In this document: positions 1-64,000 of the stretch, one piece after another
Layout of the letters: every line of letters begins with the position of its first letter
Position numbering within the stretch: the stretch's first letter is position 1
Assembly (NCBI RefSeq): GCF_988243305.1
Contig: NZ_OZ547136.1
DNA: 64,000 nt
Reading direction: 5' to 3' (one strand)
The notes under the pieces: generated by a model
What the model was told of the DNA's origin: nothing
Seen by the model: only the letters and a program-made list of their open reading frames with translations
Databases searched by the model: none
Program-made: the position numbers and the translations under genes

Positions 1-547
1 TAATCCACACCTGGTCCGACTCATCAAGGCAGATTTCAATAAAGTGGTTACCCGTTCCCAGCGTTCCCAGGTGTTTATAGTTGTTAGTGTTAAGGAAACG
101 GGGATATTTTTGCGTTAACCACTGATAACCGGCTTCCAGCTCAGCCCATTTCGCATCGACGTTAACAGGCGGATTTTCCCATGCGCCTTTATCACGTTTA
201 CAACGTCCGGTAGTACGCCCGTGCGGCACGGCAGTTTCAATCGCCTGACGCAGTTCTGCCAGGTTTTCAGGCAGGTCAGCCGCCGTTAACGCGGTGCGCA
301 GCGCGTTCATTCCACAACCGATATCCACGCCCACCGCCGCCGGAATAATCGCCCCTTTGGTTGGGATCACGCTACCAATGGTGGAACCTTTACCCAGGTG
401 TACATCAGGCATTACCGCAATATGTTTGAAAATAAACGGCATCTTCGCCGTATTAATAAGTTGCTGACGCGCATCGGCCTCTACCGGCACGCCTTTGGTC
501 CACATTTTTACCGGGGCATTTTCAGTGGTCAGTAATTCGTAATTCAT
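1..547 (-). CDS. rtcB: RNA ligase RtcB, N-terminal part (gene runs off the window start)
   Basis: Reverse translation from the ATG at 545-547 reads MNYELLTTENAPVKMWTKGVPVE, matching the RtcB N-terminus. Absent from the ORF track because it is cut by the window edge. Confidence 0.85.
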   Translation of the reverse strand, partial: MNYELLTTENAPVKMWTKGVPVEADARQQLINTAKMPFIFKHIAVMPDVHLGKGSTIGSVIPTKGAIIPAAVGVDIGCGMNALRTALTAADLPENLAELRQAIETAVPHGRTTGRCKRDKGAWENPPVNVDAKWAELEAGYQWLTQKYPRFLNTNNYKHLGTLGTGNHFIEICLDESDQVWI

Positions 548-584
548 TTTGTTTTTCTCTTTTCGTTGTTTGCTGTCCTGATAA

Positions 585-601
585 TTGCAACCGTCGTGCC
601 A
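585..601 (-). promoter_or_regulatory. sigma-54 (-24/-12) promoter of rtcBA
   Basis: Plus strand reads ttgcaa-ccgtc-gtgcca, i.e. TGGCAC-N5-TTGCA on the minus strand, about 40 bp upstream of the rtcB start and divergent from rtcR. Confidence 0.8.
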
Positions 602-735
602 GAAAATTAAATAAGCAGATTAATTTTTTAATTTATTGTTTCTAAAAAGATTATATCTTTACGTCCGTAAACGGAGATTTCCCGCAAAGCCAATTTACCG
701 ATAATGAAATATCGTCTTTTATAAGGATATCTAAG

Positions 736-2334
736 ATGCGTAAAACAGTGGCTTTTGGCTTTGTCGGTACCGTGCTGGATTATGCCGGACGCGGCAGTCA
801 GCGCTGGTCAAAATGGCGTCCGACACTCTGTTTATGCCAGCAAGAATCGTTGGTCATCGATCGACTGGAATTATTGCATGACGCCCGCTCGCGCTCGCTA
901 TTTGAAACGCTTAAACGCGATATCGCCAGCGTTTCGCCAGAAACAGAAGTGGTGAGCGTTGAGATTGAACTGCATAACCCGTGGGATTTCGAAGAGGTTT
1001 ACGCCTGCCTGCATGATTTCGCCCGTGGTTACGCGTTCCAGCCAGAAAAAGAAGACTATTTAATTCACATCACCACCGGTACCCACGTCGCGCAGATTTG
1101 CTGGTTTCTGCTGGCAGAAGCGCGTTATCTACCCGCCCGGTTGATACAATCTTCACCACCGCGCAAAAAAGAACAACCGCGCGGCGCAGGTGAAGTGACG
1201 ATTATCGATCTCGATTTAAGCCGTTATAACGCCATCGCCAGCCGCTTTGCCGAGGAACGCCAGCAAACCCTCGATTTCCTCAAATCCGGCATTGCCACGC
1301 GTAACCCCCACTTCAACCGCATGATTGAGCAGATCGAAAAAGTGGCGATTAAATCCCGCGCACCGATCCTGCTTAACGGCCCAACCGGTGCGGGCAAGTC
1401 GTTTCTGGCACGACGCATCTTCGAATTAAAACAGGCGCGGCATCAGTTTAGCGGCGCGTTTGTGGAAGTGAACTGCGCCACCCTGCGCGGCGATACCGCC
1501 ATGTCGACGCTGTTTGGTCATGTGAAAGGCGCGTTCACCGGGGCGCGGGAGTCGCGGGAAGGATTATTACGCAGCGCCAACGGTGGAATGTTGTTTCTTG
1601 ATGAGATTGGCGAACTGGGCGCAGACGAACAGGCGATGTTGCTGAAAGCCATTGAAGAGAAAACCTTTTACCCGTTTGGCAGCGATCGCCAGGTGAGCAG
1701 TGATTTTCAGCTGATCGCCGGAACGGTGCGCGATTTGCGTCAGTTGGTTGCCGAAGGCAAATTTCGCGAAGACCTGTACGCACGCATTAATCTCTGGACC
1801 TTCACCCTGCCGGGGCTGCGCCAGCGCCAGGAAGATATCGAACCGAACCTGGATTATGAAGTGGAGCGCCACGCCGCGCTTACTGGCGACAGCGTGCGTT
1901 TTAACACCGAAGCACGGCGCGCCTGGCTGGCTTTTGCGACATCTCCCCAGGCAACATGGCGCGGTAACTTTCGAGAACTTTCTGCCAGCGTCACGCGGAT
2001 GGCAACCTTTGCCGATAGCGGGCGCATTACTCTGGAAACCGTAGAAGATGAGATAAACCGTCTGCGCTATAACTGGCAGGAGAGTCGCCCCTCCGCGCTT
2101 CCGGCGTTGCTGGGCGCTGAGGCAGAAAACATCGACCTCTTTGATCGACTGCAACTGGAACACGTAATAGCCATCTGCCGCCAGGCAAAGTCACTTTCTG
2201 CTGCCGGACGCCAGCTTTTTGACGTTTCGCGCCAGGGCAAAGCCAGCGTCAATGACGCGGATCGGCTACGCAAATACCTGGCGCGTTTTGGTCTGACGTG
2301 GGAAGCCGTGCAGGATCAGCACAGCTCCAGTTGA
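736..2334 (+). CDS. rtcR: sigma-54-dependent transcriptional activator RtcR
   Basis: 532-aa ORF with AAA+ motifs (GPTGAGKS, GAFTGA loop) and expected position next to rtcB. Confidence 0.9.
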   Translation: MRKTVAFGFVGTVLDYAGRGSQRWSKWRPTLCLCQQESLVIDRLELLHDARSRSLFETLKRDIASVSPETEVVSVEIELHNPWDFEEVYACLHDFARGYAFQPEKEDYLIHITTGTHVAQICWFLLAEARYLPARLIQSSPPRKKEQPRGAGEVTIIDLDLSRYNAIASRFAEERQQTLDFLKSGIATRNPHFNRMIEQIEKVAIKSRAPILLNGPTGAGKSFLARRIFELKQARHQFSGAFVEVNCATLRGDTAMSTLFGHVKGAFTGARESREGLLRSANGGMLFLDEIGELGADEQAMLLKAIEEKTFYPFGSDRQVSSDFQLIAGTVRDLRQLVAEGKFREDLYARINLWTFTLPGLRQRQEDIEPNLDYEVERHAALTGDSVRFNTEARRAWLAFATSPQATWRGNFRELSASVTRMATFADSGRITLETVEDEINRLRYNWQESRPSALPALLGAEAENIDLFDRLQLEHVIAICRQAKSLSAAGRQLFDVSRQGKASVNDADRLRKYLARFGLTWEAVQDQHSSS

Positions 2335-3074
2335 ATATGATGGTCCGTCAGCACCTGCATCACGCTTACTGGCGGCGGGGCGTCGGTGTAGACGGCATCT
2401 ACCATGCTGATACTGCCCATATTGACCATCGCGTTACGGCCAAATTTCGAGTGATCGACAACCAGCATAACGTGGCGCGAGTTCTCAATAATGGCGCGTT
2501 TGGTGCGAACTTCGTGGTAATCGAACTCCAGCAGCGAGCCGTCGCTATCGATGCCACTAATCCCCAGAATGCCGAAATCAAGGCGGAACTGGGAGATAAA
2601 ATCGAGCGTCGCTTCGCCTATGATCCCACCATCGCGGCTACGTAATTCGCCACCGGCGAGAATAATGCGAAAATCTTCTTTTACCATCAACGTGTTAGCG
2701 ACGTTGAGATTGTTGGTGACAATGCGCAAATTGCTGTGATTAAGCAGCGCGTGCGCCACCGCTTCCGGGGTGGTGCCGATATCGATAAACAGCGTCGAGC
2801 CGTTGGGGATTTGCTCCGCCACTTTGCGGGCGATGCGCTCTTTTTCTTCGGTCTGGGTGGCCTTGCGATCGTGCCACGGGGTGTTAACCGAACTGGAAGG
2901 CAGCGCCGCGCCGCCATGATGCCGCAGGATCAGGTTTTGCTCTGCCAGCTCATTGAGGTCACGACGAATAGTCTGCGGGCTGACGGAGAAGTGCTCCACC
3001 AGTTCCTCGGTACTGACATAACCTTGCTGTTTAACCAGTTCGATAATACCGTTGTGACGTTGTGTTTGTTTCAT
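2316..3074 (-). CDS. glpR: DeoR-family glycerol-3-phosphate regulon repressor GlpR
   Basis: 252-aa ORF with an N-terminal HTH; 3' end overlaps the 3' end of rtcR by 19 bp (convergent). Confidence 0.9.
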   Translation of the reverse strand: MKQTQRHNGIIELVKQQGYVSTEELVEHFSVSPQTIRRDLNELAEQNLILRHHGGAALPSSSVNTPWHDRKATQTEEKERIARKVAEQIPNGSTLFIDIGTTPEAVAHALLNHSNLRIVTNNLNVANTLMVKEDFRIILAGGELRSRDGGIIGEATLDFISQFRLDFGILGISGIDSDGSLLEFDYHEVRTKRAIIENSRHVMLVVDHSKFGRNAMVNMGSISMVDAVYTDAPPPVSVMQVLTDHHIQLELC

Positions 3075-3090
3075 TTATAAATCCCTGGAA

Positions 3091-3933
<843 letters not shown>

Positions 3934-3965
3934 TTATTCCACACAAAAGGGGACAGTATAAAGCG

Positions 3966-4370
<405 letters not shown>

Positions 4371-4430
4371 TTATACATATCACTCTAAAATGTTTTTTCA
4401 ATGTTACCTAAAGCGCGATTCTTTGCTAAT

Positions 4431-4448
4431 ATGTTCGATAACGAACAT
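4431..4448 (+). promoter_or_regulatory. GlpR operator in the glpD promoter region
   Basis: Near-perfect palindrome atgttcgataacgaacat about 35 bp upstream of the glpD start. Confidence 0.7.
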
Positions 4449-4481
4449 TTGTGAGCTTTAACGAAAGTGAATGAGGGCAGC

Positions 4482-5987
4482 ATGGAAACCAAAGATCTGA
4501 TTGTGATAGGTGGCGGCATCAATGGTGCTGGTATCGCGGCAGACGCCGCTGGACGCGGTTTATCCGTGCTGATGCTGGAGGCGCAGGATCTCGCTTGTGC
4601 GACCTCTTCCGCCAGTTCAAAACTCATTCACGGTGGCCTGCGCTACCTTGAGCACTATGAATTCCGCCTGGTCAGCGAGGCGCTGGCTGAACGTGAAGTG
4701 CTACTGAAAATGGCCCCGCATATCGCCTTCCCGATGCGTTTTCGCCTGCCGCATCGTCCGCATCTGCGCCCGGCGTGGATGATTCGGATTGGTCTGTTTA
4801 TGTACGATCATCTGGGTAAACGCACCAGCCTACCGGGATCAACCGGTTTGCGTTTTGGCGCAAATTCAGTATTAAAACCGGAAATTAAGCGCGGATTCGA
4901 ATATTCCGACTGTTGGGTAGACGACGCTCGTCTGGTACTCGCCAACGCCCAGATGGTGGTGCGTAAAGGCGGTGAAGTGCTTACCCGTACTCGTGCCACT
5001 TCTGCTCGCCGCGAAAACGGCCTGTGGATTGTGGAAGCGGAAGATATCGATACCGGCAAAAAATATAGCTGGCAAGCGCGCGGCCTCGTGAACGCCACCG
5101 GCCCGTGGGTGAAACAGTTCTTCGACGAGGGGATGCATCTGCCTTCGCCTTATGGCATTCGCCTGATCAAAGGCAGCCATATTGTAGTGCCACGCGTACA
5201 TACCCAGAAGCAAGCCTACATTCTGCAAAACGAAGATAAACGTATTGTGTTCGTGATCCCGTGGATGGACGAGTTTTCCATCATCGGCACCACCGATGTG
5301 GAATACAAAGGTGATCCGAAAGCCGTGAAGATTGAAGAGAGTGAAATCAATTACCTGCTGAAAGTGTATAACGTGCACTTTAAAAAACAGCTTAGCCGTG
5401 ACGATATCGTCTGGACCTATTCCGGTGTGCGTCCGCTGTGTGATGATGAGTCCGACTCGCCGCAGGCTATTACCCGTGATTACACTCTTGATATCCATGA
5501 TGAAAACGGCAAAGCACCGCTGCTGTCGGTATTCGGCGGTAAGCTGACCACCTACCGCAAACTGGCTGAGCACGCTCTGGAAAAACTGACGCCGTATTAT
5601 CAGGGTATTGGCCCGGCGTGGACGAAAGAGAGCGTGCTGCCGGGAGGTGCCATTGAAGGCGACCGCGACGATTACGCCGCTCGCCTGCGCCGCCGTTACC
5701 CGTTCCTGACTGAATCGCTGGCACGTCACTACGCGCGCACTTACGGCAGCAACAGCGAACTGCTGCTCGGCAATGCGGGAGCGATAAGCGACCTCGGGGA
5801 AGATTTCGGTCATGAGTTCTACGAAGCGGAACTGAAATATCTGGTCGACCACGAATGGGTCCGCCGCGCCGACGATGCCCTGTGGCGTCGCACAAAACAA
5901 GGCATGTGGCTGAATGCGGATCAACAATCTCGTGTGAGTCAGTGGCTGGTGGAGTATACGCAGCAGAAGTTGTCGCTGGCGTCGTAA
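4482..5987 (+). CDS. glpD: aerobic glycerol-3-phosphate dehydrogenase GlpD
   Basis: ORF 4467..5987; start trimmed to METKDLIVIGGGINGAG (FAD-binding GxGxxG), 501 aa. Confidence 0.9.
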   Translation: METKDLIVIGGGINGAGIAADAAGRGLSVLMLEAQDLACATSSASSKLIHGGLRYLEHYEFRLVSEALAEREVLLKMAPHIAFPMRFRLPHRPHLRPAWMIRIGLFMYDHLGKRTSLPGSTGLRFGANSVLKPEIKRGFEYSDCWVDDARLVLANAQMVVRKGGEVLTRTRATSARRENGLWIVEAEDIDTGKKYSWQARGLVNATGPWVKQFFDEGMHLPSPYGIRLIKGSHIVVPRVHTQKQAYILQNEDKRIVFVIPWMDEFSIIGTTDVEYKGDPKAVKIEESEINYLLKVYNVHFKKQLSRDDIVWTYSGVRPLCDDESDSPQAITRDYTLDIHDENGKAPLLSVFGGKLTTYRKLAEHALEKLTPYYQGIGPAWTKESVLPGGAIEGDRDDYAARLRRRYPFLTESLARHYARTYGSNSELLLGNAGAISDLGEDFGHEFYEAELKYLVDHEWVRRADDALWRRTKQGMWLNADQQSRVSQWLVEYTQQKLSLAS

Positions 5988-6004
5988 ATTAACGTAAGGT
6001 GGCC

Positions 6005-6026
6005 AGGTCAGATTTCAATCTGACCT
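6005..6026 (+). terminator. hairpin downstream of glpD (possible terminator)
   Basis: Inverted repeat aggtcagat-ttca-atctgacct 18 bp after the glpD stop; no clean T-run follows. Confidence 0.35.
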
Positions 6027-6051
6027 GAGACTGATGATAAACAAAAAAACT

Positions 6052-6155
6052 GCCTGATGCGCTACGCTTATCAGGCCTACGTGGTTTATGCAATATATTG
6101 AATTTGCATGATTTTGTAGACCAATAAGACGTTCACGTCGCATCCGGCATGGACA
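6052..6155. repeat. REP (repetitive extragenic palindromic) elements
   Basis: gcctgatgcgctacgcttatcaggcctac and gacgttcacgtcgcatccggcatgg resemble the E. coli REP consensus. Confidence 0.7.
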
Positions 6156-6493
6156 AAGCGCATATACAACCGATAACCAAAGTTGTAATTCCAGAAGTGA
6201 AATACGCCTGATCATGAGCGGGATAGAGAACAGTATCTCCCCAGAAAACTCAGCGTAATAATACAAGCAGCCAGCGCAACCACCGTCGGCCATATCAAGA
6301 ACGGTACAATAATAAAGCCGAGAAATACCACACCTAGCAGCAAAACACCGTGAATTTGTTCATCGCGCTAATTCCTTTCCCTCGAGGGTTATTTCATTGT
6401 GGGATACATCGGCACATAACCCATATTTTCCATCAAACTTTACCCTACCGATGGCTAAAAACGGGCTAATCCGATTCTGCACTGACTCACACA

Positions 6494-7645
6494 TCACTGG
6501 TATTCCACCCGCAAAACAGCCAGGGCATTATAACGACCCGCAGCAGGGCGTCGCCCTGTGGTACTTACAGGGAGAGACAGAAAAGTCACATCTGCCGTCT
6601 GAGCTGACTCAGCCCGGTTTTCAACTAACTTAAATGGCACACCAACATGCGCAGCAAGAGCGTTCAAGTCTACGGATTCCTGTTGGCTATCCATAATCAT
6701 AATGCCAACGTCGGGGTTATCCTCCGCCTGAATAATGCTTTGCCGACCATTAACATCTCTCGTTGATGAAATATTGCCATCAAAAACCAGCGTCATTACG
6801 GCATCAATATCTTTGTTCGTACAGTTTATCGGAATAGTGGTTGCCACTGGAGAAACGCCCGTGGGCTTCACTCCAGCACCAGCCCGACTTAATTCGCTGG
6901 CCCAGACATCCGGCATATTAACGGTAAAACTAGTTCCCTCATTAATTGTGCAACCTTGTGGAACTTCAATATTTAAGTTGCCAATATAAGCATTAAATAC
7001 TGGAATTGGTCCGTGCTCTGTTGGAAACTGGCTGACATACAAAGAAACCAGCAATACGTTATTTATTGATATATCGGATATTATTTTTTTATCAAGTCTG
7101 ATTTTTATATAACCTTCTGTTCCTGAGGCCCAACTTGATGGTTTACTTCTGTCTGCTGGATAATTGGTGCTATAGTTGTCAAAAGGTACTGCCTTATCTG
7201 TCATTGTGCCATTTTTATTATAGAGCTTTACATGTGTCGAGACAGATATTTCATGAGTCAAAGGAATAAATATATCGCTCCCCTGATGATCACCAGACGC
7301 TCCTGACGGATCAATCCCAGAAACACCAGAAAAATAAACCTCATAATCATCCAGAGAATTACAATAAGCCTTATAATGCCCTATTTTCCAGTCCTGCGAG
7401 GGTAATACTGTCCCAGGCGAATTATTATTAACATCTGAGACAATTACCGTACCAAAATTATAAGAAAATGTCGCAGGAGTAGTATTATTACCTGGTGCAC
7501 CAGGATAACAAAAGGCGCGATCCCGTCCCATATCTTCAGCATATACTATGTTATAGCAGCTACTGACTAAAAGAACAAACAATATACAAATTGCTTTTAT
7601 ATTTCCCCAAAAATAAGTAAGCATCATGCTTCTCCAGTTATCCAT
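6494..7645 (-). CDS. fimbrial tip adhesin-like subunit
   Basis: 383-aa ORF, last gene of the fimbrial operon; N-terminal signal peptide; C-terminus ends VEYQ like FimH-type pilins. Confidence 0.7.
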   Translation of the reverse strand: MDNWRSMMLTYFWGNIKAICILFVLLVSSCYNIVYAEDMGRDRAFCYPGAPGNNTTPATFSYNFGTVIVSDVNNNSPGTVLPSQDWKIGHYKAYCNSLDDYEVYFSGVSGIDPSGASGDHQGSDIFIPLTHEISVSTHVKLYNKNGTMTDKAVPFDNYSTNYPADRSKPSSWASGTEGYIKIRLDKKIISDISINNVLLVSLYVSQFPTEHGPIPVFNAYIGNLNIEVPQGCTINEGTSFTVNMPDVWASELSRAGAGVKPTGVSPVATTIPINCTNKDIDAVMTLVFDGNISSTRDVNGRQSIIQAEDNPDVGIMIMDSQQESVDLNALAAHVGVPFKLVENRAESAQTADVTFLSLPVSTTGRRPAAGRYNALAVLRVEYQ

Positions 7646-8441
7646 GTATCGCTACTGCACCCATAATAGCATTATTTTGTAAAACATTTAATTTTACGCT
7701 CCATACGGGTAAGGCATTATTGTAAAGATCTAGTGTTTGCCAGTTAATCTCACAATATCCTTGCCGCTGACACCAATCCTGTTGGCGATGACTAAATGGT
7801 GCAACCATGCCACCATTTATGCTTTTACCATCAATAGATAAATTATAGAGTGTCACATACCAGGGCGTAGGGTTAAAAACGGTGACAGCTTCATTGTTTC
7901 GCGACCAGCGTAACTGTTGATAAGCGTCAAGTGGATTACCTGATAACGTCTCTGGGCGGTAAAATATTTTCATCCTATTACGTACAGCCACCTGGAGTTG
8001 ATTTTCATTCTTAAGCTGTGAGTTTTGTTCCTGAGCAGGTAACGCTGCAATATTCAGTATAAATAAACTCTCACGATCTATAGGTAACTGCCCCCCCACG
8101 CGATTGATTCTTATTTTGGTATTTTTATCTTGTTTAAGTACCAATAATGGTGGTGTGGCAATAAACGCCTTATCTGGAAGTAAAGGCTGGGATTCCAGTG
8201 TCCCTTTTAACTGACGTCCATCATCAGGTGTCACGGAAATTTTAACCAGCATATCTTTACTGGCAGTATTTTTAAGCTCGACCGAAATTGATGACTGCTT
8301 TTCTGGGTAAACAAAACGAGTACCGCCAACAACAACTCCTGCCTGCGCATTTGTGCAACATATTAAAATGCATATCAGCACGTTAATCATAAGTGACGAT
8401 AAAGGAAACTGATGCATTCGCATCTCCTGGTTGTACATCAT
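7638..8441 (-). CDS. periplasmic fimbrial chaperone (PapD-like), second chaperone of operon
   Basis: 267-aa ORF with a signal peptide and chaperone-like motifs. Start is uncertain; the first ATGs overlap the upstream gene. Confidence 0.75.
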   Translation of the reverse strand: MMYNQEMRMHQFPLSSLMINVLICILICCTNAQAGVVVGGTRFVYPEKQSSISVELKNTASKDMLVKISVTPDDGRQLKGTLESQPLLPDKAFIATPPLLVLKQDKNTKIRINRVGGQLPIDRESLFILNIAALPAQEQNSQLKNENQLQVAVRNRMKIFYRPETLSGNPLDAYQQLRWSRNNEAVTVFNPTPWYVTLYNLSIDGKSINGGMVAPFSHRQQDWCQRQGYCEINWQTLDLYNNALPVWSVKLNVLQNNAIMGAVAIHG

Positions 8442-8907
8442 TTTTTATAGCTTTATAAGCAGCAAAGAAATGCAATGTATTATCTACCAATGGTGTAAGG
8501 GCATAACTTGTACTCTTTATACCATTACTAATACTTTGTCTGTTGTTATCAAAAATAGCCAGTGCTAACCCATCGACTGAGCCCTCTTCCAGTTTATATA
8601 GGGCTGCGTCTTCACTAACTGGTATTCCATCAAACGTGACATTGGCATGACTGACATCACTGCCACAACGGGTTAACTTTACAGAGAAACCAATTTTTTC
8701 AGTAACACTCCCTGAATTTCTCACCATATAGCTGGGAACATCAGGCATGTTAACTGTGAAATTTTTAGATTCATCGGCAACAATACAAGTCTTTGCCGTT
8801 ATGATTCCTTCTATACGTACAACACCTGTATGTGTTGTATCATCAGCAATGGATGACATAGATATCACAGAGAATAATAGGGCAATTAAATTCCAATATC
8901 GTGTCAT
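8383..8907 (-). CDS. fimbrial minor subunit
   Basis: 174-aa ORF, signal peptide, paired Cys, C-terminal FIVTYD beta-strand typical of chaperone-usher pilins. Confidence 0.75.
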   Translation of the reverse strand: MTRYWNLIALLFSVISMSSIADDTTHTGVVRIEGIITAKTCIVADESKNFTVNMPDVPSYMVRNSGSVTEKIGFSVKLTRCGSDVSHANVTFDGIPVSEDAALYKLEEGSVDGLALAIFDNNRQSISNGIKSTSYALTPLVDNTLHFFAAYKAIKNDVQPGDANASVSFIVTYD

Positions 8908-8914
8908 ATTAACC

Positions 8915-9487
8915 TCACTGATAGTCTATATCAAAGTACAATAGTGCGTTCGCCTGTCCCGCATGTACGTTTTGCTGAGTTGACTTATAGCGGAGTTTAA
9001 AGGTTAAACTGGCATCGCCATTATTATTTAAAATTAACTCTTTGAATCCTGACTCACTATTAATTGCTATAATTTTATCATTACTGTCTAAAATTTCGAT
9101 GCCCACTCCAGTTGCACTATCCGCGCTGGAAGTAAGGCGTAATAAAGTGGTATTTATAGCATCAGCATCCCCGGTAAACTGCACATTAGCACTTACTCCT
9201 GAACTATAAACAGTACTGGTTGTTGTAGGACATCCTTCCAGATTGATCGTAAATGTATGGCTGCCAGAAACATCCCCTACATTCAAAAAATCATTGACGT
9301 CATAAGTTCCCATGTTTACTGGCTGGTCTTTACTTCCAGTTGTAATATCACACGTTTTTGCTAATAATTGTCCTGTAAATGTGACCACTACAGTATCGTT
9401 AGCCAGTGCGTTATATGAAATCACCATCATGAACAATGATCTAAACATTAATAGAATAAATTTTTGTAATATATTCATTAGCGGCAC
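8915..9487 (-). CDS. fimbrial minor subunit
   Basis: 190-aa ORF, signal peptide, C-terminal FDIDYQ pilin donor-strand-like end. Confidence 0.75.
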   Translation of the reverse strand: MPLMNILQKFILLMFRSLFMMVISYNALANDTVVVTFTGQLLAKTCDITTGSKDQPVNMGTYDVNDFLNVGDVSGSHTFTINLEGCPTTTSTVYSSGVSANVQFTGDADAINTTLLRLTSSADSATGVGIEILDSNDKIIAINSESGFKELILNNNGDASLTFKLRYKSTQQNVHAGQANALLYFDIDYQ

Positions 9488-11436
9488 TCCAGATTTGCAT
9501 AGCTAATGGCATTATCCAGTTCGCTTTTCGGTAATTGATAACTTGCCCGACATTGCTGATAAGCACTTTCTCCCCACTGTATATTTATTATGCCTTGTAA
9601 AGGCAAACCGGAGAGATAAACCTGCCCACTGTCACCCACTATTCCTGTAATCTGAGTTGTCCCCTCAGTGGGTACACTGACCGTCGCACCAAATGGAACT
9701 GGTTTATTACGATAGTGAACATTAAATAAACCTCGAATACCGACATGTGCATTAAACTCAGCACGAACTAAAGCACCTTTGCTGGGTATCACTTCCATAG
9801 TAGTAGCATCTAATTCTGTATGCATACTCATAGACATAGGGTCTAAAGAGATATTATTACGCCGATATTCCGTGGCATAAGGTACGACAGCATAGCCACG
9901 CCAGTCTGTTTTAACCCCCGTTCCGCGTTCCACATTTACATTGTTTGCCCCAGGTGCTTTTATCAGTATATTTGTTTCACCTAACGGCTGACTTAGCGTG
10001 AGACCATTTTCGTGAACAACCAGGGCCCCACTTAAACCATAGTTAAATTGCTGGTTACCATTATTATCGTAGCTGTATCCAGAATTTAGTGAACCATATG
10101 TACCACGGTAATTTAAACCTACCGCGCCATTTTCGCCATTATTCTGGTTAGCAAAATTTTGTTGAATATTATAGTTGAGATTATGTTGTTCCAGCAGCGA
10201 TCCAGATACTCCAGCATACTGATTCACATGACCGCTATTATCCTGACTATAACCATAAGTTGCTGTCATAGAATTTGTCGCAGTACGCCCATCGACAGCT
10301 GGTGATAACCAATTGCTGATCGGCAATGAGACATTTACGGATAAGATTCTGTCCGCATCTGAACCTGGTGACTTGCTATAATTATAAGCAATATTTAAAT
10401 AAATCCCATGTACACTCGTATTATAGCCGACCTGATACAAGGTATCTTTATTATTCGTATTCCAGTAAGTTTGTTGACTTGCCGCCAAATACATAGAGCC
10501 ATATTCGCCCAATGGTTGCGATATATTTGCCTGAAACTTTCCTCTTTTGCTATAACGTAAATTATAAAAATCATTCCAGTTATAAACATAGTCTTTTTCA
10601 TTAAGGGTATCTGGATCGATAACCGTACCCGACATTTGTTTGTATGTGGTATCACTCAACGAATAAAATCCCTCCGTCGAATAGCGATAACCAATAATCT
10701 GAAAAGCCGTACCTGTCTGCACTAACGATTTTGAATATAGGAAACGGTACGATTGCCCTTGATGTTTACTGCCATCGGCAAGCGTGCTATTGGCTTGCGT
10801 TAAATCAAATGACGTCGCACCAAACATACCAAGGTTGAACCCAAGCCCGAGTGCTATTGCCCGATAATTATTTGAGTATTGCATCCCTCCGTAGGCGGTA
10901 ATATCCCAGGGTAACCCCCAAATCAAATCTCCTTGAAAGACATTCGGACTGTTTTGATTATAGCTATTGCTACGATATTTACCGGCAGTTGCCGAATATT
11001 TAATATGCCCTTCGCGTTGAAGAATGGGAACAGCGGCGTAAGGAATAGTATAGATAGTTTCGGAATTATCAGACTCTTTGATCGTAACTTCCAAATCCCC
11101 AGCGGAAGACGTAGGGTTCAGATCGTTGATTTCAAAGGGTCCCGGTGGAGTATATGTCTGATAAATAACATAGCCATTTTGTTTGATCGTTACCTGAGCA
11201 TTGCTTTTAGCAATACCGCGCACAGTGGGGGCAAAACCACTTTGGCTATCGGGTAGCATGTTTTCATCGGATTCAAGTTTAGCACCACGAATACTCACAC
11301 TGTCGAAAACATCCGATGAAGACCAGGTACTGATGAATCCCCTAATGATTTTGGTAAAAATCATTAAGTTAAGGTAGATACACATCTTGTCATATGATCA
11401 AATGGTTTCGCCAAAAATCAATAATCAGACAACAAG

Positions 11437-26192: not shown

Positions 26193-26464
26193 GCTTGTCT
26201 TCCTGTTTTATTGTGTCACCCCATCCAACTGGATTTTTGACTTCTGGTTGTGACATTTTTTTGACCTGAACGGCGCAGCACTCTGTGCATCCTCTCTGCG
26301 TCGTCCTCACTTCAGGTAAGGCTGTGAATACTCATGTATTCAGCCACCCTTAAAGAATAGCCAATGCTCTATTTAACTCCCGGTAAATCATGAAACATCT
26401 GCGCTTACTCCTGTATTACGCACTAACAGGGGCGGCATCGCGCCCCAGATTTAATGAATAAAGA

Positions 26465-27568
26465 TTACGCCAGTTGACGAAGCATCCGACGCAGCGGCTC
26501 CGCGGCCCCCCACAGCAGCTGGTCGCCCACGGTAAAGGCTGACAGGAACTCTGGTCCCATATTCAGCTTACGCAGGCGGCCTACCGGCGTGGTCAGCGTG
26601 CCGGTAACGGCAGCTGGGGTTAGCTCACGCATAGTGATTTCCCGATCGTTCGGAACGACTTTCGCCCACGGATTGTGTGCAGCCAGCAGTTCTTCCACGG
26701 TCGGAATAGACACATCTTTTTTCAATTTAATAGTGAATGCCTGGCTGTGGCAGCGCAATGCCCCGACACGCACACATAAACCATCTACCGGAATTACGGA
26801 AGATGTGTTGAGGATCTTGTTGGTTTCCGCCTGCCCTTTCCACTCTTCGCGGCTCTGACCGTTATCGAGCTGTTTGTCGATCCACGGAATCAGGCTACCC
26901 GCCAGCGGCACGCCAAAGTTATCCACCGGCAGCTCACCGCTACGGGTTAAGGTTGTGACTTTGCGTTCGATATCGAGAATAGCAGAGGACGGGGTCGCGA
27001 GTTCATCTGCCACATGGCCATACAGATGGCCCATCTGGGTTAATAACTCACGCATATGTCGCGCACCACCGCCGGAAGCGGCCTGGTAGGTTGCAACGGA
27101 CACCCAATCAACAAGATCATTGGCGAATAAACCACCCAACGACATCAACATCAGGCTTACGGTACAGTTGCCGCCAACAAAAGTCCTGATGCCATTATTT
27201 AATCCGTCGGTAATGACGTCCTGATTGACGGGGTCAAGAATGATGATGGCGTCATCTTTCATGCGCAGAGATGATGCTGCATCAATCCAGTAACCTTGCC
27301 ATCCGCTTTCACGAAGCTTTGGATAGATTTCGTTGGTATAATCGCCGCCCTGACAGGTCACAATGATATCGAGGGCCTTTAGCGCCTCCAGATCAAAGGC
27401 ATCCTGAAGTGTGCCAGTGGTTCCGCCAAAAGACGGCGCAGCCTGACCAAGCTGAGAAGTAGAAAAGAAGACAGGGCGAATGGCGTCGAAGTCGCGCTCT
27501 TCAACCATGCGTTGCATGAGAACGGAGCCGACCATACCGCGCCAGCCGATAAAACCAACATTTTTCAT
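26465..27568 (-). CDS. asd: aspartate-semialdehyde dehydrogenase Asd
   Basis: ORF 26465..27628; start trimmed to [17 protein letters not shown] giving 367 aa. Confidence 0.9.
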
Positions 27569-27759
27569 AAGCGTTTTTTCCTGCAAAGATGTGTGCTGTA
27601 TAAATGTGCCGGTCTCCTCTTGGCACATCTTTCACCATACAAAAAGCAGCCAAAGTCGCAAGTGAAATTAATCAATGATAGCGAAGCCATCAGTAATGCG
27701 GCTTATCCTGCTTTGTTAGCACGCAGAAAGTCCGCGGCAATTATCAGGGAATTTGAGTT

Positions 27760-28353
27760 ATGAATGAAATCATTTCTGCAGCAGTTTTATTGATCCTGAT
27801 TATGGATCCGCTCGGAAACCTACCTATTTTCATGTCCGTACTGAAACATACTGAACCGAAAAGACGGCGGGCAATCATGGTGCGAGAGTTGCTTATTGCT
27901 CTCCTGGTGATGCTGGTGTTCCTGTTTGCGGGTGAGAAAATTCTGGCATTTCTTAGCCTGCGGGCAGAAACCGTCTCCATTTCTGGCGGCATCATTCTGT
28001 TTCTGATCGCCATTAAGATGATTTTCCCCAGTGCTTCAGGAAATAGCAGCGGGCTTCCGGCAGGTGAAGAGCCGTTTATCGTGCCGTTGGCAATTCCGTT
28101 AGTCGCCGGGCCGACTATTCTCGCCACGCTGATGTTGTTGTCTCATCAGTACCCGAATCAGATGGGACATCTGGTAATTGCTCTGCTGCTGGCCTGGGGT
28201 GGCACCTTTGTCATCCTGCTACAGTCTTCGCTATTTTTACGTCTGCTGGGCGAGAAAGGGGTGAATGCACTTGAACGCCTGATGGGATTGATTCTGGTGA
28301 TGATGGCGACCCAGATGTTCCTCGACGGCATTCGAATGTGGATGAAGGGGTAA
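27760..28353 (+). CDS. yhgN: MarC-family inner membrane protein YhgN
   Basis: 197-aa polytopic membrane ORF at the expected position. Confidence 0.85.
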   Translation: MNEIISAAVLLILIMDPLGNLPIFMSVLKHTEPKRRRAIMVRELLIALLVMLVFLFAGEKILAFLSLRAETVSISGGIILFLIAIKMIFPSASGNSSGLPAGEEPFIVPLAIPLVAGPTILATLMLLSHQYPNQMGHLVIALLLAWGGTFVILLQSSLFLRLLGEKGVNALERLMGLILVMMATQMFLDGIRMWMKG

Positions 28354-28409
28354 CGAGGAGAGTTTTTCGAAAAGAGCCCGGTAGCGTCACAACTACCGGG
28401 CGAACAAAC

Positions 28410-29750
28410 TTAACTCAACAGCTGGAAAGCAATCATCCCAACGATGGCACCAACAGTGCCGAGGATGGTTTCCATCATGGTCCAGGTTTTCAGCGTTTCG
28501 GCTTCGGTCGCGCCGGTAAATTTACCGAACAACCAGAAACCGGCGTCGTTAACGTGGCTGACAACAATCGAACCACCGGCGATACAAATCGACAGCGCCG
28601 CCATTTGCGCACCGGAGTAGTTCAGTTGTTCAATAACCGGCATCACCAGTCCCACCGCCGTTAAACAGGCAACGGTGGCAGAACCCTGAATGATACGCAC
28701 CGCCGCAGCCAGCACAAAGCAGGTGATGGCAATCGGCAGGCCCATGCCGGTTAACGCTTCGCCCAGTGCCGGACCTACGCCAGAGTCAACCAGCACCTGT
28801 TTGAACACGCCGCCTGCACCAATCACCAGCAGAATGATCCCCGCCGGTTGCAGCGCGTGACCGCAAATCTCCATCACTTTGTCTTTTGGCATGCCCTGAC
28901 GCATTGCCAGGCCATAAATCGCTACCAGACAAGCAACCAGAATCGCGGTAAACGGATGACCAATAAACTCGAACCATTCGTAAGCGGTAGAGCCTTCTGG
29001 CACAAAACGCGCGGCAATGGTTTTCAGCCCTACCAGCACCAGCGGCAACAGGATCAGCGACAGGCTGAATCCGAAAGATGGCATTTTGCCTTCGCCGAGA
29101 TGCGGTTCGCTGATGTCGTCAGGAATATGCAACTCCACGTAGCGGCTGATGAAATTACCCCACAGCGGCCCGGCAATAATCATTCCCGGAATTGCCGCAC
29201 ACAGGCCAATCAGGATCATCCAGCCAAAGTCGGCGTTCATCTGCGATGCCAGCAGCATTGGCGCTGGCCCCGGTACCAGGAACGCAGCCGCGGCCGCCAC
29301 GCCTGCGAATAATGGGATTACCAGTTTCACCAGGTTCGTACCGGTGTGGCGCGCCATTGAGAAAGCAACGCTAATCAGCAGAACAATCGCCACTTCAAAG
29401 AACAGCGGTAGCGCACAAACCAGCCCCGCAAGGCCGATGGCATAATGTGCTCGGCTGTGACCGAAGGATTTGAGCATTTTGACGGCAATCTGATCGACTG
29501 CGCCAGTTTCATGTAAGATCTTGCCAAACATAGCTCCCAGGGCGACAACCACCGCCAGGAAGCCGAGGGTGCCTCCCATCCCTTTTTCCATCGTCGCTGC
29601 GATTTTATCGAGCGGCATACCGGAAAAAAGGCCAGCCCCCATGGACACCACCATCAAAGCCAGGAAAGCGTGCATACGCGCCTTCATGACTAAAAACAGC
29701 AGCAGTAAAACAGACCCTACTGCTGTTAAAACAAGCGTTAATGTAGTCAC
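28410..29750 (-). CDS. gntU: low-affinity gluconate:H+ symporter GntU
   Basis: 446-aa GntP-family permease ORF. Confidence 0.9.
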   Translation of the reverse strand: MTTLTLVLTAVGSVLLLLFLVMKARMHAFLALMVVSMGAGLFSGMPLDKIAATMEKGMGGTLGFLAVVVALGAMFGKILHETGAVDQIAVKMLKSFGHSRAHYAIGLAGLVCALPLFFEVAIVLLISVAFSMARHTGTNLVKLVIPLFAGVAAAAAFLVPGPAPMLLASQMNADFGWMILIGLCAAIPGMIIAGPLWGNFISRYVELHIPDDISEPHLGEGKMPSFGFSLSLILLPLVLVGLKTIAARFVPEGSTAYEWFEFIGHPFTAILVACLVAIYGLAMRQGMPKDKVMEICGHALQPAGIILLVIGAGGVFKQVLVDSGVGPALGEALTGMGLPIAITCFVLAAAVRIIQGSATVACLTAVGLVMPVIEQLNYSGAQMAALSICIAGGSIVVSHVNDAGFWLFGKFTGATEAETLKTWTMMETILGTVGAIVGMIAFQLLS

Positions 29751-29753
29751 TAC

Positions 29754-30281
29754 TTATTTGCCTTTTTTAATAACCTCAATGGTGCTTGCCACAACACCTT
29801 CCAGCGGTTGATCGATATCCACCACCAGTACATCGGTTTCGTCCGCACCCGGCTCCTGCAGCGTTTCAAACTGCGTCACCAACATTTGGGTTTTAAAGAA
29901 ATGGCCTTTGCGCGCTTTCAGGCGGTTTTCAATCACATCAAAATCGCCTTTCAGGTAGATGAACGAGAGATTCGGATTACCCGCGCGTAGCAGGTCGCGA
30001 TAGTGTTTTTTCAGTGCAGAACAGACAATCAGCGACACTTTATTAGTGCGCTGCATAGCAAACGCGGCGTCGTTCAGCGCCTGCAACCACGGTTTGCGAT
30101 CGTCGTCATTCAGCGGTTCGCCAGACGCCATTTTTTCGATATTGCAGCGCGGATGGAGGAAATCGCCATCAAGAAACGCGGCATGAAGTTGATGCGCCAC
30201 TTCACTGGCGACCGCAGATTTGCCGCTGCCCGATACGCCCATCAAGACGTAAATGTGGTGATCATGGTTAGTCGTGCTCAA
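29754..30281 (-). CDS. gntK: thermoresistant gluconokinase GntK
   Basis: ORF 29754..30302; likely TTG start at 30279-30281 giving 175 aa beginning (M)STTNHDHHIYVLMGVSGSGKS (P-loop). Confidence 0.85.
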   Translation of the reverse strand: MSTTNHDHHIYVLMGVSGSGKSAVASEVAHQLHAAFLDGDFLHPRCNIEKMASGEPLNDDDRKPWLQALNDAAFAMQRTNKVSLIVCSALKKHYRDLLRAGNPNLSFIYLKGDFDVIENRLKARKGHFFKTQMLVTQFETLQEPGADETDVLVVDIDQPLEGVVASTIEVIKKGK

Positions 30282-30419
30282 AGTGGTGCCCCCACAATAC
30301 AAGAATTAAAAATGTTACGGGTAACTGTTATCGGTAACATTGTCCGGCCGGACAATATCAGAAGCAATATCCATCCGTGCCTTAAGTGTATAAGTGTGAG
30401 CTACTTCAAATTTGTGGGC

Positions 30420-31415
30420 TTAAATAGATCCGCCCGGTGACAAGGTGAAACCTAAATCTAACATTTTCGGTGTCACAGATTCGCCACGAATACGCGCCAG
30501 CAGGCGTTCAGCGCCAATACTGCCCATCCGCTCACGCGGCGTCAGTACGCTCGCCAACCGTGGTTCCATCACCTGACCAATGTCATGACCATGGAAACCG
30601 GCAATCGCCATATCGTCAGGAACTTTCAACCCCAGACGCTGGCATTCAAACGCCGCGCCGACCGCCAGGTCATCATTAGTACAGAACACGCCATCCAGCT
30701 GCGGATATTCCCGCCTCGCCTGGCGAATCAGTTCAATACCGGAAGAGTAAGAAGAAGATTGCTCAACCATCACGCTATACGGCACCAGGCCTGCATCCAG
30801 CATCGCCTGTTCGTATCCCTTCTGTTTGATGATAGTACGTTCGTCGAGACGTGCGCCGAGATAGGCAATGTGGCGATGCCCGCGAGCAATAATGGCGGTG
30901 GTCATCTGGCGTGCCGCTTCAAAGTTATCAAAACCGACGGCAATATCGAGGCACGGCGACTTGCTGTCCATCAACTCCACCACCGGAATCCCCGCCACTT
31001 CAATCATCTTTAAGGTGCGCGGCGTGTGGGTACGTTCGGTGAGGATCAGTCCGTCGATATTCCATGAGAGCATTGATTCGAGGCGTTCTTGCTCCATTTC
31101 CGGTTTATAACCGTAGTGGGCCAGCATGGTCTGATAACCGTGCGCGTCGGTGACGCTTTCGATTCCGCGTAATACTTCCGCGAAAACCTGGTTGGTGAGA
31201 GAAGGTAACAGGACGCCAATCGCCCGGCTGGTGGCGTTAGAGAGGATATCGGGCGCGCGATTGGGAATATAACCCAGTTCATCAAGAGCGGCGGCAATCT
31301 TGCCGCGTAGAGCGACGGAAACCTGCTCCGGGTTACGCAAAAAGCGGCTGACCGTCATTTTGGTCACGCCTACACGGTCAGCCACATCCTGAAGTACGGG
31401 TCTTTTCTTTTTCAT
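30420..31415 (-). CDS. gntR: LacI-family gluconate repressor GntR
   Basis: 331-aa ORF with an N-terminal LacI-type HTH. Confidence 0.9.
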   Translation of the reverse strand: MKKKRPVLQDVADRVGVTKMTVSRFLRNPEQVSVALRGKIAAALDELGYIPNRAPDILSNATSRAIGVLLPSLTNQVFAEVLRGIESVTDAHGYQTMLAHYGYKPEMEQERLESMLSWNIDGLILTERTHTPRTLKMIEVAGIPVVELMDSKSPCLDIAVGFDNFEAARQMTTAIIARGHRHIAYLGARLDERTIIKQKGYEQAMLDAGLVPYSVMVEQSSSYSSGIELIRQARREYPQLDGVFCTNDDLAVGAAFECQRLGLKVPDDMAIAGFHGHDIGQVMEPRLASVLTPRERMGSIGAERLLARIRGESVTPKMLDLGFTLSPGGSI

Positions 31416-31638
31416 CGTCCTGAAGGTACAAAAGAGATAGATTCTCTTAGTTTAACACGGACGCATCAGAACCTTCCCGGGGAAAACAGTGCTTGTTTAC
31501 AATTATTAGATATACACTAAATCAATTGCATCGCATTGTGCTAACGACGCGGCAAAACCCCGGAAGCGTACATCAGCACGCGACCGGAGCGAGCGAGGAA
31601 GCCTGCAAAAAGGCAGGCTTCAAAGATGCCGTTGAGTT

Positions 31639-32334
31639 TTAAACCGGCGGCAGATCGAACAGTAACACTTCGCTGTCGCTATCCGCATGAATGGAGATTG
31701 CCTGCTCATCCCAGATTGCCAGACCATCACTGGTCGAGGCTTTCACGCCGTTAATGGTGACATTGCCTTTCACCACCTGGATCCAGACGCGGCGTTCAGC
31801 GGCAATCTGATGCACCGACTGCTCATCTTTCAGCAATGCCCAACGATACAGTTCCATATCCTGATGCACTTTCAGCGAACCATCTCGCGCATCCGGCGAG
31901 AGCACCAGCTGTTTGCCCTGTACGGCATCGAAGCGACGCTGTTCATAACGCGGCGTAATACCGTTTTCTTCCGGCATGATCCAGATTTGATACAGATGCA
32001 GACGCTCGGTGCTGCTTGGGTTGTACTCTGAGTGACGAATACCCGTACCCGCACTCATAATCTGGAACTCACCCGCCGGAACCTGCTCTTTATTGCCCAT
32101 GCTGTCCTGGTGCTCAACAGTACCTTCCAGCACGTAGGTCAAAATTTCCATATCTTTATGTGGGTGAGTGCCGAAGCCCTGCCCTGCTTCAATCACGTCG
32201 TCGTTAATCACGCGCAGCGCGGAGAAACCCATAAAGTTCGGGTCGTAATAGTTGGCAAAAGAGAAAGTATGCCAGGAGTCCAGCCAGCCATGATTTGCAT
32301 GACCACGTTCATTTGCTTTGCGTAAGTAGATCAT
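31639..32334 (-). CDS. yhhW: pirin-like cupin (quercetin 2,3-dioxygenase) YhhW
   Basis: 231-aa ORF with a cupin metal-binding His motif. Confidence 0.85.
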   Translation of the reverse strand: MIYLRKANERGHANHGWLDSWHTFSFANYYDPNFMGFSALRVINDDVIEAGQGFGTHPHKDMEILTYVLEGTVEHQDSMGNKEQVPAGEFQIMSAGTGIRHSEYNPSSTERLHLYQIWIMPEENGITPRYEQRRFDAVQGKQLVLSPDARDGSLKVHQDMELYRWALLKDEQSVHQIAAERRVWIQVVKGNVTINGVKASTSDGLAIWDEQAISIHADSDSEVLLFDLPPV

Positions 32335-32456
32335 TTGTATTCGCCCCCTGAATGTTTTCGATGGGCTTAGTGTGGACCCGATCTGCCTGGGATGATAGAG
32401 GGTGAAAATTGACCCCTCTGTTCAAAAAAATTGAACTATTCGAGGGGCCATCAAAC

Positions 32457-33494
32457 TTACTTCGCGAGAGTCACTGTGGAGGGAGAGGCTTGCTCAAATC
32501 CTCGTTCAAGGATTTCCAGATTGGTAAGAACTTCAGATTCCTTGACGTAATTTGGCGCACCGTTGGTGATGGTTTGATACAACGCATCATAAACGCGCCC
32601 GTAATCGCCCATCTCCGGCTTCATCTCTTCTCTGACCGTCACACCCTCGTCATTGACATACTCCAGCACACCGACCGAATCATCCGCCGCGAATCCCGGT
32701 TCGCCCGGCATAATATTAGCCTTGAGGCTGGTTTCCTGCTGGTCGATACCGTATTTAATAAACGAACCTTTCTTACCGTGAACGATAAATTTCGGATAAT
32801 CGATTTTCACCAGATGGCTGGTTTTGACGATGGCTTTCAGGTCGCCATAAAACAGTTGCGCTTCAAAGGTGTCGTCAGGATTGGCTTTATTGCGCAGGCT
32901 GCGGATGTCATAAGCGACGTGATCCGGGCGACCGAACAGAGAAATAATCTGGTCCATCGTATGCACACCAAGGCCATAGAACGCGCCATCCTGCGGCAAC
33001 CCAGGTTTGGTTTCTGCCACCGGGCGGTAATAGTCAAAATGGCTTTCCACTTCAACAATCTCTCCCAGCTTACCGCTTTCAATCGCTCTTTTCGCCGTCA
33101 GGAAGCAGGAATCAAAGCGACGATTCTGATACGGCGTGACGGTCAGCCCTTTGCTTTTCGCCAGCGCAAACAGCTCTTTCGCCTGCGCAATTGTCGGAGT
33201 AAACGGTTTTTCGACCAGCACATTTTTCCCGGCTTCCAGCGCGCGTTTCGCGTATTCGAAATGACTATCCGCGTGGGTGCAGACGACAACCAGCTTAACA
33301 TCGGGATCGTTTAGCACTTCGTCGAGATCGCTGGTGAAATGGATATGAGAGTAAATGGGAGCCTGTTCTTCCGGCTTCGCATGGCGGCGAAAAATATGCG
33401 CGACATGCCAGCTATCCTTGCGGTTAAGTACATACGGCAGATGGTAACGGGTGGTGCTTTTGCCGAAGCCAATAAAGGCGCAGTTGATGACCAT
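32457..33494 (-). CDS. yhhX: Gfo/Idh/MocA-family oxidoreductase YhhX
   Basis: 345-aa ORF with an N-terminal Rossmann motif. Confidence 0.85.
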   Translation of the reverse strand: MVINCAFIGFGKSTTRYHLPYVLNRKDSWHVAHIFRRHAKPEEQAPIYSHIHFTSDLDEVLNDPDVKLVVVCTHADSHFEYAKRALEAGKNVLVEKPFTPTIAQAKELFALAKSKGLTVTPYQNRRFDSCFLTAKRAIESGKLGEIVEVESHFDYYRPVAETKPGLPQDGAFYGLGVHTMDQIISLFGRPDHVAYDIRSLRNKANPDDTFEAQLFYGDLKAIVKTSHLVKIDYPKFIVHGKKGSFIKYGIDQQETSLKANIMPGEPGFAADDSVGVLEYVNDEGVTVREEMKPEMGDYGRVYDALYQTITNGAPNYVKESEVLTNLEILERGFEQASPSTVTLAK

Positions 33495-33614
33495 GATTTC
33501 GTCCTTTTTAAGGTGGTTATTTACACCTTAGCGCAAAGCGGACGTGGTTCCTACTGGAGTGCGCATAACGAACACAAGCACTTCCCGTGGATAAATTGAA
33601 AACGAAAGATCAAA

Positions 33615-33706
33615 AAAAAAGCCAGCACCCGGCTGGCTAAGTAATACTGGAAGCAATGTGAGCAATGTCGTGCTTTCAGGTTCTCCGCGAGGGTCTTCCT
33701 GATCGC
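33615..33706 (-). ncRNA. ryhB: RyhB small RNA (Fur-repressed iron-sparing sRNA)
   Basis: Minus strand reads gcgatcaggaagaccctcgcggagaacctgaaagcacgacattgctcacattgcttccagtattacttagccagccgggtgctggctttt: terminator hairpin plus U-run, at the expected yhhX-yhhY position. Confidence 0.9.
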
Positions 33707-33735
33707 AAGACAATAATAATCATTCTCATTCGCAC
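33707..33735 (-). promoter_or_regulatory. Fur box / promoter of ryhB
   Basis: Minus strand immediately upstream of the RyhB 5' end reads aatgagaatgattattattgtc, a Fur-box-like AT hexamer array. Confidence 0.7.
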
Positions 33736-33828
33736 TTGTCCAACACTTTTTGCAAAAAAAATGCATTTGACTCGCATTTGAAAGTCAATGATGTTGAAAG
33801 GGACATTTACCCCAAAGAGGACAAAGGA

Positions 33829-34317
33829 ATGAGTGAGATAGTGATACGCCATGCTGAAACGCGCGATTACGAGGCCATCAGGCAGATTCACGCCCAGCCG
33901 GAGGTGTATTGCAACACGCTACAGGTGCCTCATCCTTCCGATCATATGTGGCAGGAGCGACTCGCCGATCGTCCCGGCATCAAGCAACTCGTCGCCTGTA
34001 TTGATGGAGACGTCGTGGGCCATCTCACCATTGACGTGCAACAGCGCCCACGCCGCAGTCATGTTGCAGATTTTGGTATTTGTGTCGACTCCCGTTGGAA
34101 GAATCGCGGCGTCGCCAGCGCCCTGATGCGAGAGATGATTGAAATGTGCGACAACTGGTTGCGGGTAGATCGTATTGAGCTAACGGTGTTCATCGATAAC
34201 GCGCCAGCAATTAAGGTCTATAAAAAATTTGGATTTGAGATTGAAGGGACTGGCAAGAAGTACGCATTACGTAATGGTGAATATGTCGATGCGTATTATA
34301 TGGCGCGGGTGAAGTAA
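33829..34317 (+). CDS. yhhY: GNAT-family N-acetyltransferase YhhY
   Basis: ORF 33736..34317; start trimmed to MSEIVIRHAETRDYEAIRQIH giving 162 aa. Confidence 0.85.
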   Translation: MSEIVIRHAETRDYEAIRQIHAQPEVYCNTLQVPHPSDHMWQERLADRPGIKQLVACIDGDVVGHLTIDVQQRPRRSHVADFGICVDSRWKNRGVASALMREMIEMCDNWLRVDRIELTVFIDNAPAIKVYKKFGFEIEGTGKKYALRNGEYVDAYYMARVK

Positions 34318-34551
34318 GATAGTGCCCTTTTTCTGAGATGGAAAAAGGGTGTCATTCAAAATCGGCATACCTTCCTTTAATGTATTTATTTTCCCAATAA
34401 ATATATAAGATTTACCTCATAATTACGTCCTAAAGTGTAATATTTTATTATTAATATATACGCCTACAATTTCCTGGAGTAAATAAATAACAATTAACAA
34501 GCATAATAGTGCCATTAATAAAATAGCATGCCATAAAAGGACTTTTCAGGG

Positions 34552-35730
34552 ATGAGTAATATTGTTTACCTGACAGTAACGGGAGAACAACAAGGAAACA
34601 TCTCCGCAGGTTGTGGGACTACTGAATCTATAGGTAATCGCTGGCAGAGTGGGCATGAGGATGAAATATTTACATTCTCACTCGCAAATAGAATTACTAA
34701 TACGGGACTTGGTTCACAGTTACAGGGTATGACATTTTGTAAATTAATTGATAAAAGCACTCCATTACTTATTAATTCCATTAACAATAATGAGCAATTA
34801 TTTATGGAATTTGACTTTTATAGAATCAATAGATTTGGTAGATGGGAAAAGTATTATTATATACAACTAAGAGGCGCTTTTTTATCGGCTATTCATCATC
34901 AGATCATTCAAAATCAACTGGATACAGAAACAATAACTGTTAGTTATGAATTTATCCTCTGTCAACATCTTATCGCAAATACCGAGTTCAGCTATTTGGC
35001 ACTCCCTGAAAATTATAACCGTTTGTTTTTACCAAATTCAAAAAACCAAACAAATAATCGTTTCAAAACTTTAAACAGCAAAGCTATTGGCAGGCTACTT
35101 GCTGCTGGTGGCGTATACAATGGGAACATTGAAGGATTCAGAGATACTGCGGAAAAACTGGGTGGAGATGCAATAAAAGGCTATGATCAAATACTAAATG
35201 AAAAAACAGCGGGCATAGCGATAGCAACAGCATCTATTCTTTTAACAAAGCGTTCTAATGTTGATACATATACAGAAATAAATAGTTACTTAGGCAAACT
35301 TAGAGGTCAACAAAAACTTCTTGATGGTATAGACATAATAGAAATAATATACATTAAGAGACCTTCAAAAGACTTAGCTAACTTACGAAAGGAGTTTAAT
35401 AAAACTGTAAGAAAAAATTTTCTTATCAAACTTGCAAAAACCTCCGAAGCATCTGGAAGATTCAACGCCGAAGACCTTTTAAGAATGAGAAAGGGCAATG
35501 TTCCTCTAAATTATAATGTTCACCATAAACTATCTCTAGATGATGGTGGTACTAATGATTTCGAAAATTTAGTATTAATCGAAAACGAACCATATCATAA
35601 AGTTTTTACTAACATGCAATCACGAATAGCTAAGGGAGTATTAGTAGGTGAAAGCAAAATCACTCCCTGGGCCATTCCATCTGGCTCAATTTATCCTCCC
35701 ATGAAAAATATTATGGAACCCACAAAATGA
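34552..35730 (+). CDS. yhhZ: Hcp-domain protein with C-terminal HNH/AHH-like nuclease toxin extension
   Basis: 392-aa ORF; N-terminal ~160 aa Hcp-like, C-terminus has the VHHKLSLDDGGTNDFENLVLIENEPYH motif; AT-rich gene. Confidence 0.8.
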   Translation: MSNIVYLTVTGEQQGNISAGCGTTESIGNRWQSGHEDEIFTFSLANRITNTGLGSQLQGMTFCKLIDKSTPLLINSINNNEQLFMEFDFYRINRFGRWEKYYYIQLRGAFLSAIHHQIIQNQLDTETITVSYEFILCQHLIANTEFSYLALPENYNRLFLPNSKNQTNNRFKTLNSKAIGRLLAAGGVYNGNIEGFRDTAEKLGGDAIKGYDQILNEKTAGIAIATASILLTKRSNVDTYTEINSYLGKLRGQQKLLDGIDIIEIIYIKRPSKDLANLRKEFNKTVRKNFLIKLAKTSEASGRFNAEDLLRMRKGNVPLNYNVHHKLSLDDGGTNDFENLVLIENEPYHKVFTNMQSRIAKGVLVGESKITPWAIPSGSIYPPMKNIMEPTK

Positions 35731-36221
35731 TGACTAAGACCCAAATAAATAAATTAAAAAAAATGATGAATGATTTAGACTATCCATTTGAAGCACCGCT
35801 TAAGGAATCATTTATTGAAAGTATAATCCAAATAGAATTTAATTCTAATTCAACTAATTGCCTGGAGAAGTTATGTAATGAAGTTAGTATTCTTTTTAAG
35901 AATCAACCTGATTATCTTACTTTTTTAAGAGCAATGGATGGATTCGAAGCTAATGGATTACGATTATTTAGCCTCTCGATTCCAGAACCTTCAGTTAAAA
36001 ACCTTTTTGCCGTAAATGAATTTTATAGAAATAATGATGATTTCATAAACCCTGATCTACAAGAACGGTTAGTGATCGGTGATGATAGCATTTCAATATT
36101 TACTTATGACATTAAAAATAACTTTTTTGAAATTAGAGATAATATTGGCACCGAAAATATATTCAGTTCGTTTAGTGATTTCTCTTCATTCTTAAACGAA
36201 ATCATGGACAGTTGTTCATAA
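35727..36221 (+). CDS. yrhA: putative cognate immunity protein of the YhhZ toxin (intact here)
   Basis: 164-aa acidic ORF whose start overlaps the yhhZ stop by 4 bp (ATGA), consistent with translational coupling. Confidence 0.65.
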   Translation: MMTKTQINKLKKMMNDLDYPFEAPLKESFIESIIQIEFNSNSTNCLEKLCNEVSILFKNQPDYLTFLRAMDGFEANGLRLFSLSIPEPSVKNLFAVNEFYRNNDDFINPDLQERLVIGDDSISIFTYDIKNNFFEIRDNIGTENIFSSFSDFSSFLNEIMDSCS

Positions 36222-36306
36222 TAATCAAAAGATAACAAAAATCATTGTAAACCATGCCATCTTTTTAGAGATTACCAGCAGAAAATTCCTTGTTCGAAAC
36301 TTAGCA

Positions 36307-36432
36307 ATGCAAGCTATGGAAAAACTTACAACGGAACTACACTCCTTAAGTGAGATGGACCGAAGACATGTAATCTCTATTTTAGCCGAAATAGCTAATG
36401 GCTATGATGATTTTAGTGACATGTTGATTTAG
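36307..36432 (+). pseudogene. short orphan ORF fragment in the toxin-locus tail
   Basis: 41-codon ORF MQAMEKLTTELHSLSEMDRRHVISILAEIANGYDDFSDMLI in AT-rich DNA; a further start-less coding-like stretch lies at ~36480-36636. Confidence 0.35.
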
Positions 36433-36670
36433 TTAGAATTTCACCCGAATCATAAGATTCTGATATCTTAAATAAGAAAATCCCGTTCGACGTTCTGAAA
36501 AAGAAATCACAAAATATTAGCAGATACTTATTTCGTGACTGTATATTATCCGATGAACTTTTTTCAAAACTAGCATTTAATAATATCTTTGACGAAGATG
36601 AACGCGTCTTTGCTCAAAGTATAACGCAGGAATAATAATATAACGTTCAACAATAATATTTATTATAATT

Positions 36671-48169: not shown

Positions 48170-49092
48170 ACTTTCTCTACCTCCGGGCGACCCAGAATAC
48201 CGGTCGGCATCACCAGCAACACAAGAATCAGCAGGGCGAATGAGACCACATCTTTATATTCCGTACTCAGATAGGCAGAAGAGAGCGCCTCCGCAATCCC
48301 CAGGATCAGCCCGCCAATCATCGCTCCCGGAATGCTGCCAATCCCACCGAGCACCGCAGCGGTAAAGGCTTTCATCCCGGCCATAAAGCCGATGTAGGGG
48401 TTAATGACGCCGTAGAACTGACCGAGTAGCACACCCGCCACCGCCGCCATCGCCGCGCCAATCACAAAGGTCAGCGCAATCACCCGATCGGTGTTGATGC
48501 CAAGCAGGCTCGCCATTTTCAGATCTTCCGCGCAGGCACGGCAGGCGCGCCCCATACGGGAATAGCGAATGAAAATCGTCAGCGCCAGCATGGCGAGGAA
48601 AGTAACAATCCATATCACCGCCTGCATGGTGGTAATAGAGGCAGAGAAGTTTTCGCTATGGCCCACCACCCACTGACCGTTAAACAGACTGGGCAGCGCC
48701 ACGTCGCGCGAACCTTCGGTCAGACTGACATAGTTTTGCAGGAAGATGGACATGCCGATTGCGGAAATGAGCGCAATCAGGCGCTTAGAGTTACGCACCG
48801 GGCGATAGGCCACCCGTTCGATACTCCAGCCGTAGGCGCTGGCAATGACGATTGCGCCGACGAATCCCGCCGCCACCAGTAGCCAGCCGGTATCAATGCC
48901 CAGCATCATCAGTGCGGCGATGATCATAAAGGAGACATAGCTACCAATCATATAAACCTCGCCGTGGGCGAAGTTGATCATGCCGATAATGCCGTAAACC
49001 ATGGTGTAGCCGATGGCTATCAGCGCGTAGGTACTGCCCAGCGTGACGCCGTTAAACATCTGCTGCAAGAAATACAAAAACTGCTCAGACAT
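48166..49092 (-). CDS. livH: branched-chain amino acid ABC transporter permease LivH
   Basis: 308-aa membrane ORF. Confidence 0.9.
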
Positions 49093-49139
49093 AAGGTAAC
49101 CTTTCTAAACCCGCCCGTTTTTCACGGGCGGTGGGATGA

Positions 49140-50249
49140 TCACTTGGCTGCCGTGGATGAACCGTCGGCGTGCCACTGGAAGACACCAAAATCAAATCCC
49201 TTAAGATCGCCTTTTTCATCCCAGTTCAGCGGCCCAATCACGGTGTTCGCACCGTTAGCTTTTAAATCTTTCACCAGTGCCAGCGGCTCATCGCTGCCGG
49301 TACGCTCAAGGGCAGTCGCCAGAGATTGCACCGCCGCGTAAGTGATCCAGACATAAGGCCCGGACGGATCTTTCTTGTCTGCTTTCAACGCATCAACAAT
49401 GCCCTGGTTTGCCGGATCCTGGTCATAGCGTTTTGGCATAGTGACCAACATGCCTTCGGCAGCATCGCCAGCAATATTCGACAACGACGCATTACCCACA
49501 CCTTCCGGCCCCATAAACTGAGTTTTCAGGCCAACGGAACGGGCCTGGCGCAGCATCTGCCCCATTTCCGGGTAGTAACCGCCGTAGTAAACGAAGTCGA
49601 TGTTTTCTTTTTTCAGGCGGGCGATCAGCGCGGAGAAATCTTTCTCCCCGGCGGTAATACCGTCGAAGAAAACGACGTTGGCATTGGCTGCTTTCAATCC
49701 GTCCTGCACCGAACGCGCCAGCCCTTCACCATACTGTTGTTTGTCGTGAATGATCGCGATGCGCTGGGGCTTCACCGTCTCAAGAATGTATTTTGCCGCC
49801 GTTGGCCCCTGGGAAGAGTCCAGCCCGGCAGTGCGCATGATGTGTTGATAACCGCGTTGGGTCAGCTCCGGGTTGGTCGCTCCCGGCGAGATCATCAGAA
49901 TACCTTCGTCTTCGTAGATATCTGAAGCAGGCTGGGTAGAGGAGGAACACAGATGGCCGATGACGTATTTAATGCCGTCGTTAACGATTTTGTTGGCGAC
50001 CGCAACGGCTTGTTTCGGATCGCAGGCGTCGTCATATTCCACGCCCACCAGCTTATCGCCCTTAATTCCCCCTTTGGCATTAATGTCTTTAATGGCCTGA
50101 CGCGCGCCGTTAAATTCCATATCGCCCCACTGAGCAATCGGACCGGACATCGCGCCGACAACGGCAACTTTAATATCATCGGCTAAAGCGGTGTGTGAAA
50201 TTGCCAGTGCAATCATCCCTGCGATGATAGTTTTCGCATTCCGTTTCAT
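49140..50249 (-). CDS. livK: leucine-specific periplasmic binding protein LivK
   Basis: ORF 49140..50303; start trimmed to [23 protein letters not shown] giving 369 aa. Confidence 0.9.
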
Positions 50250-50672
50250 AGTCAAAAATCCCCACTCGTAATGTTGTGTTGCTTTGTTTTTATGTGTTAA
50301 CAAATCAGGCTGTTCTTTTTTTATACTGCGCTGTTTTTACCTGTCTGATTAAGGGTTTAGCGCAGTATTTTGTGATAATAGCGATTAAAATCCCTATTTT
50401 TCAGTCGATTAAGAACAGATAATATTCTGAATTAATTGATAGATAAACAGAAAAAAGCACCGTTGTCAGCATAAAATAACGGAACAAAGGGCAGAATAAT
50501 TCACTACCATTCAGGGGATTATGCTGGACATTTTTCATTCTCTAATGTTTTAACTTTGTAATTATTGCTGAAAAAAAATTAATCACCTGCCAAAAGAAAT
50601 AAAAAAGAGAAAGCCTCCGATTAAATTATTTCGCTACACTGGTTCCTCTTTTGTGATTTACACGGGTTACCC

Positions 50673-51056
50673 ATGAAGCTGACCATCATTCGATTAGAAA
50701 ACTTTAGCGACCAGGACCGGATTGACCTGCAAAAGATCTGGCCGGAGTATTCCCCTTCCTCTTTACAGGTTGACGATAACCACCGTATCTACGCCGCGCG
50801 TTTTAACGAGCGCCTCCTAGCGGCCGTGCGGGTAACCTTAAGCGGCACCGAGGGGGCACTGGATTCTCTACGTGTGCGGGAAGTCACCCGCCGTCGCGGT
50901 GTGGGGCAATATCTGCTGGAAGAGGTTTTGCGTACCAATCCTGGCGTTTTAGGCTGGTGGATGGCGGATGCTGGCGTGGAAGATCGCGGTGTGATGACGG
51001 CGTTTATGCAGGCGCTGGGGTTTACGGCACAACAGGGCGGCTGGGAGAAGCGTTAA
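50673..51056 (+). CDS. panM: PanD maturation factor PanM (PanZ), GNAT fold
   Basis: 127-aa ORF MKLTIIRLENFSDQDRIDLQKIWPEY. Confidence 0.85.
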   Translation: MKLTIIRLENFSDQDRIDLQKIWPEYSPSSLQVDDNHRIYAARFNERLLAAVRVTLSGTEGALDSLRVREVTRRRGVGQYLLEEVLRTNPGVLGWWMADAGVEDRGVMTAFMQALGFTAQQGGWEKR

Positions 51057-51580
51057 TCGCTCTGTGTAAAAAGCAGTTCAATGGATTTGGTTGGGAAAAA
51101 TAACGCATTTTCGTTTTCTCCGACCAGCGGGATAAAGCCCAGCGACTGATAAAACGTATGGGCTTTTTCATTCAGCGCCTCGACAAAAAGACCGTGAATA
51201 CCTACCGCTAAAGAGGCTGACCAGACGACTTTCATGGCATGAGCAACCAGTGTTGCTCCCCATCCCTGTCCCTGTAATGAACGATCAATTGCCAGACGCC
51301 CAAGAGTGACGCTGGGAATATTTTTGTAGGGAATTTTTTTCTGTTTCGATTTCGAGGGCAATGCGGCTCGTTCAAAACAACTGCCGGATAATGTGTAATA
51401 TCCCAGGACCTGACGTTCTGGAGTGTTGCGACAAAGGATATACGCTCGCAGAATTTTATTGCGATGTTGACGAATCAGATGTGCCGTCAGAAAGAGATTT
51501 AACGCTTCCTCGCCGCAGTCGAATCGCTGTAGATCATAATCTGCATCATCGGTCAGAATCTCTATCGTCAGATCATCCAT
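51053..51580 (-). CDS. GNAT-family acetyltransferase toxin (TacT/AtaT/ItaT-like)
   Basis: 175-aa ORF with an acetyl-CoA-binding-like QGQGWGATLV motif, immediately downstream of a small RHH-type ORF. Confidence 0.7.
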   Translation of the reverse strand: MDDLTIEILTDDADYDLQRFDCGEEALNLFLTAHLIRQHRNKILRAYILCRNTPERQVLGYYTLSGSCFERAALPSKSKQKKIPYKNIPSVTLGRLAIDRSLQGQGWGATLVAHAMKVVWSASLAVGIHGLFVEALNEKAHTFYQSLGFIPLVGENENALFFPTKSIELLFTQSD

Positions 51581-51586
51581 AAATGA

Positions 51587-51853
51587 TTACATTCCCTGAA
51601 GACGTTTTGTCGCACGTTTTAGCTTTTCACCTGGCGACGGTGGATTACTCAGCGCATCCATCACCCGCGTCCAGGATTCCTCATTGAGGATCACCCGCCG
51701 ATGCTGTTCAATCACTTCCGCAGCCCGCTGCGAAGCGCTGTTCAACATAAATTGGCTGACGGACTGATTAGATATCGCTGCCGCTTCCTCAATCATACTT
51801 TTGTCATCGTCAGTTAAACGCAGATCGATACGCTGCTTTTTAACAGCAGACAT
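51587..51853 (-). CDS. DUF1778-like RHH antitoxin (TacA/AtaR-like)
   Basis: 88-aa ORF MSAVKKQRIDLRLTDDDKSMIEEAAAISNQSVSQFML, ribbon-helix-helix-like N-terminus; 6 bp upstream of the GNAT gene. Confidence 0.7.
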   Translation of the reverse strand: MSAVKKQRIDLRLTDDDKSMIEEAAAISNQSVSQFMLNSASQRAAEVIEQHRRVILNEESWTRVMDALSNPPSPGEKLKRATKRLQGM

Positions 51854-51868
51854 GTGAACTCTCCTGCT

Positions 51869-51899
51869 CCGTATAATATGTACGGCATATCACCGTACA
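51869..51899 (-). promoter_or_regulatory. putative operator/promoter of the toxin-antitoxin pair
   Basis: Overlapping inverted repeats ccgtata-at-atgtacgg and tgtacgg-catatca-ccgtaca directly upstream of the antitoxin start, overlapping a -10-like tattat on the coding strand. Confidence 0.45.
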
Positions 51900-51950
51900 A
51901 TAAGCATATCCTGGATTGTTTAATCTTTCTACAACCATTTCGACAAACAC

Positions 51951-51982
51951 AAAAAAACCCGATGGACGTTAAGCGCATCGGG
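51951..51982 (-). terminator. rho-independent terminator after livJ
   Basis: Hairpin cccgatg-gacgttaagcg-catcggg followed on the minus strand by a run of 7 T, about 20 bp after the livJ stop. Confidence 0.75.
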
Positions 51983-52002
51983 CATTTTCATTTATCTATC
52001 TG

Positions 52003-53106
52003 TTACTTCGCATCTGTCGCCGTGCCGTTGGCGTGCCAGTCAAATACGCCGAACTCAAAGCCTTTCAGATCGCCTTTCTCATCCCACGTCAGCGGCCCCA
52101 TCACCGTATCAACCGAGTTTGCTTTCAGGTATTTGGCGATCTCCGCCGGATCGTCAGACTGATTCAGCCCCGCCTGCAAAGATTGCAGCGCCGCGTAGGT
52201 GGTCCAGACGAATGCGCCGCTTGGATCTTGTTTTTTCGCTTTGATCGCGTCAACAATCGGTTTGTTCGCCGGAACCTGATCGTAGTTCTTCGGCTTGGTC
52301 ACCAGCAGTCCTTCCGCTGACTCGCCCGCGATATTAGACAGCGAGACGTTAGCCACACCTTCCGGCCCCATAAACTGAGTTTTCAGCCCCGCCGCGCGCG
52401 CCTGACGCAGGATCTGCCCCATTTCCGGGTGATAACCGCCGTAGTAAACGAAGTCGATATTCTCTTTCTTCAGGCGTGCCACCAGCGTCGAGAAATCTTT
52501 TTCCCCGGCGGTGATGCCATCAAAGAACACTACGTTAGCATTGCCTTTCTTCAGGCCGTCCTGCACCGCACGCGCCAGACCTTCGCCGTACTGTTGTTTG
52601 TCGTGAACGATAGCAATACGCTGCGGTTTCACTTTCTCAAGAATATATTTCGCCGCCGTTGGTCCCTGGTCGGAGTCCAGGCCAGTGGTGCGCATAATCA
52701 ACTTATAGCCGCGCGCGGTCAGTTCTGGCGCGGTTGCCGCAGGGGTTATCATTAAAATGCCTTCATCTTCATAGATGTCTGACGCTGGCTGCGTTGATGA
52801 AGAACAGAGGTGACCAATCACATATTTAATGCCGTCGTTAACGACTTTGTTCGCCACCGCAACCGCCTGTTTCGGGTCACAGGCATCGTCATATTTCACG
52901 ATTTGCAGTTTGTTGCCTTTGATACCACCTTTAGCATTGATATCCGCAACCGCCTGCTCAGCACCAGTAAACTCCTGGTCACCGTACTGGGCCACCGGAC
53001 CGGACATTGCGCCCACGACCGCGACTTTAATATCTTCTGCCAGAGCCATATTGCTGAATGCCAGCGCGATACATCCTGCCAGTAACGCTTTACCCTTCAT
53101 GTTCAT
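52003..53106 (-). CDS. livJ: Leu/Ile/Val periplasmic binding protein LivJ
   Basis: ORF 52003..53163; start trimmed to [23 protein letters not shown] giving 367 aa. Confidence 0.9.
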
Positions 53107-53321
53107 CCTGAGGTTCCCCATTCTTCTGGTTATTACGTGTGTTGTGATGTTGTTGTTCAGCACTTTATTTCGTTTTATGCATAACTACCCGTGCTTTAGC
53201 AGCATACTCTGCTAAAACATACCCGATTTTTATGATATTGGAATAGCTATTTTGACAGTTTATTAACAATCTGCGTGGGGATTGGCGTTTTGCCGGAGGG
53301 GGAAACTGATTATTGCAGAGG

Positions 53322-53357
53322 CCCAAAAAACAAAAACCCCGGATTCTCATCCAGGGT
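53322..53357 (-). terminator. rho-independent terminator after rpoH
   Basis: Minus strand reads ccctggatgagaatccgggg followed by tttttgtttttt, about 20 bp after the rpoH stop. Confidence 0.7.
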
Positions 53358-53377
53358 TCTCTGCTAAGTAGCGGAAA

Positions 53378-54232
53378 TTACGCTTCAATGGCAGCGCGAA
53401 GTTTTTTCATCGCGTTCTTTTCCAGCTGGCGCACACGCTCAGCGGAAACACCGTAACGGTCAGCCAGTTCCTGCAACGTGGACTTGTTGTCTTCGTCCAG
53501 CCAGCGCGCGCGGATGATATCCTGGCTACGCTCGTCCAGACCTTGCATCGCGTCGGTCAGACGGTTTGCCGCCTGCTCTTCCCAGTTATCATCTTCAATG
53601 CCGTCAGCAAAGTTAGATGATTTATCCTGCAGATAGAGCACCGGAGCCATCGGCTGGCTATCGGAATCGTCGTCGGAAGACAGGTCAAAGGTCATGTCCT
53701 GTGCCGCCATACGCGATTCCATCTCAAGTACGTCTTTGCTGGTTACGCCCAGTTCACGGGCCACCATTTCGACTTCATCCTGGTTAAACCAGCCCAGACG
53801 CTGCTTGGTTTTACGCAGGTTGAAGAACAGTTTGCGCTGCGCTTTGGTGGTCGCAACTTTGACGATACGCCAGTTACGCAGAACGTATTCGTGGATCTCT
53901 GCTTTGATCCAGTGGACGGCGAAGGAGACCAGGCGCACACCCACTTCCGGGTTAAAACGGCGCACTGCTTTCATCAGGCCGATGTTACCTTCCTGAATCA
54001 AATCCGCCTGTGGCAGGCCATAGCCCGCATAATTACGAGCAATATGAACAACAAACCGCAGGTGAGACAGGATCAGCGTTTTAGCTGCTTCCAGATCGCC
54101 ATGGTAATGCAGCTTTTCAGCCAGCGCCCGCTCCTCGTCAGCCGACAACATCGGCCACGCGTTAGCTGCCCGGATGTAAGAATCCAGGTTGCCAACTGGG
54201 GCTAAAGCTAAACTTTGCATTTTGTCAGTCAT
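53378..54232 (-). CDS. rpoH: RNA polymerase sigma-32 (heat-shock sigma factor) RpoH
   Basis: 284-aa [32 protein letters not shown]. Confidence 0.95.
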
Positions 54233-54325
54233 TCAAATCCTCTCAATCGATATCTTCTGGCGCTTCAGTGGTAGCAACAACTGTGCCAGAGCTTAAGAGC
54301 AACGAGGTTATCATTCACTGTTTTA

Positions 54326-54352
54326 TCAGACCGTGATTTTATCCACAAGTTC
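54326..54352 (-). promoter_or_regulatory. sigma-E (sigma-24) dependent promoter of rpoH
   Basis: Minus strand reads GAACTT-N16-TCTGA (plus strand tcaga ... aagttc), about 90 bp upstream of the rpoH start. Confidence 0.75.
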
Positions 54353-54476
54353 AATGCAAGCTTGTGAATAAATTACGCACAAAATGTGACATAGAGATGA
54401 AATACCGGGAAGAGACAACGGGGTCTCTTTCCCTGCTACGGAACCCATTGCAGGGAAAGAGTATAACACGCTTTTA

Positions 54477-55535
54477 TTATTCAGGCGTAAAGTGGCGTAA
54501 ATGTTGTACCGTGGCAAGCCACGCTGCCACCCAGCCAATCATCGAGCATACCAGCAGCAACAGCAGGCATTCATCGAACGATAAGCCATTGATATCAAAC
54601 TTCGTTCCGAAAACCTGTGCCACTTCTGCAACCGCCGATGACAAACGCAGTACCAGAATTTCTGACAAAATTAATGACAGCAATGCGCCAGAAAATCCCA
54701 GCAATGCGCCTCCGTACAGGAACGGGCGCAGGATGAAACCATCCGTCGCACCAATCAGTTTTTGTACGTTAATGGAGTCACGGCGAGCAAAGATGCTCAG
54801 ACGCACACTGTTGCCGATGACGAGGAACACTGCTGCCACCATCAACACGCCGATCATCGCGGAAACGCGCCCGACCAGCCCGGTCAACGCCGCCAGACGG
54901 GCAAACCAGCTGTCATCCATCCGCACTTCGTCAATGCCGTTGATCTGGGTGATACGATCACGCAGCGTATTCAGTGATTCCGTCCCCTGAAAATCGAGTT
55001 TCGGGATCACCACCGCCACTGCCGGAAGCGGGTTTTCTTCCAGCATATCCAGCGCGCCGCCAAAACCAGACCAGTTACGGAACTCGCCCAGCGCGTCTTC
55101 ACGAGAAAGATAGTTCACTTTCTCTACGCCCTGCTCGGCCTGTAGCTGTGCCACCACGCCCGCAGCGGCGTCATCGTCCAGCGTTTTTTGCAGATAAACA
55201 GTGATTTGCGGTGACGGATAATACTGCGTCGCCGCCTGGTTAACGTTTTTGTACACCATATAACAGACGCTGGGCAGCGTCAGGGAGATGGCGATAACCA
55301 TCACCGTTAAAAACGTGGCGAACGGTTTGCTTTTCAGATCCTGCAATGCGCCGTGGAAGGCATAGCGCACCTGTTCGTTGAAAACGTTGGTTTTGCGATT
55401 TACCGGTTTTGGCGAGGATTTCGCGCGTTTCGGTGCGTTACGACCGCCGTCGCCTGAGCCGCCGACCGATTTACGGAAGCGATCCAGACGCCCGCCAAAC
55501 TGCCGAATATGATTGATTGCATCGCGCTTATTCAT
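54477..55535 (-). CDS. ftsX: cell division ABC-transporter-like permease FtsX
   Basis: ORF 54477..55562; start trimmed to [15 protein letters not shown] giving 352 aa. Confidence 0.9.
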
Positions 55536-56196
55536 GGCCCACGCCTCCATGCAAGTGACCATCGCTCAGGGTGAGCATGCGATAGGAACGCCGCGAAATC
55601 AGGTTGATGTCGTGCGTTGCCATCAATACGGTTACCCCAACGCGGTTAAACTCTTCAAACAGACGTAAAATGCCTTCCGACAACGCGTCGTCCAGGTTAC
55701 CAGTCGGTTCGTCCGCCAGCAGTACCGCGGGCTTGTTCACCACCGCGCGGGCAATGCCAACACGCTGTTGTTCACCGCCGGAAAGCTGAATAGGGAAGTT
55801 CTTCGCTTTGTCCAGTAGCCCGACTTTATCCAGCGCCGCCGACACCCGGCGACGAATATCGTCACCGCTGGCACCAGCGATAATCAGCGGGATCGCCACG
55901 TTATCGTAGACAGTACGGTCCATCAGTAGATGGTGATCCTGGAAAATCATGCCAATCTGGCGGCGCAGAAACGGAACTTCACGGTTTTTCAGACGCGTGA
56001 TGTCATGGCCGCTAAACCAGATTTTCCCGGCGCTGGGCCGCTCAATCCCACAGATCAGCTTCAGGAGGGTACTTTTCCCTGCGCCGGAATGACCGGTCAG
56101 AAACGCCATCTCACCCGGCTGCATATGGAACGTAACGCCCTGCAGCGCCTGTCTCCCACCGAGATAAGCCTTGCTGACATGTTCAAAGCGAATCAT
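55528..56196 (-). CDS. ftsE: cell division ATPase FtsE
   Basis: 222-aa ORF with Walker [10 protein letters not shown]. Confidence 0.95.
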
Positions 56197-56198
56197 TG

Positions 56199-57695
56199 TT
56201 AATCCTCTCGGGCAAAAAGTGCCTCTATAAAGTCGTCCGCCTTAAACGGACGCAAATCCTCAATACGTTCGCCGACACCAATGTAGCGGATAGGGATACC
56301 AAACTGGTCAGCCACCGAGAAAATTACCCCGCCTTTCGCCGTGCCGTCCAGTTTCGTTAGCGTGATGCCGGTTAAGCCAACGGCTTCGTGGAACAGTTTG
56401 GCCTGGCTTACCGCGTTCTGCCCGGTGCTGGCATCAATAGTCAGCATAACTTCATGCGGCGCTTCAACGTCGAGTTTCTTCATCACGCGGACGATTTTCT
56501 TCAACTCTTCCATCAGGTGCGATTTGTTCTGCAGGCGTCCGGCGGTATCGGCAATCAGGACGTCGATATTACGCGCTTTAGCGGCCTGAATGGCGTCGAA
56601 GATAACAGAGGCGGAATCCGCCCCGGTATGCTGGGCAATCACCGGAATATTGTTGCGCTGACCCCAGACCTGAAGCTGTTCAACCGCTGCTGCACGGAAA
56701 GTATCGCCCGCCGCCAGCATCACCGATTTACCCTGCTGCTCAAACTGACGCGCCAGCTTACCAATCGTCGTGGTTTTACCCACACCGTTGACGCCCACCA
56801 TCAGGATCACGAACGGCGTTTTACCTTCAACATTCAGCGGCTCATCGACTTTCGCCAGAATCTCGCCCATCTCTTCTTTCAGCAGGCCATAGAGCGCCTC
56901 GGCATCACGAAGCTGCTTGCGGGATGCGCCTTCCGTCAGATTGGTGATAATTTTACGTGTGGTTTCCACGCCCACATCGGCGATCAACAGCTGTTCTTCC
57001 AGCTCTTCAAACAGATCATCGTCGATTTTTTTACCGCGGAACAGGCTGATAAATCCGGAACCGAGGTTTTCTTTGGTTTTTAACAGGCTGCGTTTCAGGC
57101 GCGCGAAGAAACCTTCTTTGGTCGGTTTTTCCTGCTCCTGAGCGATTTCATCCACCGGCTGCTCTTCTTCTGCCGGAGGAACCACCATCACCGCCTCTTC
57201 TGCCGCTTCGGCAGCCAGCGCCTGTGTTTCCAGCTCTTCGTCGGTGATTTCTTCTTTAGCCGCTTCTTCTTCCGCCGCTTCGACAATCTCTACGGTTTCC
57301 GCTTCAGCCCGCCACTCTTCTGGCGAAACCTCTTCGGCGTTGACGTCTTCCGGCAACGGCAGCTCTTCACGTTCGATAGCCACTAGCTCCGGCGTTTCTT
57401 CTGCGATCAGTTCCGGCTGTGCAACGACTTCCGCTTCAGGCTGCGCTTTTTCACTTTCAGCAACCTGTTCAGTGACTTCCACAACTTCGGCAGCAAAAGT
57501 TTCCGCTTCGGCCTCAGTATGCGCCTGCGGCTGCTCTTCAACGGCGTGTTCAGAAGCCTTCGCAGGCTCTTGCGCCTGAACGATTTCTTCTACAACCGGT
57601 TGTTCATTCTGAACTTCTGTCTCTTTTTCCGGGGTCTGCTCTTTTTGACCAAAGCCCAGCCAGGAAAAAAAGCCACGTTTTTTTTCTTTCGCCAT
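56199..57695 (-). CDS. ftsY: signal recognition particle receptor FtsY
   Basis: 498-aa ORF; acidic A-domain followed by the NG GTPase domain (GVNGVGKTT). Confidence 0.95.
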   Translation of the reverse strand: MAKEKKRGFFSWLGFGQKEQTPEKETEVQNEQPVVEEIVQAQEPAKASEHAVEEQPQAHTEAEAETFAAEVVEVTEQVAESEKAQPEAEVVAQPELIAEETPELVAIEREELPLPEDVNAEEVSPEEWRAEAETVEIVEAAEEEAAKEEITDEELETQALAAEAAEEAVMVVPPAEEEQPVDEIAQEQEKPTKEGFFARLKRSLLKTKENLGSGFISLFRGKKIDDDLFEELEEQLLIADVGVETTRKIITNLTEGASRKQLRDAEALYGLLKEEMGEILAKVDEPLNVEGKTPFVILMVGVNGVGKTTTIGKLARQFEQQGKSVMLAAGDTFRAAAVEQLQVWGQRNNIPVIAQHTGADSASVIFDAIQAAKARNIDVLIADTAGRLQNKSHLMEELKKIVRVMKKLDVEAPHEVMLTIDASTGQNAVSQAKLFHEAVGLTGITLTKLDGTAKGGVIFSVADQFGIPIRYIGVGERIEDLRPFKADDFIEALFARED

Positions 57696-57844
57696 TTGCG
57701 ACTACACTCCTCGCTGTTGCTTCATGGCACAGCGTTAACGCTATGTACATAGCAGCTAAAAAAATGATGAAATAGTCTATCACTTAACTTAATTCACATC
57801 ACCGCCTGCAAGTATGTGTTATCTGGCGGATTGAGCAATTTATC

Positions 57845-58441
57845 ATGAAAAAACCGAATCATTCCGGCAGCGGCCAAATCCGCATTATTGGCGGGCAGTG
57901 GCGAGGCCGTAAACTCCCGGTTCCTGATAGCCCAGGTCTGCGCCCCACCACCGACCGCGTACGCGAAACGTTGTTTAACTGGCTGGCTCCGGTCATTGTT
58001 GACGCCCAATGTCTGGATTGCTTCGCCGGAAGCGGCGCGCTGGGGCTGGAAGCGTTGTCGCGCTACGCTGCGGGGGCCACGTTGATTGAGATGGATCGCG
58101 CGGTTTCTCAGCAGTTAATTAAGAATCTGGCGACACTAAAAGCAGGCAATGCACGCGTGGTGAACAGCAACGCGATGTCATTCCTGGCGCAAAAAGGCAT
58201 ACCGCATAATATCGTGTTTGTCGATCCACCGTTCCGCCGTGGCTTGTTAGAAGAGACGATAAATTTACTGGAAGATAACGGCTGGCTGGCTGACGAAGCC
58301 CTGATTTATGTCGAAAGCGAAGTCGAAAACGGTCTGCCCACCGTTCCGGCGAACTGGTCATTACATCGGGAAAAAGTGGCGGGTCAGGTGGCTTATCGGC
58401 TGTATCAACGCGAAGCACAAGGAGAAAGTGATGCTGATTAA
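57845..58441 (+). CDS. rsmD: 16S rRNA m2G966 methyltransferase RsmD
   Basis: 198-aa ORF with the DPPF motif. Confidence 0.9.
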   Translation: MKKPNHSGSGQIRIIGGQWRGRKLPVPDSPGLRPTTDRVRETLFNWLAPVIVDAQCLDCFAGSGALGLEALSRYAAGATLIEMDRAVSQQLIKNLATLKAGNARVVNSNAMSFLAQKGIPHNIVFVDPPFRRGLLEETINLLEDNGWLADEALIYVESEVENGLPTVPANWSLHREKVAGQVAYRLYQREAQGESDAD

Positions 58442-58700
58442 TATTGGTCGTTTGTTAATGCTCTGTGTTTGGGGATTTTTAATCCTCAACCTGGCGCATC
58501 CCTTCCCGCGTCCGCTGAATATTTTCGTTAACGTGGCGCTGATTTTTACCGTGCTGATGCATGGTATGCAACTGGCGCTATTGAAATCCACTTTACCGAA
58601 AGATGGCCCGCAGATGACCACCGCCGAAAAGGTGCGGATTTTCCTTTTCGGCGTGTTTGAACTGCTGGTCTGGCAGAAGAAATTTAAAGTTAAAAAATAA
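58431..58700 (+). CDS. yhhL: small inner-membrane protein YhhL
   Basis: ORF 58308..58700; start trimmed to MLINIGRLLMLCVWGFLILNL giving 89 aa; overlaps the rsmD stop by 11 bp. Confidence 0.75.
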   Translation: MLINIGRLLMLCVWGFLILNLAHPFPRPLNIFVNVALIFTVLMHGMQLALLKSTLPKDGPQMTTAEKVRIFLFGVFELLVWQKKFKVKK

Positions 58701-58702
58701 CC

Positions 58703-59062
58703 TTATTGTTCGCCTACAAAGCTGACAAAGCGCGTTCCTTTATAGCTCAGCGTACCTTTATCGCCCACTGTCAGGGCGTGGTACTGCTGGGCGTCGAGGC
58801 GAAACGTCTGCTCCATTCCTCCGCTTTGCGGTTTGAAGCTTGCCTCATAGCGCATACTGGTGCCTGCCGGAGTCACTTCCTGCTGGCGCGAACGGCGATC
58901 GTTAATCGGTTTTTCCCGCTTATTGCTCACCACCACCAGCTTTTGCTGGAGCGGTGCCATATCATTATCAGCTTTTTCCCGTCGTTGTTGCATAAAACGA
59001 AACGATGCGGCGACGACAATTAAGCCAATGATAACAATAAAGAAAAGAGGTGGTTTGCTCAT
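58703..59062 (-). CDS. yhhM: membrane-anchored protein YhhM
   Basis: 119-aa ORF with an N-terminal TM helix. Confidence 0.8.
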   Translation of the reverse strand: MSKPPLFFIVIIGLIVVAASFRFMQQRREKADNDMAPLQQKLVVVSNKREKPINDRRSRQQEVTPAGTSMRYEASFKPQSGGMEQTFRLDAQQYHALTVGDKGTLSYKGTRFVSFVGEQ

Positions 59063-59202
59063 CTTTATCCCTCATCGGAAAATGCGGAATTAAGCATACC
59101 CTGCCAGTTATGGTGTTGTCATCCGTCCACCCTCGCCACTAAACTGGAAGCAAGACCGTAGGCATTCCGCTTACGAAAAAATAACGAATTCAAGGAACTA
59201 AG

Positions 59203-64000: not shown

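What the first reader, a model, noticed from the sequence alone, without database searches (positions are those of the whole stretch)
548..735. Divergent rtcR / rtcBA control region with a canonical sigma-54 promoter
TGGCAC-N5-TTGCA on the minus strand lies about 40 bp upstream of rtcB, consistent with RtcR-activated, sigma-54-dependent expression of the RNA repair operon. The AT-rich sequence further upstream could hold the activator binding sites.
Basis: partly seen in the sequence, partly recalled or inferred. Interest (0 to 1): 0.25.

Follow-up and report, generated by a model that had tools for sequence, protein, structure and literature searches.

The report
Known sigma-54 promoter of rtcBA

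Summary
Observation confirmed. Window 548-735 is exactly the 188-bp gap between rtcB (minus strand, ATG at 547) and rtcR (plus strand, ATG at 736). TGGCACGACGGTTGCA lies at 586-601 on the minus strand, 39 nt before the rtcB ATG. It is the only exact TGGCAC-N5-TTGCA in 64 kb (0.05 expected).

Interpretation supported, and already known. [quoted passage not shown] That study flags it as experimentally confirmed in EcoCyc, with a predicted start 28 nt before rtcB. That corresponds to window position 575, the start implied by the ApC primer published for the native promoter. The flanking gene scores as the NCBIfam RtcR equivalog and carries the GAFTGA loop.

The core is invariant in 7 E. coli strains and 4 other Escherichia species. 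A divergent -24/-12 element 127-176 nt from rtcR recurs in 20 of 26 loci from several phyla.

One correction: the AT-rich block (602-660, 14% GC) more likely holds the IHF bending site (AAACAATAAATTA, 629-641) than the activator sites. The best enhancer candidate is the palindrome GATA-N6-TATC at 700-713, next to the rtcR start. This is a comparative inference, not a demonstration.

Low interest; novelty: already known.

The parts
1..547 (-). 5' part of rtcB (RNA ligase), first 182 codons; the gene runs off the window start
   Evidence: Pfam RtcB PF01139 E=1.3e-41. RefSeq annotates the homologous K-12 ORF as rtcB with the same start.
548..575 (-). Inferred 28-nt rtcB leader, purine-rich, with a Shine-Dalgarno-like AAGAGA. 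The inferred transcription start is the C at 575; position -1 is the A at 576.
   Evidence: Counted from GG at -24/-25 and GC at -12/-13. Matches the start predicted 28 nt before rtcB in K-12 ChIP-seq and the ApC primer plus labelled ATP used for the native PrtcBA (ACA in the sequence). The leader aligns with the rsr leader of related genera.
586..601 (-). Sigma-54 promoter core TGGCACGACGGTTGCA (-26 to -11)
   Evidence: Only exact match in the window, 0.05 expected. Weight-matrix rank 2. Invariant in 7 E. coli strains and in 4 other Escherichia species. Identical to K-12 ChIP-seq site OS35.
602..660 (.). AT-rich spacer (13.6% GC), the probable DNA-bending segment between enhancer and promoter
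   Evidence: Composition. Varies between E. coli strains and is not conserved between genera.
629..641 (-). Candidate IHF site AAACAATAAATTA (one mismatch to WATCAANNNNTTR), centred near -60
   Evidence: It lies 27 nt upstream of the -24 T, in the same orientation and place as exact IHF consensus sites (17-29 nt) in 6 proteobacterial rtcR loci, where 0.37 were expected. An 'rtc IHF binding site' is mentioned, without sequence, in PMC9650030.
661..698 (.). GC-richer block conserved only within Escherichia, including the palindrome CCGTTTACGG (CCGGTTACGG in K-12); function unknown
700..713 (.). Palindrome GATAATGAAATATC (GATA-N6-TATC; extended form CGATA-N6-TATCG at 699-714), centred about -132 from the inferred rtcB start. 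Best candidate for the RtcR enhancer (UAS). It overlaps a -10-like GATAAT that could belong to the rtcR promoter.
   Evidence: The only 4+4 palindromic dyad found in at least 5 of 20 rtcR upstream regions (0.07 expected). Conserved in Klebsiella, Intestinirhabdus, Superficieibacter and one Pseudomonas while flanking sequence diverges. Lies inside the 175-nt fragment that gives an RtcR-responsive reporter (PMC5175333). Not demonstrated.
726..731 (.). GATATC, a further GATA/TATC half-site pair two helical turns from the palindrome, overlapping the rtcR ribosome-binding region
   Evidence: GATA/TATC tetramers are about 6-fold enriched in the 70 nt next to rtcR across 22 loci: 47 observed against 16 +/- 4 in shuffles.
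736..2334 (+). rtcR, sigma-54 enhancer-binding activator (CARF-type RtcR domain, AAA+ domain with GAFTGA, C-terminal DNA-binding part)
   Evidence: NCBIfam NF038308 at 851.9 bits (cut-off 650). Pfam PF06956 at residues 2-185 and PF00158 at 187-354. GAFTGA is visible in the translation.

Best explanation
Window 548-735 is the divergent rtcR / rtcBA control region of an Escherichia or Shigella-type chromosome.

Proposed mechanism: RNA polymerase carrying sigma-54 binds the -24/-12 element at 586-601 on the minus strand and stays in a closed complex. RtcR, encoded next door, binds an upstream enhancer when its CARF domain is relieved by an RNA-damage signal. My candidate for that enhancer is the GATA-N6-TATC palindrome at 700-713, with neighbouring GATA-type half-sites. 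IHF bends the AT-rich spacer (candidate site 629-641) and brings RtcR to the polymerase. ATP hydrolysis by RtcR then opens the promoter, and transcription of rtcB-rtcA starts at about position 575 with a 28-nt leader.

Shown here: the motif, its uniqueness in the window, its position and orientation, its conservation, and the gene identities. Shown in the literature for the identical K-12 sequence: sigma-54 occupancy, and dependence on RtcR and sigma-54. Inferred: the exact start site in this strain, the IHF site, the enhancer sequence, and possible autoregulation of rtcR through overlap of the enhancer with its own promoter.
For: - Exact motif: one match where 0.05 are expected; weight-matrix rank 2 in the window.
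- Geometry: minus strand, 39 nt before the rtcB ATG, inside a 188-bp divergent gap.
- Activator next door: RtcR equivalog with GAFTGA.
- Conservation: the core is invariant in 7 E. coli strains spread over 95-98% identity and in 4 other Escherichia species. A -24/-12 element reading away from rtcR, 127-176 nt from its start, is present in 20 of 26 loci from Proteobacteria, Verrucomicrobia and Desulfobacterota. It is followed by rtcB, rtcA or rsr.
- Literature: sigma-54 ChIP-seq peak on the identical 17-mer, EcoCyc-confirmed, with the start predicted 28 nt before rtcB. It is listed as a known promoter at -54 to -37. PrtcBA is RtcR-dependent in reporters carrying 175 nt upstream of rtcB. The native promoter was primed with ApC, which fits A(-1)C(+1) at 576/575.
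- IHF and enhancer candidates.
Against: - Nothing contradicts the promoter assignment.
- The weight-matrix score alone is within the range of the best chance hit in a shuffled 64-kb window.
- The native promoter is reported to be very weak in vitro.
- The IHF candidate has one mismatch in a very AT-rich context, where such matches are easy to get.
- The enhancer candidate rests on comparative data that are partly non-independent: four of the five exact GATA-N6-TATC loci are Enterobacterales.
- The enhancer candidate lies where rtcR's own promoter and ribosome-binding signals could also explain conservation.
- I could not read the original start-site mapping paper (Genschik et al. 1998). Its content is cited from memory and through papers that cite it.
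Confidence: 0.95

Rival explanations
1. The TGGCAC-N5-TTGCA match is a chance occurrence with no promoter function.
For: A weight-matrix score of 14.9 bits is about what the best hit in a shuffled 64-kb window reaches: mean 14.3, maximum 16.3.
Against: - Exact consensus expected 0.05 times.
- Correct strand and distance to rtcB, with a sigma-54 activator gene adjacent.
- Invariant core within otherwise variable intergenic DNA.
- Same architecture across phyla.
- ChIP-seq occupancy of the identical sequence in K-12.
Confidence: 0.01
2. One reading: the RtcR binding sites lie in the AT-rich block directly upstream of the promoter (602-660), not at the GATA palindrome.
For: - The block contains AT-rich imperfect palindromes, for example AAAATTAA/TTAATTTT at 603-610 and 620-627.
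- The RtcR enhancer sequence is listed as not known in a 2016 review, so no published sequence excludes this.
Against: - The block varies even among E. coli strains and is unrelated in other Enterobacterales that share 82-84% identical RtcR.
- It lies at -27 to -85, close for an enhancer.
- It coincides with the place where relatives carry exact IHF consensus sites.
- The only dyad shared across rtcR loci lies elsewhere.
Confidence: 0.15
3. The conserved GATA-N6-TATC element next to rtcR is not the RtcR enhancer. It would instead be part of rtcR's own sigma-70 promoter or leader, or the operator of another regulator.
For: - It lies 22-36 nt upstream of the rtcR ATG and contains a -10-like GATAAT.
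- Conservation near a start codon can reflect expression signals.
- The simple sigma-70 scan found no other promoter in the gap.
Against: - GATA/TATC half-sites recur with roughly 10-bp phasing in distant taxa whose rtcR leaders are otherwise unrelated.
- The element keeps a roughly constant distance (about 100-125 bp) from the -24 element.
- Dual use, as enhancer overlapping the activator's own promoter, is how PspF and NorR regions work (general knowledge). The two readings are therefore not exclusive.
Confidence: 0.3
4. rtcBA in this strain is mainly expressed from another, RtcR-independent promoter, and the sigma-54 site is only a poised, mostly silent binding site.
For: - RtcR-independent induction and 'alternative promoters' are mentioned for Salmonella and E. 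coli.
- Most sigma-54 sites are transcriptionally inactive under standard conditions.
Against: - No sigma-70-like promoter was found in 450-850.
- Reporter and RT-qPCR work in E. coli shows RtcR dependence for many inducing conditions.
Confidence: 0.03

Closest known systems
E. coli K-12 rtcBA promoter (rtcBp), activated by RtcR and dependent on sigma-54 (Genschik et al. 1998; Engl et al. 2016, PMC5175333; Kotta-Loizou et al. 2022, PMC9650030; ChIP-seq site OS35 in Bonocora et al. 2015, PMC4591121)
   Same: - Identical 17-mer CTGGCACGACGGTTGCA.
- Same offsets from the rtcB ATG (-54 to -37).
- Same 188-bp divergent gap and same flanking genes (rtcB, rtcR, glpR).
- Same predicted 28-nt leader.
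   Different: - Five base differences from a K-12 strain within the gap: window 613, 628, 636, 637 and 673 (columns 91, 119, 120, 128 and 143 of alignment A1). None is in the -24/-12 core, the IHF candidate core or the GATA palindrome.
- The window matches no complete E. coli genome better than 98.4% over 400-900.
Salmonella-type rsr-yrlBA-rtcBA operon promoter (rsrp) with divergent rtcR
   Same: - Same activator and same divergent layout.
- The same kind of -24/-12 core and a homologous leader are seen here in Intestinirhabdus and Superficieibacter, which carry rsr and YrlA RNAs.
   Different: - In the window the leader runs straight into rtcB; rsr and the Y RNAs are absent.
- No Salmonella sequence was examined directly here.
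Other divergent enhancer-binding-protein / sigma-54 units with an IHF-bent spacer (pspF-pspA, norR-norVW)
   Same: - Activator gene transcribed away from its target promoter.
- Enhancer about 100-150 bp upstream, with an IHF site in between.
- Enhancer overlapping the activator's own promoter (general knowledge; NorR enhancers in PMC2831303 were listed but not read).
   Different: - Different sensory domain (CARF) and different signal.
- A different putative half-site (GATA-type), which has not been experimentally defined.

Membership tests
Sigma-54 (-24/-12) promoter | GG and GC doublets exactly 10 bp apart within TGGCAC-N5-TTGCW | tested here: met
   TGGCACGACGGTTGCA at 586-601 on the minus strand, with all 11 specified positions matching. 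It also fits the extended TGGCACG-N4-TTGCW.
Sigma-54 (-24/-12) promoter | More than chance; high score with a matrix built from bound sites | tested here: met
   0.05 exact matches expected. 14.94 bits, rank 2 in the window, above the median (14.16) of the 85 training sites. However, the best hit of shuffled windows averages 14.3, so the matrix alone is not decisive.
Sigma-54 (-24/-12) promoter | Intergenic, oriented toward a gene with a short leader | tested here: met
   Minus strand; inferred start at 575, 28 nt before the rtcB ATG at 547.
Sigma-54 (-24/-12) promoter | Occupied by sigma-54 holoenzyme in vivo | not testable with these tools
   Reported for the identical K-12 sequence: ChIP-seq OS35, fold above threshold 17 (PMC4591121).
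Sigma-54 (-24/-12) promoter | Mapped transcription start 11-13 nt downstream of the GC element | not testable with these tools
   - Original mapping (Genschik et al. 1998) could not be opened.
- Indirect support: the ApC primer at -1/+1 with labelled ATP for native PrtcBA fits A576-C575-A574.
- The promoter is flagged as 'confirmed' in EcoCyc.
Sigma-54 (-24/-12) promoter | Cognate enhancer-binding protein with AAA+ domain and GAFTGA loop | tested here: met
   RtcR is adjacent: PF00158 E=5.5e-51 and NF038308 at 851.9 bits against a cut-off of 650. GAFTGA is in the translation.
Sigma-54 (-24/-12) promoter | Upstream activator sequence bound by the activator | tested here: inconclusive
   - Candidate GATA-N6-TATC at 700-713 comes from comparative analysis.
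- No binding data exist.
- The RtcR enhancer is listed as not known in PMC4987338.
Sigma-54 (-24/-12) promoter | IHF site between enhancer and promoter (common, not obligatory) | tested here: inconclusive
   One-mismatch site at 629-641, in the same place and orientation as exact sites in 6 related loci. The AT-rich context makes chance matches likely.
rtcR / rtcBA RNA repair locus | RtcR with N-terminal CARF-type RtcR domain | tested here: met
   PF06956 at residues 2-185, E=7.7e-86.
rtcR / rtcBA RNA repair locus | RtcB ligase gene transcribed divergently from rtcR | tested here: met
   PF01139 on the 182 codons present. RefSeq annotation of homologous regions agrees.
rtcR / rtcBA RNA repair locus | rtcA cyclase downstream of rtcB | not testable with these tools
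   rtcA lies beyond the window start. It is present in the homologous K-12 region.

The most novel reading that the evidence does not exclude
The RtcR enhancer may be an array of GATA-type half-sites phased about 10 bp apart. The open literature I could search gives no sequence for it. In this window the array would be the palindrome GATA-N6-TATC at 700-713 plus GATATC at 726-731. It abuts the rtcR start codon and overlaps rtcR's own expression signals. RtcR would then both activate rtcBA and autoregulate rtcR from the same sites. The layout (GATA array, IHF site, -24/-12 element) would be conserved from Enterobacterales to Pseudomonas and, in altered form, beyond.
Probability: 0.45. Interest if true: 0.3.

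Novelty: already known. Interest (0 to 1): 0.08.

Why it matters
The promoter itself adds nothing new. It is one of about twenty sigma-54 promoters of E. coli listed as experimentally confirmed, and it controls the RtcB/RtcA RNA repair system, which has been linked to survival of ribosome-targeting antibiotics and tRNA damage.

The practical value here is as a positive control. A reader without tools correctly identified a real regulatory element from sequence alone.

The modest added value is a testable proposal for where RtcR and IHF bind. This could help people who build rtc reporters or hybrid promoters, since the native promoter is reported to be weak in vitro and the enhancer has been used without a published sequence definition.

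Tried and rejected
- Simple sigma-70 promoter and terminator scan of 450-850: nothing found, so the rtcR promoter remains unplaced.
- Direct and inverted repeat search in 540-745: only AT-rich low-complexity palindromes in the spacer. The tool did not report the short GATA-N6-TATC dyad; it emerged only from comparison across loci.
- Rfam on window 1-3000 at E<=1: no RNA family, so no Y RNA or riboswitch-type element in the leader.
- Weight-matrix scan as the sole test: informative for rank but not above the best chance hit in a shuffled window, so I did not rely on it alone.
- Attempt to read Genschik et al. 1998 (PubMed 9738023): not held.
- Search of the supplements of PMC9650030 for the UAS, IHF or hybrid promoter sequences: only plasmid descriptions, no sequence.
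- Literature search for an RtcR footprint or UAS definition: nothing specific.
- Considered and rejected that rtcR itself is sigma-54-dependent: there is no plus-strand -24/-12 match in the gap among the top matrix hits.

Full report
**What is in the sequence.** The window opens inside a minus-strand ORF whose ATG is at 547-545. A plus-strand ORF of 532 codons runs from 736 to 2334. The first matches Pfam RtcB (E=1.3e-41 on the 182 codons present). The second matches the NCBIfam equivalog 'RNA repair transcriptional activator RtcR' at 851.9 bits (cut-off 650). It has the Pfam RtcR (CARF-type) domain at residues 2-185 and the sigma-54 interaction domain at 187-354. The GAFTGA loop is visible in the translation. 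Next come glpR, glpG, glpE and glpD, the gene order of E. coli K-12. The finding's coordinates, 548-735, are therefore exactly the 188-bp divergent rtcB/rtcR gap.

**The motif.** On the minus strand, 601 to 586 reads TGGCACGACGGTTGCA. This is the only exact TGGCAC-N5-TTGCA in 64 kb. Dinucleotide-preserving shuffles give 0.05 per window. Its 3' end is 39 nt from the rtcB ATG.

The matrix was built from 85 intragenic sigma-54 ChIP-seq sites of E. coli K-12 (PMC4591121), a set that does not include the rtcB site. The site scores 14.94 bits and ranks second in the window. The top hit is the rpoH sigma-54 site at 54273-54289. The best hit in shuffled windows averaged 14.3 bits, so the matrix score alone would not prove anything. 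The case rests on the exact consensus together with context.

**Context and conservation.** The segment 400-900 is present in 4857 of 5426 complete E. coli genomes and is always annotated rtcB/rtcR. I aligned the gap from seven strains spread over the identity range. About 20% of columns in the spacer vary, but the stretch TTTTCTGGCACGACGGTTGCAATTATCA is invariant.

A scan of one genome per species with the RtcR protein returned 29 loci. The 16-mer is identical in four other Escherichia species. A -24/-12 element reading away from rtcR, 127-176 nt from its start, is present in 20 of 26 loci examined. These include Klebsiella, Intestinirhabdus, Superficieibacter, Iodobacter, Accumulibacter, Pseudomonas, Verrucomicrobia and Desulfobacterota. 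The first genes behind it are rtcB, rtcA, rsr or, in some, an SPFH-like gene. The layout is thus an old, conserved one.

**What the literature already says.**
- The identical 17-mer CTGGCACGACGGTTGCA is ChIP-seq peak OS35 upstream of rtcB (b3421) in K-12. Its fold-above-threshold score is 17, it is marked 'C' (experimentally confirmed in EcoCyc), and the predicted start lies 28 nt before rtcB.
- An earlier regulon study lists it among known sigma-54 promoters at -54 to -37 from the ATG. These are the same offsets as in the window.
- Counting from GG at -24/-25 and GC at -12/-13 puts +1 at the C of window position 575 and -1 at the A of 576. That agrees with the ApC primer and labelled ATP used for the native PrtcBA in vitro (ACA in the sequence).
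- The original description (Genschik et al. 1998) could not be opened. From memory, it reported the mapped start and the -12/-24 elements.

**The upstream AT-rich sequence.** Positions 602-660 are 13.6% GC. This block is the least conserved part of the gap, both among E. coli strains and between genera.

It contains two overlapping one-mismatch matches to the IHF consensus WATCAANNNNTTR. One of them, AAACAATAAATTA at 629-641 on the minus strand, lies 27 nt upstream of the -24 T. Six proteobacterial rtcR loci carry an exact IHF consensus in the same orientation, 17-29 nt from their -24 element, where 0.37 were expected from shuffles. A published hybrid promoter is described as containing 'the rtc IHF binding site' and 'the rtcBA UAS', without sequences. 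I conclude that the AT-rich block is most likely the IHF-bent spacer. This is inference.

**A candidate enhancer.** Between E. coli and Klebsiella, Intestinirhabdus or Superficieibacter (RtcR 82-84% identical), two segments of the region between rtcR and the promoter are clearly conserved. One is the promoter core. The other is about 40 nt next to the rtcR start, which contains CGATA-N6-TATCG (window 699-714).

I ran an exhaustive search of 4+4 palindromic dyads with spacers of 0-12 over 20 rtcR upstream regions. Only one dyad was present in five or more loci: GATA-N6-TATC (5 loci, 0.07 expected). The inverse arrangement TATC-N6-GATA occurs exactly in Accumulibacter and three Pseudomonas loci, and GATA-like half-sites tend to sit about 10 bp apart. 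GATA/TATC tetramers are about six-fold denser in the 70 nt next to rtcR than in the following 130 nt: 47 observed against 16 +/- 4 in shuffles, with a maximum of 30.

In the window the palindrome is centred near -132. A further GATATC at 726-731 lies two helical turns away. The palindrome falls inside the 175-nt RtcR-responsive reporter fragment.

Caveats:
- Several loci are related by descent, so they are not independent observations.
- The element lies where rtcR's own promoter (it contains a -10-like GATAAT) and ribosome-binding region could also be conserved.
- There are no binding data.
- A 2016 review lists the RtcR enhancer as not known, and I found no later definition.

I give this sub-claim roughly even odds. 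If it is right, the overlap with rtcR's expression signals suggests autoregulation, as in other divergent activator/sigma-54 units (general knowledge).

**Comparison and verdict.** This is the K-12 rtcBA promoter region in another Escherichia/Shigella-type strain. It has five substitutions in the gap, none in the core or in the candidate sites. Every sequence-testable defining feature of a sigma-54 promoter is met. Occupancy and start site are documented for the identical K-12 sequence but cannot be tested here. Novelty: already known. Interest is low. The only new element is a testable placement of the IHF and RtcR sites.

**Side observations.**
- The window also contains the known rpoH sigma-54 site and the strong intragenic glgA sigma-54 site of K-12.
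- A roughly 10.8-kb chaperone-usher fimbrial cluster lies between glpD and glgP. K-12 spacing has no room for it, and its usher gene is split by IS4- and IS3-family transposase genes.
- The rtcB leader aligns with the rsr leader of relatives, which suggests that Escherichia lost rsr and the Y RNAs by a deletion that kept the leader.

Noticed in passing
window 54273-54289 (-): CTGGCACAGTTGTTGCT is the top sigma-54 weight-matrix hit in the window (18.6 bits). It is identical to the K-12 ChIP-seq site OS36 upstream of rpoH, a known sigma-54 promoter of the heat-shock sigma factor gene.
   Followed up: partly
window 20211-20227 (-): AAGGCATGTTTTATGCA inside the glgA-like ORF (19290-20723) is identical to the strong intragenic sigma-54 ChIP-seq site IS43 of K-12 glgA (fold above threshold 49).
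   Followed up: partly
window about 6000-16800: A chaperone-usher fimbrial gene cluster (adhesin-like, two chaperones, minor and major subunits, usher) sits between glpD and glgP. The rtcB-to-glgA distance is about 10 kb longer than in K-12. The usher is split into a C-terminal part (9481-11385) and an N-terminal part (13971-14720) by an IS4-family (11437-12654, +) and an IS3-family (12536-13426, -) transposase gene.
   Followed up: partly
window 548-575 versus L011, L029, L010 (alignment A2): The rtcB leader, from promoter to ATG, aligns with the leader of rsr (Ro60-like) in Intestinirhabdus and Superficieibacter, where rsr and YrlA Y RNAs precede rtcB. Klebsiella oxytoca keeps an rsr-like start stub and has rtcB at +161. 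This suggests independent deletions of rsr-yrlBA that retained the promoter and leader.
   Followed up: partly
L014:2137-2209 (-), L013:1784-1851 (-): In a Pseudomonas and an Accumulibacter locus, a tRNA-like element (Rfam tRNA, 60 and 51 bits) lies in the transcript just downstream of the rtcR-divergent sigma-54 promoter. It is followed by an SPFH/band-7-like ORF rather than rtcB.
   Followed up: no
window 661-698: A GC-richer block (GGCTTTGCGGGAAATCTCCGTTTACGGACG on the rtcB strand) is conserved only within Escherichia. It contains the palindrome CCGTTTACGG; K-12 has CCGGTTACGG. Its function is unknown, and it could relate to the rtcR promoter.
   Followed up: no
window 2316-2334: The 3' ends of rtcR (+) and glpR (-) overlap by 19 nt, as in the K-12 annotation.
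   Followed up: partly
window 400-900: No complete E. coli genome among 5,426 matches this segment better than 98.4%, and 569 genomes lack it altogether. Together with the IS-disrupted fimbrial operon, this hints at a Shigella or an otherwise unrepresented Escherichia lineage.
   Followed up: no

What the first reader, a model, noticed from the sequence alone, without database searches (positions are those of the whole stretch)
2316..2334. Convergent 19-bp coding overlap of rtcR and glpR
The stop-proximal codons of rtcR (plus strand) and glpR (minus strand) overlap, so transcription of each gene must read into the other, with possible antisense interference.
Basis: seen in the sequence. Interest (0 to 1): 0.15.

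Follow-up and report, generated by a model that had tools for sequence, protein, structure and literature searches.

The report
Ordinary tail-to-tail overlap of rtcR and glpR
The last 19 bases of two E. coli regulator genes on opposite strands do overlap, but this is a known, annotated, commonplace by-product of which stop codon glpR uses, and nothing found shows that it regulates anything.

Summary
Observation confirmed. rtcR (736..2334, +, 532 aa) and glpR (2316..3074, -, 252 aa) share 2316..2334, 19 bp. RefSeq annotates the same overlap in MG1655 and in every E. coli genome sampled. The junction is present in 5420 of 5426 complete genomes.

The overlap is an ordinary stop-codon-shift overlap. 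GlpR's C-terminus (QLELC*) is invariant across genera. The overlap holds only RtcR's last five residues, which lie beyond the conserved end of the family.

Its length follows glpR's stop codon. With TAA or TAG (Salmonella-type, Superficieibacter, one metagenome) rtcR stops on an embedded TAA and the overlap is 4 bp. With TGA (Escherichia, K. oxytoca) rtcR reads CAG and runs five more codons, giving 19 bp. Frameshifted rtcR tails give 35-38 bp. Third codon positions coincide, and all three variable sites are synonymous in both genes.

No terminator lies at the junction. Published data put a Rho-dependent termination region on the glpR strand about 334 nt inside rtcR, and an RNase III-type duplex inside glpR, so transcripts overlap. 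GlpR protein level is unchanged in an RNase III mutant, and the pair is absent from a published E. coli excludon list.

Verdict: real, already known, low interest.

The parts
736..2334 (+). rtcR coding sequence (sigma-54 activator of rtcBA), 532 aa, stop TGA at 2332-2334
   Evidence: ORF list. Pfam RtcR, Sigma54_activat and AAA_lid_14. RefSeq annotation in strain 118UI and MG1655.
2316..3074 (-). glpR coding sequence (DeoR-family repressor of the glp regulon), 252 aa, stop TGA = reverse complement of 2316-2318. It is the last gene of the glpE-glpG-glpR cluster.
   Evidence: ORF list. Pfam HTH_DeoR and DeoRC. RefSeq annotation. Intact here, pseudogene in MG1655.
2316..2334 (.). The 19-bp convergent coding overlap, phase (123:213): third codon positions of both genes coincide at 2319, 2322, 2325, 2328 and 2331
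   Evidence: Only 2325, 2328 and 2331 vary among 15 Escherichia and Klebsiella sequences, and each change is synonymous in both genes.
2317..2331 (+). Codons Q528-H-S-S-S532 of RtcR: a non-conserved C-terminal tail read from the antisense of glpR's LELC-stop
   Evidence: RtcR homologues from other phyla align only to about residue 526 and end with unrelated 2-8 residue tails. The tail is absent in Salmonella-type, Superficieibacter and L041 loci.
1982..2315 (-). Untranslated 3' extension of glpR-strand transcripts, antisense to rtcR. It runs to the peak of a published Rho-dependent termination region (MG1655 3559514 = window 1982).
   Evidence: PMC7815308 supplementary file 2: reads upstream/downstream 154/29 without bicyclomycin and 153/256 with it, Rho score 8.89, p 2.7e-27. 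Coordinates mapped through L002.
2300..2327 (-). 10-bp stem-loop in the glpR-strand RNA with the glpR stop codon in its loop. It has no U-tract.
   Evidence: RNA fold of 2285-2375, minus strand: -29.5 kcal/mol, z -2.15, 6 of 200 shuffles fold as well. Not scored as a terminator.
2228..2285 (-). Stable hairpin in the glpR-strand RNA 31-88 nt past the glpR stop. Its arms are the S-R-Q and L-A-R codons of RtcR's DNA-binding region. Judged a coding by-product.
   Evidence: z -4.67, 0 of 200 shuffles. 9-bp perfect inverted repeat. The same complementarity occurs in a Pseudomonas rtcR with no glpR neighbour, and it is lost in K. oxytoca and Superficieibacter.
2760..2783 (.). Site of a published p19-captured 22-nt RNase III duplex, showing RNA from both strands inside glpR, 428-449 nt beyond the rtcR stop
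   Evidence: PMC7373196 Table S3: 93 and 125 reads. The plus-strand arm maps to 2762-2783 with 1 mismatch.

Best explanation
This is an ordinary tail-to-tail gene overlap created by a stop-codon shift. It has no demonstrated function of its own.

In the enterobacterial ancestor, rtcR came to abut the fixed 3' end of glpR. The rtcR codon that straddles glpR's stop consists of the last two bases of the reverse-complemented glpR stop plus the first base of the reverse-complemented Cys codon. If glpR ends in TAA or TAG, that codon is TAA or TAG, so rtcR stops there and the overlap is 4 bp. If glpR ends in TGA, as in E. coli, the codon is CAG (Gln). RtcR then runs on through the antisense of ...Q-L-E-L-C, adding H-S-S-S before the next in-frame TGA, which gives 19 bp.

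The five extra RtcR residues are passengers. The conservation of the 19 bp comes from GlpR's invariant C-terminus, helped by the phase in which both genes' wobble positions coincide.

No terminator fits between the genes, so both transcripts run into the partner gene. The glpR-strand transcript is ended by Rho a few hundred nucleotides inside rtcR. The rtcR-strand transcript probably also ends by Rho inside glpR (inferred).

Shown: the anatomy, the stop-codon rule in 7 lineages, the synonymous-only variation, and (from published data) the Rho region and a duplex. Inferred: neutrality of the tail, the source of the plus-strand RNA inside glpR, and negligible regulatory cross-talk.
For: - Coordinates and gene identity.
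- Stop-codon rule in 7 lineages. TGA gives 19 bp in E. coli and K. oxytoca. TGA gives 35 bp (Intestinirhabdus) and 38 bp (L039) where an indel upstream has shifted the rtcR tail frame. TAG gives CTAA, 4 bp, in Superficieibacter and L041. TAA gives TTAA, 4 bp, in the Salmonella-type L038.
- GlpR ends QLELC* in all of them, while RtcR tails differ: DQHSSS, KEMAN, LQN, KEITA, ISTAPAEYGDR, ISTIPVVYGGRR.
- Distant RtcRs align only to about residue 526.
- All three variable sites in the overlap are shared third positions and synonymous in both genes. The overlap varies less than its flanks (3/19 versus 40/92 sites, Fisher p 0.037, K. oxytoca included). rtcR codons just upstream are hypervariable.
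- Phase (123:213) is the phase of 4-bp stop/stop overlaps, and the stop-codon-mutation model fits E. coli convergent overlaps (PMC2174442).
- The expected run after stop loss has a median of 16 codons against 4 here.
- There is no terminator or known RNA family at the junction.
- Rho region on the glpR strand inside rtcR. Duplex inside glpR.
- GlpR protein is unchanged in an rnc mutant.
- The pair is not in the published excludome.
- ST131-type strains keep glpR and the 19-bp remnant after deleting rtcB and most of rtcR. MG1655 keeps rtcR with glpR a pseudogene.
Against: - Within Escherichia and K. oxytoca the RtcR tail DQHSSS is fully conserved. Nearly every glpR-synonymous change is also rtcR-synonymous, so selection on the tail cannot be separated from selection on GlpR. 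A function for the tail is therefore not excluded.
- Reduced variability of the overlap is not significant within Escherichia alone (3/19 versus 25/92, p 0.39).
- p19-captured dsRNA assigned to glpR is not negligible (94.6 and 49.0 RPM), so sense-antisense pairing does occur in vivo.
- The proteomics covers one condition set, and RtcR itself was not quantified.
- No direct 3'-end data for rtcR transcripts were found.
Confidence: 0.85

Rival explanations
1. Functional convergent 'excludon'. Transcription of rtcR and of glpEGR interfere with each other, by polymerase collision or by RNase III cleavage of the duplexed 3' regions. That would link RNA-repair regulation and glycerol-3-phosphate regulon repression reciprocally.
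For: - No terminator lies between the genes.
- glpR-strand RNA runs about 334 nt into rtcR and much further when Rho is inhibited.
- An RNase III-type duplex and 49-95 RPM of dsRNA reads fall within glpR.
- The adjacency is conserved across several enterobacterial genera.
- Convergent excludons are reported to be common in E. coli (PMC12288877).
Against: - GlpR protein is 0.95-fold in an rnc mutant, adjusted p 0.16-0.32.
- The pair is absent from the 165-pair excludome, which does list yhhA-ugpQ, yhhL-yhhM and dcrB-yhhS from this window. glpR's pseudogene status in MG1655 may have excluded it.
- RtcR output is controlled post-translationally through its CARF domain (PMC9650030).
- Lineages lacking a functional partner are common.
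- No duplex is listed at the junction or in the rtcR 3' part in the held tables.
Confidence: 0.07
2. The overlap is selected for itself. Either the RtcR tail QHSSS contributes to RtcR function, or the overlap is kept for compaction or mutual protection of the two gene ends.
For: The 19 bp are nearly invariant from E. coli to K. oxytoca (1 difference), while the surrounding 111 bp are only 72% identical. The tail is identical in all Escherichia and K. oxytoca sequences sampled.
Against: - The same bases (CACAGCTCCAGTTG) are equally conserved in Superficieibacter and the Salmonella-type locus, where rtcR does not read them. GlpR alone therefore explains the conservation.
- RtcR works in Salmonella, per the literature listed, and the Salmonella-type tail found here ends ...LQN*.
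- Tails are unrelated in other genera and phyla.
- No solved structure covers the tail.
Confidence: 0.05
3. Annotation or sequencing artefact: one of the two genes really ends earlier and there is no true overlap.
For: None found.
Against: The same ORF ends are seen in the window, MG1655, 118UI, six other strains, four other Escherichia species and K. oxytoca. The junction is present in 5420 of 5426 complete genomes. Stop codons are unambiguous ORF ends, unlike start codons.
Confidence: 0.01

Closest known systems
Convergent (tail-to-tail) overlapping gene pairs of prokaryotes arising by stop-codon mutation (Lillo & Krakauer 2007, PMC2174442: 58 such pairs in E. coli)
   Same: Two bona fide genes on opposite strands share their 3' ends. 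The overlap is short. The phase is the same as that of the abundant 4-bp stop/stop overlaps. Orthologous loci show the 4-bp state, and the extension adds non-conserved residues.
   Different: Nothing of substance. The only specific point is that the 4-bp or 19-bp state can be read directly from glpR's stop codon (TAA/TAG versus TGA).
yhhA-ugpQ overlap in the same window (38855..39295 + / 39282..40025 -)
   Same: Convergent coding overlap of similar size (14 bp), also annotated in RefSeq.
   Different: That pair is listed in the published E. coli convergent excludome and rtcR-glpR is not.
Convergent excludons with regulatory antisense 3' UTRs, e.g. mscL-arfA in E. coli (PMC10070815; PMC12288877)
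   Same: Tail-to-tail genes whose transcripts overlap, with dsRNA detectable.
   Different: No evidence of reciprocal expression or RNase III-dependent control here. GlpR protein is unchanged in an rnc mutant.
Overlapping bidirectional terminators between convergent genes (Ju et al. 2019, as described in bioRxiv 10.1101/2022.10.23.513370; e.g. ynaJ-uspE)
   Same: Convergent genes with no room for separate terminators.
   Different: Those sites are described as Rho-independent and hairpin-based, with uniform 3' ends. Here no terminator-like hairpin lies at the junction, and the glpR-strand end is Rho-dependent, about 334 nt away.

Membership tests
Convergent overlapping gene pair by stop-codon shift | Both partners are real protein-coding genes on opposite strands | tested here: met
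   Pfam domains over the full length of both proteins. RefSeq annotation. Orthologues across genera.
Convergent overlapping gene pair by stop-codon shift | The 3' ends (stop-proximal codons) share nucleotides | tested here: met
   2316..2334, 19 bp.
Convergent overlapping gene pair by stop-codon shift | Related loci show the unextended state, and the difference is explained by gain or loss of a stop codon | tested here: met
   4-bp CTAA or TTAA overlaps where glpR ends in TAG or TAA. Overlaps of 19, 35 or 38 bp where it ends in TGA.
Convergent overlapping gene pair by stop-codon shift | The extension encodes residues not conserved in the protein family | tested here: met
   RtcR homologues align to about residue 526, and the tails beyond are unrelated.
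Excludon (functional convergent transcriptional overlap) | Transcripts from both strands overlap in vivo | tested here: inconclusive
   glpR-strand read-through into rtcR is supported (PMC7815308). Plus-strand RNA inside glpR is shown by a duplex, but its origin from rtcR is only inferred. No promoter-like site was found in 1800-2900.
Excludon (functional convergent transcriptional overlap) | Expression of one gene lowers the other, or there is an RNase III-dependent effect | tested here: inconclusive
   The only datum is published proteomics: GlpR 0.95-fold in an rnc mutant. RtcR was not quantified. No promoter-perturbation data were found.
Excludon (functional convergent transcriptional overlap) | Listed in the published E. 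coli MG1655 excludome (165 convergent pairs) | tested here: not met
   rtcR and glpR have 0 occurrences in PMC12288877, while yhhA-ugpQ, yhhL-yhhM and dcrB-yhhS are listed. glpR's pseudogene status in MG1655 may have excluded it.
Overlapping bidirectional intrinsic terminator | A G+C-rich hairpin with flanking T/A tracts at the junction, acting on both strands | tested here: not met
   No terminator-like site lies within about 170 nt of the junction. The junction folds are unremarkable on the plus strand (z 0.33) and modest on the minus strand (z -2.15), with no U-tract.
Overlapping bidirectional intrinsic terminator | Termination independent of Rho | tested here: not met
   A published bicyclomycin-sensitive termination region lies on the glpR strand (Rho score 8.89).
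RtcR family (sigma-54 enhancer-binding protein with CARF-type N-domain) | RtcR N-terminal domain plus sigma-54 interaction AAA+ domain, divergent from rtcBA | tested here: met
   PF06956 at residues 2-185 and PF00158 at residues 187-354. rtcB and rtcA lie divergently upstream.
DeoR/GlpR repressor family | N-terminal DeoR HTH plus C-terminal DeoRC sensor domain | tested here: met
   PF08220 at residues 6-61 and PF00455 at residues 74-231. It sits in the glpE-glpG-glpR cluster next to glpD.

The most novel reading that the evidence does not exclude
The rtcR-glpR tail-to-tail arrangement, conserved across several enterobacterial genera, is a working excludon. Under this reading, Rho-limited glpEGR read-through antisense to the last ~350 nt of rtcR, together with rtcR read-through into glpR, tunes the levels of the RNA-repair activator and the glycerol-3-phosphate repressor against each other. 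The Escherichia-specific hairpin at 2228-2285 would act as the protective 3' end of the glpEGR mRNA.
Probability: 0.04. Interest if true: 0.35.

Novelty: already known. Interest (0 to 1): 0.07.

Why it matters
It matters little. The overlap is visible in the reference annotation of E. coli K-12 and belongs to a well-described class: dozens of convergent overlaps per E. coli genome, and two in this window alone.

The one small added point is that a single stop-codon choice in glpR (TGA versus TAA/TAG) decides whether the neighbouring RtcR protein carries five extra residues and whether the overlap is 19 or 4 bp. That makes a tidy worked example of the stop-codon-mutation origin of convergent overlaps.

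The locus is also a reminder that coding overlap and transcript overlap are different things. The transcripts overlap by hundreds of nucleotides whatever the length of the coding overlap.

Tried and rejected
- **Terminator at the junction.** Scanned 1800-2900 and found none near it. There are only weak terminator-like sites at 2149->2131 (-), 2687-2707 (+) and 2828-2840 (+), no more than shuffles give (3 found against 1.5 +/- 1.1).
- **Known RNA family.** Rfam with permissive E-value over 1700-3200 gave no match.
- **Hairpin 2228-2285 as a selected 3'-end element.** On the glpR-strand RNA it scores z -4.67. I rejected it as a selected element. Its arms are the S-R-Q and L-A-R codons of RtcR's conserved DNA-binding region. 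The same complementarity appears in a Pseudomonas rtcR with no glpR neighbour (z -3.4). It is lost in K. oxytoca (z 0.19), Intestinirhabdus (z -0.13) and Superficieibacter (z 1.36), which do have the glpR neighbour. No mapped 3' end near it appears in the held Term-seq tables.
- **C-rich, G-poor (rut-like) composition downstream of each stop.** It is unremarkable on the glpR strand. There is a modest C>G stretch at +281..+358 past the rtcR stop (C/G 1.79). This is suggestive only.
- **Solved structures.** None covers the RtcR tail, and no close GlpR structure exists.
- **Protein database search with the RtcR C-terminal 99 aa.** It returned only short fragments. These were still useful for finding the Salmonella-type and other junctions.
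- **Papers or supplements not held.** Ju et al. 2019 SEnd-seq, Dar & Sorek 2018 tables, Conway 2014 tables, Zeng 1996, Thomason 2015 and ExcludonFinder supplements.
- **Papers naming both genes**. None discusses the overlap.
Full report
**1. The observation**

The window is Escherichia coli chromosome. Region 1900-2750 is 100% identical to strain 118UI and matches 5425 of 5426 complete E. coli genomes.

The ORF list gives rtcR at 736..2334 (+, 532 aa, stop TGA at 2332-2334) and glpR at 2316..3074 (-, 252 aa). The glpR stop is TGA, the reverse complement of TCA at 2316-2318.

Both are genuine genes:
- RtcR has PF06956 (RtcR), Sigma54_activat and AAA_lid_14.
- GlpR has HTH_DeoR and DeoRC.

RefSeq annotates the same overlap in several places:
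- Strain 118UI.
- MG1655, with rtcR at 3558268..3559866 and glpR at 3559848..3560605. There glpR is a pseudogene.
- Six other strains chosen across the identity range.

The 60-bp junction occurs in 5420 of 5426 complete genomes.

**2. Is it unusual?**

No. Three baselines say so.
- In the syntenic 64 kb of strain 118UI there are 9 convergent gene pairs. Two overlap (rtcR/glpR by 19 bp, yhhA/ugpQ by 14 bp). Two more are 2-3 bp apart (yhhL/yhhM, dcrB/yhhS). The yhhA/ugpQ overlap is also present in the window, at 39282..39295.
- Lillo & Krakauer counted 58 convergent overlaps in E. coli and found their phases consistent with a stop-codon-mutation origin (PMC2174442).
- As a local null, I read 58 neighbouring genes antisense from their stop codons in the phase seen here. 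The median open run before the next stop was 16 codons, against 4 here, and 17% of genes gave 4 or fewer. A 19-bp overlap is thus on the short side of what a lost stop would give.

**3. Anatomy and origin**

The overlap covers the last base of D527, codons Q528-H-S-S-S532 and the stop of rtcR. On the other strand it covers the stop and the codons C-L-E-L-Q of glpR.

Third codon positions of the two genes coincide at 2319, 2322, 2325, 2328 and 2331. This is phase (123:213) in the notation of PMC2174442, the same phase as the common 4-bp stop/stop overlaps.

I fetched related loci with one scan of species-representative genomes and three look-ups of contigs encoding RtcR fragments. rtcR lies next to glpR only in Enterobacteriaceae. 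The Pseudomonas, Iodobacter, Verrucomicrobia and Desulfobulbus loci have no glpR neighbour.

In every enterobacterial locus GlpR ends ...QLELC*. The RtcR tail varies:

| Locus | glpR stop | Junction | RtcR tail | Overlap |
|---|---|---|---|---|
| Superficieibacter (L025) | TAG | CTAA | ...KEMAN* | 4 bp |
| Metagenome (L041) | TAG | CTAA | ...KEITA* | 4 bp |
| Salmonella-type, with the Ro60 gene (L038) | TAA | TTAA | ...LQN* | 4 bp |
| Five Escherichia species, K. oxytoca | TGA | rtcR reads CAG-CAC-AGC-TCC-AGT/C-TGA | ...DQHSSS* | 19 bp |
| Intestinirhabdus (L007) | TGA | 7-nt deletion upstream shifts the rtcR frame | ...ISTAPAEYGDR* | 35 bp |
| L039 | TGA | similarly frame-shifted rtcR tail | ...ISTIPVVYGGRR* | 38 bp |

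The rule behind the table is mechanical. The rtcR codon that straddles the glpR stop is made of the last two bases of the reverse-complemented stop plus G or A from the Cys codon. TAA or TAG in glpR forces TAA or TAG in rtcR. TGA in glpR gives CAG or CAA (Gln), and rtcR reads on. One substitution that is silent for glpR (stop to stop) therefore adds or removes five residues of RtcR.

RtcR homologues from other phyla align only to about residue 526. They end in unrelated tails of 2-8 residues, so the overlapped residues lie outside the conserved protein.

**4. Constraint**

I compared 15 Escherichia and K. oxytoca sequences.
- The 19 bp have three variable sites (2325, 2328, 2331). All are shared wobble positions and all changes are synonymous in both genes.
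- The rtcR codons immediately upstream (2296-2311) carry many amino-acid changes.
- The overlap is less variable than its 46-bp flanks: 3/19 against 40/92 sites, Fisher p 0.037. Within Escherichia alone the difference is not significant (3/19 against 25/92, p 0.39).
- The same bases are equally conserved where rtcR does not read them (L025, L038, L041). GlpR's C-terminus is therefore sufficient to explain the conservation.
- Almost every glpR-synonymous change is also rtcR-synonymous. Selection on the RtcR tail itself cannot be tested from sequence.

**5. Transcription**

No terminator-like or promoter-like site lies at the junction. No Rfam family matches 1700-3200. Transcripts must therefore extend into the partner gene, and published data bear on this.

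*The glpR strand.* Adams et al. 2021 (PMC7815308, supplementary file 2) list a Rho termination region whose best coordinate is 3559514 (-), classed 'antisense rtcR'. Read counts in the 800-nt windows upstream/downstream were 154/29 without bicyclomycin and 153/256 with it. The Rho score is 8.89 and p is 2.7e-27. That coordinate is 334 nt past the glpR stop, window 1982. glpR-strand transcription thus runs a few hundred nucleotides antisense into rtcR and is stopped by Rho. No further entry for 3559500-3560099 is in the held tables.

*The rtcR strand.* Huang et al. 2020 (PMC7373196) list a perfectly paired 22-nt RNase III product inside glpR (Table S3; 93 and 125 reads). Its plus-strand arm maps to window 2762-2783, 428-449 nt past the rtcR stop. 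They also report 94.6 and 49.0 RPM of p19-captured dsRNA for glpR (Table S2). RNA of rtcR polarity therefore exists inside glpR. That it is rtcR read-through is my inference from the lack of any promoter-like site.

*Evidence against a regulatory effect.*
- In the same Table S2, GlpR protein in an RNase III mutant is 0.95-fold of wild type, with adjusted p 0.16-0.32. I did not identify which sheet the row belongs to.
- The ExcludonFinder 'excludome' of E. coli MG1655 (165 convergent pairs) lists yhhA-ugpQ, yhhL-yhhM and dcrB-yhhS from this window but not rtcR-glpR (PMC12288877). glpR's pseudogene status in MG1655 may be the reason.
- RtcR activity is governed post-translationally by its CARF domain (PMC9650030).
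- Natural variants uncouple the pair. ST131-type strains have a deletion fusing a 3' remnant of rtcA to a 3' remnant of rtcR, yet keep glpR and the 19-bp remnant. One E. coli keeps only the last 36 codons of rtcR (L031). MG1655 has a frameshifted glpR.

**6. Structures I looked at and set aside**

On the glpR-strand RNA a 10-bp stem-loop holds the glpR stop codon in its loop (2327->2300; z -2.15).

A much stronger hairpin lies 31-88 nt downstream (2285->2228; z -4.67, 0 of 200 shuffles). It could serve as a protective 3' structure after Rho termination and exonuclease trimming. I judge it a coding by-product rather than a selected element, for three reasons:
- Its arms are the S-R-Q and L-A-R codons of RtcR's conserved C-terminal region.
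- The same pairing occurs in a Pseudomonas rtcR with no glpR neighbour.
- It is lost in K. oxytoca, weakened in Intestinirhabdus and absent in Superficieibacter, all of which do have the glpR neighbour.

**7. Verdict**

It is already annotated in the reference genome and belongs to a common, well-explained class.

That property comes from the absence of an intergenic terminator, not from the 19 bp, and relatives with a 4-bp overlap share it. Functional antisense interference is not supported by the little evidence available.

Novelty: already known. Interest: about 0.07.

The most novel reading left open is a working excludon linking the RNA-repair activator and the glycerol repressor. I put it at about 4%.

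Noticed in passing
window 39282..39295 (yhhA 38855..39295 +, ugpQ 39282..40025 -): A second convergent coding overlap, 14 bp, in the same window. It is annotated likewise in strain 118UI, and the pair is listed in the published E. coli convergent excludome (PMC12288877). Two further convergent pairs of the syntenic region (yhhL/yhhM, dcrB/yhhS) are only 2-3 bp apart.
   Followed up: partly
window ~11330..13970: Relative to strain 118UI the window carries a ~2.65-kb insertion that truncates the fimbrial usher gene (ORF 9478..11385, against 9478..12069 in 118UI). It holds a DDE_Tnp_1 transposase ORF (11437..12654, +) and an IS3-type pair: HTH_Tnp_1 (13423..13749, -) and rve integrase (12536..13426, -). 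These are two insertion sequences side by side.
   Followed up: partly
window 2228..2285, minus strand: Unusually stable hairpin in the glpR-strand RNA just past the glpR stop (z -4.67), formed by the S-R-Q and L-A-R codons of RtcR. It is conserved in Escherichia, recurs in one Pseudomonas rtcR, and is lost in Klebsiella and Superficieibacter. It is probably a coding by-product, but it could still stabilise the glpEGR mRNA 3' end in E. coli.
   Followed up: yes
L034 2098..2884 and L036 1753..2539 (E. coli strain 3385 and O25:H4 strain CU568-3): One lineage carries a deletion that fuses a 3' remnant of rtcA to a 3' remnant of rtcR, removing rtcB and the rtcR promoter. glpR and the 19-bp remnant overlap are intact. 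L031 (E. coli SCPM-O-B-8794) keeps only the last 36 codons of rtcR. NCTC11023 (H12) matches only 2610-2750, next to a glycogen/starch/alpha-glucan phosphorylase gene, which suggests a larger deletion.
   Followed up: partly
window 2296..2311 (RtcR residues ~521-526): A cluster of amino-acid polymorphism just upstream of the overlap (T/S/A, A/T/S/D/V, V/M/L, Q/K among Escherichia and Klebsiella). It contrasts with the invariant overlap and the conserved DNA-binding region before it. The 851-bp region is only 90-95% identical to the window in 2252 of 5425 genomes, so rtcR alleles are fairly divergent within E. coli.
   Followed up: no
L002 4849..5606 (MG1655 3559848..3560605): glpR is annotated as a pseudogene in the MG1655 reference (758 bp, split tblastn match), whereas it is intact (252 aa) in the window. 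Data sets built on the MG1655 annotation may therefore omit the rtcR-glpR pair.
   Followed up: partly
L038 1259..2824: The Salmonella-type locus has a Ro60/TROVE-vWA gene (rsr) between rtcB and rtcR. Its rtcR is called only as a 161-aa C-terminal fragment in that assembly.
   Followed up: no

What the first reader, a model, noticed from the sequence alone, without database searches (positions are those of the whole stretch)
29754..30281. gntK probably initiates at TTG
The only in-frame ATG would add 7 unrelated residues; the conserved N-terminus STTNHDHHIYV follows a TTG at 30279-30281.
Basis: inference. Interest (0 to 1): 0.15.

Follow-up and report, generated by a model that had tools for sequence, protein, structure and literature searches.

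The report
gntK starts at a TTG codon
The gluconate kinase gene gntK in this E. coli window does begin at a TTG start codon, but reference annotations already record this, so the finding is correct and ordinary.

Summary
The window carries the E. coli gntR-gntK-gntU locus. It is 100% identical to strain Z1323HEC0462 and 97.7% identical to K-12. The interval 29754..30281 (minus strand) is exactly the gntK CDS annotated in RefSeq K-12 (b3437, NP_417894.2) and by PGAP. That CDS has 175 codons and begins with TTG at 30281..30279.

There is no upstream in-frame ATG. The codon that would add 7 residues (MYCGGTT) is a second TTG at 30302..30300, and an in-frame TAA lies at 30308..30306. The only nearby in-frame ATG is downstream at codon 14, just before the P-loop.

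Evidence for the annotated TTG:
- **Ribosome-binding site.** GGGGG lies 7 nt upstream, with a duplex energy to the 16S rRNA tail of -8.4 kcal/mol. The two rival codons score about +0.5.
- **Other species.** In 80 other Enterobacteriaceae species the aligned codon is TTG (73) or ATG (7).
- **Conservation pattern.** Codon-periodic conservation starts exactly at codon 2, and the upstream region is unconstrained apart from the ribosome-binding site.
- **No alternative.** 36 of 81 sequences have no other possible upstream start.
- **Within E. coli.** 5417 of 5426 complete genomes keep the exact TTG context, and none has ATG or GTG there.

I could not retrieve direct N-terminal peptide data. Verdict: already known, low interest.

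The parts
29754..30281 (-). gntK CDS (thermoresistant gluconokinase): 175 codons plus a TAA stop at 29756..29754
   Evidence: ORF list. The coordinates are identical to the CDS annotated in K-12 b3437/NP_417894.2 and in PGAP WP_000108318.1. NF008583 scores 370.5 bits against a cut-off of 265. The protein has 172/175 residues identical to PDB 1KNQ.
30279..30281 (-). TTG initiation codon of gntK
   Evidence: Direct reading. The aligned codon is TTG in 73 and ATG in 7 of 80 other species. Its second and third bases are invariant. The exact TTG context is present in 5417 of 5426 complete E. coli genomes, with no ATG or GTG variants.
30289..30293 (-). Ribosome-binding (Shine-Dalgarno-like) GGGGG, followed by the 7-nt spacer CACCACT (30288..30282)
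   Evidence: Duplex energy with the 16S 3' tail is -8.4 kcal/mol, which is in the lowest 4% of 20-nt windows in the locus. G at -10 is invariant, and -11..-8 are the only conserved upstream block across 81 sequences.
30300..30302 (-). Upstream in-frame TTG, a rejected alternative start that would add MYCGGTT.
   Evidence: It has no ribosome-binding site (+0.5 kcal/mol). An in-frame start candidate at -7 codons exists in only 15 of 81 sequences. It is used in a minority of database annotations, for example ACI35719.1.
30306..30308 (-). In-frame TAA that closes the gntK frame upstream
   Evidence: Direct reading; reported as 'stop@-9'.
30240..30242 (-). First in-frame ATG, which is the internal Met14 codon (a rejected alternative start)
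   Evidence: It has no ribosome-binding site (+0.7 kcal/mol). The GntK/IdnK family profile TIGR01313 starts 3 residues upstream of it. Codons 2-13 are conserved as protein with synonymous changes.
30216..30239 (-). Walker A / P-loop codons 15-22 (GVSGSGKS)
   Evidence: Translation.
30312..30340 (-). Two overlapping GntR-operator-like palindromes, ATGTTACCGATAACAG and CAGTTACCCGTAACAT, in the gntK leader/promoter region
   Evidence: Direct reading. The core GTTA-N4-TAAC is present twice in 80/80 related loci. Assigning them to GntR rests on my recollection of the published ATGTTA-N4-TAACAT operator consensus and was not tested here.
30395..30410 (-). CRP-like site TTTGAAGTAGCTCACA
   Evidence: Direct reading. 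The pattern T[GT]TGA-N6-TCACA is present in 77/80 related loci, at a fixed 72-nt offset from the first operator in 71 of them. The function is inferred.
30420..31415 (-). gntR (LacI-family gluconate repressor), the upstream neighbour
28410..29750 (-). gntU (gluconate transporter), with a GTG start at 29750..29748, 3 nt (GTA) after the gntK stop codon

Best explanation
gntK, the thermoresistant gluconokinase gene of the gntR-gntK-gntU locus, is translated from the UUG at window 30281..30279.

Proposed mechanism:
1. The 30S subunit is positioned by pairing between GGGGG (30293..30289) and the CCUCC of the 16S rRNA 3' tail, 7 nt upstream of the UUG.
2. Initiator fMet-tRNA reads UUG with a first-position mismatch, so the protein starts with Met, not Leu.
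3. Because residue 2 is Ser, methionine aminopeptidase should remove the Met. This predicts a mature N-terminus of STTNHDHH...

A UUG start is a normal but minority choice in E. coli. It is expected to give somewhat lower initiation than AUG.

Shown here: the position of the start, its ribosome-binding site, and the comparative support. Inferred from general knowledge: decoding by the initiator tRNA, Met removal, and lower efficiency.
For: - **Annotation.** The K-12 reference and PGAP both place the CDS start exactly here.
- **Ribosome-binding site.** The duplex energy is -8.4 kcal/mol upstream of this TTG. It is +0.5 for the upstream TTG and +0.7 for the downstream ATG. The mean across 81 sequences at the aligned site is -8.1.
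- **Aligned codon.** It is TTG in 73 and ATG in 7 of 80 other Enterobacteriaceae species. A Leu-to-Met swap at exactly this codon is what a start codon would show.
- **Conservation profile.** Positions -30..-1 have high entropy at all three phases, apart from the ribosome-binding core and C at -2. From +3 onward only third positions vary. Codons 2-13 keep S-T-T-N-H-D-H-H through synonymous changes.
- **No alternative.** 36 of 81 sequences have no in-frame ATG/GTG/TTG between the nearest upstream stop and this codon. In-frame stops lie as close as -7 or -8 codons.
- **Family profile.** NF008583 (gluconokinase equivalog) aligns profile position 1 to this codon.
- **Within E. coli.** 5417 of 5426 complete genomes carry the exact TTG-centred 32-mer, and none carries an ATG or GTG variant.
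- **General background.** UUG starts about 3% of E. coli genes. AUG, GUG and UUG initiate at 10-100% of AUG, with Met at the N-terminus (bioRxiv 10.1101/063800).
Against: - No direct N-terminal peptide or initiation-profiling data for GntK could be retrieved. The primary papers are not held. The supplements of two start-site studies that hold supplementary files have no gntK row.
- The PDB chain that starts MSTTNHDHH is a recombinant construct. It follows the annotation and is not independent evidence.
- A minority of GenBank submissions annotate a 182-aa form, and at least one annotates a 163-aa form.
Confidence: 0.95

Rival explanations
1. Translation starts at the upstream TTG (30302..30300) and yields a 182-aa protein with the extension MYCGGTT. 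This is what some automatic annotations call by taking the longest ORF.
For: It is the first start-type codon after the in-frame TAA. The 182-aa form is deposited for some O157:H7 genomes, for example ACI35719.1, on 25 contigs.
Against: - It has no ribosome-binding site (+0.5 kcal/mol).
- The 7 extra codons show no coding-type conservation, and the region carries frame-shifting indels between species.
- A candidate at -7 codons exists in only 15 of 81 sequences. 36 of 81 have no upstream candidate at all.
- The equivalog profile does not cover these residues.
Confidence: 0.02
2. Translation starts at the first in-frame ATG (30242..30240, Met14), and the 13 upstream codons are untranslated leader.
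For: ATG is the commonest start codon. At least one deposited annotation (E. albertii EDS93250.1, 163 aa, named 'shikimate kinase') starts there.
Against: - Codons 2-13 are conserved at the protein level, with synonymous third-position changes, in 81 sequences.
- There is no ribosome-binding site (+0.7 kcal/mol).
- The family-wide TIGR01313 profile begins at residue 11, and the equivalog profile at residue 1. A Met14 start would therefore cut into the conserved segment leading into the P-loop.
Confidence: 0.01
3. Dual initiation: the main product starts at TTG 30281, but a minor N-terminally extended form from TTG 30302 is also made in Escherichia and some Citrobacter species.
For: The two TTGs are in frame and 21 nt apart. 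The upstream TTG is retained in Escherichia species and several Citrobacter species.
Against: The arguments are the same as for the upstream TTG alone: there is no ribosome-binding site and no coding constraint on the extension. Retention of that TTG within a few closely related genera is explained by short divergence.
Confidence: 0.02

Closest known systems
E. coli K-12 gntK (b3437; NP_417894.2; UniRef entry GNTK_ECOLI; PDB 1KNQ family of structures)
   Same: The locus and gene order (yhhW-gntR-gntK-gntU-yhgN) are the same, and so are the CDS boundaries and TTG start. The 5' region from the GntR operators through codon 27 is identical. The protein has 172/175 residues identical.
   Different: There are three substitutions, R46C, E100A and S119N, at positions that also vary among other Enterobacteriaceae. 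There are two single-base differences further upstream in the gntR-gntK intergenic region.
Other UUG-initiated E. coli genes (about 3% of genes), for example cdsA, whose TTG start was recently re-examined experimentally (PMC11448367, listed)
   Same: A near-cognate UUG start with a ribosome-binding site. Annotation pipelines that prefer ATG or the longest ORF disagree on the start.
   Different: For gntK I found no experimental start-site test in the material available here. The case rests on comparative and sequence evidence.
IdnK/GntV-type gluconokinase (NF007336, PRK09825), the paralogous second gluconokinase
   Same: It belongs to the same GntK/IdnK subfamily (TIGR01313 scores 238.7 bits here) and has the same P-loop core.
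   Different: The window protein scores 182.1 bits against the IdnK equivalog, below its cut-off of 304. It is therefore GntK, not IdnK. The STTNHDHH N-terminal tail is specific to the GntK equivalog profile.

Membership tests
Gluconokinase GntK (NCBIfam NF008583 equivalog; GntK/IdnK subfamily TIGR01313) | Whole-protein score above the curated cut-offs | tested here: met
   NF008583 scores 370.5 bits against a cut-off of 265. TIGR01313 scores 238.7 bits against 113.75.
Gluconokinase GntK (NCBIfam NF008583 equivalog; GntK/IdnK subfamily TIGR01313) | Walker A P-loop GxxGxGK[ST] near the N-terminus | tested here: met
   GVSGSGKS at residues 15-22.
Gluconokinase GntK (NCBIfam NF008583 equivalog; GntK/IdnK subfamily TIGR01313) | Near-identity to the structurally solved E. 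coli enzyme | tested here: met
   1KNQ chain A: E = 6e-113, residues 1-175 aligned to ORF residues 8-182, with 3 differences.
Gluconokinase GntK (NCBIfam NF008583 equivalog; GntK/IdnK subfamily TIGR01313) | Genomic context gntR-gntK-gntU (the GntI system) | tested here: met
   The ORFs and the annotation of matching records agree.
Gluconokinase GntK (NCBIfam NF008583 equivalog; GntK/IdnK subfamily TIGR01313) | ATP-dependent phosphorylation of D-gluconate | not testable with these tools
   This needs an enzyme assay. It is inferred from 98% identity to the characterised K-12 enzyme.
UUG-initiated bacterial coding sequence | The UUG lies at the 5' boundary of coding-type (3-periodic) conservation | tested here: met
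   The entropy profile and codon tables of 81 sequences show this.
UUG-initiated bacterial coding sequence | A ribosome-binding (Shine-Dalgarno) sequence 5-9 nt upstream | tested here: met
   GGGGG with a 7-nt spacer, -8.4 kcal/mol. It is conserved across the 81 sequences at -5.6 to -11.8 kcal/mol.
UUG-initiated bacterial coding sequence | Orthologues leave no alternative start, or carry ATG at the homologous codon | tested here: met
   36 of 81 sequences have no upstream candidate. 7 of 80 species have ATG at the aligned codon.
UUG-initiated bacterial coding sequence | Direct N-terminal peptide or initiation-complex footprint | not testable with these tools
   The primary papers are not held. 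gntK is absent from the two supplement sets that could be searched. The other two papers have no supplementary files held.

The most novel reading that the evidence does not exclude
The weak UUG start may be held in place by selection as an expression-tuning device, traded off against ribosome-binding strength.

In favour:
- TTG is fixed in 5417 of 5426 E. coli genomes.
- It changed only twice (to ATG) across 81 sequences, while four-fold degenerate sites changed about 16 times on average.
- The ATG-bearing lineages have weaker ribosome-binding sites (-6.0 versus -8.3 kcal/mol).

Against:
- If only transversions are counted (TTG to ATG or GTG are both transversions), 23% of four-fold sites changed as little.
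- The start-codon/binding-site contrast rests on about two independent events.
Probability: 0.25. Interest if true: 0.2.

Novelty: already known. Interest (0 to 1): 0.04.

Why it matters
It matters only for annotation quality. Public databases hold three versions of this protein:
- 175 aa from the TTG start, which is dominant and which I judge correct;
- 182 aa from the upstream TTG;
- 163 aa from the internal ATG, in one case misnamed 'shikimate kinase'.

The comparative evidence here shows which version is right and why the other two arise, through longest-ORF and ATG-preferring gene callers. No new biology follows from it.

Tried and rejected
- **Primary literature.** I tried to read Tong et al. 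1996 (J Bacteriol), Izu et al. 1996 (FEBS Lett 394:14, pmid 8925917) and the Peekhaus & Conway 1998 review. None is held. From memory, Izu et al. purified the enzyme and sequenced its N-terminus. I could not verify this and do not count it as evidence.
- **Genome-wide start-site data.** The TetRP (PMC4909307) and TRAINSPOTTER (PMC13245402) supplements have no gntK or b3437 entry. The Ribo-RET preprint and the eLife anti-Shine-Dalgarno paper have no supplements held. gntK is GntR-repressed without gluconate, so absence from such data is expected and uninformative.
- **Full-text searches.** Searches for gntK with start-codon terms found nothing relevant to E. coli.
- **Promoter scan.** No sigma-70-like site was found on the gntK strand at the tool's threshold. 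I therefore could not use a transcription start site to exclude the upstream TTG.
- **Selection on TTG.** I tested whether TTG is conserved beyond neutral expectation. It is clearly more conserved than four-fold sites overall (2 versus a mean of 15.7 steps). It is not more conserved than transversions alone (23% of sites do as well). I make no firm claim of selection.
- **R46C substitution.** I considered whether it was noteworthy. Position 46 is S, C or R across genera, so it is ordinary.

Full report
**What is there.** The window region 28410..31415 (minus strand) encodes gntR (30420..31415), gntK (29754..30281) and gntU (28410..29750). A 751-nt query spanning gntK and its upstream region matches 5424 of 5426 complete E. 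coli genomes. It is 100% identical to strain Z1323HEC0462 and 97.7% identical to K-12 MG1655. In both records the annotated gntK CDS maps exactly onto window 29754..30281: b3437/NP_417894.2 in K-12 and WP_000108318.1 in the PGAP-annotated strain. The 5' region from the operators through codon 27 is base-for-base identical to K-12.

**Checking the observation.** Read on the minus strand, the sequence is TAA(30308..30306) TTC TTG(30302..30300) TAT TGT GGG GGC ACC ACT TTG(30281..30279) AGC ACG ACT AAC CAT GAT CAC CAC ATT TAC GTC TTG ATG(30242..30240) GGC.
- The TTG at 30279..30281 and the following STTNHDHHIYV are confirmed.
No in-frame ATG lies upstream.
- The codon that would add seven residues (MYCGGTT) is another TTG, and the frame is closed two codons above it.
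- The only nearby in-frame ATG is downstream: codon 14, the residue before the P-loop GVSGSGKS.

**Which start is used.** Four independent computations agree.
- **Ribosome-binding site.** GGGGG (30293..30289) sits 7 nt before the annotated TTG. Its duplex energy with the 16S 3' tail is -8.4 kcal/mol, in the lowest 4% of windows in the locus. The upstream TTG scores +0.5 and the Met14 ATG scores +0.7.
- **Aligned codon in other species.** I fetched the orthologous locus from 80 other Enterobacteriaceae species. The aligned codon is TTG in 73. It is ATG in 7: five Buttiauxella, Trabulsiella and Yokenella.
- **Conservation boundary.** Anchored at this codon, positions -30..-1 are highly variable in all three phases. 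The exceptions are the ribosome-binding core (G at -10 is invariant) and C at -2. From codon 2 onward only third positions vary. Codons 2-13 keep S-T-T-N-(H)-D-H-H-(I/V)-Y-V-L through many synonymous changes. These codons are therefore translated, which excludes the Met14 start.
- **No alternative upstream.** In 36 of 81 sequences there is no in-frame ATG, GTG or TTG between the nearest upstream stop and the aligned start, and stops lie as close as -7 or -8 codons. Where alternatives exist, they sit at inconsistent distances.

The gluconokinase equivalog profile NF008583 aligns its first position to this codon. The broader GntK/IdnK profile TIGR01313 begins at residue 11, upstream of Met14. 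Within E. coli, 5417 of 5426 complete genomes carry the exact 32-mer centred on TTG. None carries the same context with ATG or GTG.

**Mechanism.** The start position and its ribosome-binding site are shown above. The rest is inferred from established knowledge.
- UUG is read by initiator fMet-tRNA, so the protein begins with Met.
- With Ser at position 2, methionine aminopeptidase is expected to remove that Met. This predicts a mature N-terminus of STTNHDHH.
- UUG starts about 3% of E. coli genes. In reporter measurements the three canonical starts AUG, GUG and UUG initiate at 10-100% of the AUG level, with Met at the N-terminus (bioRxiv 10.1101/063800).

**What is missing.** I found no direct N-terminal evidence.
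- The primary gntK papers are not in the held library.
- gntK does not appear in the searchable supplements of two start-site studies, and two other studies have no supplements held.
- The PDB chain 1KNQ starts MSTTNHDHH, but it is a recombinant construct that follows the annotation.
- I recall that Izu et al. 1996 sequenced the N-terminus of the purified enzyme. That is a lead from memory, not a result obtained here.

**Annotation heterogeneity.** One protein cluster of 2888 members contains three forms:
- the 175-aa form, on at least 1000 contigs, named GNTK_ECOLI in UniRef;
- a 182-aa form that starts at the upstream TTG, for example ACI35719.1 from O157:H7 EC4115, on 25 contigs;
- a 163-aa form that starts at Met14, from E. 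albertii TW07627 and named 'shikimate kinase'.

These look like products of longest-ORF and ATG-preferring gene callers.

**Is the TTG itself under selection?** On a neighbour-joining tree of the 81 gntK sequences, the first base of the start codon changed twice. Four-fold degenerate sites changed 15.7 times on average, and only 2% of them changed as little. The ATG-bearing species have weaker ribosome-binding sites, -6.0 versus -8.3 kcal/mol. This contrast represents only about two independent events. Compensatory tuning of start codon and ribosome-binding site is possible but not demonstrated.

**Verdict.** It is ordinary and of low interest.

Noticed in passing
window 30312..30340 (-): Two overlapping palindromes, ATGTTACCGATAACAG and CAGTTACCCGTAACAT, lie 30-60 nt upstream of the gntK start. 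The core GTTA-N4-TAAC occurs twice in all 80 related loci. From memory they match the GntR operator consensus. The distance from the second palindrome to the start codon varies from 20 to more than 80 nt between genera.
   Followed up: partly
window 30395..30410 (-): A CRP-like site, TTTGAAGTAGCTCACA, lies in the gntR-gntK intergenic region. It is conserved in 77 of 80 loci, at a fixed 72-nt offset from the first operator in 71 of them. The simple promoter scan found no sigma-70 site on this strand, which fits an activator-dependent promoter.
   Followed up: partly
window 29700..29725 (-): A terminator-like hairpin followed by a T-run (CAGCAGTAGGGTCTGTTTTACTGCTG CTGTTTTTAG) lies inside the first ~17 codons of gntU. 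A strong local fold (MFE <= -10 kcal/mol) plus a T-run is retained in 77 of 81 loci, with some paired changes. Conservation is confounded by the coding sequence (TAVGSVLLLLFLV). It could attenuate gntU relative to gntK.
   Followed up: partly
window 29748..29756 (-): gntU also uses a non-ATG start. In E. coli a GTG follows the gntK TAA after 3 nt (GTA). Among the nine loci I inspected, other genera show a GTG that overlaps the gntK stop (TAGTG) or a TTG. This suggests translational coupling of gntK and gntU.
   Followed up: partly
loci L019, L042, L043, L056, L061, L063, L078 (position 1501): The seven species with ATG instead of TTG at the gntK start all have weaker ribosome-binding sites (GGAG or GGGAG, -5.8 to -6.5 kcal/mol) than the TTG species (mean -8.3). 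This is only about two independent evolutionary events.
   Followed up: partly
window 29754..30281 (-), codons 46, 100, 119: The window protein differs from K-12 GntK by R46C, E100A and S119N. All three positions vary among Enterobacteriaceae (position 46 is mostly S or C), so this is ordinary polymorphism.
   Followed up: yes
protein cluster (P0009, P0003): Public databases hold mis-started versions of this gene. One is a 163-aa form from the internal ATG, named 'shikimate kinase' (E. albertii TW07627). The other is a 182-aa form from the upstream TTG (several O157:H7 submissions).
   Followed up: yes

What the first reader, a model, noticed from the sequence alone, without database searches (positions are those of the whole stretch)
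33615..33735. RyhB sRNA with Fur box, readable directly from the sequence
The 90-nt RyhB sequence including its terminator is present on the minus strand between yhhX and yhhY, preceded by a Fur-box-like array. It is not represented in the ORF track, which instead gives spurious ORFs across it.
Basis: partly seen in the sequence, partly recalled or inferred. Interest (0 to 1): 0.3.

Follow-up and report, generated by a model that had tools for sequence, protein, structure and literature searches.

The report
Textbook RyhB iron-sparing small RNA
This is the ordinary, already well-studied E. coli RyhB small RNA gene with its Fur-repressed promoter, sitting at its usual place between yhhX and yhhY and identical in sequence to the laboratory strain K-12.

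Summary
The observation and the interpretation both hold. The Rfam RyhB model (RF00057) hits window 33613-33677 (-) at 83.1 bits against a gathering score of 55 (E 3.6e-14). The 90-nt RyhB sequence is an exact match at 33617-33706 (-). All 95 nt annotated as ryhB (b4451) in E. coli K-12 MG1655 are identical to 33612-33706.

Directly upstream lie a sigma-70-like promoter (TGGACA-18-TATTAT) and the best Fur-box match in the whole 64 kb (33709-33727, 16/19). A second site shifted by 6 bp overlaps it. Downstream are a 7-bp GC-rich hairpin and a run of 9 T. The flanking genes are yhhX (-) and yhhY (+), as claimed.

The element is present in 5424 of 5426 complete E. coli genomes. In 117 related loci from Enterobacterales, Aeromonas and Vibrionaceae, the identical 27-nt core is always preceded by a Fur box. 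It is usually followed by a terminator whose stem changes in a compensatory way.

The four ORFs of 38-71 aa that cross it have no Pfam match, and their frames are not conserved.

Nothing here departs from the known element, so it is already known and of low interest. The only local peculiarities are a T instead of C at position -1 and one extra T upstream.

The parts
33612..33706 (-). ryhB small RNA gene. The transcript starts at G 33706. The 90-nt form ends at 33617; the K-12 annotation (95 nt) runs through the T tract to 33612.
   Evidence: Rfam RF00057 at 83.1 bits. Exact match to the 90-nt RyhB. 95/95 identity to K-12 b4451.
33647..33673 (-). Conserved 27-nt core GCACGACATTGCTCACATTGCTTCCAG (RyhB nt 34-60). 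It contains the target-pairing seed and an imperfect tandem 9-mer, ACATTGCTC/ACATTGCTT.
   Evidence: The exact 27-mer was found in at least 120 stretches of DNA from Enterobacterales, Aeromonas, Photobacterium, Aliivibrio, Zobellella and Salinivibrio. RyhB nt 38-46 GACAUUGCU is the exact complement of K-12 sodB -4..+5 across the start codon.
33612..33638 (-). Rho-independent terminator, which also forms the Hfq-binding 3' module: stem AGCCAGC/GCTGGCT, loop CGGGT, then 9 T.
   Evidence: Terminator scan. The hairpin is paired in the Rfam alignment and in the MFE fold. Compensatory stem variants occur in other species: CCAGC/GCTGG, CCCGC/GCGGG, CCGGC/GCCGG, GGCCAG/CTGGCC.
33709..33733 (.). Fur-box array: the main 19-mer is at 33709-33727 (16/19 read on the + strand, 15/19 on the - strand). 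It is overlapped by a 14/19 site at 33715-33733, shifted by one hexamer. The array covers the -10 hexamer and ends 3 nt before the transcription start.
   Evidence: Only match in the 64-kb window. Highest 19-mer score in the window on both strands. Chen et al. 2007 (PMC2189734) report a 25.2-bit Fur cluster of 4 sites in 31 bp centred at -15 of ryhB, with gel-shift confirmation.
33713..33742 (-). Sigma-70-type promoter of ryhB: -35 TGGACA (33742-33737), 18-nt spacer, -10 TATTAT (33718-33713). The start site is 7 nt downstream.
   Evidence: This is the only promoter-like site in 33400-34000, matching 10 of 12 positions. Its position fits the annotated 5' end of K-12 ryhB.
32457..33494 (-). yhhX, a GFO/IDH/MocA-family oxidoreductase. 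It runs in the same direction as ryhB, and its ATG is 117 nt after the terminator T tract.
   Evidence: ORF. Pfam PF01408 and PF02894. RefSeq annotation of 100%-identical DNA.
33829..34317 (+). yhhY, a GNAT N-acetyltransferase, divergent from ryhB. Its ATG is 122 nt upstream of the ryhB start.
   Evidence: ORF in-frame ATG. Pfam PF00583. RefSeq and K-12 annotation.

Best explanation
The region is the chromosomal ryhB gene of an Escherichia coli strain. Shown here from sequence: there is a sigma-70-type promoter whose -10 hexamer is buried in an overlapping array of Fur boxes. A 90-95-nt transcript region follows that is identical to K-12 RyhB. It has a 5' stem-loop, a central conserved core carrying a 9-nt seed complementary to the sodB start-codon region, an AU-rich linker, and a GC-rich terminator hairpin with a long U tail. 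Inferred from established knowledge of RyhB (Masse and Gottesman 2002, cited from my own knowledge; PMC4666370 and PMC2189734, read here): when iron is sufficient, Fe2+-Fur occupies the box array and blocks RNA polymerase. When iron is scarce, Fur leaves and RyhB is made. Hfq binds its U tail and AU-rich linker. The core pairs with about 50 mRNAs for non-essential iron-using proteins (sodB, sdhCDAB, acnB and others). This blocks their translation and triggers coupled RNase E decay, which spares iron. A few targets (shiA, cirA) are activated.
For: Rfam RyhB hit above gathering. 95/95 identity to K-12 ryhB b4451 and the same yhhX/yhhY context. Exact match to the 90-nt sequence. Unique Fur-box match overlapping the -10 hexamer. 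Terminator. Present in 5424/5426 complete E. coli genomes, at >=99% identity in 5277. In 117 loci of other species that carry the same 27-nt core, a Fur box of 13-18/19 lies 50-121 nt upstream of the core in every one; the background for >=14/19 is 11 per 128,000 positions in the window. 106 of the 117 have a hairpin plus T-run within 60 nt after the core, with compensatory stem variants. The seed is complementary to the sodB start region. Literature: gel-shift-confirmed Fur cluster at -15 of ryhB; iron-sparing role, about 50 targets, Hfq and RNase E mechanism.
Against: Nothing in the sequence argues against it. The caveats are minor. The whole-RNA MFE is not lower than shuffles (z = -0.67), which is usual for a short sRNA with a deliberately single-stranded core. 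Expression, Fur repression and Hfq binding in this particular strain were not and cannot be measured here. Position -1 is T here against C in K-12, with unknown and probably negligible effect.
Confidence: 0.98

Rival explanations
1. The Fur-controlled promoter serves yhhX as well as RyhB. Part of the transcription reads through the RyhB terminator, so ryhB-yhhX behaves as an operon like sgrS-setA, RyhB doubles as the 5' leader of an iron-regulated yhhX mRNA, and termination efficiency sets the sRNA/mRNA ratio. This adds to the main explanation rather than replacing it.
For: yhhX runs in the same direction, 117 nt after the T tract, and no other sigma-70-like promoter was found between the terminator and the yhhX ATG. 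Morita et al. 2015 (PMC4509938) showed frequent readthrough at the ryhB terminator on plasmids. [quoted passage not shown] Co-directional yhhX follows RyhB in 26 loci across Enterobacteriaceae. In three of them its start lies only 101-112 nt from the core start, directly after the terminator.
Against: The terminator looks strong (7-bp stem, 5 GC pairs, 9 T), and termination increases under iron stress. In several species 0.5-1.5 kb separates RyhB from yhhX, and outside Enterobacteriaceae yhhX is not adjacent. The promoter scan is crude and could miss a yhhX promoter.
Confidence: 0.25
2. The region is protein-coding: one of the 38-71-aa ORFs that cross it (33528-33713 -, 33551-33766 -, 33676-33891 -, 33665-33781 +) is a real small-protein gene, and the RNA similarity is secondary.
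For: The ORFs exist mechanically.
Against: None has a Pfam match at E<=0.01. All three minus-strand ORFs start upstream of the transcription start at 33706, so the RyhB transcript does not contain their start codons, and the fourth is antisense. The linker between core and terminator varies among species in lengths that are not multiples of three (mostly 8, 9 or 10 nt), which breaks any frame running through the RNA. Conservation peaks in the 27-nt core and the hairpin pairing, not in codons.
Confidence: 0.01
3. The copy is a decayed or silent relic of ryhB, with promoter or RNA mutations.
For: Two small promoter-region differences from K-12: T for C at -1 (33707) and 8 T instead of 7 T in the run about 55-62 nt upstream of the start (about 33761-33768).
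Against: The transcribed region is 95/95 identical, and the -35, -10, Fur box and terminator are unchanged. The exact 134-nt promoter-plus-RNA allele also occurs in another complete genome, and the 501-nt region is 100% identical in strain Z1323HEC0462.
Confidence: 0.01

Closest known systems
Escherichia coli K-12 RyhB (ryhB, b4451; Rfam RF00057)
   Same: The transcribed sequence is identical (95/95). The promoter hexamers, Fur-box array, terminator, strand and yhhX/yhhY neighbours are the same.
   Different: There are four differences, all outside the RNA: T instead of C at -1, one extra T in an upstream T run, and two changes downstream of the terminator.
RyhB paralogues and orthologues of other Gammaproteobacteria (RyhB1/RyhB2 of Yersinia, Serratia, Photorhabdus and Pantoea; the longer Vibrionaceae RyhB; Aeromonas RyhB)
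   Same: They share the identical 27-nt core, an upstream Fur box, and a terminator hairpin with compensatory variation.
   Different: Those species often carry two copies, or a much longer 3' part with no terminator within 60 nt of the core in Photobacterium, Aliivibrio and Salinivibrio. The window has one copy of the short enterobacterial form.
sgrS-setA (an sRNA followed by a co-transcribed gene)
   Same: An Hfq-dependent sRNA with a leaky Rho-independent terminator is followed by a co-directional protein gene.
   Different: Co-transcription is shown for sgrS-setA. For ryhB-yhhX it is only proposed.

Membership tests
RyhB sRNA (Rfam RF00057) | Covariance-model score at or above the curated gathering score | tested here: met
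   83.1 bits against 55, E 3.6e-14, model positions 1-67 of 67, at 33613-33677 (-).
RyhB sRNA (Rfam RF00057) | Sequence identity with the experimentally defined E. coli K-12 ryhB transcript | tested here: met
   95/95 identical to b4451. The 90-nt sequence matches exactly at 33617-33706.
RyhB sRNA (Rfam RF00057) | Promoter overlapped by a Fur box (Fur-repressed transcription) | tested here: met
   The sequence feature is met: a 16/19 Fur box at 33709-33727 overlaps the -10 hexamer TATTAT at 33713-33718, with a second site offset by 6 bp. An upstream Fur box is conserved in 117/117 related loci. Fur binding to the near-identical K-12 site (it differs only at -1, just outside the 19-mer) was shown by gel shift in PMC2189734. 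Actual repression in this strain was not measured.
RyhB sRNA (Rfam RF00057) | Rho-independent terminator with a long U tail, forming the Hfq-binding 3' module | tested here: met
   A 7-bp stem with 5 GC pairs, followed by 9 T. Compensatory stem changes are seen across species. Hfq binding itself cannot be tested here.
RyhB sRNA (Rfam RF00057) | Conserved core complementary to the translation-initiation region of iron-protein mRNAs such as sodB | tested here: met
   RyhB nt 38-46 GACAUUGCU is the exact Watson-Crick complement of K-12 sodB -4..+5. The core is invariant across orders.
RyhB sRNA (Rfam RF00057) | Canonical enterobacterial locus between yhhX and yhhY | tested here: met
   yhhX at 32457-33494 (-) and yhhY at 33829-34317 (+). 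A yhhY and/or yhhX neighbour was found in 51 of 120 loci from other species.
RyhB sRNA (Rfam RF00057) | Non-coding | tested here: met
   There is no ATG inside the transcript, and the overlapping ORFs start upstream of +1 or are antisense. They have no Pfam match. Frame-breaking linker length variation occurs among species.
RyhB sRNA (Rfam RF00057) | Induction by iron starvation or fur deletion; Hfq- and RNase E-dependent repression of targets | not testable with these tools
   This needs a Northern blot, RNA-seq or reporter assays in the strain. It is established for the identical K-12 RNA in the literature.

The most novel reading that the evidence does not exclude
The most novel reading not excluded is that the Fur-repressed ryhB promoter also drives yhhX by regulated terminator readthrough. 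RyhB would then be both a trans-acting sRNA and the 5' leader of an iron-responsive yhhX oxidoreductase mRNA. This is proposed in the literature but never demonstrated. It is consistent with the conserved co-directional adjacency in Enterobacteriaceae, where yhhX sometimes starts immediately after the terminator. A related unexplored point is that the divergent yhhY-ryhB pair keeps an almost fixed spacing from Escherichia to Yersinia, Serratia and Pantoea, which hints at a shared regulatory region.
Probability: 0.2. Interest if true: 0.3.

Novelty: already known. Interest (0 to 1): 0.05.

Why it matters
For discovery it matters little. [quoted passage not shown] The practical point is about annotation. 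ORF-based gene tracks miss it and show spurious ORFs instead. The RefSeq annotation of the E. coli genomes listed also shows no feature at this place, so an RNA-family scan is needed to label it. It also serves as a positive control, showing that the first-stage reader can recognise a known sRNA and its operator from raw sequence.

Tried and rejected
- **Whole-RNA folding:** the z-score of -0.67 is uninformative for a 95-nt sRNA with an open core. I relied instead on the Rfam structure and on cross-species compensatory changes in the terminator.
- **RNAduplex of full RyhB against the sodB leader:** this gave an unrealistically long duplex (-34.8 kcal/mol; 19 of 500 shuffles did as well) because intramolecular structure is ignored. 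I kept only the exact 9-nt seed complementarity.
- **Coding potential of the four crossing ORFs:** rejected.
- **A second RyhB copy in the window, as in Salmonella or Yersinia:** none was found; there is one Rfam hit and one exact-core match.
- **Reading Masse and Gottesman 2002 (PMC123697):** the paper is not held, so statements from it are marked as my own knowledge.
- **Frequency of the -1 T allele across E. coli:** not quantified. The spread table shows only that most genomes differ from the window by one base in 134.

Full report
**Observation**

Reading the minus strand of 33400-33950 shows the sequence GCGATCAGGAAGACCCTCGCGGAGAACCTGAAAGCACGACATTGCTCACATTGCTTCCAGTATTACTTAGCCAGCCGGGTGCTGGCTTTTTTTTT.

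- A scan of the whole window against Rfam 15 at gathering thresholds gives four hits. One is RyhB (RF00057) at 33613-33677 (-): 83.1 bits against a gathering score of 55, E 3.6e-14, covering the full model.
- The 90-nt RyhB sequence, which I supplied from memory of the published sequence, occurs exactly once, at 33617-33706 (-).
- The ncRNA annotated as ryhB (b4451, 95 nt, 3580922-3581016, minus strand) in E. coli K-12 MG1655 aligns to window 33612-33706 without a single difference.

**Anatomy of the promoter and terminator**

- **Promoter.** The only sigma-70-like promoter in 33400-34000 is TGGACA (33742-33737), an 18-nt spacer, then TATTAT (33718-33713) on the minus strand. This places the start 7 nt downstream, at the annotated 5' G (33706).
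- **Fur box.** The 19-bp consensus GATAATGATAATCATTATC, allowing 3 mismatches, has one match in all 64 kb, at 33709-33727. By chance 0.04 matches are expected, and 3 of 100 shuffles gave any.
- **Fur array.** That site is the top-scoring 19-mer of the window on both strands. It is overlapped by a 14/19 site shifted by exactly one hexamer (33715-33733). The description as an "array" is therefore fair.
- **Consequence of its position.** The array covers the -10 hexamer and ends 3 nt before +1, which is the geometry expected of a repressor that excludes RNA polymerase.
- **Published support.** Chen et al. 2007 (PMC2189734) describe a cluster of four Fur sites in 31 bp at this place in K-12. The strongest scores 25.2 bits, it is centred at -15 of ryhB, and Fur binding was confirmed by gel shift. 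They note that the site had first been attributed to yhhX by Vassinova and Kozyrev.
- **Terminator.** It is AGCCAGC-CGGGT-GCTGGCT followed by nine T (33638-33612).

**Context**

- The downstream co-directional ORF 32457-33494 (-) is YhhX, a GFO/IDH/MocA oxidoreductase. The upstream divergent ORF 33829-34317 (+) is YhhY, a GNAT acetyltransferase.
- DNA that is 100% or 99.8% identical in RefSeq E. coli genomes carries these gene names.
- A blast of the window against K-12 3.54-3.62 Mb shows collinearity from rtcB to dcrB with a few insertions and deletions. The window is therefore an E. coli chromosome segment, and ryhB is at its canonical locus.

**Distribution within E. coli**

- The 134-nt promoter-plus-RNA segment is found in 5424 of 5426 complete E. 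coli genomes, always on the chromosome, at >=99% identity in 5277.
- No feature is annotated under the match in those RefSeq records, nor in the 100%-identical strain Z1323HEC0462.

**Related sequences elsewhere**

- **Core.** The 27-nt core GCACGACATTGCTCACATTGCTTCCAG was scanned against one genome per species. They come from Citrobacter, Enterobacter, Klebsiella, Yersinia, Serratia, Pantoea, Photorhabdus, Xenorhabdus, Dickeya, Pectobacterium, Hafnia, Aeromonas, Photobacterium, Aliivibrio, Salinivibrio, Zobellella and others, often with two copies per genome.
- **Fur box.** In all 117 copies with enough flank, the best Fur 19-mer in the 130 nt upstream scores 13-18 of 19. The window-wide background for >=14/19 is 11 in 128,000 positions.
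- **Terminator.** 106 of the 117 have a hairpin plus T-run within 60 nt after the core. The stems include compensatory variants: CCAGC/GCTGG, CCCGC/GCGGG, CCGGC/GCCGG and GGCCAG/CTGGCC. The 11 exceptions are Vibrionaceae, where I recall the RNA being much longer.
- **Linker.** The linker between core and hairpin varies by single nucleotides, mostly 8, 9 or 10 nt. That is incompatible with a conserved reading frame.

**Coding potential**

- Four mechanical ORFs cross the RNA, and none matches Pfam.
- The three on the RyhB strand begin upstream of the transcription start. The fourth is antisense.
- The transcript contains no ATG.

**Mechanism**

- Shown here is the architecture: a Fur array over the -10 hexamer, the conserved core, and the Hfq-type 3' module.
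- RyhB nt 38-46 (GACAUUGCU) is the perfect complement of the K-12 sodB mRNA from -4 to +5 around the start codon.
- Inferred from established work on the identical K-12 RNA: Fe2+-Fur represses transcription. Under iron limitation RyhB accumulates and is bound by Hfq. It pairs with about 50 mRNAs for non-essential iron proteins, blocking translation and provoking RNase E-dependent decay, and it activates shiA and cirA. This is the "iron-sparing" response (PMC4666370; Masse and Gottesman 2002, from my own knowledge because the paper is not held).

**Differences from the reference**

- Within the 270-nt intergenic alignment there are four differences from K-12, none inside the RNA: T for C at -1 (33707), 8 T instead of 7 T in the run about 55-62 nt upstream of the start, and two changes after the terminator.
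- Most E. coli genomes differ from the window by one base in 134. That base is probably the -1 position, which would make the window's allele the rarer one. I did not quantify this.

**Rivals**

- **Readthrough into yhhX (confidence about 0.25).** This is the only alternative with any weight, and it is additive to the main explanation: the Fur-controlled promoter may also feed yhhX by terminator readthrough.
  - For it: Morita et al. [quoted passage not shown] I found no other promoter-like site in the 117-nt gap. yhhX follows RyhB co-directionally throughout Enterobacteriaceae, and in three loci it starts directly after the terminator.
  - Against it: the terminator is strong and tightens under iron stress. 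The linkage is variable in distance and is lost outside the family.
- **Small-protein gene or dead copy (about 1% each).** Both readings are effectively excluded.

**Verdict**

This is the known RyhB gene, so its novelty is "already known" and its interest is low (0.05).

**Other things seen in the window**

These are unrelated to the finding and are listed separately: a fimbrial operon with an IS10/IS3-family insertion, a GNAT/TacA toxin-antitoxin pair, and a TPR membrane protein gene absent from K-12.

Noticed in passing
window 6163-16820: A chaperone-usher fimbrial operon (major subunit, two chaperones, usher, minor subunits) lies between glpD and glgP. K-12 has only about 440 bp there, containing yzgL. 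The operon is intact in several other E. coli genomes.
   Followed up: partly
window 11330-13971: A 2,642-bp insertion with a 9-bp target duplication interrupts the fimbrial usher gene. It consists of IS10 (Rfam RNA-OUT 11375-11444, transposase ORF 11437-12654 +) abutting an IS3-family element (Rfam ALIL frameshift pseudoknot 13352-13468; ORFs 12536-13426 and 13423-13749 on the minus strand). The fimbrial operon is therefore probably inactive in this strain.
   Followed up: partly
window 51053-51853 (-): A two-gene module between panZ and livJ is absent from K-12: an 88-aa TacA/DUF1778 antitoxin (PF08681, E 3e-25) followed by a 175-aa GNAT acetyltransferase. This is the layout of a TacAT/ItaRT-type tRNA-acetylating toxin-antitoxin pair.
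   Followed up: partly
window 44548-45294 (-): A 248-aa ORF with TPR repeats and a weak, sub-threshold match to the PLDc_N domain at its N-terminus lies between ugpB and livF. K-12 has only a 215-bp intergenic region there.
   Followed up: no
window 36108-36116: yrhA is uninterrupted here. K-12 carries IS1E at this point, and the 9 bases that align on both sides of it correspond to its target duplication.
   Followed up: no
window 33647-33670 (-); locus L125 about 380-400: The RyhB core contains an imperfect tandem 9-mer, ACATTGCTC/ACATTGCTT. One clinical E. coli (strain 23AR0151, NZ_CP195448.1) carries a third copy, a 9-nt slippage duplication inside the target-pairing region. This natural RyhB variant has unknown consequences.
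   Followed up: partly
window 33706-33829 and loci L005-L124: The divergent yhhY-ryhB pair is conserved well beyond Escherichia (Yersinia, Serratia, Pantoea, Rahnella, Hafnia). The spacing is nearly fixed, about 150-215 nt from the yhhY start codon to the RyhB core. yhhX downstream is confined to Enterobacteriaceae and lies at variable distance, 101-1491 nt from the core start.
   Followed up: partly
window 6073-6115 (-): An Rfam hit to ES036 (CssrF) sRNA scores 43.6 bits against a gathering score of 37.6. It sits just downstream of glpD, right at the edge of the region that differs from K-12.
   Followed up: no
window 34552-35730 (+): yhhZ, next to yhhY, is an Hcp (T6SS tube) domain fused to a C-terminal region with a weak, sub-threshold HNH match. 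RefSeq names it tssD in one strain and 'putative endonuclease YhhZ' in K-12. It appears to be an orphan Hcp-effector fusion.
   Followed up: no

Follow-up and report, generated by a model that had tools for sequence, protein, structure and literature searches.

YhhZ-YrhA, a probable effector-immunity pair of the Hcp-ET kind at a proposed toxin cassette-exchange site of the Escherichia coli chromosome

The 64-kb window (the whole stretch of DNA that was analyzed) is a segment of the Escherichia coli chromosome in which two ATG-initiated open reading frames lie in succession on the plus strand. The first (34552–35730) encodes 392 amino acids and the second (35727–36221) encodes 164 amino acids without interruption. 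They are preceded by yhhW, yhhX, and yhhY and followed by yrhD, yrhB, ggt, yhhA, and ugpQ, a gene order that identifies them as yhhZ and yrhA. RefSeq annotates yhhZ as tssD, an Hcp1 family T6SS effector. The yrhA start codon (35727–35729) lies over the yhhZ TGA stop codon (35728–35730) in the junction aaaATGAtg, with four nucleotides shared, as an earlier sequence-only reading of this DNA had noted.

Both genes belong to an AT-rich island that fills the entire space between yhhY and ggt (34318–36992). GC content between the stop codons of these two genes is ~32%, compared with ~52% in the flanks, and genomes with an empty site align to the window up to position 34316 and resume at 36993. A promoter and terminator scan of 34250–37050 returned sites no more numerous than in shuffled sequence, and we therefore claim no promoter; an Rfam scan gave no match within the island. 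A published table of AT-rich 'promoter islands' includes yhhZ and yrhA, in a part of the paper that deals with the binding of H-NS to such regions (PMC3661553). A role in methionine-to-cysteine conversion ascribed to yhhZ-yrhAB (PMC3309015) was set aside, as we judged it to be a name collision with yrhA/yrhB of Bacillus subtilis.

YhhZ is built of three parts: an Hcp domain (residues 1–147), a linker (residues 148–243), and a C-terminal domain predicted to be a His-Me/HNH nuclease (residues 244–383). The Hcp domain, the tube protein of type VI secretion systems (T6SS), occupies 34552–34992 on the plus strand. It matches NCBIfam TIGR03344 with E=2.4e-36 (125 bits, against a cut-off of 58.9) and Pfam T6SS_HCP (PF05638) with E=2e-12, and the solved Hcp structures 3he1, 6a2v, and 5mxn match the same region with E=1e-12 to 3e-11, confirming the Hcp-like N-terminus that had been proposed. 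The domain is 40% identical to the Hcp at the end of the aspV T6SS cluster in the closest complete genome. YhhZ therefore has both protein features by which Hcp proteins with extended toxins (Hcp-ET) are defined: an N-terminal Hcp (TssD) domain and a C-terminal toxin extension, here 245 residues beyond Hcp of which 244–383 form the nuclease domain.

The linker (34993–35280, plus strand) is conserved, being common to Hcp proteins with other toxin ends and to proteins fronted by a DUF8093 domain, and it is modeled by AlphaFold with low confidence. Residues 219–233 (TAGIAIATASILLTK) form a short hydrophobic stretch that is the hydropathy maximum of the whole protein. This stretch also sits at the swap point of the cassettes described below.

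The toxin domain (35281–35700, plus strand) is assigned to the His-Me/HNH nucleases by profile and by predicted fold. Residues 244–383 model with the ββα-metal fold of His-Me finger enzymes, and the putative catalytic core, H324–H349 (35521–35598, plus strand), contains the residues expected for the catalytic histidine, structural asparagine, and metal-binding histidine (H324, H325, N335, N339, and H349). An alignment of 28 diverse relatives revealed 14 invariant positions (R270, R279, F282, G315, H324, H325, L329, D330, G333, N335, N339, L342, H349, and Q356), all of which are kept in the YhhZ of the window. Searching the PDB with the family profile, we detected the HNH domain of Cas8f-HNH (1e-4), the pyocin AP41 DNase (0.007), and the colicin E7 DNase (0.011–0.03). 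The Pfam check that the sequence-only reading had proposed for both proteins returned a weak HNH match for the single YhhZ sequence (PF01844; E=0.013, 16 bits, residues 322–343 only), an insignificant one to Col-Pyo_DNase (E=1.9), and no family for YrhA, hence no direct SUKH sequence match. That reading had called the nuclease HNH/AHH-like. The HNH half of the label holds, but the AHH half was dropped, as the Pfam scan gave no AHH match and the motif begins V323-H324-H325; it is a VHH...N...H motif of the HNH/colicin-DNase type. An exhaustive search recovered the toxin domain in 645 representative clusters, in proteins of ~140 to 1542 residues, and it is C-terminal in every case. NCBIfam profiles identified no trafficking domain in the long members other than LysM repeats in one.

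YrhA (35727–36221, plus strand) matches the NCBIfam YrhA family (NF038335) and is acidic, as had been stated, with a pI of 4.33 and 26 D+E residues against 14 K+R. Searches of PDB sequences with a YrhA profile yielded noise only. A structural model built from 21 homologues (pLDDT 86, pTM 0.84) instead resembles the T6SS immunity proteins 8g0k_D (8.2) and 6itw (6.7) and RhsPI of the SMI1/KNR4 family (5.2). The modeled fold of YrhA is thus that of SUKH (Smi1/Knr4) immunity proteins, a placement made by fold comparison only.

Gene context is the stronger argument for YrhA as the predicted immunity partner. In Enterobacter roggenkampii, a 381-residue protein is 62% identical to YhhZ residues 152–382 and has an unrelated N-terminus (DUF8093, Pfam PF26362), and the gene that follows it encodes a protein 62% identical to YrhA. 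Three distant relatives of the toxin domain, one of which carries a PT-TG pre-toxin domain, are likewise followed by genes for 140–164-residue proteins. All three of these neighbors match the YrhA profile (E=3e-16 to 3e-7), and two carry Pfam SMI1_KNR4 (PF09346), the YrhA profile matching one such neighbor with E=2.5e-11. YrhA homologues therefore follow the toxin domain irrespective of the N-terminal domain, and such joint inheritance of toxin and immunity genes across different carriers is what a cognate pair would be expected to show. With its position directly downstream, its modeled SUKH fold, and the context of its homologues, yrhA takes the place of the immunity gene in an Hcp-ET module, and the suggestion that it encodes the cognate immunity protein gains support as a prediction.

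Two further genes lie between yrhA and ggt on the plus strand. The small acidic ORF yrhD (36307–36432) is variable, with 41 amino acids here and 51 in K-12, and RefSeq flags it as partial or as containing an internal stop in several genomes; it is probably decaying. The 94-residue YrhB (36671–36955) matches the Pfam immunity family Imm35 (PF15567) over its full length with E=5.2e-22. Imm35 has been reported beside papain-like Tox-PL1 (Gln_amidase) toxins only, that is, as specific to them (Zhang et al. 2012, PMC3482391), and we found no Tox-PL1 toxin within the window. We therefore file YrhB as an orphan immunity gene, although the pairing does occur at the same chromosomal site elsewhere: an Hcp-Gln_amidase gene followed directly by an Imm35 gene lies between yhhY and ggt in an E. 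coli-like metagenome contig (L014) and in Citrobacter portucalensis (L015-17). The module had been described as the yhhZ-yrhA pair. That pair stands, but the module is longer, as yrhB provides a second immunity gene, non-cognate to the HNH toxin.

The metagenome contig delimits the exchanged segment. It aligns unbroken to the window up to position 35208, at yhhZ codon 219, with 95.6% identity, and the alignment resumes at 36667, four bases 5' of yrhB, with 92.0% identity; its Imm35 protein is 81% identical to YrhB of the window. The segment between these breakpoints (35209–36666, plus strand) spans the last part of the linker and the HNH toxin domain, together with yrhA and yrhD. Because of the breakpoints, the identity of YrhB as an Imm35 protein, and the specificity of Imm35 for Tox-PL1, we read this cassette as having displaced a papain-like toxin end, and yrhB as the immunity gene that the previous module left stranded at the site.

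The same Hcp-linker part is found in E. coli, Citrobacter, Salmonella, and Enterobacter, and it carries at least nine C-terminal families, that of YhhZ included, with at least eight others present among the best 120 matches. In relatives with other ends, which include Gln_amidase (Tox-PL1), Colicin_D, and DUF6883, similarity to YhhZ breaks off at residues 220–265. A fixed trafficking part combined with exchanged toxin and immunity ends is what defines a polymorphic toxin system (Zhang et al. 2012), and the yhhY/ggt locus is a polymorphic-toxin site in this sense, where an Hcp-linker scaffold accepts exchangeable toxin/immunity cassettes. The alternative states of the site are consistent with this picture: it can be empty, contain yrhB alone, have IS1 in place of the island, or, in O157:H7, hold a DUF4225 gene.

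The linker-toxin-immunity unit is not confined to Hcp carriers, being found behind DUF8093 in Enterobacter, Klebsiella, Pantoea, Serratia, and Erwinia. DUF8093, which is uncharacterized, showed no relation to Hcp by hhalign (probability 0.3%), and it might serve these genera as a novel trafficking domain for the same nuclease. This arrangement in other Enterobacterales, along with the cassette displacement that left yrhB orphaned, appears to be new. Taken jointly, these observations suggest a broader model, to which we give somewhat less than even odds, in which yhhY/ggt is a long-lived cassette-swap site of Escherichia and Citrobacter with yrhB as a fossil Imm35 gene, and the linker is a portable module that also works behind DUF8093. 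In this model, the fossil yrhB may continue to confer protection against toxins of the Hcp-papain-like (Hcp-ET5) type.

We detected no T6SS core genes within the 64-kb window, in agreement with the sequence-only reading, which had described the module as orphan. This term applies in a positional sense only: the pair is unlinked to a T6SS within the window, but the closest complete genome contains a full T6SS cluster at aspV, 1.37 Mb from the locus. A related cluster occupies the same position in E. coli 55989, where TssC is 77% identical, and tssC of the 55989 type is present in 2267 of 5426 complete E. coli genomes.

The yhhZ-yrhA island is itself present in 3756–3762 of these 5426 genomes (~69%) and absent from ~30%. 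Pairwise pN/pS is about 0.2–0.5 for yhhZ and 0.15–0.3 for yrhA, values that come from small counts and are therefore only indicative of purifying selection. The two genes are not a chance pair of ORFs. Compared with the K-12/55989 allele, yhhZ of the window differs at 26 of the first 450 nucleotides, the Hcp part, and at 4–5 of the remaining 729, a distribution that points to recombination within the gene. At the protein level, 20 of 392 residues differ between the window and 55989, whereas the K-12 and 55989 proteins are one amino acid apart.

In K-12 MG1655, yhhZ is intact, and yrhA agrees with that of the window through codon 130 and then runs into IS1 (IS1E), as seen in the annotation, in the alignment, and in a two-piece match, and as also described in PMC12428005. 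The statement in the sequence-only reading that IS1 splits yrhA in K-12, in contrast to the whole 164-codon frame here, was thus correct. K-12 is reported to have no T6SS (review, PMC6730261). An intact yhhZ beside a broken yrhA implies that the toxin is silent in K-12, or is harmless or tolerated there.

The pair is already known. The term 'evolved Hcp' was applied to YhhZ in 2009, with its HNH domain regarded as degenerate (Blondel et al. 2009, PMC2907695), and in 2017 the protein was assigned to group 32 of the His-Me finger nucleases (Jablonska et al. 2017, PMC5714182). In the same year, according to reviews and a preprint, Hcp-ET1/ETI1 was reported as an HNH DNase effector with its immunity protein, delivered by T6SS2 in strain STEC004 (Ma et al. 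2017, Virulence 8:1189). Reviews (including PMC6730261) and a preprint ascribe DNase activity and T6SS2-dependent delivery and killing to Hcp-ET1. In that preprint (bioRxiv 2024.03.05.583533), 55989 and O104:H4 C227-11 are listed as carriers of Hcp-ET1/ETI1, and a homologue with 99% identity, from STEC O22:H8, is presented as an orphan Hcp that combines HNH and colicin E7/E9 domains and is followed immediately by an immunity gene. We found that E. coli 55989 carries a 392-residue yhhZ and a 164-residue yrhA at the identical yhhY/ggt site, so that a strain named for Hcp-ET1 has the same locus and the finding is already known. From the shared locus, the shared architecture, and secondary sources on Ma et al. 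2017, we equate YhhZ/YrhA with Hcp-ET1/ETI1 with high but not complete certainty.

The module shares with Hcp-ET1/ETI1 of STEC004, O104:H4 C227-11, and EAEC 55989 the Hcp N-terminus, the HNH DNase C-terminus (predicted for the window allele), the adjoining downstream immunity gene, and a location away from T6SS clusters. The window allele differs from that of 55989 mainly in the Hcp domain. K-12 YhhZ (b3442) is an orthologue at the same locus with a toxin domain identical over residues 131–361, whereas its yrhA is the one cut by IS1E. In contrast to the DNases of colicins E7/E9 and pyocins S2/AP41, which are paired with four-helix immunity proteins of the Im7/Im9 type, the immunity protein here has a predicted SUKH fold, and the nuclease is fused to Hcp rather than to the receptor-binding and translocation domains of colicins. 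In Rhs2-CT HNH/RhsI2 of Serratia marcescens and in RhsP(WHH)/RhsPI the carrier is an Rhs/PAAR protein, whereas here it is Hcp. Compared with Hcp-ET5/ETI5, a papain-like peptidase system (Ma et al. 2017), and with Tox-PL1/Imm35, the same scaffold and site carry Gln_amidase and then Imm35 in the metagenome contig, whereas the window keeps the Imm35 gene only, its papain-like end apparently replaced by HNH-yrhA-yrhD.

We conclude, with a probability of roughly 85%, that yhhZ-yrhA encodes an Hcp-ET effector with its immunity protein, a pair that is unlinked to a T6SS cluster, matches the published Hcp-ET1/ETI1, and is located on a cassette-exchange site. Judging from the orthologue literature, YhhZ would enter the Hcp rings of a T6SS encoded elsewhere and be fired into neighboring bacteria, where its nuclease end would degrade DNA. 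YrhA would bind and block the nuclease domain in the producer and its kin, and the ATGA overlap would tie YrhA synthesis to that of YhhZ. In the history of the locus, the Hcp-linker scaffold would have been kept as the HNH-yrhA-yrhD cassette ousted the papain-like end, whose Imm35 gene survives as yrhB.

It is unlikely, in our estimate, that the pair is instead a decaying or selfish relic, undelivered by a T6SS in many strains and persisting as a silenced AT-rich island or an addiction-like pair. Several signs of loss would fit such a fate: IS1 breaks yrhA beside an intact yhhZ in K-12, IS3 lies within yhhZ in one genome (H2), IS1 has removed the entire island from others, about 30% of genomes have an empty site, yrhD is decaying, and a yhhZ-yrhA deletion arose spontaneously in laboratory clones. 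The listing of both genes as AT-rich promoter islands in the section on H-NS binding is compatible with silencing. Decay is nevertheless difficult to reconcile with two frames that are intact in the window and in ~69% of complete genomes, with pN/pS below 1, and with retention of every invariant catalytic residue; nor does a lack of delivery agree with the complete T6SS in the closest genome or with killing by Hcp-ET1, which is reported to be T6SS2-dependent.

Much less probable is a role inside the cell, in which the linker-HNH-YrhA unit acts, for example, as an abortive-infection or defense nuclease restrained by YrhA and the Hcp domain is incidental. Fusion of the unit to DUF8093, which is unlike Hcp, and its location beside an integrase and an AAA_15/AAA_21 ATPase on some Enterobacter contigs would suit that role, but no PADLOC defense model matches YhhZ, YrhA, YrhB, or the DUF8093 protein. 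The toxin domain is moreover always C-terminal in long and varied proteins, including one with PT-TG, which is the pattern of polymorphic secreted toxins; SUKH proteins are classic immunity partners of such toxins (PMC3482391); and delivery data have been published for Hcp-ET1. Least probable of all is that YrhB rather than YrhA immunizes against the YhhZ nuclease, leaving YrhA to do something else. YrhB does have the clear Pfam match that YrhA lacks, but the genes behind the HNH domain in Enterobacter and in the distant toxins encode YrhA homologues, not Imm35. Imm35 follows the Gln_amidase version of the Hcp scaffold at this very site, in keeping with its reported specificity for Tox-PL1 (PMC3482391), and yrhB persists alone in genomes without yhhZ.

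As an Hcp-ET pair, yhhZ-yrhA is one of the contact-dependent weapons between E. coli strains. The window allele brings nothing new to this arsenal; the interpretation of yrhB as a leftover of cassette displacement, and the DUF8093 variant, add a little to what is known. Under their usual annotations, yhhZ ('tssD / tube protein') and yrhB ('YrhB family protein') are not recognizable as a toxin and an immunity gene. The locus offers a compact natural example of the displacement of a toxin end on an Hcp scaffold, and yrhA or yrhB, where retained by a strain that lacks the toxin, may confer protection against neighbors armed with the matching Hcp toxins.

Comparison of yhhZ (34552–35730) with the allele carried by E. 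coli K-12 MG1655 and enteroaggregative strain 55989 revealed 26 differences in the 450 nt encoding the Hcp domain, against 4–5 in the remaining 729 nt. Because the differences from this allele cluster in the Hcp domain, the alignment suggests a recombination junction within yhhZ.

Downstream, yrhD (36307–36432) is shorter in the window than in K-12, comprising 41 codons rather than 51 because its stop comes earlier. RefSeq labels yrhD as partial or as containing an internal stop in several genomes, and it is possibly not a gene but a remnant. The interval between yhhY and ggt can also hold other cargo: in E. coli O157:H7 strain 3384, a gene for a 303-residue DUF4225 protein (L009:1528–2439, on the contig of that strain) takes the place of yhhZ-yrhA-yrhB, and this protein gave no match to PADLOC.

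Several further features were noted. The gene for the small RNA RyhB lies on the minus strand at 33613–33677 (Rfam RF00057, 83 bits, E=2e-15), between yhhX and yhhY, and it is located ~0.9 kb upstream of yhhZ. A segment of ~2.6 kb (11330–13971), missing from the closest genome, matches an IS4-like (ISVsa5) element and an IS3-family element, and apparently represents an insertion into a fimbrial usher gene. In the closest genome a type II toxin-antitoxin pair, ataR-ataT, is annotated and flanked by livJ and panM; collinearity with this region (L007:12226–13026) would place the pair at ~51053–51853 on the minus strand of the window.

One paper credits E. coli yhhZ-yrhAB with methionine-to-cysteine conversion (PMC3309015). 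We set this role aside, as it appears to be mixed up with the unrelated yrhA/yrhB of Bacillus subtilis.

The toxin-immunity unit also occurs in a version in which Hcp is swapped for DUF8093 (PF26362) at the N-terminus and the linker, the HNH toxin and the YrhA-like immunity gene stay the same, as in Enterobacter roggenkampii and metagenome contigs (L002–L005, gene at 6001–7146). We looked for a sequence relation between DUF8093 and Hcp and found none. The DUF8093-fronted version is present in Enterobacter, Klebsiella, Leclercia, Pantoea, Serratia and Erwinia, and Pantoea may harbor a third N-terminal type.

Follow-up and report, generated by a model that had tools for sequence, protein, structure and literature searches.

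Probable remnants of toxin-cassette exchange in the yrhA-yrhB spacer of Escherichia coli

Around ggt, the Escherichia coli chromosome carries yhhX (minus strand), yhhY, yhhZ, yrhA, a spacer of 449 bp, yrhB and ggt (minus strand), in that order. The questions raised by this locus are what the spacer is made of, and whether the small open reading frame annotated within it in K-12, yrhD, is a gene at all. These were addressed in a 64,000-nucleotide stretch of E. coli DNA (contig NZ_OZ547136.1; hereafter the window), for which a preliminary description had proposed that the spacer holds degenerate coding remnants left behind by cassette replacement. The evidence assembled below makes it probable that the spacer consists of decaying leftover genes at an exchange site for Hcp-borne toxin cassettes, comprising the relic of one gene and a probably non-functional yrhD.

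The locus and its spacer

The current toxin gene of the locus is yhhZ (34552..35730, plus strand), labelled tssD/yhhZ in RefSeq genomes, which encodes an Hcp protein with an HNH-type extension. Its product matched the Pfam family T6SS_HCP (1.3e-12) and the NCBIfam family TIGR03344 (2.4e-36), with a further, weak match to HNH. Overlapping the yhhZ stop codon is yrhA (35727..36221, plus strand), the immunity gene in cognate position to the HNH toxin, with a product assigned to the YrhA family (NCBIfam NF038335, 4.4e-37). On the far side of the spacer, yrhB (36671..36955, plus strand) is an immunity-type gene of the Imm35 family, its product matching Pfam PF15567 with an E-value of 4.4e-22 (78.5 bits, gathering cutoff 27.5).

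The spacer extends from the yrhA stop to the yrhB start (36222-36670), and the earlier account of an AT-rich region of about 450 bp was accurate. Its GC content of 31% resembles that of yhhZ (34%) and yrhA (29%), and differs from that of yrhB (45%), ggt (54%) and the window as a whole (50.5%). It was present in 3804 of 5426 complete E. coli genomes, always chromosomal and in a single copy per genome, with no paralogs elsewhere in E. coli or on plasmids. Following yrhA is a 250-bp segment of E. coli-only DNA (36222..36471, plus strand; the yrhD segment), then the gene relic (36472..36635, plus strand) and, as indicated by comparison with a locus carrying yrhB only (L012) and with the O157 locus (L014), a deletion junction together with the AT-rich leader of yrhB (36636..36670, plus strand). 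The sequence ATAATTATGAT at the yrhB start is common to all variants of the yhhY-ggt locus, including that of the window.

The length of the open frames in the spacer is not beyond chance. When the spacer was shuffled 5000 times with its composition preserved, the longest six-frame stretch equalled or exceeded the observed 69 codons in 15% of shuffles, and the 82 open codons of the K-12 allele were reached in 5%.

A gene fragment upstream of yrhB

Unlike open-frame length, the homology of the second of the two fragments far exceeds chance. The start-less, coding-like stretch reported at approximately 36480-36636 is real: a stop-free frame runs from 36456 to 36635, ends in TAA at 36636-38, and lacks any in-frame ATG, GTG or TTG from which 25 aa or more could be translated. 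Homology nonetheless begins at an old start codon at 36472, rather than near 36480, and extends to 36635 on the plus strand, corresponding to a 5' fragment of some 54 of the 85 codons of a gene found in immunity position in other genera. The fragment was 47% identical over 53 aa to an 85-aa protein of Citrobacter youngae and 51% identical to the C. freundii version, and its Smith-Waterman score against the intact Citrobacter protein was 118, relative to a shuffle mean of 24 (sd 4.5; z = 20.8). A DNA profile built from five intact 85-aa genes with 300 nt of upstream sequence located the same stretch in the E. coli spacer (nhmmer, E = 1e-13), the match running from the ATG of the model to near codon 53. 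In the family alignment the fragment is colinear with residues 2-54 and retains the invariant columns K2, K3, L9, R45 and F47; the conserved C-terminal block R-x-R-M-N-..-G-..-E-Y-x-G-L-E-R is missing, and the reading frame is incomplete.

Several lesions can be read from the alleles. The old start codon (36472-74) is ATA in the window and ATG in B2 strains. Intact 85-aa genes start with ATGAAAAAAAT, and every E. coli allele is one base shorter there, indicating a 1-nt deletion in the A-run behind the old start, such that the homologous codons are in frame from 36474; the gap is visible in the B2 allele in the nhmmer alignment. Only 35 nt separate the end of the homology from yrhB, from which it follows that about 31 codons plus the downstream spacer were deleted. 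In K-12 there is an additional CAA>TAA change at the equivalent of 36510-12. The fragment is thus a pseudogene of the 85-aa family rather than a member gene, one that lies between yrhD and yrhB in E. coli, K-12 included, and has not been annotated.

The intact family comprised 33 database clusters, the named ones being from Citrobacter species and Budvicia and all entered as ‘hypothetical protein’; none was labelled E. coli, and the remaining clusters carried no source name. In four cases the intact gene begins 1 nt past the stop codon of a toxin gene, and all four toxins end in the same C-terminal domain: Hcp-417 of C. freundii, Hcp-402 of C. rodentium, the product of an orphan Rhs C-terminal gene of Budvicia and a toxin fragment on a further contig (L038). 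The shared domain has the signature ...GWRWSSHVHPDG...DPYG[RK]R...ISPEW[RK]P and a full JAMM motif (E...H-x-H-x7-S-x2-D), and its model has a JAB/MPN fold. At E <= 0.1 the only Pfam families to match these toxins were T6SS_HCP and RHS, with no hit to DUF4329 (Tox-JAB-2), and scans of Pfam, NCBIfam, PADLOC and PDB sequences returned nothing for either the toxin domain or the 85-aa protein. By the standard logic of polymorphic toxins (Zhang et al. 2012, PMC3482391), the 85-aa family occupies the cognate-immunity position, and from this gene position we infer that its members are the immunity proteins of the JAB-like toxin. An AF2 model of the 85-aa family was set aside owing to its pLDDT of 59. 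Intact copies, including that of C. youngae, which is an orphan, had a pN/pS of about 0.3 and are evidently under purifying selection, as judged from these substitution patterns. At blastn sensitivity, neither the JAB-like toxin domain nor an intact 85-aa gene was found in the 5426 complete E. coli genomes.

Budvicia additionally encodes 121-aa paralogs of the family with an N-terminal extension (L036 2846-3211 and 5988-6353), scattered through an array of Rhs orphans together with repeated 165-aa genes.

In E. coli the fragment follows yrhA, not a toxin with the JAB-like domain; it thus lies downstream of a different toxin-immunity pair, whilst its relatives adjoin their own toxin. This arrangement identifies it as a displaced and decayed orphan of an immunity-position gene, downstream of a newer toxin-immunity pair. 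The preliminary description had proposed that both fragments of the spacer are leftovers of cassette replacement, and that a tblastn comparison with related toxin and immunity loci would bear on this. When all open reading frames of 16 related loci, including yrhA loci of six other genera, were compared with the spacer by tblastn, the 85-aa family gave the only matches, which fell in the second fragment, and yrhD had none. For the second fragment the proposal was borne out, in that at this site in Citrobacter its intact relatives immediately follow another toxin domain; for yrhD, which in the comparisons made here showed no similarity to a toxin tip or an immunity gene, it was neither shown nor excluded.

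The standing of yrhD

The 41-codon ORF with an ATG start that had been reported at 36307-36432 (plus strand) was confirmed in the ORF listing, and alignment to K-12 MG1655 identified it as a nonsense-truncated allele of yrhD (b4612). In K-12 this is an annotated CDS of 51 codons, also called by PGAP, with the Swiss-Prot entry P58037 (‘uncharacterized protein YrhD’); its start corresponds to position 36316 of the window and its stop (TAA) to 36469-71. The window differs by a TAT>TAG change at codon 39 (36430-32) and by an ATG at 36307 where K-12 has GTG, which adds three codons upstream. The match to K-12 therefore spans 38 codons rather than the full 51, and 36 of the 38 are identical in protein sequence. 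PGAP flags the same stretch in an identical strain as an incomplete pseudogene.

Across nine alleles, yrhD occurs in three states. It is intact in K-12 and O145, carries TAG at codon 39 in the window clade, and in B2 strains combines TAA at codon 24 with TGG at codon 39, the start codon being lost as well (ATG>ATA) in two of the three alleles from these strains. Other rare changes were seen at the locus: in strain GF43 a stretch of 9 bp, ATTTTAGCC, is tandemly duplicated in frame within yrhD (L008 2595-2720, at about 36379-36387 of the window), and small-deletion alleles fuse yrhA to yrhD (P0003, P0010) or yrhD to the relic (P0001). The last of these, a 5-nt deletion joining the two frames, was considered as a possible ancestral gene and rejected as a rare strain accident.

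Divergence between the window clade and B2 amounted to 8.1% in the extended yrhD frame and 7.4% in the relic, and was equal to the synonymous divergence of the neighbouring genes (pS of 0.08 for yhhZ and 0.10 for yrhA), which indicates that the spacer evolves at the neutral rate; it is thus not conserved across strains as non-coding DNA. Based on small counts of 4-21 substitutions per comparison, the extended yrhD frame had a pN/pS of 0.94-1.76, the K-12 yrhD ORF proper one of about 2.0-2.5 and the relic one of 0.3-1.2, alongside 0.28 for yhhZ and 0.11-0.15 for yrhA between E. coli clades. Within the yrhD ORF, 8-10 replacements were counted between clades against a single silent change. No Shine-Dalgarno motif of the GGAG/AGGA type was present within 25 nt before either ATG. 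Searches of 5.8 billion and 1.84 billion proteins, queried with yrhD joined to the second fragment, recovered no relatives of yrhD outside E. coli. The high pN/pS, the three different lesions, the lack of a Shine-Dalgarno sequence and the lack of homologs together make it probable that yrhD is not a gene, and it is most likely an accidental or relic ORF in a segment of junk DNA. At the least, it is well worth questioning whether a functional protein is made from b4612.

Some observations count against reading yrhD as decayed, and are those that would be expected if it were a genuine, young, E. coli-specific gene of 51 aa that was lost in this strain, with the second fragment as the only relic. 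Apart from its annotation as a CDS in K-12 and by PGAP, yrhD has been preserved whole in some three of every four genomes with the island (approximately 72-76%, as estimated from evenly spaced rows of two genome searches). A 2012 pan-genome study listed it as a hypothetical protein of unknown function with 68 identical copies (PMC3575317), and both an RpoD promoter and an H-NS site are attributed to it in a genomic-SELEX table (PMC3946193). The promoter hexamers, however, map to 36134-36163, inside yrhA and approximately 150 bp upstream. The excess of replacements over silent changes, the nonsense and start-loss lesions that two or more other clades acquired independently, and the absence of a ribosome-binding motif and of any homolog also speak against a gene, as does a length within chance for the composition. 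We therefore regard a genuine yrhD as unlikely.

If yrhD is not a gene, the segment may still have an origin that can be traced, and the preliminary description had allowed for fragments of toxin tips. Were it the degenerate C-terminal tip of the displaced toxin, the whole spacer would represent a single module of toxin tip and immunity gene, and the position fits well: the intact toxin genes stop 1 nt short of the 85-aa gene, and the K-12 yrhD stop (36469-71) abuts the old ATG (36472-74). There is also a stretch in frame 0, ‘DLVRISPES*’ (36435-36455), that resembles the ‘DLISPEWRP*’ terminus of the toxins (z of about 2, p = 0.04 before correction), a likeness treated here as chance. An alignment made by eye was persuasive, but failed under Smith-Waterman shuffling, a profile HMM and nhmmer. 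Against the four JAB-like toxins, yrhD or its upstream extension scored no better than shuffles (Smith-Waterman z of -1.7 to 1.8), the profile HMM of the toxin domain gave negative scores in all three frames of three spacer alleles, and the nhmmer homology did not extend upstream of the ATG of the relic. With JAB-like and HNH domains both considered, z for the segment did not exceed 2.4. A toxin-tip origin, rejected as unsupported, is slightly more doubtful than a genuine yrhD.

Other sources of the segment were sought and rejected. Smith-Waterman comparison of yrhD with the HNH domain, YrhB and a family of 78-87-aa proteins found no similarity, and blastn with a word size of 7 matched the segment to nothing in the DNA of related loci. 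Read as the C-terminal end of a further YrhA/SUKH-like gene (‘YDDFSDML’ compared with ‘FSDFSSFL’), it received an hhalign probability of 0.35% over a patch of just 8 residues, and as the N-terminus of the 78-87-aa, winged-helix-like family of Citrobacter, a z of 0.1-0.5. A joined ‘ancestral gene’ of 108 aa, formed from yrhD and the second fragment, recovered only E. coli fragments in the searches of 5.8 and 1.84 billion proteins. Divergent ‘YrhA’ proteins (82-90% identity) proved, as candidate outgroups, to be ordinary or recombinant E. coli alleles, and no outgroup allele was found from which to read the order of events or the ancestral state of yrhD codon 39 (TAT, TAG or TGG). The segment may have arrived together with HNH-yrhA, or may be all that is left of some other cassette.

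A functional non-coding spacer, acting as a promoter or leader of yrhB or as a small RNA with incidental open frames, is the least probable of these alternatives: its AT-richness, the H-NS site reported in K-12 (PMC3946193) and promoter-like hexamers at 36647-36675 in the yrhB leader would suit it, but divergence is at the neutral rate, no credible Rfam match was obtained, promoter-like and terminator-like sites (these hexamers included) are no more frequent than in shuffles, the yrhB-only variant has unrelated upstream sequence until about 10 nt before the ATG, and 36472-36635 is unambiguously homologous to a protein-coding gene. No present function is expected for the spacer, except possibly as AT-rich, H-NS-bound leader DNA for yrhB.

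Probable cassette exchange at the yhhY|ggt site

Decaying leftover genes therefore remain the preferred reading of the spacer, and the corresponding site in Citrobacter indicates how they may have arisen. Homologs of YrhA with 58-68% identity occur in Citrobacter and other genera. Between yhhY and ggt, C. youngae carries genes for an Hcp-HNH protein and YrhA, then the intact 85-aa ORF and an 87-aa ORF; in C. freundii the order is Hcp-JAB-like, the 85-aa gene, an Imm35 gene and a 78-aa gene, followed by ggt. E. coli has Hcp-HNH, yrhA, the yrhD segment, the broken 85-aa gene and yrhB. The C. freundii Imm35 protein (L031 4299-4577) is 70% identical to YrhB and syntenic with it, its gene following the intact 85-aa gene. 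Over the N-terminal 205 or so residues of Hcp, the C. youngae protein (HNH type) and the C. freundii protein (JAB-like type) share about 90% identity and diverge after ‘EKLGGDA’, and among the toxins at this locus Hcp residues 1-205 are approximately 75-95% identical, with differing C-terminal domains.

The following course of events would account for these arrangements. The ancestor of the E. coli island would have carried the 85-aa immunity gene followed by yrhB/Imm35, as in C. freundii. Through recombination in the conserved 5' region that encodes Hcp, the HNH-yrhA pair would then have replaced or overlaid the older pair of toxin C-terminus and immunity gene, leaving the old immunity gene behind as an orphan, which is still intact in C. 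youngae. In E. coli the orphan, its cognate toxin gone, would not have been maintained and would have decayed through a 1-nt slippage deletion in the A7 run after the ATG and a deletion of its last 31 or so codons with the spacer up to yrhB; later, lineage-specific hits would include ATG>ATA in the window and CAA>TAA in K-12.

In a fuller version of this account, to which we give roughly even chances, the relic marks a previously undescribed pair consisting of a JAB/MPN-fold toxin, carried on Hcp in Citrobacter and on Rhs in Budvicia, and an unrelated 85-aa immunity family; the E. coli lineage would once have required protection from this toxin and would since have lost it, and yrhD would belong to the same wreckage and be no gene.

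The gene yrhB may have a comparable history. Imm35 has been linked to papain-like Tox-PL1 and Ntox40 toxins (Zhang et al. 2012, PMC3482391), and the published Hcp-ET clans include a papain-like one, which together raise the possibility that yrhB is a further orphan immunity gene, from a third cassette, instead of the ‘heat shock chaperone’ it is labelled as in K-12.

Several other features of the site were observed. In E. coli, yhhY|ggt is a hot spot (34318-34551 and 36636-36992 in the window), with variants that are empty (60 bp), carry yrhB only, a DUF4225 cassette or the full island, or show IS1-mediated deletions (L012, L013, L014, L015, L004); in O157:H7 the DUF4225 gene is accompanied by about 730 bp and by a short remnant of the start of yrhB. 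In some lineages yhhZ is a pseudogene, with an internal stop in ST95-32 (L005 1831-3009) and a frameshift plus stop in O145 RM9872 (L009 827-2009), both equivalent to 34552-35730 of the window. Where yhhZ is broken, yrhA is intact and constrained; yrhB is frameshifted in O145. The 78-87-aa family occupies the last position of the island, beside ggt, in three species of Citrobacter (L016 4807-5070, L019 2581-2826, L031 4600-4836), gave faint matches of the winged-helix type (EarA-like, Lrs14) and is absent from E. coli. An extra gene of 294 aa lies between yhhY and hcp in C. youngae (L016 1671-2555) and C. freundii (L031 1590-2474), with a sub-threshold match to the PA3715 family (57.8 bits, cutoff 70), and is found in neither E. 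coli nor C. koseri. Finally, contig CABHOW010000200.1 (L022), from a MAG named ‘uncultured Flavihumibacter sp.’, carries this island with 94-99% protein identity to the genes of the window, most likely through contamination of the bin with E. coli.

The phenomenon itself is well known, and an ordinary genomic relic such as this leaves the understanding of such loci unchanged. The additions are small, being the relic, which would record toxin-cassette swapping at the yhhY|ggt site, the doubt over yrhD and, as a by-product, a JAB-like Hcp/Rhs toxin domain with an 85-aa partner family, named in no library. The comparison across three genera nonetheless offers what appears to be a clean, datable case of C-terminal toxin-cassette replacement on Hcp at a fixed chromosomal site, with an orphan immunity gene apparently kept in C. 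youngae and rotted in E. coli.

In its general plan the locus resembles the polymorphic toxin loci of Rhs, CDI and type VI systems, for which toxin-CT/immunity modules and orphan or displaced immunity genes have been described (Zhang et al. 2012, PMC3482391). As in those loci, a conserved N-terminal carrier, here Hcp, bears swappable toxin C-termini that each have their own immunity gene, an older immunity gene lies downstream of a newer pair, and the result is a heterogeneous polyimmunity array (yrhA, the relic and Imm35). Unlike the orphans of polymorphic loci, the E. coli relic is start-less, frameshifted and 3'-truncated, and is preceded by no recognisable toxin tip. A parallel in carrier is provided by the Hcp-ET effectors known from Enterobacteriaceae (Ma et al. 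2017, reviewed in PMC6099711 and PMC6730261): YhhZ is likewise an Hcp extended by an HNH-type domain, with its immunity gene downstream, and at the same site Citrobacter encodes Hcp proteins that are extended differently. The Citrobacter extension tied to the relic is modelled with a JAB/MPN fold, a type that is not among the published clans. Two clades of JAB toxins, partnered by Imm65 and Imm-NTF2-2, were previously defined (Zhang et al. 2012, PMC3482391). The Citrobacter and Budvicia domain shares with them the E...HxHx7Sx2D motif, a JAB/MPN-like model and carriage on Rhs and T6SS proteins, but differs in matching neither Pfam model, DUF4329 included, and in having as its putative partner an unrelated 85-aa family with no lipoprotein or NTF2-like match.

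What the first reader, a model, noticed from the sequence alone, without database searches (positions are those of the whole stretch)
51053..51899. GNAT-toxin / RHH-antitoxin type II TA module between panM and livJ
An 88-aa RHH/DUF1778-like ORF is followed 6 bp later by a 175-aa GNAT acetyltransferase. This is the architecture of the aminoacyl-tRNA-acetylating TacT/AtaT/ItaT toxins and their antitoxins. Overlapping inverted repeats upstream look like an autoregulatory operator. From memory it is absent from K-12 at this site, and its 3' end is convergent with panM.
Basis: partly seen in the sequence, partly recalled or inferred. Interest (0 to 1): 0.55.

Follow-up and report, generated by a model that had tools for sequence, protein, structure and literature searches.

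The report
Known AtaR–AtaT toxin–antitoxin module

Summary
An 88-aa ORF (51587-51853, minus strand) is followed 6 bp later by a 175-aa ORF (51053-51580, minus strand). A perfect inverted repeat, TGTACGG-N7-CCGTACA (51879-51899), lies upstream. The pair sits between panM and livJ, and K-12 lacks it at this site.

It is not merely AtaT-like: it is AtaR–AtaT itself. The toxin is 171/175 identical to crystallised EHEC AtaT (PDB 6GTS, 6AJM). The antitoxin is 87/88 identical to crystallised AtaR. Every residue shown by mutagenesis to matter is kept: Y144, G108, the tRNA-binding basic residues and the aminoacyl pocket. The repeat arms and spacing match the operator co-crystallised with the Klebsiella homologue KacAT.

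RefSeq annotates ataT and ataR at this same site in 1625 of 5426 complete E. coli genomes. All are chromosomal and single copy. In K-12 a 187-bp intergenic region that I read as REP elements takes its place.

Mechanism, from the literature: AtaT dimers acetylate the α-amino group of aminoacyl-tRNAs. AtaR holds AtaT monomeric, and the AtaT-AtaR4-AtaT hexamer represses the operon.

Verdict: already known, low interest. The only local features are two rare conservative substitutions in helix α1 (T33A, V36I) and a terminator-less 4-bp convergent overlap with panM.

The parts
51587..51853 (-). ataR: 88-aa ribbon-helix-helix / DUF1778 (TacA1) antitoxin and operator-binding repressor
   Evidence: ORF. 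It is 87/88 identical to AtaR chains of PDB 6AJM/6GTO/6GTS, E=2.3e-51, with the single change A82T. Pfam PF08681, E=3.5e-25. R8, D10 and R12 are present; these are the DNA-contacting beta-strand residues defined in the homologue KacA (PMC6698736).
51053..51580 (-). ataT: 175-aa GNAT aminoacyl-tRNA N-acetyltransferase toxin
   Evidence: ORF. It is 171/175 identical to AtaT (PDB 6GTS_A), E=2.1e-114. The differences from O157 are T33A, V36I, C65S and K145Q. A26, L27, F30, H34, R37, R40, R71, S76, K77, S78, K79, K81, K82, Y85, R95, G108, L136 and Y144 are all conserved (residue list from PMC7595197). Against O157 there are 8 synonymous and 4 non-synonymous codon differences.
51581..51586 (-). 6-nt intercistronic gap between the ataR stop and the ataT start; suggests translational coupling (inferred)
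   Evidence: Read directly from the sequence...ATG TAA TCATTT ATG GAT GAT on the minus strand.
51879..51899 (.). Operator palindrome TGTACGG-N7-CCGTACA upstream of ataR
   Evidence: perfect 7-nt arms, unique in the window, 0 of 100 shuffles. The arms are identical in O157:H7 and JJ1887, and only spacer bases vary. The arms and the 7-nt spacing equal the 27-bp kacAT operator duplex AAATGTACGGTTATTAACCGTACATGA crystallised with KacA4KacT2 (PMC6698736).
51869..51885 (.). Second, overlapping short inverted repeat CCGTA-N7-TACGG. It shares the middle arm and encloses TATTAT, a candidate -10 on the minus strand at 51873-51878.
   Evidence: Read from the sequence and invariant in three alleles. Function is not shown. 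The consensus promoter scan found no sigma-70 site here, so promoter placement is inference only.
51861..51865 (-). Shine-Dalgarno AGGAG, 7 nt upstream of the ataR ATG
   Evidence: Read from the sequence; conserved.
51952..51988 (-). livJ intrinsic terminator (CCCGATG-N11-CATCGGG followed by U7). It lies inside the strain-specific segment and insulates ataRT from livJ read-through.
   Evidence: repeat I1; folding energy -23.3 kcal/mol, z = -5.3, 0 of 200 shuffles as stable. The hairpin arms and the T-run are conserved in O157 and JJ1887; substitutions fall in the loop and just outside the stem.
51060..52002 (.). 943-bp strain-variable segment (ataT, ataR, operator, own livJ terminator). It replaces the 187-bp intergenic region of K-12.
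   Evidence: In the window-versus-K-12 alignment, homology stops 3 bp after the panM stop (51059/51060) and resumes at the livJ stop codon, about 52003. K-12 annotation.

Best explanation
The locus is the chromosomal ataR-ataT (AtaRT) type II toxin-antitoxin operon of E. coli, in a natural allele.

Shown here by sequence:
- Both genes are intact and near-identical to the characterised proteins.
- All experimentally important residues are kept.
- The operator palindrome is present.
- The module sits at the canonical panM|livJ site.

Inferred from published work on the EHEC proteins:
- ataR and ataT are co-transcribed from a promoter overlapping the palindrome.
- AtaR dimers (RHH fold) bind AtaT monomers through their disordered C-termini and prevent the AtaT dimerisation needed for activity.
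- The AtaT-AtaR4-AtaT heterohexamer places two RHH domains on the two arms of the palindrome and represses the operon.
- Excess AtaT changes the stoichiometry and lowers operator affinity, so the operon is de-repressed.
[quoted passage not shown] These were first reported as initiator Met-tRNAfMet only. [quoted passage not shown]
- The acetylated tRNAs cannot be used in translation, so growth stops. Peptidyl-tRNA hydrolase can reverse this.
For: Identity to solved AtaT and AtaR structures: E=2e-114 with 171/175 identical, and E=2e-51 with 87/88 identical.

Pfam gives GNAT plus TacA1/DUF1778.

All 18 residues tested by mutagenesis in PMC7595197 are conserved, as are AtaR R8/D10/R12.

Synonymous codon changes outnumber non-synonymous ones: 8:4 against O157 and 14:4 against JJ1887 for ataT. 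This is consistent with selection on a functional gene.

The operator arms are identical in O157 and JJ1887 and to the crystallised kacAT operator.

PGAP annotates ataT/ataR at the same site in 1625 of 5426 complete E. coli genomes.

The exact AtaT allele is listed in 614 blocks of the public assembly index. All six places shown have the rpoH-livJ-ataR-ataT-panM-livK context.

Mechanism from the literature: PMC7595197, PMC9177977, PMC8138530, PMC10135005, PMC6698736.
Against: Nothing in the sequence argues against it. The limits are these:
- No experiment was done on this allele.
- T33A and V36I lie in tRNA-contacting helix alpha1, next to H34 and R37. K145Q lies next to catalytic Y144. Their effects are untested. 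S65 and Q145 also occur in the JJ1887 allele.
- The promoter could not be placed by consensus scan.
- The sequence of the AtaRT operator DNA in PDB 6GTS was not available to me. The operator match is therefore to the KacAT homologue and to conservation among alleles.
- The physiological aa-tRNA target and the biological role of AtaRT remain disputed in the literature.
Confidence: 0.95

Rival explanations
1. The module is a decayed or attenuated allele. Substitutions near the catalytic Tyr (K145Q) and in tRNA-binding helix alpha1 (T33A, V36I) have weakened the toxin, leaving a harmless chromosomal remnant.
For: There are four amino-acid differences from the characterised O157 protein. Two of them (A33, I36) were not seen in the two other alleles compared.
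Against: Both ORFs are full length. All residues shown to matter are intact. Q145 and S65 are shared with the JJ1887 allele, so K145 and C65 are absent from two of the three alleles compared. The changes are conservative. None of the four positions is named as functional in PMC7595197. Synonymous changes predominate. The exact allele is widespread: it is listed in 614 index blocks.
Confidence: 0.04
2. The main biological role of AtaT is protein lysine acetylation rather than growth arrest through tRNA. It has been reported to acetylate EspB K206, stabilising the type III secretion translocon and enhancing EHEC virulence.
For: PMC7957018 reports that an ataT deletion attenuates EHEC and that AtaT acetylates EspB K206.
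Against: This is a single report. aa-tRNA acetylation is supported by several independent groups, including a crystal structure with acetyl-Met-tRNAfMet (PDB 7CHD; PMC7595197). The module occurs in about 30% of E. coli genomes from many hosts and sources; I did not check which of these carry EspB. No LEE or espB gene lies within this window. This would be an added function, not a replacement.
Confidence: 0.1
3. The physiological role of the module is phage defence by abortive infection, or genomic stabilisation, rather than stress-induced persistence.
For: This is a general property shown for several other type II TA systems (established knowledge). The module is strain-variable: about 30% of genomes carry it.
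Against: Neither protein hits any PADLOC defence model. No paper linking AtaRT itself to phage defence surfaced; the hits mention AtaT only in passing. The site is fixed and flanked by core genes. It shows no integrase, IS element or defence-island neighbours.
Confidence: 0.1

Closest known systems
AtaR-AtaT (AtaRT) of enterohaemorrhagic E. coli O157:H7 (PDB 6GTS, 6GTP-6GTR, 6AJM, 6AJN, 7CHD)
   Same: Same genes at the same locus (panM|livJ). AtaT is 171/175 identical and AtaR 87/88. The gene order, the 6-bp gap and the operator arms are the same. The catalytic Y144, the acetyl-CoA-site G108 and all tRNA-binding residues are kept.
   Different: AtaT differs by T33A, V36I, C65S and K145Q; AtaR by A82T. 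Two bases in the operator spacer and one flanking base differ. The flanking genes are more diverged from O157 than the module: livJ fragment 93.5% and panM 95.6%, against ataT 97.4% and ataR 99.3%.
KacA-KacT of Klebsiella pneumoniae (PDB 5ZGN, 5XUN)
   Same: Same GNAT/RHH architecture and the same T-A2-A2-T heterohexamer on a palindromic operator. The operator arms TGTACGG/CCGTACA and the 7-nt spacing are identical. PDB hits E=2.7e-74 for the toxin and 7e-38 for the antitoxin.
   Different: A separate orthologue: 67% (toxin) and 73% (antitoxin) identity to AtaT and AtaR according to PMC6698736. It comes from a different species and genomic context.
TacA-TacT (and TacT2, TacT3) of Salmonella Typhimurium
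   Same: GNAT toxin acetylating aminoacyl-tRNA, with a DUF1778/TacA antitoxin; Pfam PF08681 is named after TacA. More distant PDB hits at E=1e-11 to 1e-21. Assigning those entries to TacT is from my own knowledge.
   Different: Distant in sequence. TacT3 is Gly-tRNAGly specific in vivo and lies in a different clade (D) from AtaT, which is in basal clade A (PMC9177977).
ItaR-ItaT and AtaR2-AtaT2 of E. coli
   Same: GNAT/RHH type II modules of E. coli that acetylate aa-tRNA.
   Different: AtaT2 is only 29.2% identical to AtaT and is Gly-specific (PMC7470980). ItaT prefers Ile/Leu-tRNA. The weak hit 7BYY (E=3e-05) is ItaT to my knowledge. The window's protein is clearly AtaT, not either of these.

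Membership tests
AtaRT (GNAT/DUF1778 type II toxin-antitoxin) | Toxin is a GNAT-fold acetyltransferase with the acetyl-CoA-binding Q/R-x-x-G-x-G/A loop and a catalytic tyrosine | tested here: met
   Pfam GNAT families match residues 92-150. The loop Q103-G-Q-G-W-G108 and Y144 are present. G108D and Y144F abolish or reduce toxicity in PMC7595197.
AtaRT (GNAT/DUF1778 type II toxin-antitoxin) | Antitoxin is a DUF1778/TacA-type ribbon-helix-helix protein encoded immediately upstream in the same operon | tested here: met
   PF08681 E=3.5e-25. ataR lies 6 bp upstream of ataT on the same strand.
AtaRT (GNAT/DUF1778 type II toxin-antitoxin) | Orthology to the characterised EHEC AtaT and AtaR: near-identity over the full length | tested here: met
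   171/175 and 87/88 identical, end to end.
AtaRT (GNAT/DUF1778 type II toxin-antitoxin) | Same chromosomal locus as in O157:H7 (between panM and livJ) | tested here: met
   O157:H7 strain 493/89 and 1600+ other genomes carry ataT/ataR annotated between panM and livJ.
AtaRT (GNAT/DUF1778 type II toxin-antitoxin) | Palindromic operator upstream of the antitoxin gene, bound by the TA complex | tested here: inconclusive
   The palindrome is present, statistically unexpected, conserved among alleles and identical in its arms to the crystallised kacAT operator. Binding itself was not tested.
AtaRT (GNAT/DUF1778 type II toxin-antitoxin) | tRNA-binding and aminoacyl-pocket residues of AtaT (H34, R37, R40, R71, S76-K82, Y85, R95, F30, A26, L27, L136) | tested here: met
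   All are conserved (list).
AtaRT (GNAT/DUF1778 type II toxin-antitoxin) | Toxin arrests growth when expressed alone and is neutralised by the cognate antitoxin | not testable with these tools
   Shown for the O157 allele in the literature, not for this allele.
AtaRT (GNAT/DUF1778 type II toxin-antitoxin) | Acetyl-CoA-dependent N-alpha-acetylation of aminoacyl-tRNA | not testable with these tools
   Shown for the O157 allele (PMC7595197, PMC9177977).
Known anti-phage defence systems (PADLOC) | Match to a PADLOC-DB protein model | tested here: not met
   0 families for either protein at E<=0.01.

The most novel reading that the evidence does not exclude
The convergent arrangement of ataT and panM may be functional rather than incidental. 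The two stop codons overlap, and I found no intrinsic terminator on either strand.

panM/panZ encodes a GNAT-fold acetyl-CoA sensor that throttles CoA biosynthesis. Its transcripts would read antisense into ataT, and ataRT transcripts would read antisense into panM. That could couple expression of an acetyl-CoA-dependent toxin to the regulator of CoA supply, through transcriptional interference or RNA duplex formation.

A lesser variant of this reading: the rare T33A/V36I pair in tRNA-contacting helix alpha1 shifts the aminoacyl-tRNA preference of this allele.
Probability: 0.06. Interest if true: 0.45.

Novelty: already known. Interest (0 to 1): 0.08.

Why it matters
It matters little as a discovery. 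AtaRT has crystal structures of the free toxin, the TA complex, the TA-operator complex and the toxin-tRNA complex. It also has in vivo target profiling. NCBI's pipeline already names these genes at this site.

The value of this check is negative. It removes a 0.55-interest candidate from the list and records three facts:
- About 30% of complete E. coli genomes carry the module at one fixed site, where K-12 has a short REP-like intergenic region instead.
- This allele carries two uncommon but conservative changes in the tRNA-binding helix. They could serve as a natural variant in specificity studies.

Tried and rejected
- NCBIfam gave only sub-threshold generic GNAT and RHH hits. PGAP presumably names these proteins by another route, so this was uninformative.
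- PADLOC gave no hit, so a defence-system label was rejected.
- The consensus promoter/terminator scan of 50950-52050 found nothing. Two weak manual promoter candidates (TAGAAA-17-TATGCT and TTGTAC-17-TATTAT) are not reliable, and I did not commit to either.
- A literature search for the O157 operator sequence as a string found no paper. The primary AtaRT regulation paper (PMID 30718814) is not held.
- I looked for a plasmid origin. The closest plasmid-borne homologues are only about 69% identical, so recent plasmid acquisition of this allele was rejected.
- I looked for mobility signatures at the segment boundaries, meaning direct repeats, IS elements or an integrase. None was seen.
- I looked for intrinsic terminators at the ataT/panM junction on both strands. 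No convincing hairpin followed by a U-tract was found.
- I did not run structure prediction or the large protein database searches. Solved structures at 98-99% identity make them unnecessary.

Full report
**1. Observation**

The ORF list and the sequence show an 88-aa ORF at 51587..51853 on the minus strand. Six bases later a 175-aa ORF runs 51053..51580 on the same strand.

Upstream of the first ORF, the repeat finder reports a perfect inverted repeat, TGTACGG / CCGTACA, with 7-nt arms and a 7-nt spacer, at 51879-51899. The pattern occurs once in the 64-kb window. It occurred in 0 of 100 dinucleotide-preserving shuffles, even with one mismatch allowed.

A second, shorter repeat, CCGTA-N7-TACGG (51869-51885), shares the middle arm.

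panM (50673..51056, plus strand) converges on the 175-aa ORF. The two stop codons interlock, giving a 4-bp overlap at 51053-51056. livJ (52003..53163, minus strand) lies upstream.

**2. What it is**

A search of all PDB chains gives near-identity over the full length.
- The 175-aa protein matches AtaT (6GTS_A, 6AJM_A, 7CHD_A and others) at E = 2e-114, with 171/175 residues identical.
- The 88-aa protein matches AtaR (6AJM_C, 6GTO, 6GTS) at E = 2e-51, with 87/88 identical.
- The next relatives are KacT and KacA of Klebsiella (E = 3e-74 and 7e-38). More distant GNAT toxins follow.

Pfam agrees: GNAT families for the toxin and PF08681 (TacA1/DUF1778) at 3.5e-25 for the antitoxin.

In RefSeq, a 971-bp query covering the module matches 1625 of 5426 complete E. 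coli genomes. Of these, 1612 match over at least 80% of the query. There is always one copy, always on the chromosome, and under the matches listed the genes are annotated as "type II toxin-antitoxin system toxin acetyltransferase AtaT" and "antitoxin AtaR", between panM and livJ.

The exact AtaT sequence of the window is listed in 614 blocks of the public assembly index. All six places shown have the context rpoH-livJ-ataR-ataT-panM-livK. One draft genome matches the window with 1 mismatch over 6.5 kb.

**3. Integrity of the allele**

Against O157:H7, AtaT differs by T33A, V36I, C65S and K145Q, and AtaR by A82T. S65 and Q145 are shared with the JJ1887 allele. Only A33 and I36 distinguish the window's allele from both others.

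Yashiro et al. (PMC7595197) tested the following residues by mutagenesis or named them as contacts:
- G108 (acetyl-CoA binding) and Y144 (catalysis);
- H34, R37, R40, R71, S76, K77, S78, K79, K81, K82, Y85, R95 and F30 (tRNA binding);
- A26, L27 and L136 (aminoacyl pocket).

All 18 are conserved in the window's protein. None of the four variable positions is mentioned in that paper.

Synonymous codon differences outnumber non-synonymous ones, 8:4 against O157 and 14:4 against JJ1887 for ataT. That pattern is consistent with a gene under purifying selection.

AtaR keeps R8, D10 and R12. These are the beta-strand residues that read the operator bases in the homologue KacA.

**4. Operator and regulation**

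On the coding strand the region reads TGTACGG-TGATATG-CCGTACA-TATTA-TACGG-AGC-AGGAG-AGTTCAC-ATG.

The arms are invariant in O157:H7 and JJ1887, and only spacer bases change. The arms and the 7-nt spacing are identical to the 27-bp kacAT operator duplex, AAATGTACGGTTATTAACCGTACATGA. That duplex was crystallised with the KacA4KacT2 hexamer (PMC6698736). The same paper states that the AtaRT hexamer binds a palindrome at its own operator (PDB 6GTS).

I could not read the 6GTS DNA sequence itself. A string search of the held literature found nothing, and the primary paper is not held. The operator assignment therefore rests on homology and conservation, not on a direct match.

The consensus promoter scan found no site. 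Promoter placement is unresolved.

The published model (PMC8138530; PMC10135005) runs as follows. AtaR alone binds DNA weakly. The AtaT-AtaR2-AtaR2-AtaT hexamer binds tightly and represses. Excess AtaT produces a complex of different stoichiometry with lower operator affinity, and this de-represses the operon.

**5. Toxic mechanism (literature, not tested here)**

AtaT is active as a dimer, and AtaR keeps it monomeric. [quoted passage not shown]

The target is disputed.
- Initiator Met-tRNAfMet only, in vitro (Jurenas 2017, as cited).
- Gly-, Trp-, Tyr-, Phe-tRNAs and Met-tRNAfMet, selected through G-C pairs in the lower acceptor stem and through the aminoacyl side chain (PMC7595197).
- An independent in vivo profile with a bias to Gly-tRNA. 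That study also showed rescue by peptidyl-tRNA hydrolase, which points to elongation rather than initiation as the toxic step (PMC9177977).

One report assigns AtaT an additional protein substrate, EspB K206, in EHEC virulence (PMC7957018).

**6. The site**

Aligned to K-12 MG1655, homology stops 3 bp after the panM stop (51059/51060). It resumes at the livJ stop codon, about 52003.

K-12 has 187 bp there. From my own knowledge of the REP consensus, I read that stretch as two REP elements in inverted orientation; the tool listed no repeat features for it.

The window has 943 bp at this position. It holds ataT, ataR, the operator and a different livJ terminator: CCCGATG-N11-CATCGGG followed by U7, at -23.3 kcal/mol with z = -5.3.

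I saw no direct repeats, IS element or integrase at the boundaries. The closest plasmid-borne homologues are only about 69% identical. This looks like an old presence/absence polymorphism at a fixed core-genome site, not a recently mobile cassette.

The module is less diverged from O157 (ataR 99.3%, ataT 97.4%) than its flanks (panM 95.6%, livJ 3' part 93.5%).

**7. Comparison and membership**

All sequence-testable defining features of AtaRT are met: the GNAT toxin with its catalytic Tyr and acetyl-CoA loop, the upstream DUF1778 RHH antitoxin, near-identity to the type proteins, the same locus, and the tRNA-binding residues.

The operator is present, but binding is untested. Toxicity, neutralisation and tRNA acetylation cannot be tested with these tools.

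It is not AtaT2, which is 29% identical to AtaT. It is not ItaT or TacT either (distant hits). Neither protein matches a PADLOC defence model.

**8. Verdict**

The thing itself is already known, named and structurally solved. Interest is low (0.08).

The least ordinary residue of the analysis is the terminator-less convergent overlap of ataT with panM. panM is itself a GNAT-fold acetyl-CoA sensor (PF12568). No terminator was found on either strand. A functional antisense coupling is not excluded, but nothing here supports it beyond geometry.

Noticed in passing
window 51053-51056 and flanks 50673-51580: The stop codons of ataT (-) and panM (+) interlock, giving a 4-bp convergent overlap. No hairpin plus U-tract terminator was found on either strand, so each transcript probably reads antisense into the other gene. 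The overlap is the same in O157:H7 and JJ1887. The last panM codon is CGT (Arg) in the three ataRT-bearing alleles examined, but TGT (Cys) in K-12, which lacks the module (n = 3 versus 1 only).
   Followed up: partly
window ~48998-54498: A block of about 5.5 kb (3' part of livK, panM, ataT, ataR, livJ, rpoH) has 2 mismatches to E. coli strain Z1323HEC0462. The flanking sequence differs at 2-30 sites per 500 bp. This looks like a shared recombination tract spanning the module. No complete genome in the collection is >=99% identical to window 39001-64000 overall. A draft genome (GCA_022410215.1) matches 6.5 kb with 1 mismatch.
   Followed up: partly
window 11329-13972: A 2.6-kb segment is absent from strain Z1323HEC0462. 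It holds an IS4-family (IS10-like) transposase ORF (11437-12654, +) with an RNA-OUT match (11375-11444). It also holds an IS3-family orfA/orfB pair (13423-13749 and 12536-13426, -) with the ALIL frameshift pseudoknot (13352-13468). It appears to split a fimbrial usher gene: the 635-aa ORF at 9478-11385 covers only profile positions 266-877 of the usher model. I did not check that the 250-aa ORF at 13968-14720 is the N-terminal fragment.
   Followed up: partly
window 44548-45294 (-): A 248-aa ORF, annotated as a tetratricopeptide repeat protein in a related genome, lies between ugpB and livF. K-12 has only a 398-bp intergenic region there. This is another small strain-variable insert, 6 kb from ataRT. 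Its function was not examined.
   Followed up: no
window 51872-51877 (+): A perfect TATAAT hexamer lies on the plus strand inside the ataRT operator, pointing away from ataR and antisense to livJ. It is probably just the reverse reading of the AT-rich operator core. No -35 partner was found by the scan.
   Followed up: no
window 33613-33677 (-) and 6073-6115 (-): Rfam matches to the known sRNAs RyhB (83 bits) and ES036/CssrF (43.6 bits), as expected for this chromosomal region. Ordinary.
   Followed up: no
window 49320-50177 vs 52177-53034: livK and livJ are paralogues, about 77% identical at the DNA level, and they flank the panM-ataTR segment in direct orientation (BLAST). This is known biology. 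It could in principle promote recombination across the ataRT site.
   Followed up: no

What the first reader, a model, noticed from the sequence alone, without database searches (positions are those of the whole stretch)
54326..54352. Sigma-E promoter upstream of rpoH
GAACTT-N16-TCTGA on the rpoH strand matches the sigma-E consensus and the known envelope-stress input to sigma-32 synthesis.
Basis: partly seen in the sequence, partly recalled or inferred. Interest (0 to 1): 0.2.

Follow-up and report, generated by a model that had tools for sequence, protein, structure and literature searches.

The report
Known sigma-E promoter rpoH P3

Summary
GAACTT (54352..54347), 16 bases, TCTGA (54330..54326) lies on the minus strand, 94 bases upstream of the rpoH start codon (ATG at 54232). 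It occurs once in 64 kb, against 0.01 expected by chance. The window is E. coli, and the whole ftsX-rpoH intergenic region is 100% identical to K-12 MG1655. The site is therefore rpoH P3, the promoter through which sigma-E was discovered and the standard sigma-E reporter (rpoHP3-lacZ). Published ChIP-chip places a sigma-E peak over it. A supplement note on a "T-34G" change in rpoHP3 places +1 at the A at 54319, seven bases after TCTGA, giving an 87-nt leader. The elements are invariant in the sampled E. coli variants, Enterobacter and Citrobacter. A sigma-E-type motif lies sense-strand upstream of rpoH in 39 of 80 gamma- and beta-proteobacterial loci, against 1 of 80 on the antisense strand. 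A perfect DnaA box (TTATCCACA, 54339..54347) covers the last base of the -35 and the first eight of the spacer, and a sigma-70 promoter overlaps. Novelty: already known. Interest is low.

The parts
54347..54352 (-). -35 element GAACTT of rpoH P3. With the upstream T it reads TGAACTT, 6 of 7 matches to the consensus GGAACTT.
   Evidence: Sequence. Consensus GGAACTT from PMC1312014. GAACTT named as the rpoH P3 -35 in PMC6435447. Invariant in E. coli variants, Enterobacter and Citrobacter.
54331..54346 (-). 16-nt spacer GTGGATAAAATCACGG
   Evidence: Sequence. A 16-nt spacer is strongly preferred by sigma-E promoters. The spacer is identical in Enterobacter and Citrobacter except for one G>T just before GTCTGA.
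54326..54330 (-). -10 element TCTGA (extended form GGTCTGA, 54332..54326; consensus cGGTCAAA)
   Evidence: Sequence. -10 motif T/CGGTCAAAA in PMC1312014. The TC core is conserved in related rpoH loci.
54319..54319 (-). Inferred P3 transcription start (A). It follows a 6-nt discriminator TAAAAC and gives an 87-nt leader (54319..54233).
   Evidence: Inference. The 'T-34G' mutation of rpoHP3 (PMC3817407 supplement) fits the T at 54353, next to GAACTT, which gives +1 = 54319. A 5/6-nt discriminator and an A/G start are typical. I could not obtain direct TSS data for P3.
54339..54347 (+). Perfect DnaA box TTATCCACA. It overlaps the last base of the -35 hexamer and the first 8 nt of the spacer.
   Evidence: Repression of rpoH P3/P4 by DnaA is from my own knowledge (Wang and Kaguni 1989), not from a paper read here.
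54363..54371 (-). Second DnaA box TTATTCACA, 11 nt upstream of the -35 and in the opposite orientation to the first.
   Evidence: There are 5 matches to TTATNCACA in the window against 2.1 expected, and two of them lie 16 nt apart here.
54320..54348 (-). Candidate overlapping sigma-70 promoter (P4): TTGTGG-N17-TAAAAC
   Evidence: The presence of an overlapping sigma-70 promoter is stated in the PMC3817407 supplement. The hexamer assignment is my own inference from the sequence.
54274..54288 (-). Sigma-54-type element TGGCAC-N5-TTGC in the P3 leader (candidate P6)
   Evidence: 2 matches in the window against 0.25 expected. A sigma-54 ChIP peak, SigN_208, covers the region. The P6 identity is from my own knowledge (Janaszak et al. 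2007).
54453..54465 (-). Distal sigma-70 promoter P1: -10 TATACT (54465..54460), +1 at 54453 (-221 from the ATG)
   Evidence: PMC2760140 supplement: rpoH TSS at -221, -10 box gcgtGTTATACTcttt, listed as a known sigma-70 promoter.
53378..54232 (-). rpoH coding sequence (sigma-32, 284 aa), the gene P3 drives
   Evidence: RefSeq annotation of an identical region.
53332..53361 (-). rpoH intrinsic terminator-like hairpin followed by a T-run

Best explanation
The site is rpoH P3, the sigma-E (RpoE, ECF group 02) dependent promoter of the heat-shock sigma factor gene. When envelope stress, extreme heat or ppGpp raises free sigma-E, the sigma-E holoenzyme binds the promoter. Domain 4 contacts the -35 TGAACTT, and domain 2 contacts the -10 GGTCTGA sixteen bases downstream. 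The holoenzyme melts the -10 and starts at the A at 54319, producing an rpoH mRNA with an 87-nt leader. This keeps sigma-32 synthesis going when sigma-70 promoters fail, and it couples the periplasmic and cytoplasmic stress responses. Steps shown (literature on an identical K-12 sequence): sigma-E dependence in vivo and in vitro, and sigma-E occupancy. Steps shown here: the motif, its uniqueness, and its conservation. Steps inferred: the exact +1, the DnaA box over the -35/spacer junction acting as a repressor site, and the overlapping sigma-70 P4 sharing the same DNA.
For: The motif is exact and unique, with 0.01 expected by chance. It is the top-scoring site in the window with an independent matrix. 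The intergenic region is 100% identical to MG1655 and is present in 5425 of 5426 complete E. coli genomes. Literature: sigma-E was discovered through rpoH P3; the GAACTT -35 is that of rpoH P3; E-sigmaE transcribes rpoHP3 in vitro and Bordetella SigE does the same. rpoHP3-lacZ activity falls when RseA/RseB are overexpressed, and the fusion serves as the standard sigma-E reporter. The sigma-E ChIP-chip peak SigE_39 spans 3598793-3599393 in U00096.2 coordinates, and the motif maps to 3598900-3598926. Conservation: the -35 and -10 are invariant in divergent E. coli, Enterobacter and Citrobacter. GAAC[TC][TC]-N15-17-TCNNA occurs sense-strand within 350 nt upstream of rpoH in 32 of 80 proteobacterial loci. 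The controls give 1 of 80 antisense, 0 of 80 in the coding region, and 0.9 in shuffles. With a consensus score, 39 of 80 sense against 1 of 80 antisense reach the threshold, including 22 of 44 loci that have no CIRCE element.
Against: I could not retrieve a nucleotide-resolution start-site measurement for P3. The TSS supplements searched were either cut when stored or listed only P1. The +1 therefore rests on an inference from a mutation name and on typical spacing. The -10 TCTGA departs from the modern consensus TCAAA at two positions. The -35 lacks the first G of GGAACTT. The ChIP-chip peak is 600 bp wide and cannot separate P3 from neighbouring promoters. The conversion between MG1655 versions (1977 bp) uses the version-2 length from memory.
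Confidence: 0.97

Rival explanations
1. The DNA at these coordinates is constrained mainly as a DnaA operator plus the sigma-70 promoter P4, and the sigma-E-like hexamers are incidental.
For: A perfect DnaA box covers the last base of the -35 hexamer and the first eight of the spacer, and a second box lies 16 nt away. The spacer is almost fully conserved in Enterobacter and Citrobacter, more than sigma-E alone would require. An overlapping sigma-70 promoter is stated for rpoHP3. A sigma-70 ChIP peak covers the region.
Against: In more distant rpoH loci the spacer and the DnaA box are not kept, but the GGAACTT and TC-core elements and their 16-17 nt spacing are. Sigma-E dependence of the isolated promoter is shown in vitro and in vivo. 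The two functions overlap and do not exclude each other.
Confidence: 0.02
2. This is a chance match to a short degenerate consensus with no promoter function.
For: Only 11 bases are specified. A relaxed version of the pattern finds 3 sites in the window against about 6 expected in shuffles, so loose sigma-E patterns alone carry little information.
Against: The exact pattern is expected 0.01 times. It lies in the right intergenic region, on the right strand and at the right distance from rpoH. It is conserved across genera and classes. It is identical to the experimentally defined K-12 promoter.
Confidence: 0.01

Closest known systems
E. coli K-12 rpoH P3 (rpoHp3), sigma-E dependent
   Same: The whole ftsX-rpoH intergenic region (244 nt) is 100% identical. 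It has the same -35 GAACTT, the same 16-nt spacer and the same -10 TCTGA. It is the same promoter.
   Different: Nothing in the promoter differs. The strain of the window is not K-12: for example, it carries a GNAT/TacA toxin-antitoxin pair between panM and livJ, where strain VCSW7 has only about 200 bp.
Other E. coli sigma-E promoters (degP/htrA, rpoE P2, micA; consensus GGAACTT-N16-TCAAA)
   Same: They share the -35 GAACTT, the preferred 16-nt spacer, a 5/6-nt discriminator, and moderately A/T-rich DNA upstream. In this window 20 of the 30 nt upstream of the -35 are A/T.
   Different: The -10 is TCTGA rather than TCAAA. The first G of GGAACTT is a T. This promoter is overlapped by DnaA boxes and a sigma-70 promoter.
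Sigma-E/AlgU/SigE-type promoters upstream of rpoH in other proteobacteria (e.g. the Bordetella fam promoter, Shewanella rpoH)
   Same: The architecture and position upstream of rpoH are the same. Examples are Shewanella GAACTTTTGTTCACTTGCAATGTCTAT (PMC4336711; also locus L016), Bordetella fam (locus L076), and Pseudomonas loci L025, L031 and L036.
   Different: The spacer sequences are unrelated and there is no DnaA box. In many beta-proteobacteria and non-enteric gamma-proteobacteria the -10 is embedded in a CIRCE inverted repeat, the HrcA operator, which is absent from E. coli.

Membership tests
Sigma-E (RpoE, ECF02) dependent promoter | -35 element matching GGAACTT | tested here: met
   TGAACTT at 54353..54347, 6 of 7 matches. 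Consensus from PMC1312014.
Sigma-E (RpoE, ECF02) dependent promoter | -10 element with an invariant TC core (GGTCAAA / TCTGA type) | tested here: met
   GGTCTGA at 54332..54326. GGTC and the final A match, and two positions differ from TCAAA.
Sigma-E (RpoE, ECF02) dependent promoter | Spacer of 15-19 nt between the -35 and -10, with 16 strongly preferred | tested here: met
   Exactly 16 nt. Preference stated in PMC1312014.
Sigma-E (RpoE, ECF02) dependent promoter | Purine start 5-6 nt after the -10 | tested here: inconclusive
   An A lies at 54319 after the 6-nt discriminator TAAAAC, and this agrees with the T-34G naming. No start-site measurement for P3 could be retrieved.
Sigma-E (RpoE, ECF02) dependent promoter | Transcription depends on sigma-E in vivo and in vitro | not testable with these tools
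   Reported for the identical K-12 sequence: in vitro transcription with E-sigmaE, and the rpoHP3-lacZ fusion responding to RseA/RseB overexpression and used as the sigma-E reporter, including in delta-rpoE strains.
Sigma-E (RpoE, ECF02) dependent promoter | Sigma-E occupancy in cells | not testable with these tools
   Published ChIP-chip peak SigE_39 (3598793-3599393, U00096.2) covers the mapped position 3598900-3598926. The resolution is about 600 bp.
Sigma-E (RpoE, ECF02) dependent promoter | Conservation of the elements upstream of orthologous genes | tested here: met
   The elements are invariant in E. coli variants, Enterobacter and Citrobacter. 32 of 80 (regex) or 39 of 80 (score) rpoH loci carry the motif on the sense strand, against 1 of 80 antisense.
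rpoH P3 of E. coli K-12 | Sequence identity with the K-12 ftsX-rpoH intergenic region | tested here: met
   244 of 244 identical to NC_000913.3.

The most novel reading that the evidence does not exclude
The most novel reading left open concerns gating of P3. Its almost fully conserved spacer, holding a perfect DnaA box, together with the overlapping sigma-70 promoter, may make P3 a three-input switch (envelope stress, replication status, growth) whose inputs interact in a way not yet described. The CIRCE-embedded version in other proteobacteria would then be an analogous gate using HrcA instead of DnaA. Each element is individually known. Only a new quantitative interplay would be new.
Probability: 0.03. 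Interest if true: 0.3.

Novelty: already known. Interest (0 to 1): 0.06.

Why it matters
P3 is the link by which envelope stress raises the cytoplasmic heat-shock response, and it is the standard reporter of sigma-E activity. Confirming it here shows that the first-stage reader can recognise a real alternative-sigma promoter from sequence alone. It adds no new biology.

Tried and rejected
- **Start-site data for P3.** Thomason 2015 is not held. The Kim 2012 supplements gave no hit. Mendoza-Vargas 2009 lists only P1, at -221.
- **Primary papers.** Ramirez-Santos 2001 and Wang and Kaguni 1989 are not held. The DnaA-repression and enteric-conservation statements therefore rest on my own memory plus my own alignments.
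- **Full-text search for the 27-mer.** It found nothing.
- **Rhodius 2006.** The promoter tables and supplements are not held as text.
- **Built-in sigma-70 scan.** It found none of the known rpoH promoters. It is too strict to be informative here.
- **Rfam scan of 53200..54700.** No family at E <= 1.
- **Relaxed sigma-E regex.** It is not enriched in the window as a whole: 3 sites against about 6 expected. Only the strict pattern, its position and its conservation carry weight.
- **CIRCE caveat.** In loci with a CIRCE element the TC of the inverted repeat can itself score as a -10. I therefore recounted without those loci and found 22 of 44 still positive.

Full report
**Observation**

On the minus strand the window reads ...GCATT GAACTT GTGGATAAAATCACGG TCTGA TAAAAC A GTGAATG....
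- GAACTT occupies 54352..54347.
- The spacer is 16 nt (54346..54331).
- TCTGA occupies 54330..54326.

These are exactly the coordinates given. The pattern GAACTT-N16-TCTGA occurs once in the 64-kb window on both strands. Dinucleotide-preserving shuffles give 0.01 matches. The site is on the same strand as a 284-aa ORF at 53378..54232. RefSeq annotates the identical DNA as rpoH, flanked by ftsX upstream and livJ downstream.

**Origin of the window**

The ftsX-rpoH region is 100% identical to E. coli strain VCSW7. It is present in 5425 of 5426 complete E. coli genomes. The 244-nt intergenic region is identical at every base to K-12 MG1655 (NC_000913.3). Everything established experimentally for the K-12 rpoH promoter region therefore applies to this sequence. 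The mapping is MG1655 version 3 coordinate = window coordinate + 3,546,551.

**What the site is**

It is rpoH P3.
- Sigma-E was first identified by its ability to transcribe rpoH from its third promoter at lethal temperature (PMC8103513).
- Sigma-E recognises the -35 GAACTT of the htrA, rpoH P3 and rpoE P2 promoters (PMC6435447).
- Purified E-sigmaE, and a holoenzyme with Bordetella SigE, transcribe an isolated rpoHP3 template in vitro (PMC3490749).
- The rpoHP3-lacZ fusion is the standard sigma-E reporter. Its activity falls when RseA/RseB are overexpressed (PMC2215328).
- GAACTT occurs once on the rpoH strand of this intergenic region, so the assignment is unambiguous.

The Rhodius et al. 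promoter model gives GGAACTT for the -35 and T/CGGTCAAAA for the -10. It gives a spacer of 15-19 nt with 16 strongly preferred, a 5/6-nt discriminator, and A/T-rich DNA upstream (PMC1312014). The site has TGAACTT, GGTCTGA and a 16-nt spacer. An A follows six bases after the -10. Of the 30 bases upstream of the -35, 20 are A/T (read).

**Occupancy and start site**

Cho et al. ChIP-chip lists a sigma-E binding region, SigE_39, at 3598793-3599393 in U00096.2 coordinates. RNAP, sigma-70, sigma-54 and sigma-S regions lie over the same stretch (PMC3923258 supplement). I converted between genome versions with the 1977-bp difference. The version-3 length is confirmed; the version-2 length is from memory. 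On that basis the motif lies at 3598900-3598926, inside the peak.

I could not retrieve a nucleotide-resolution start for P3. The supplement of Rhodius et al. [quoted passage not shown] The T next to GAACTT is 54353. That places +1 at the A at 54319, seven bases after TCTGA, and gives an 87-nt leader. This is an inference.

**Test by conservation**

I fetched 80 rpoH loci from gamma- and beta-proteobacterial genomes. I then scanned the 350 nt upstream of each start.
- The pattern GAAC[TC][TC]-N15-17-TCNNA is present on the sense strand in 32 of 80 loci.
- The controls give 1 of 80 on the antisense strand, 0 of 80 in the coding region, and a mean of 0.9 in shuffles.
- With a consensus score requiring the AAC and TC cores, 39 of 80 sense regions reach 9 or more, against 1 of 80 antisense regions.
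- A matrix built from the non-enteric hits alone ranks the window's site first of about 128,000 positions.

Within Enterobacteriaceae, divergent E. coli, Enterobacter sp. and Citrobacter werkmanii keep both elements. They also keep the whole spacer apart from one G>T. The two other genera have the fuller GGAACTT. Acerihabitans keeps GAACTA-N16-TCTCA. The insect-symbiont Pantoea genomes have lost recognisable similarity.

**Surroundings**

- **DnaA boxes.** A perfect box, TTATCCACA (54339..54347, plus strand), overlaps the last base of the -35 hexamer and the first 8 nt of the spacer. A second box, TTATTCACA (54371..54363, minus strand), lies just upstream. This fits the DnaA repression of rpoH P3/P4 reported by Wang and Kaguni (1989), which I cite from memory. 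It also explains why the spacer is conserved beyond what sigma-E needs.
- **Overlapping sigma-70 promoter (P4).** Its existence is stated. TTGTGG-N17-TAAAAC is my own candidate for its hexamers.
- **P1.** The distal sigma-70 promoter starts at -221 (54453), with -10 TATACT (PMC2760140 supplement).
- **Sigma-54 element.** TGGCAC-N5-TTGC lies at 54288..54274, under a sigma-54 ChIP region.
- **Rfam.** No family matches.

**Mechanism**

Envelope stress frees sigma-E. The sigma-E holoenzyme binds the -35 and -10 of P3 and initiates at about 54319. The resulting rpoH mRNA raises sigma-32 synthesis. This links the periplasmic and cytoplasmic stress responses and sustains rpoH transcription at temperatures where sigma-70 is inactive. 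Sigma-E dependence and occupancy are shown in the literature for the identical sequence. The motif, its uniqueness and its conservation are shown here. The exact +1 and the DnaA gating are inferred.

**Rivals**

A chance match is excluded by position, statistics, conservation and identity with the experimentally defined promoter. The idea that the DNA is really a DnaA operator and sigma-70 P4 with an incidental sigma-E motif does not hold either. In distant taxa the spacer and DnaA box are not kept, but the sigma-E elements and their spacing are. The functions overlap and do not compete.

**Verdict**

The feature is already known and is in fact the founding example of its class. Interest is low.

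Noticed in passing
Related loci, e.g. L029, L035, L049, L056, L061, L066, L067, L069, L076 (50-160 nt upstream of rpoH): 36 of 80 rpoH loci, all beta-proteobacteria or non-enteric gamma-proteobacteria, carry a CIRCE-type inverted repeat TTAGCACTC-N9-GAGTGCTAA upstream of rpoH. In many of them the sigma-E-type -10 (TCNNA) lies inside the left arm, with GGAACTT at the proper distance upstream. An HrcA operator would then sit directly on a sigma-E promoter. E. coli has neither. CIRCE upstream of rpoH has been noted in comparative genomics (Permina and Gelfand 2003, from memory). I did not find the overlap with the sigma-E -10 discussed in the papers read.
   Followed up: partly
window 51053..51853, minus strand: There is a two-gene toxin-antitoxin-like pair between panM and livJ: an 88-aa TacA-type antitoxin (Pfam PF08681, E = 3e-25) followed by a 175-aa GNAT acetyltransferase. 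Strain VCSW7 has only about 200 bp between livJ and panM, so this is a strain-variable insertion. It resembles the AtaR/AtaT module of E. coli O157:H7; that comparison is from memory and was not tested.
   Followed up: partly
window 54411..54457, minus strand: Two adjacent hairpins lie at the very start of the P1 transcript, just after the ftsX stop codon: CCCUGC...GCAGGG and AGAGAC...GUCUCU. The fold gives -24.3 kcal/mol, z = -3.3 against shuffles, and no U-run follows. They could be an ftsYEX 3'-end stabiliser or terminator, or a P1-leader structure. This was not resolved.
   Followed up: partly
window 54274..54288, minus strand: A sigma-54-type element TGGCAC-N5-TTGC lies inside the P3 leader, under a published sigma-54 ChIP region. 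It is probably the reported rpoH P6 (from memory). One divergent E. coli (DCE7) has a 9-nt insertion directly after it.
   Followed up: partly
window 60809 (minus strand) and 37688 (plus strand): These are the second- and third-best scores of the sigma-E matrix in the window: GAACTTTTTCGCCCGTCGCGCGCTCCAC at 14.6 bits and GAACTTTGACAAAATCCGGGTCGCCAA at 12.4 bits. Their gene context was not checked, and they may be chance matches.
   Followed up: no
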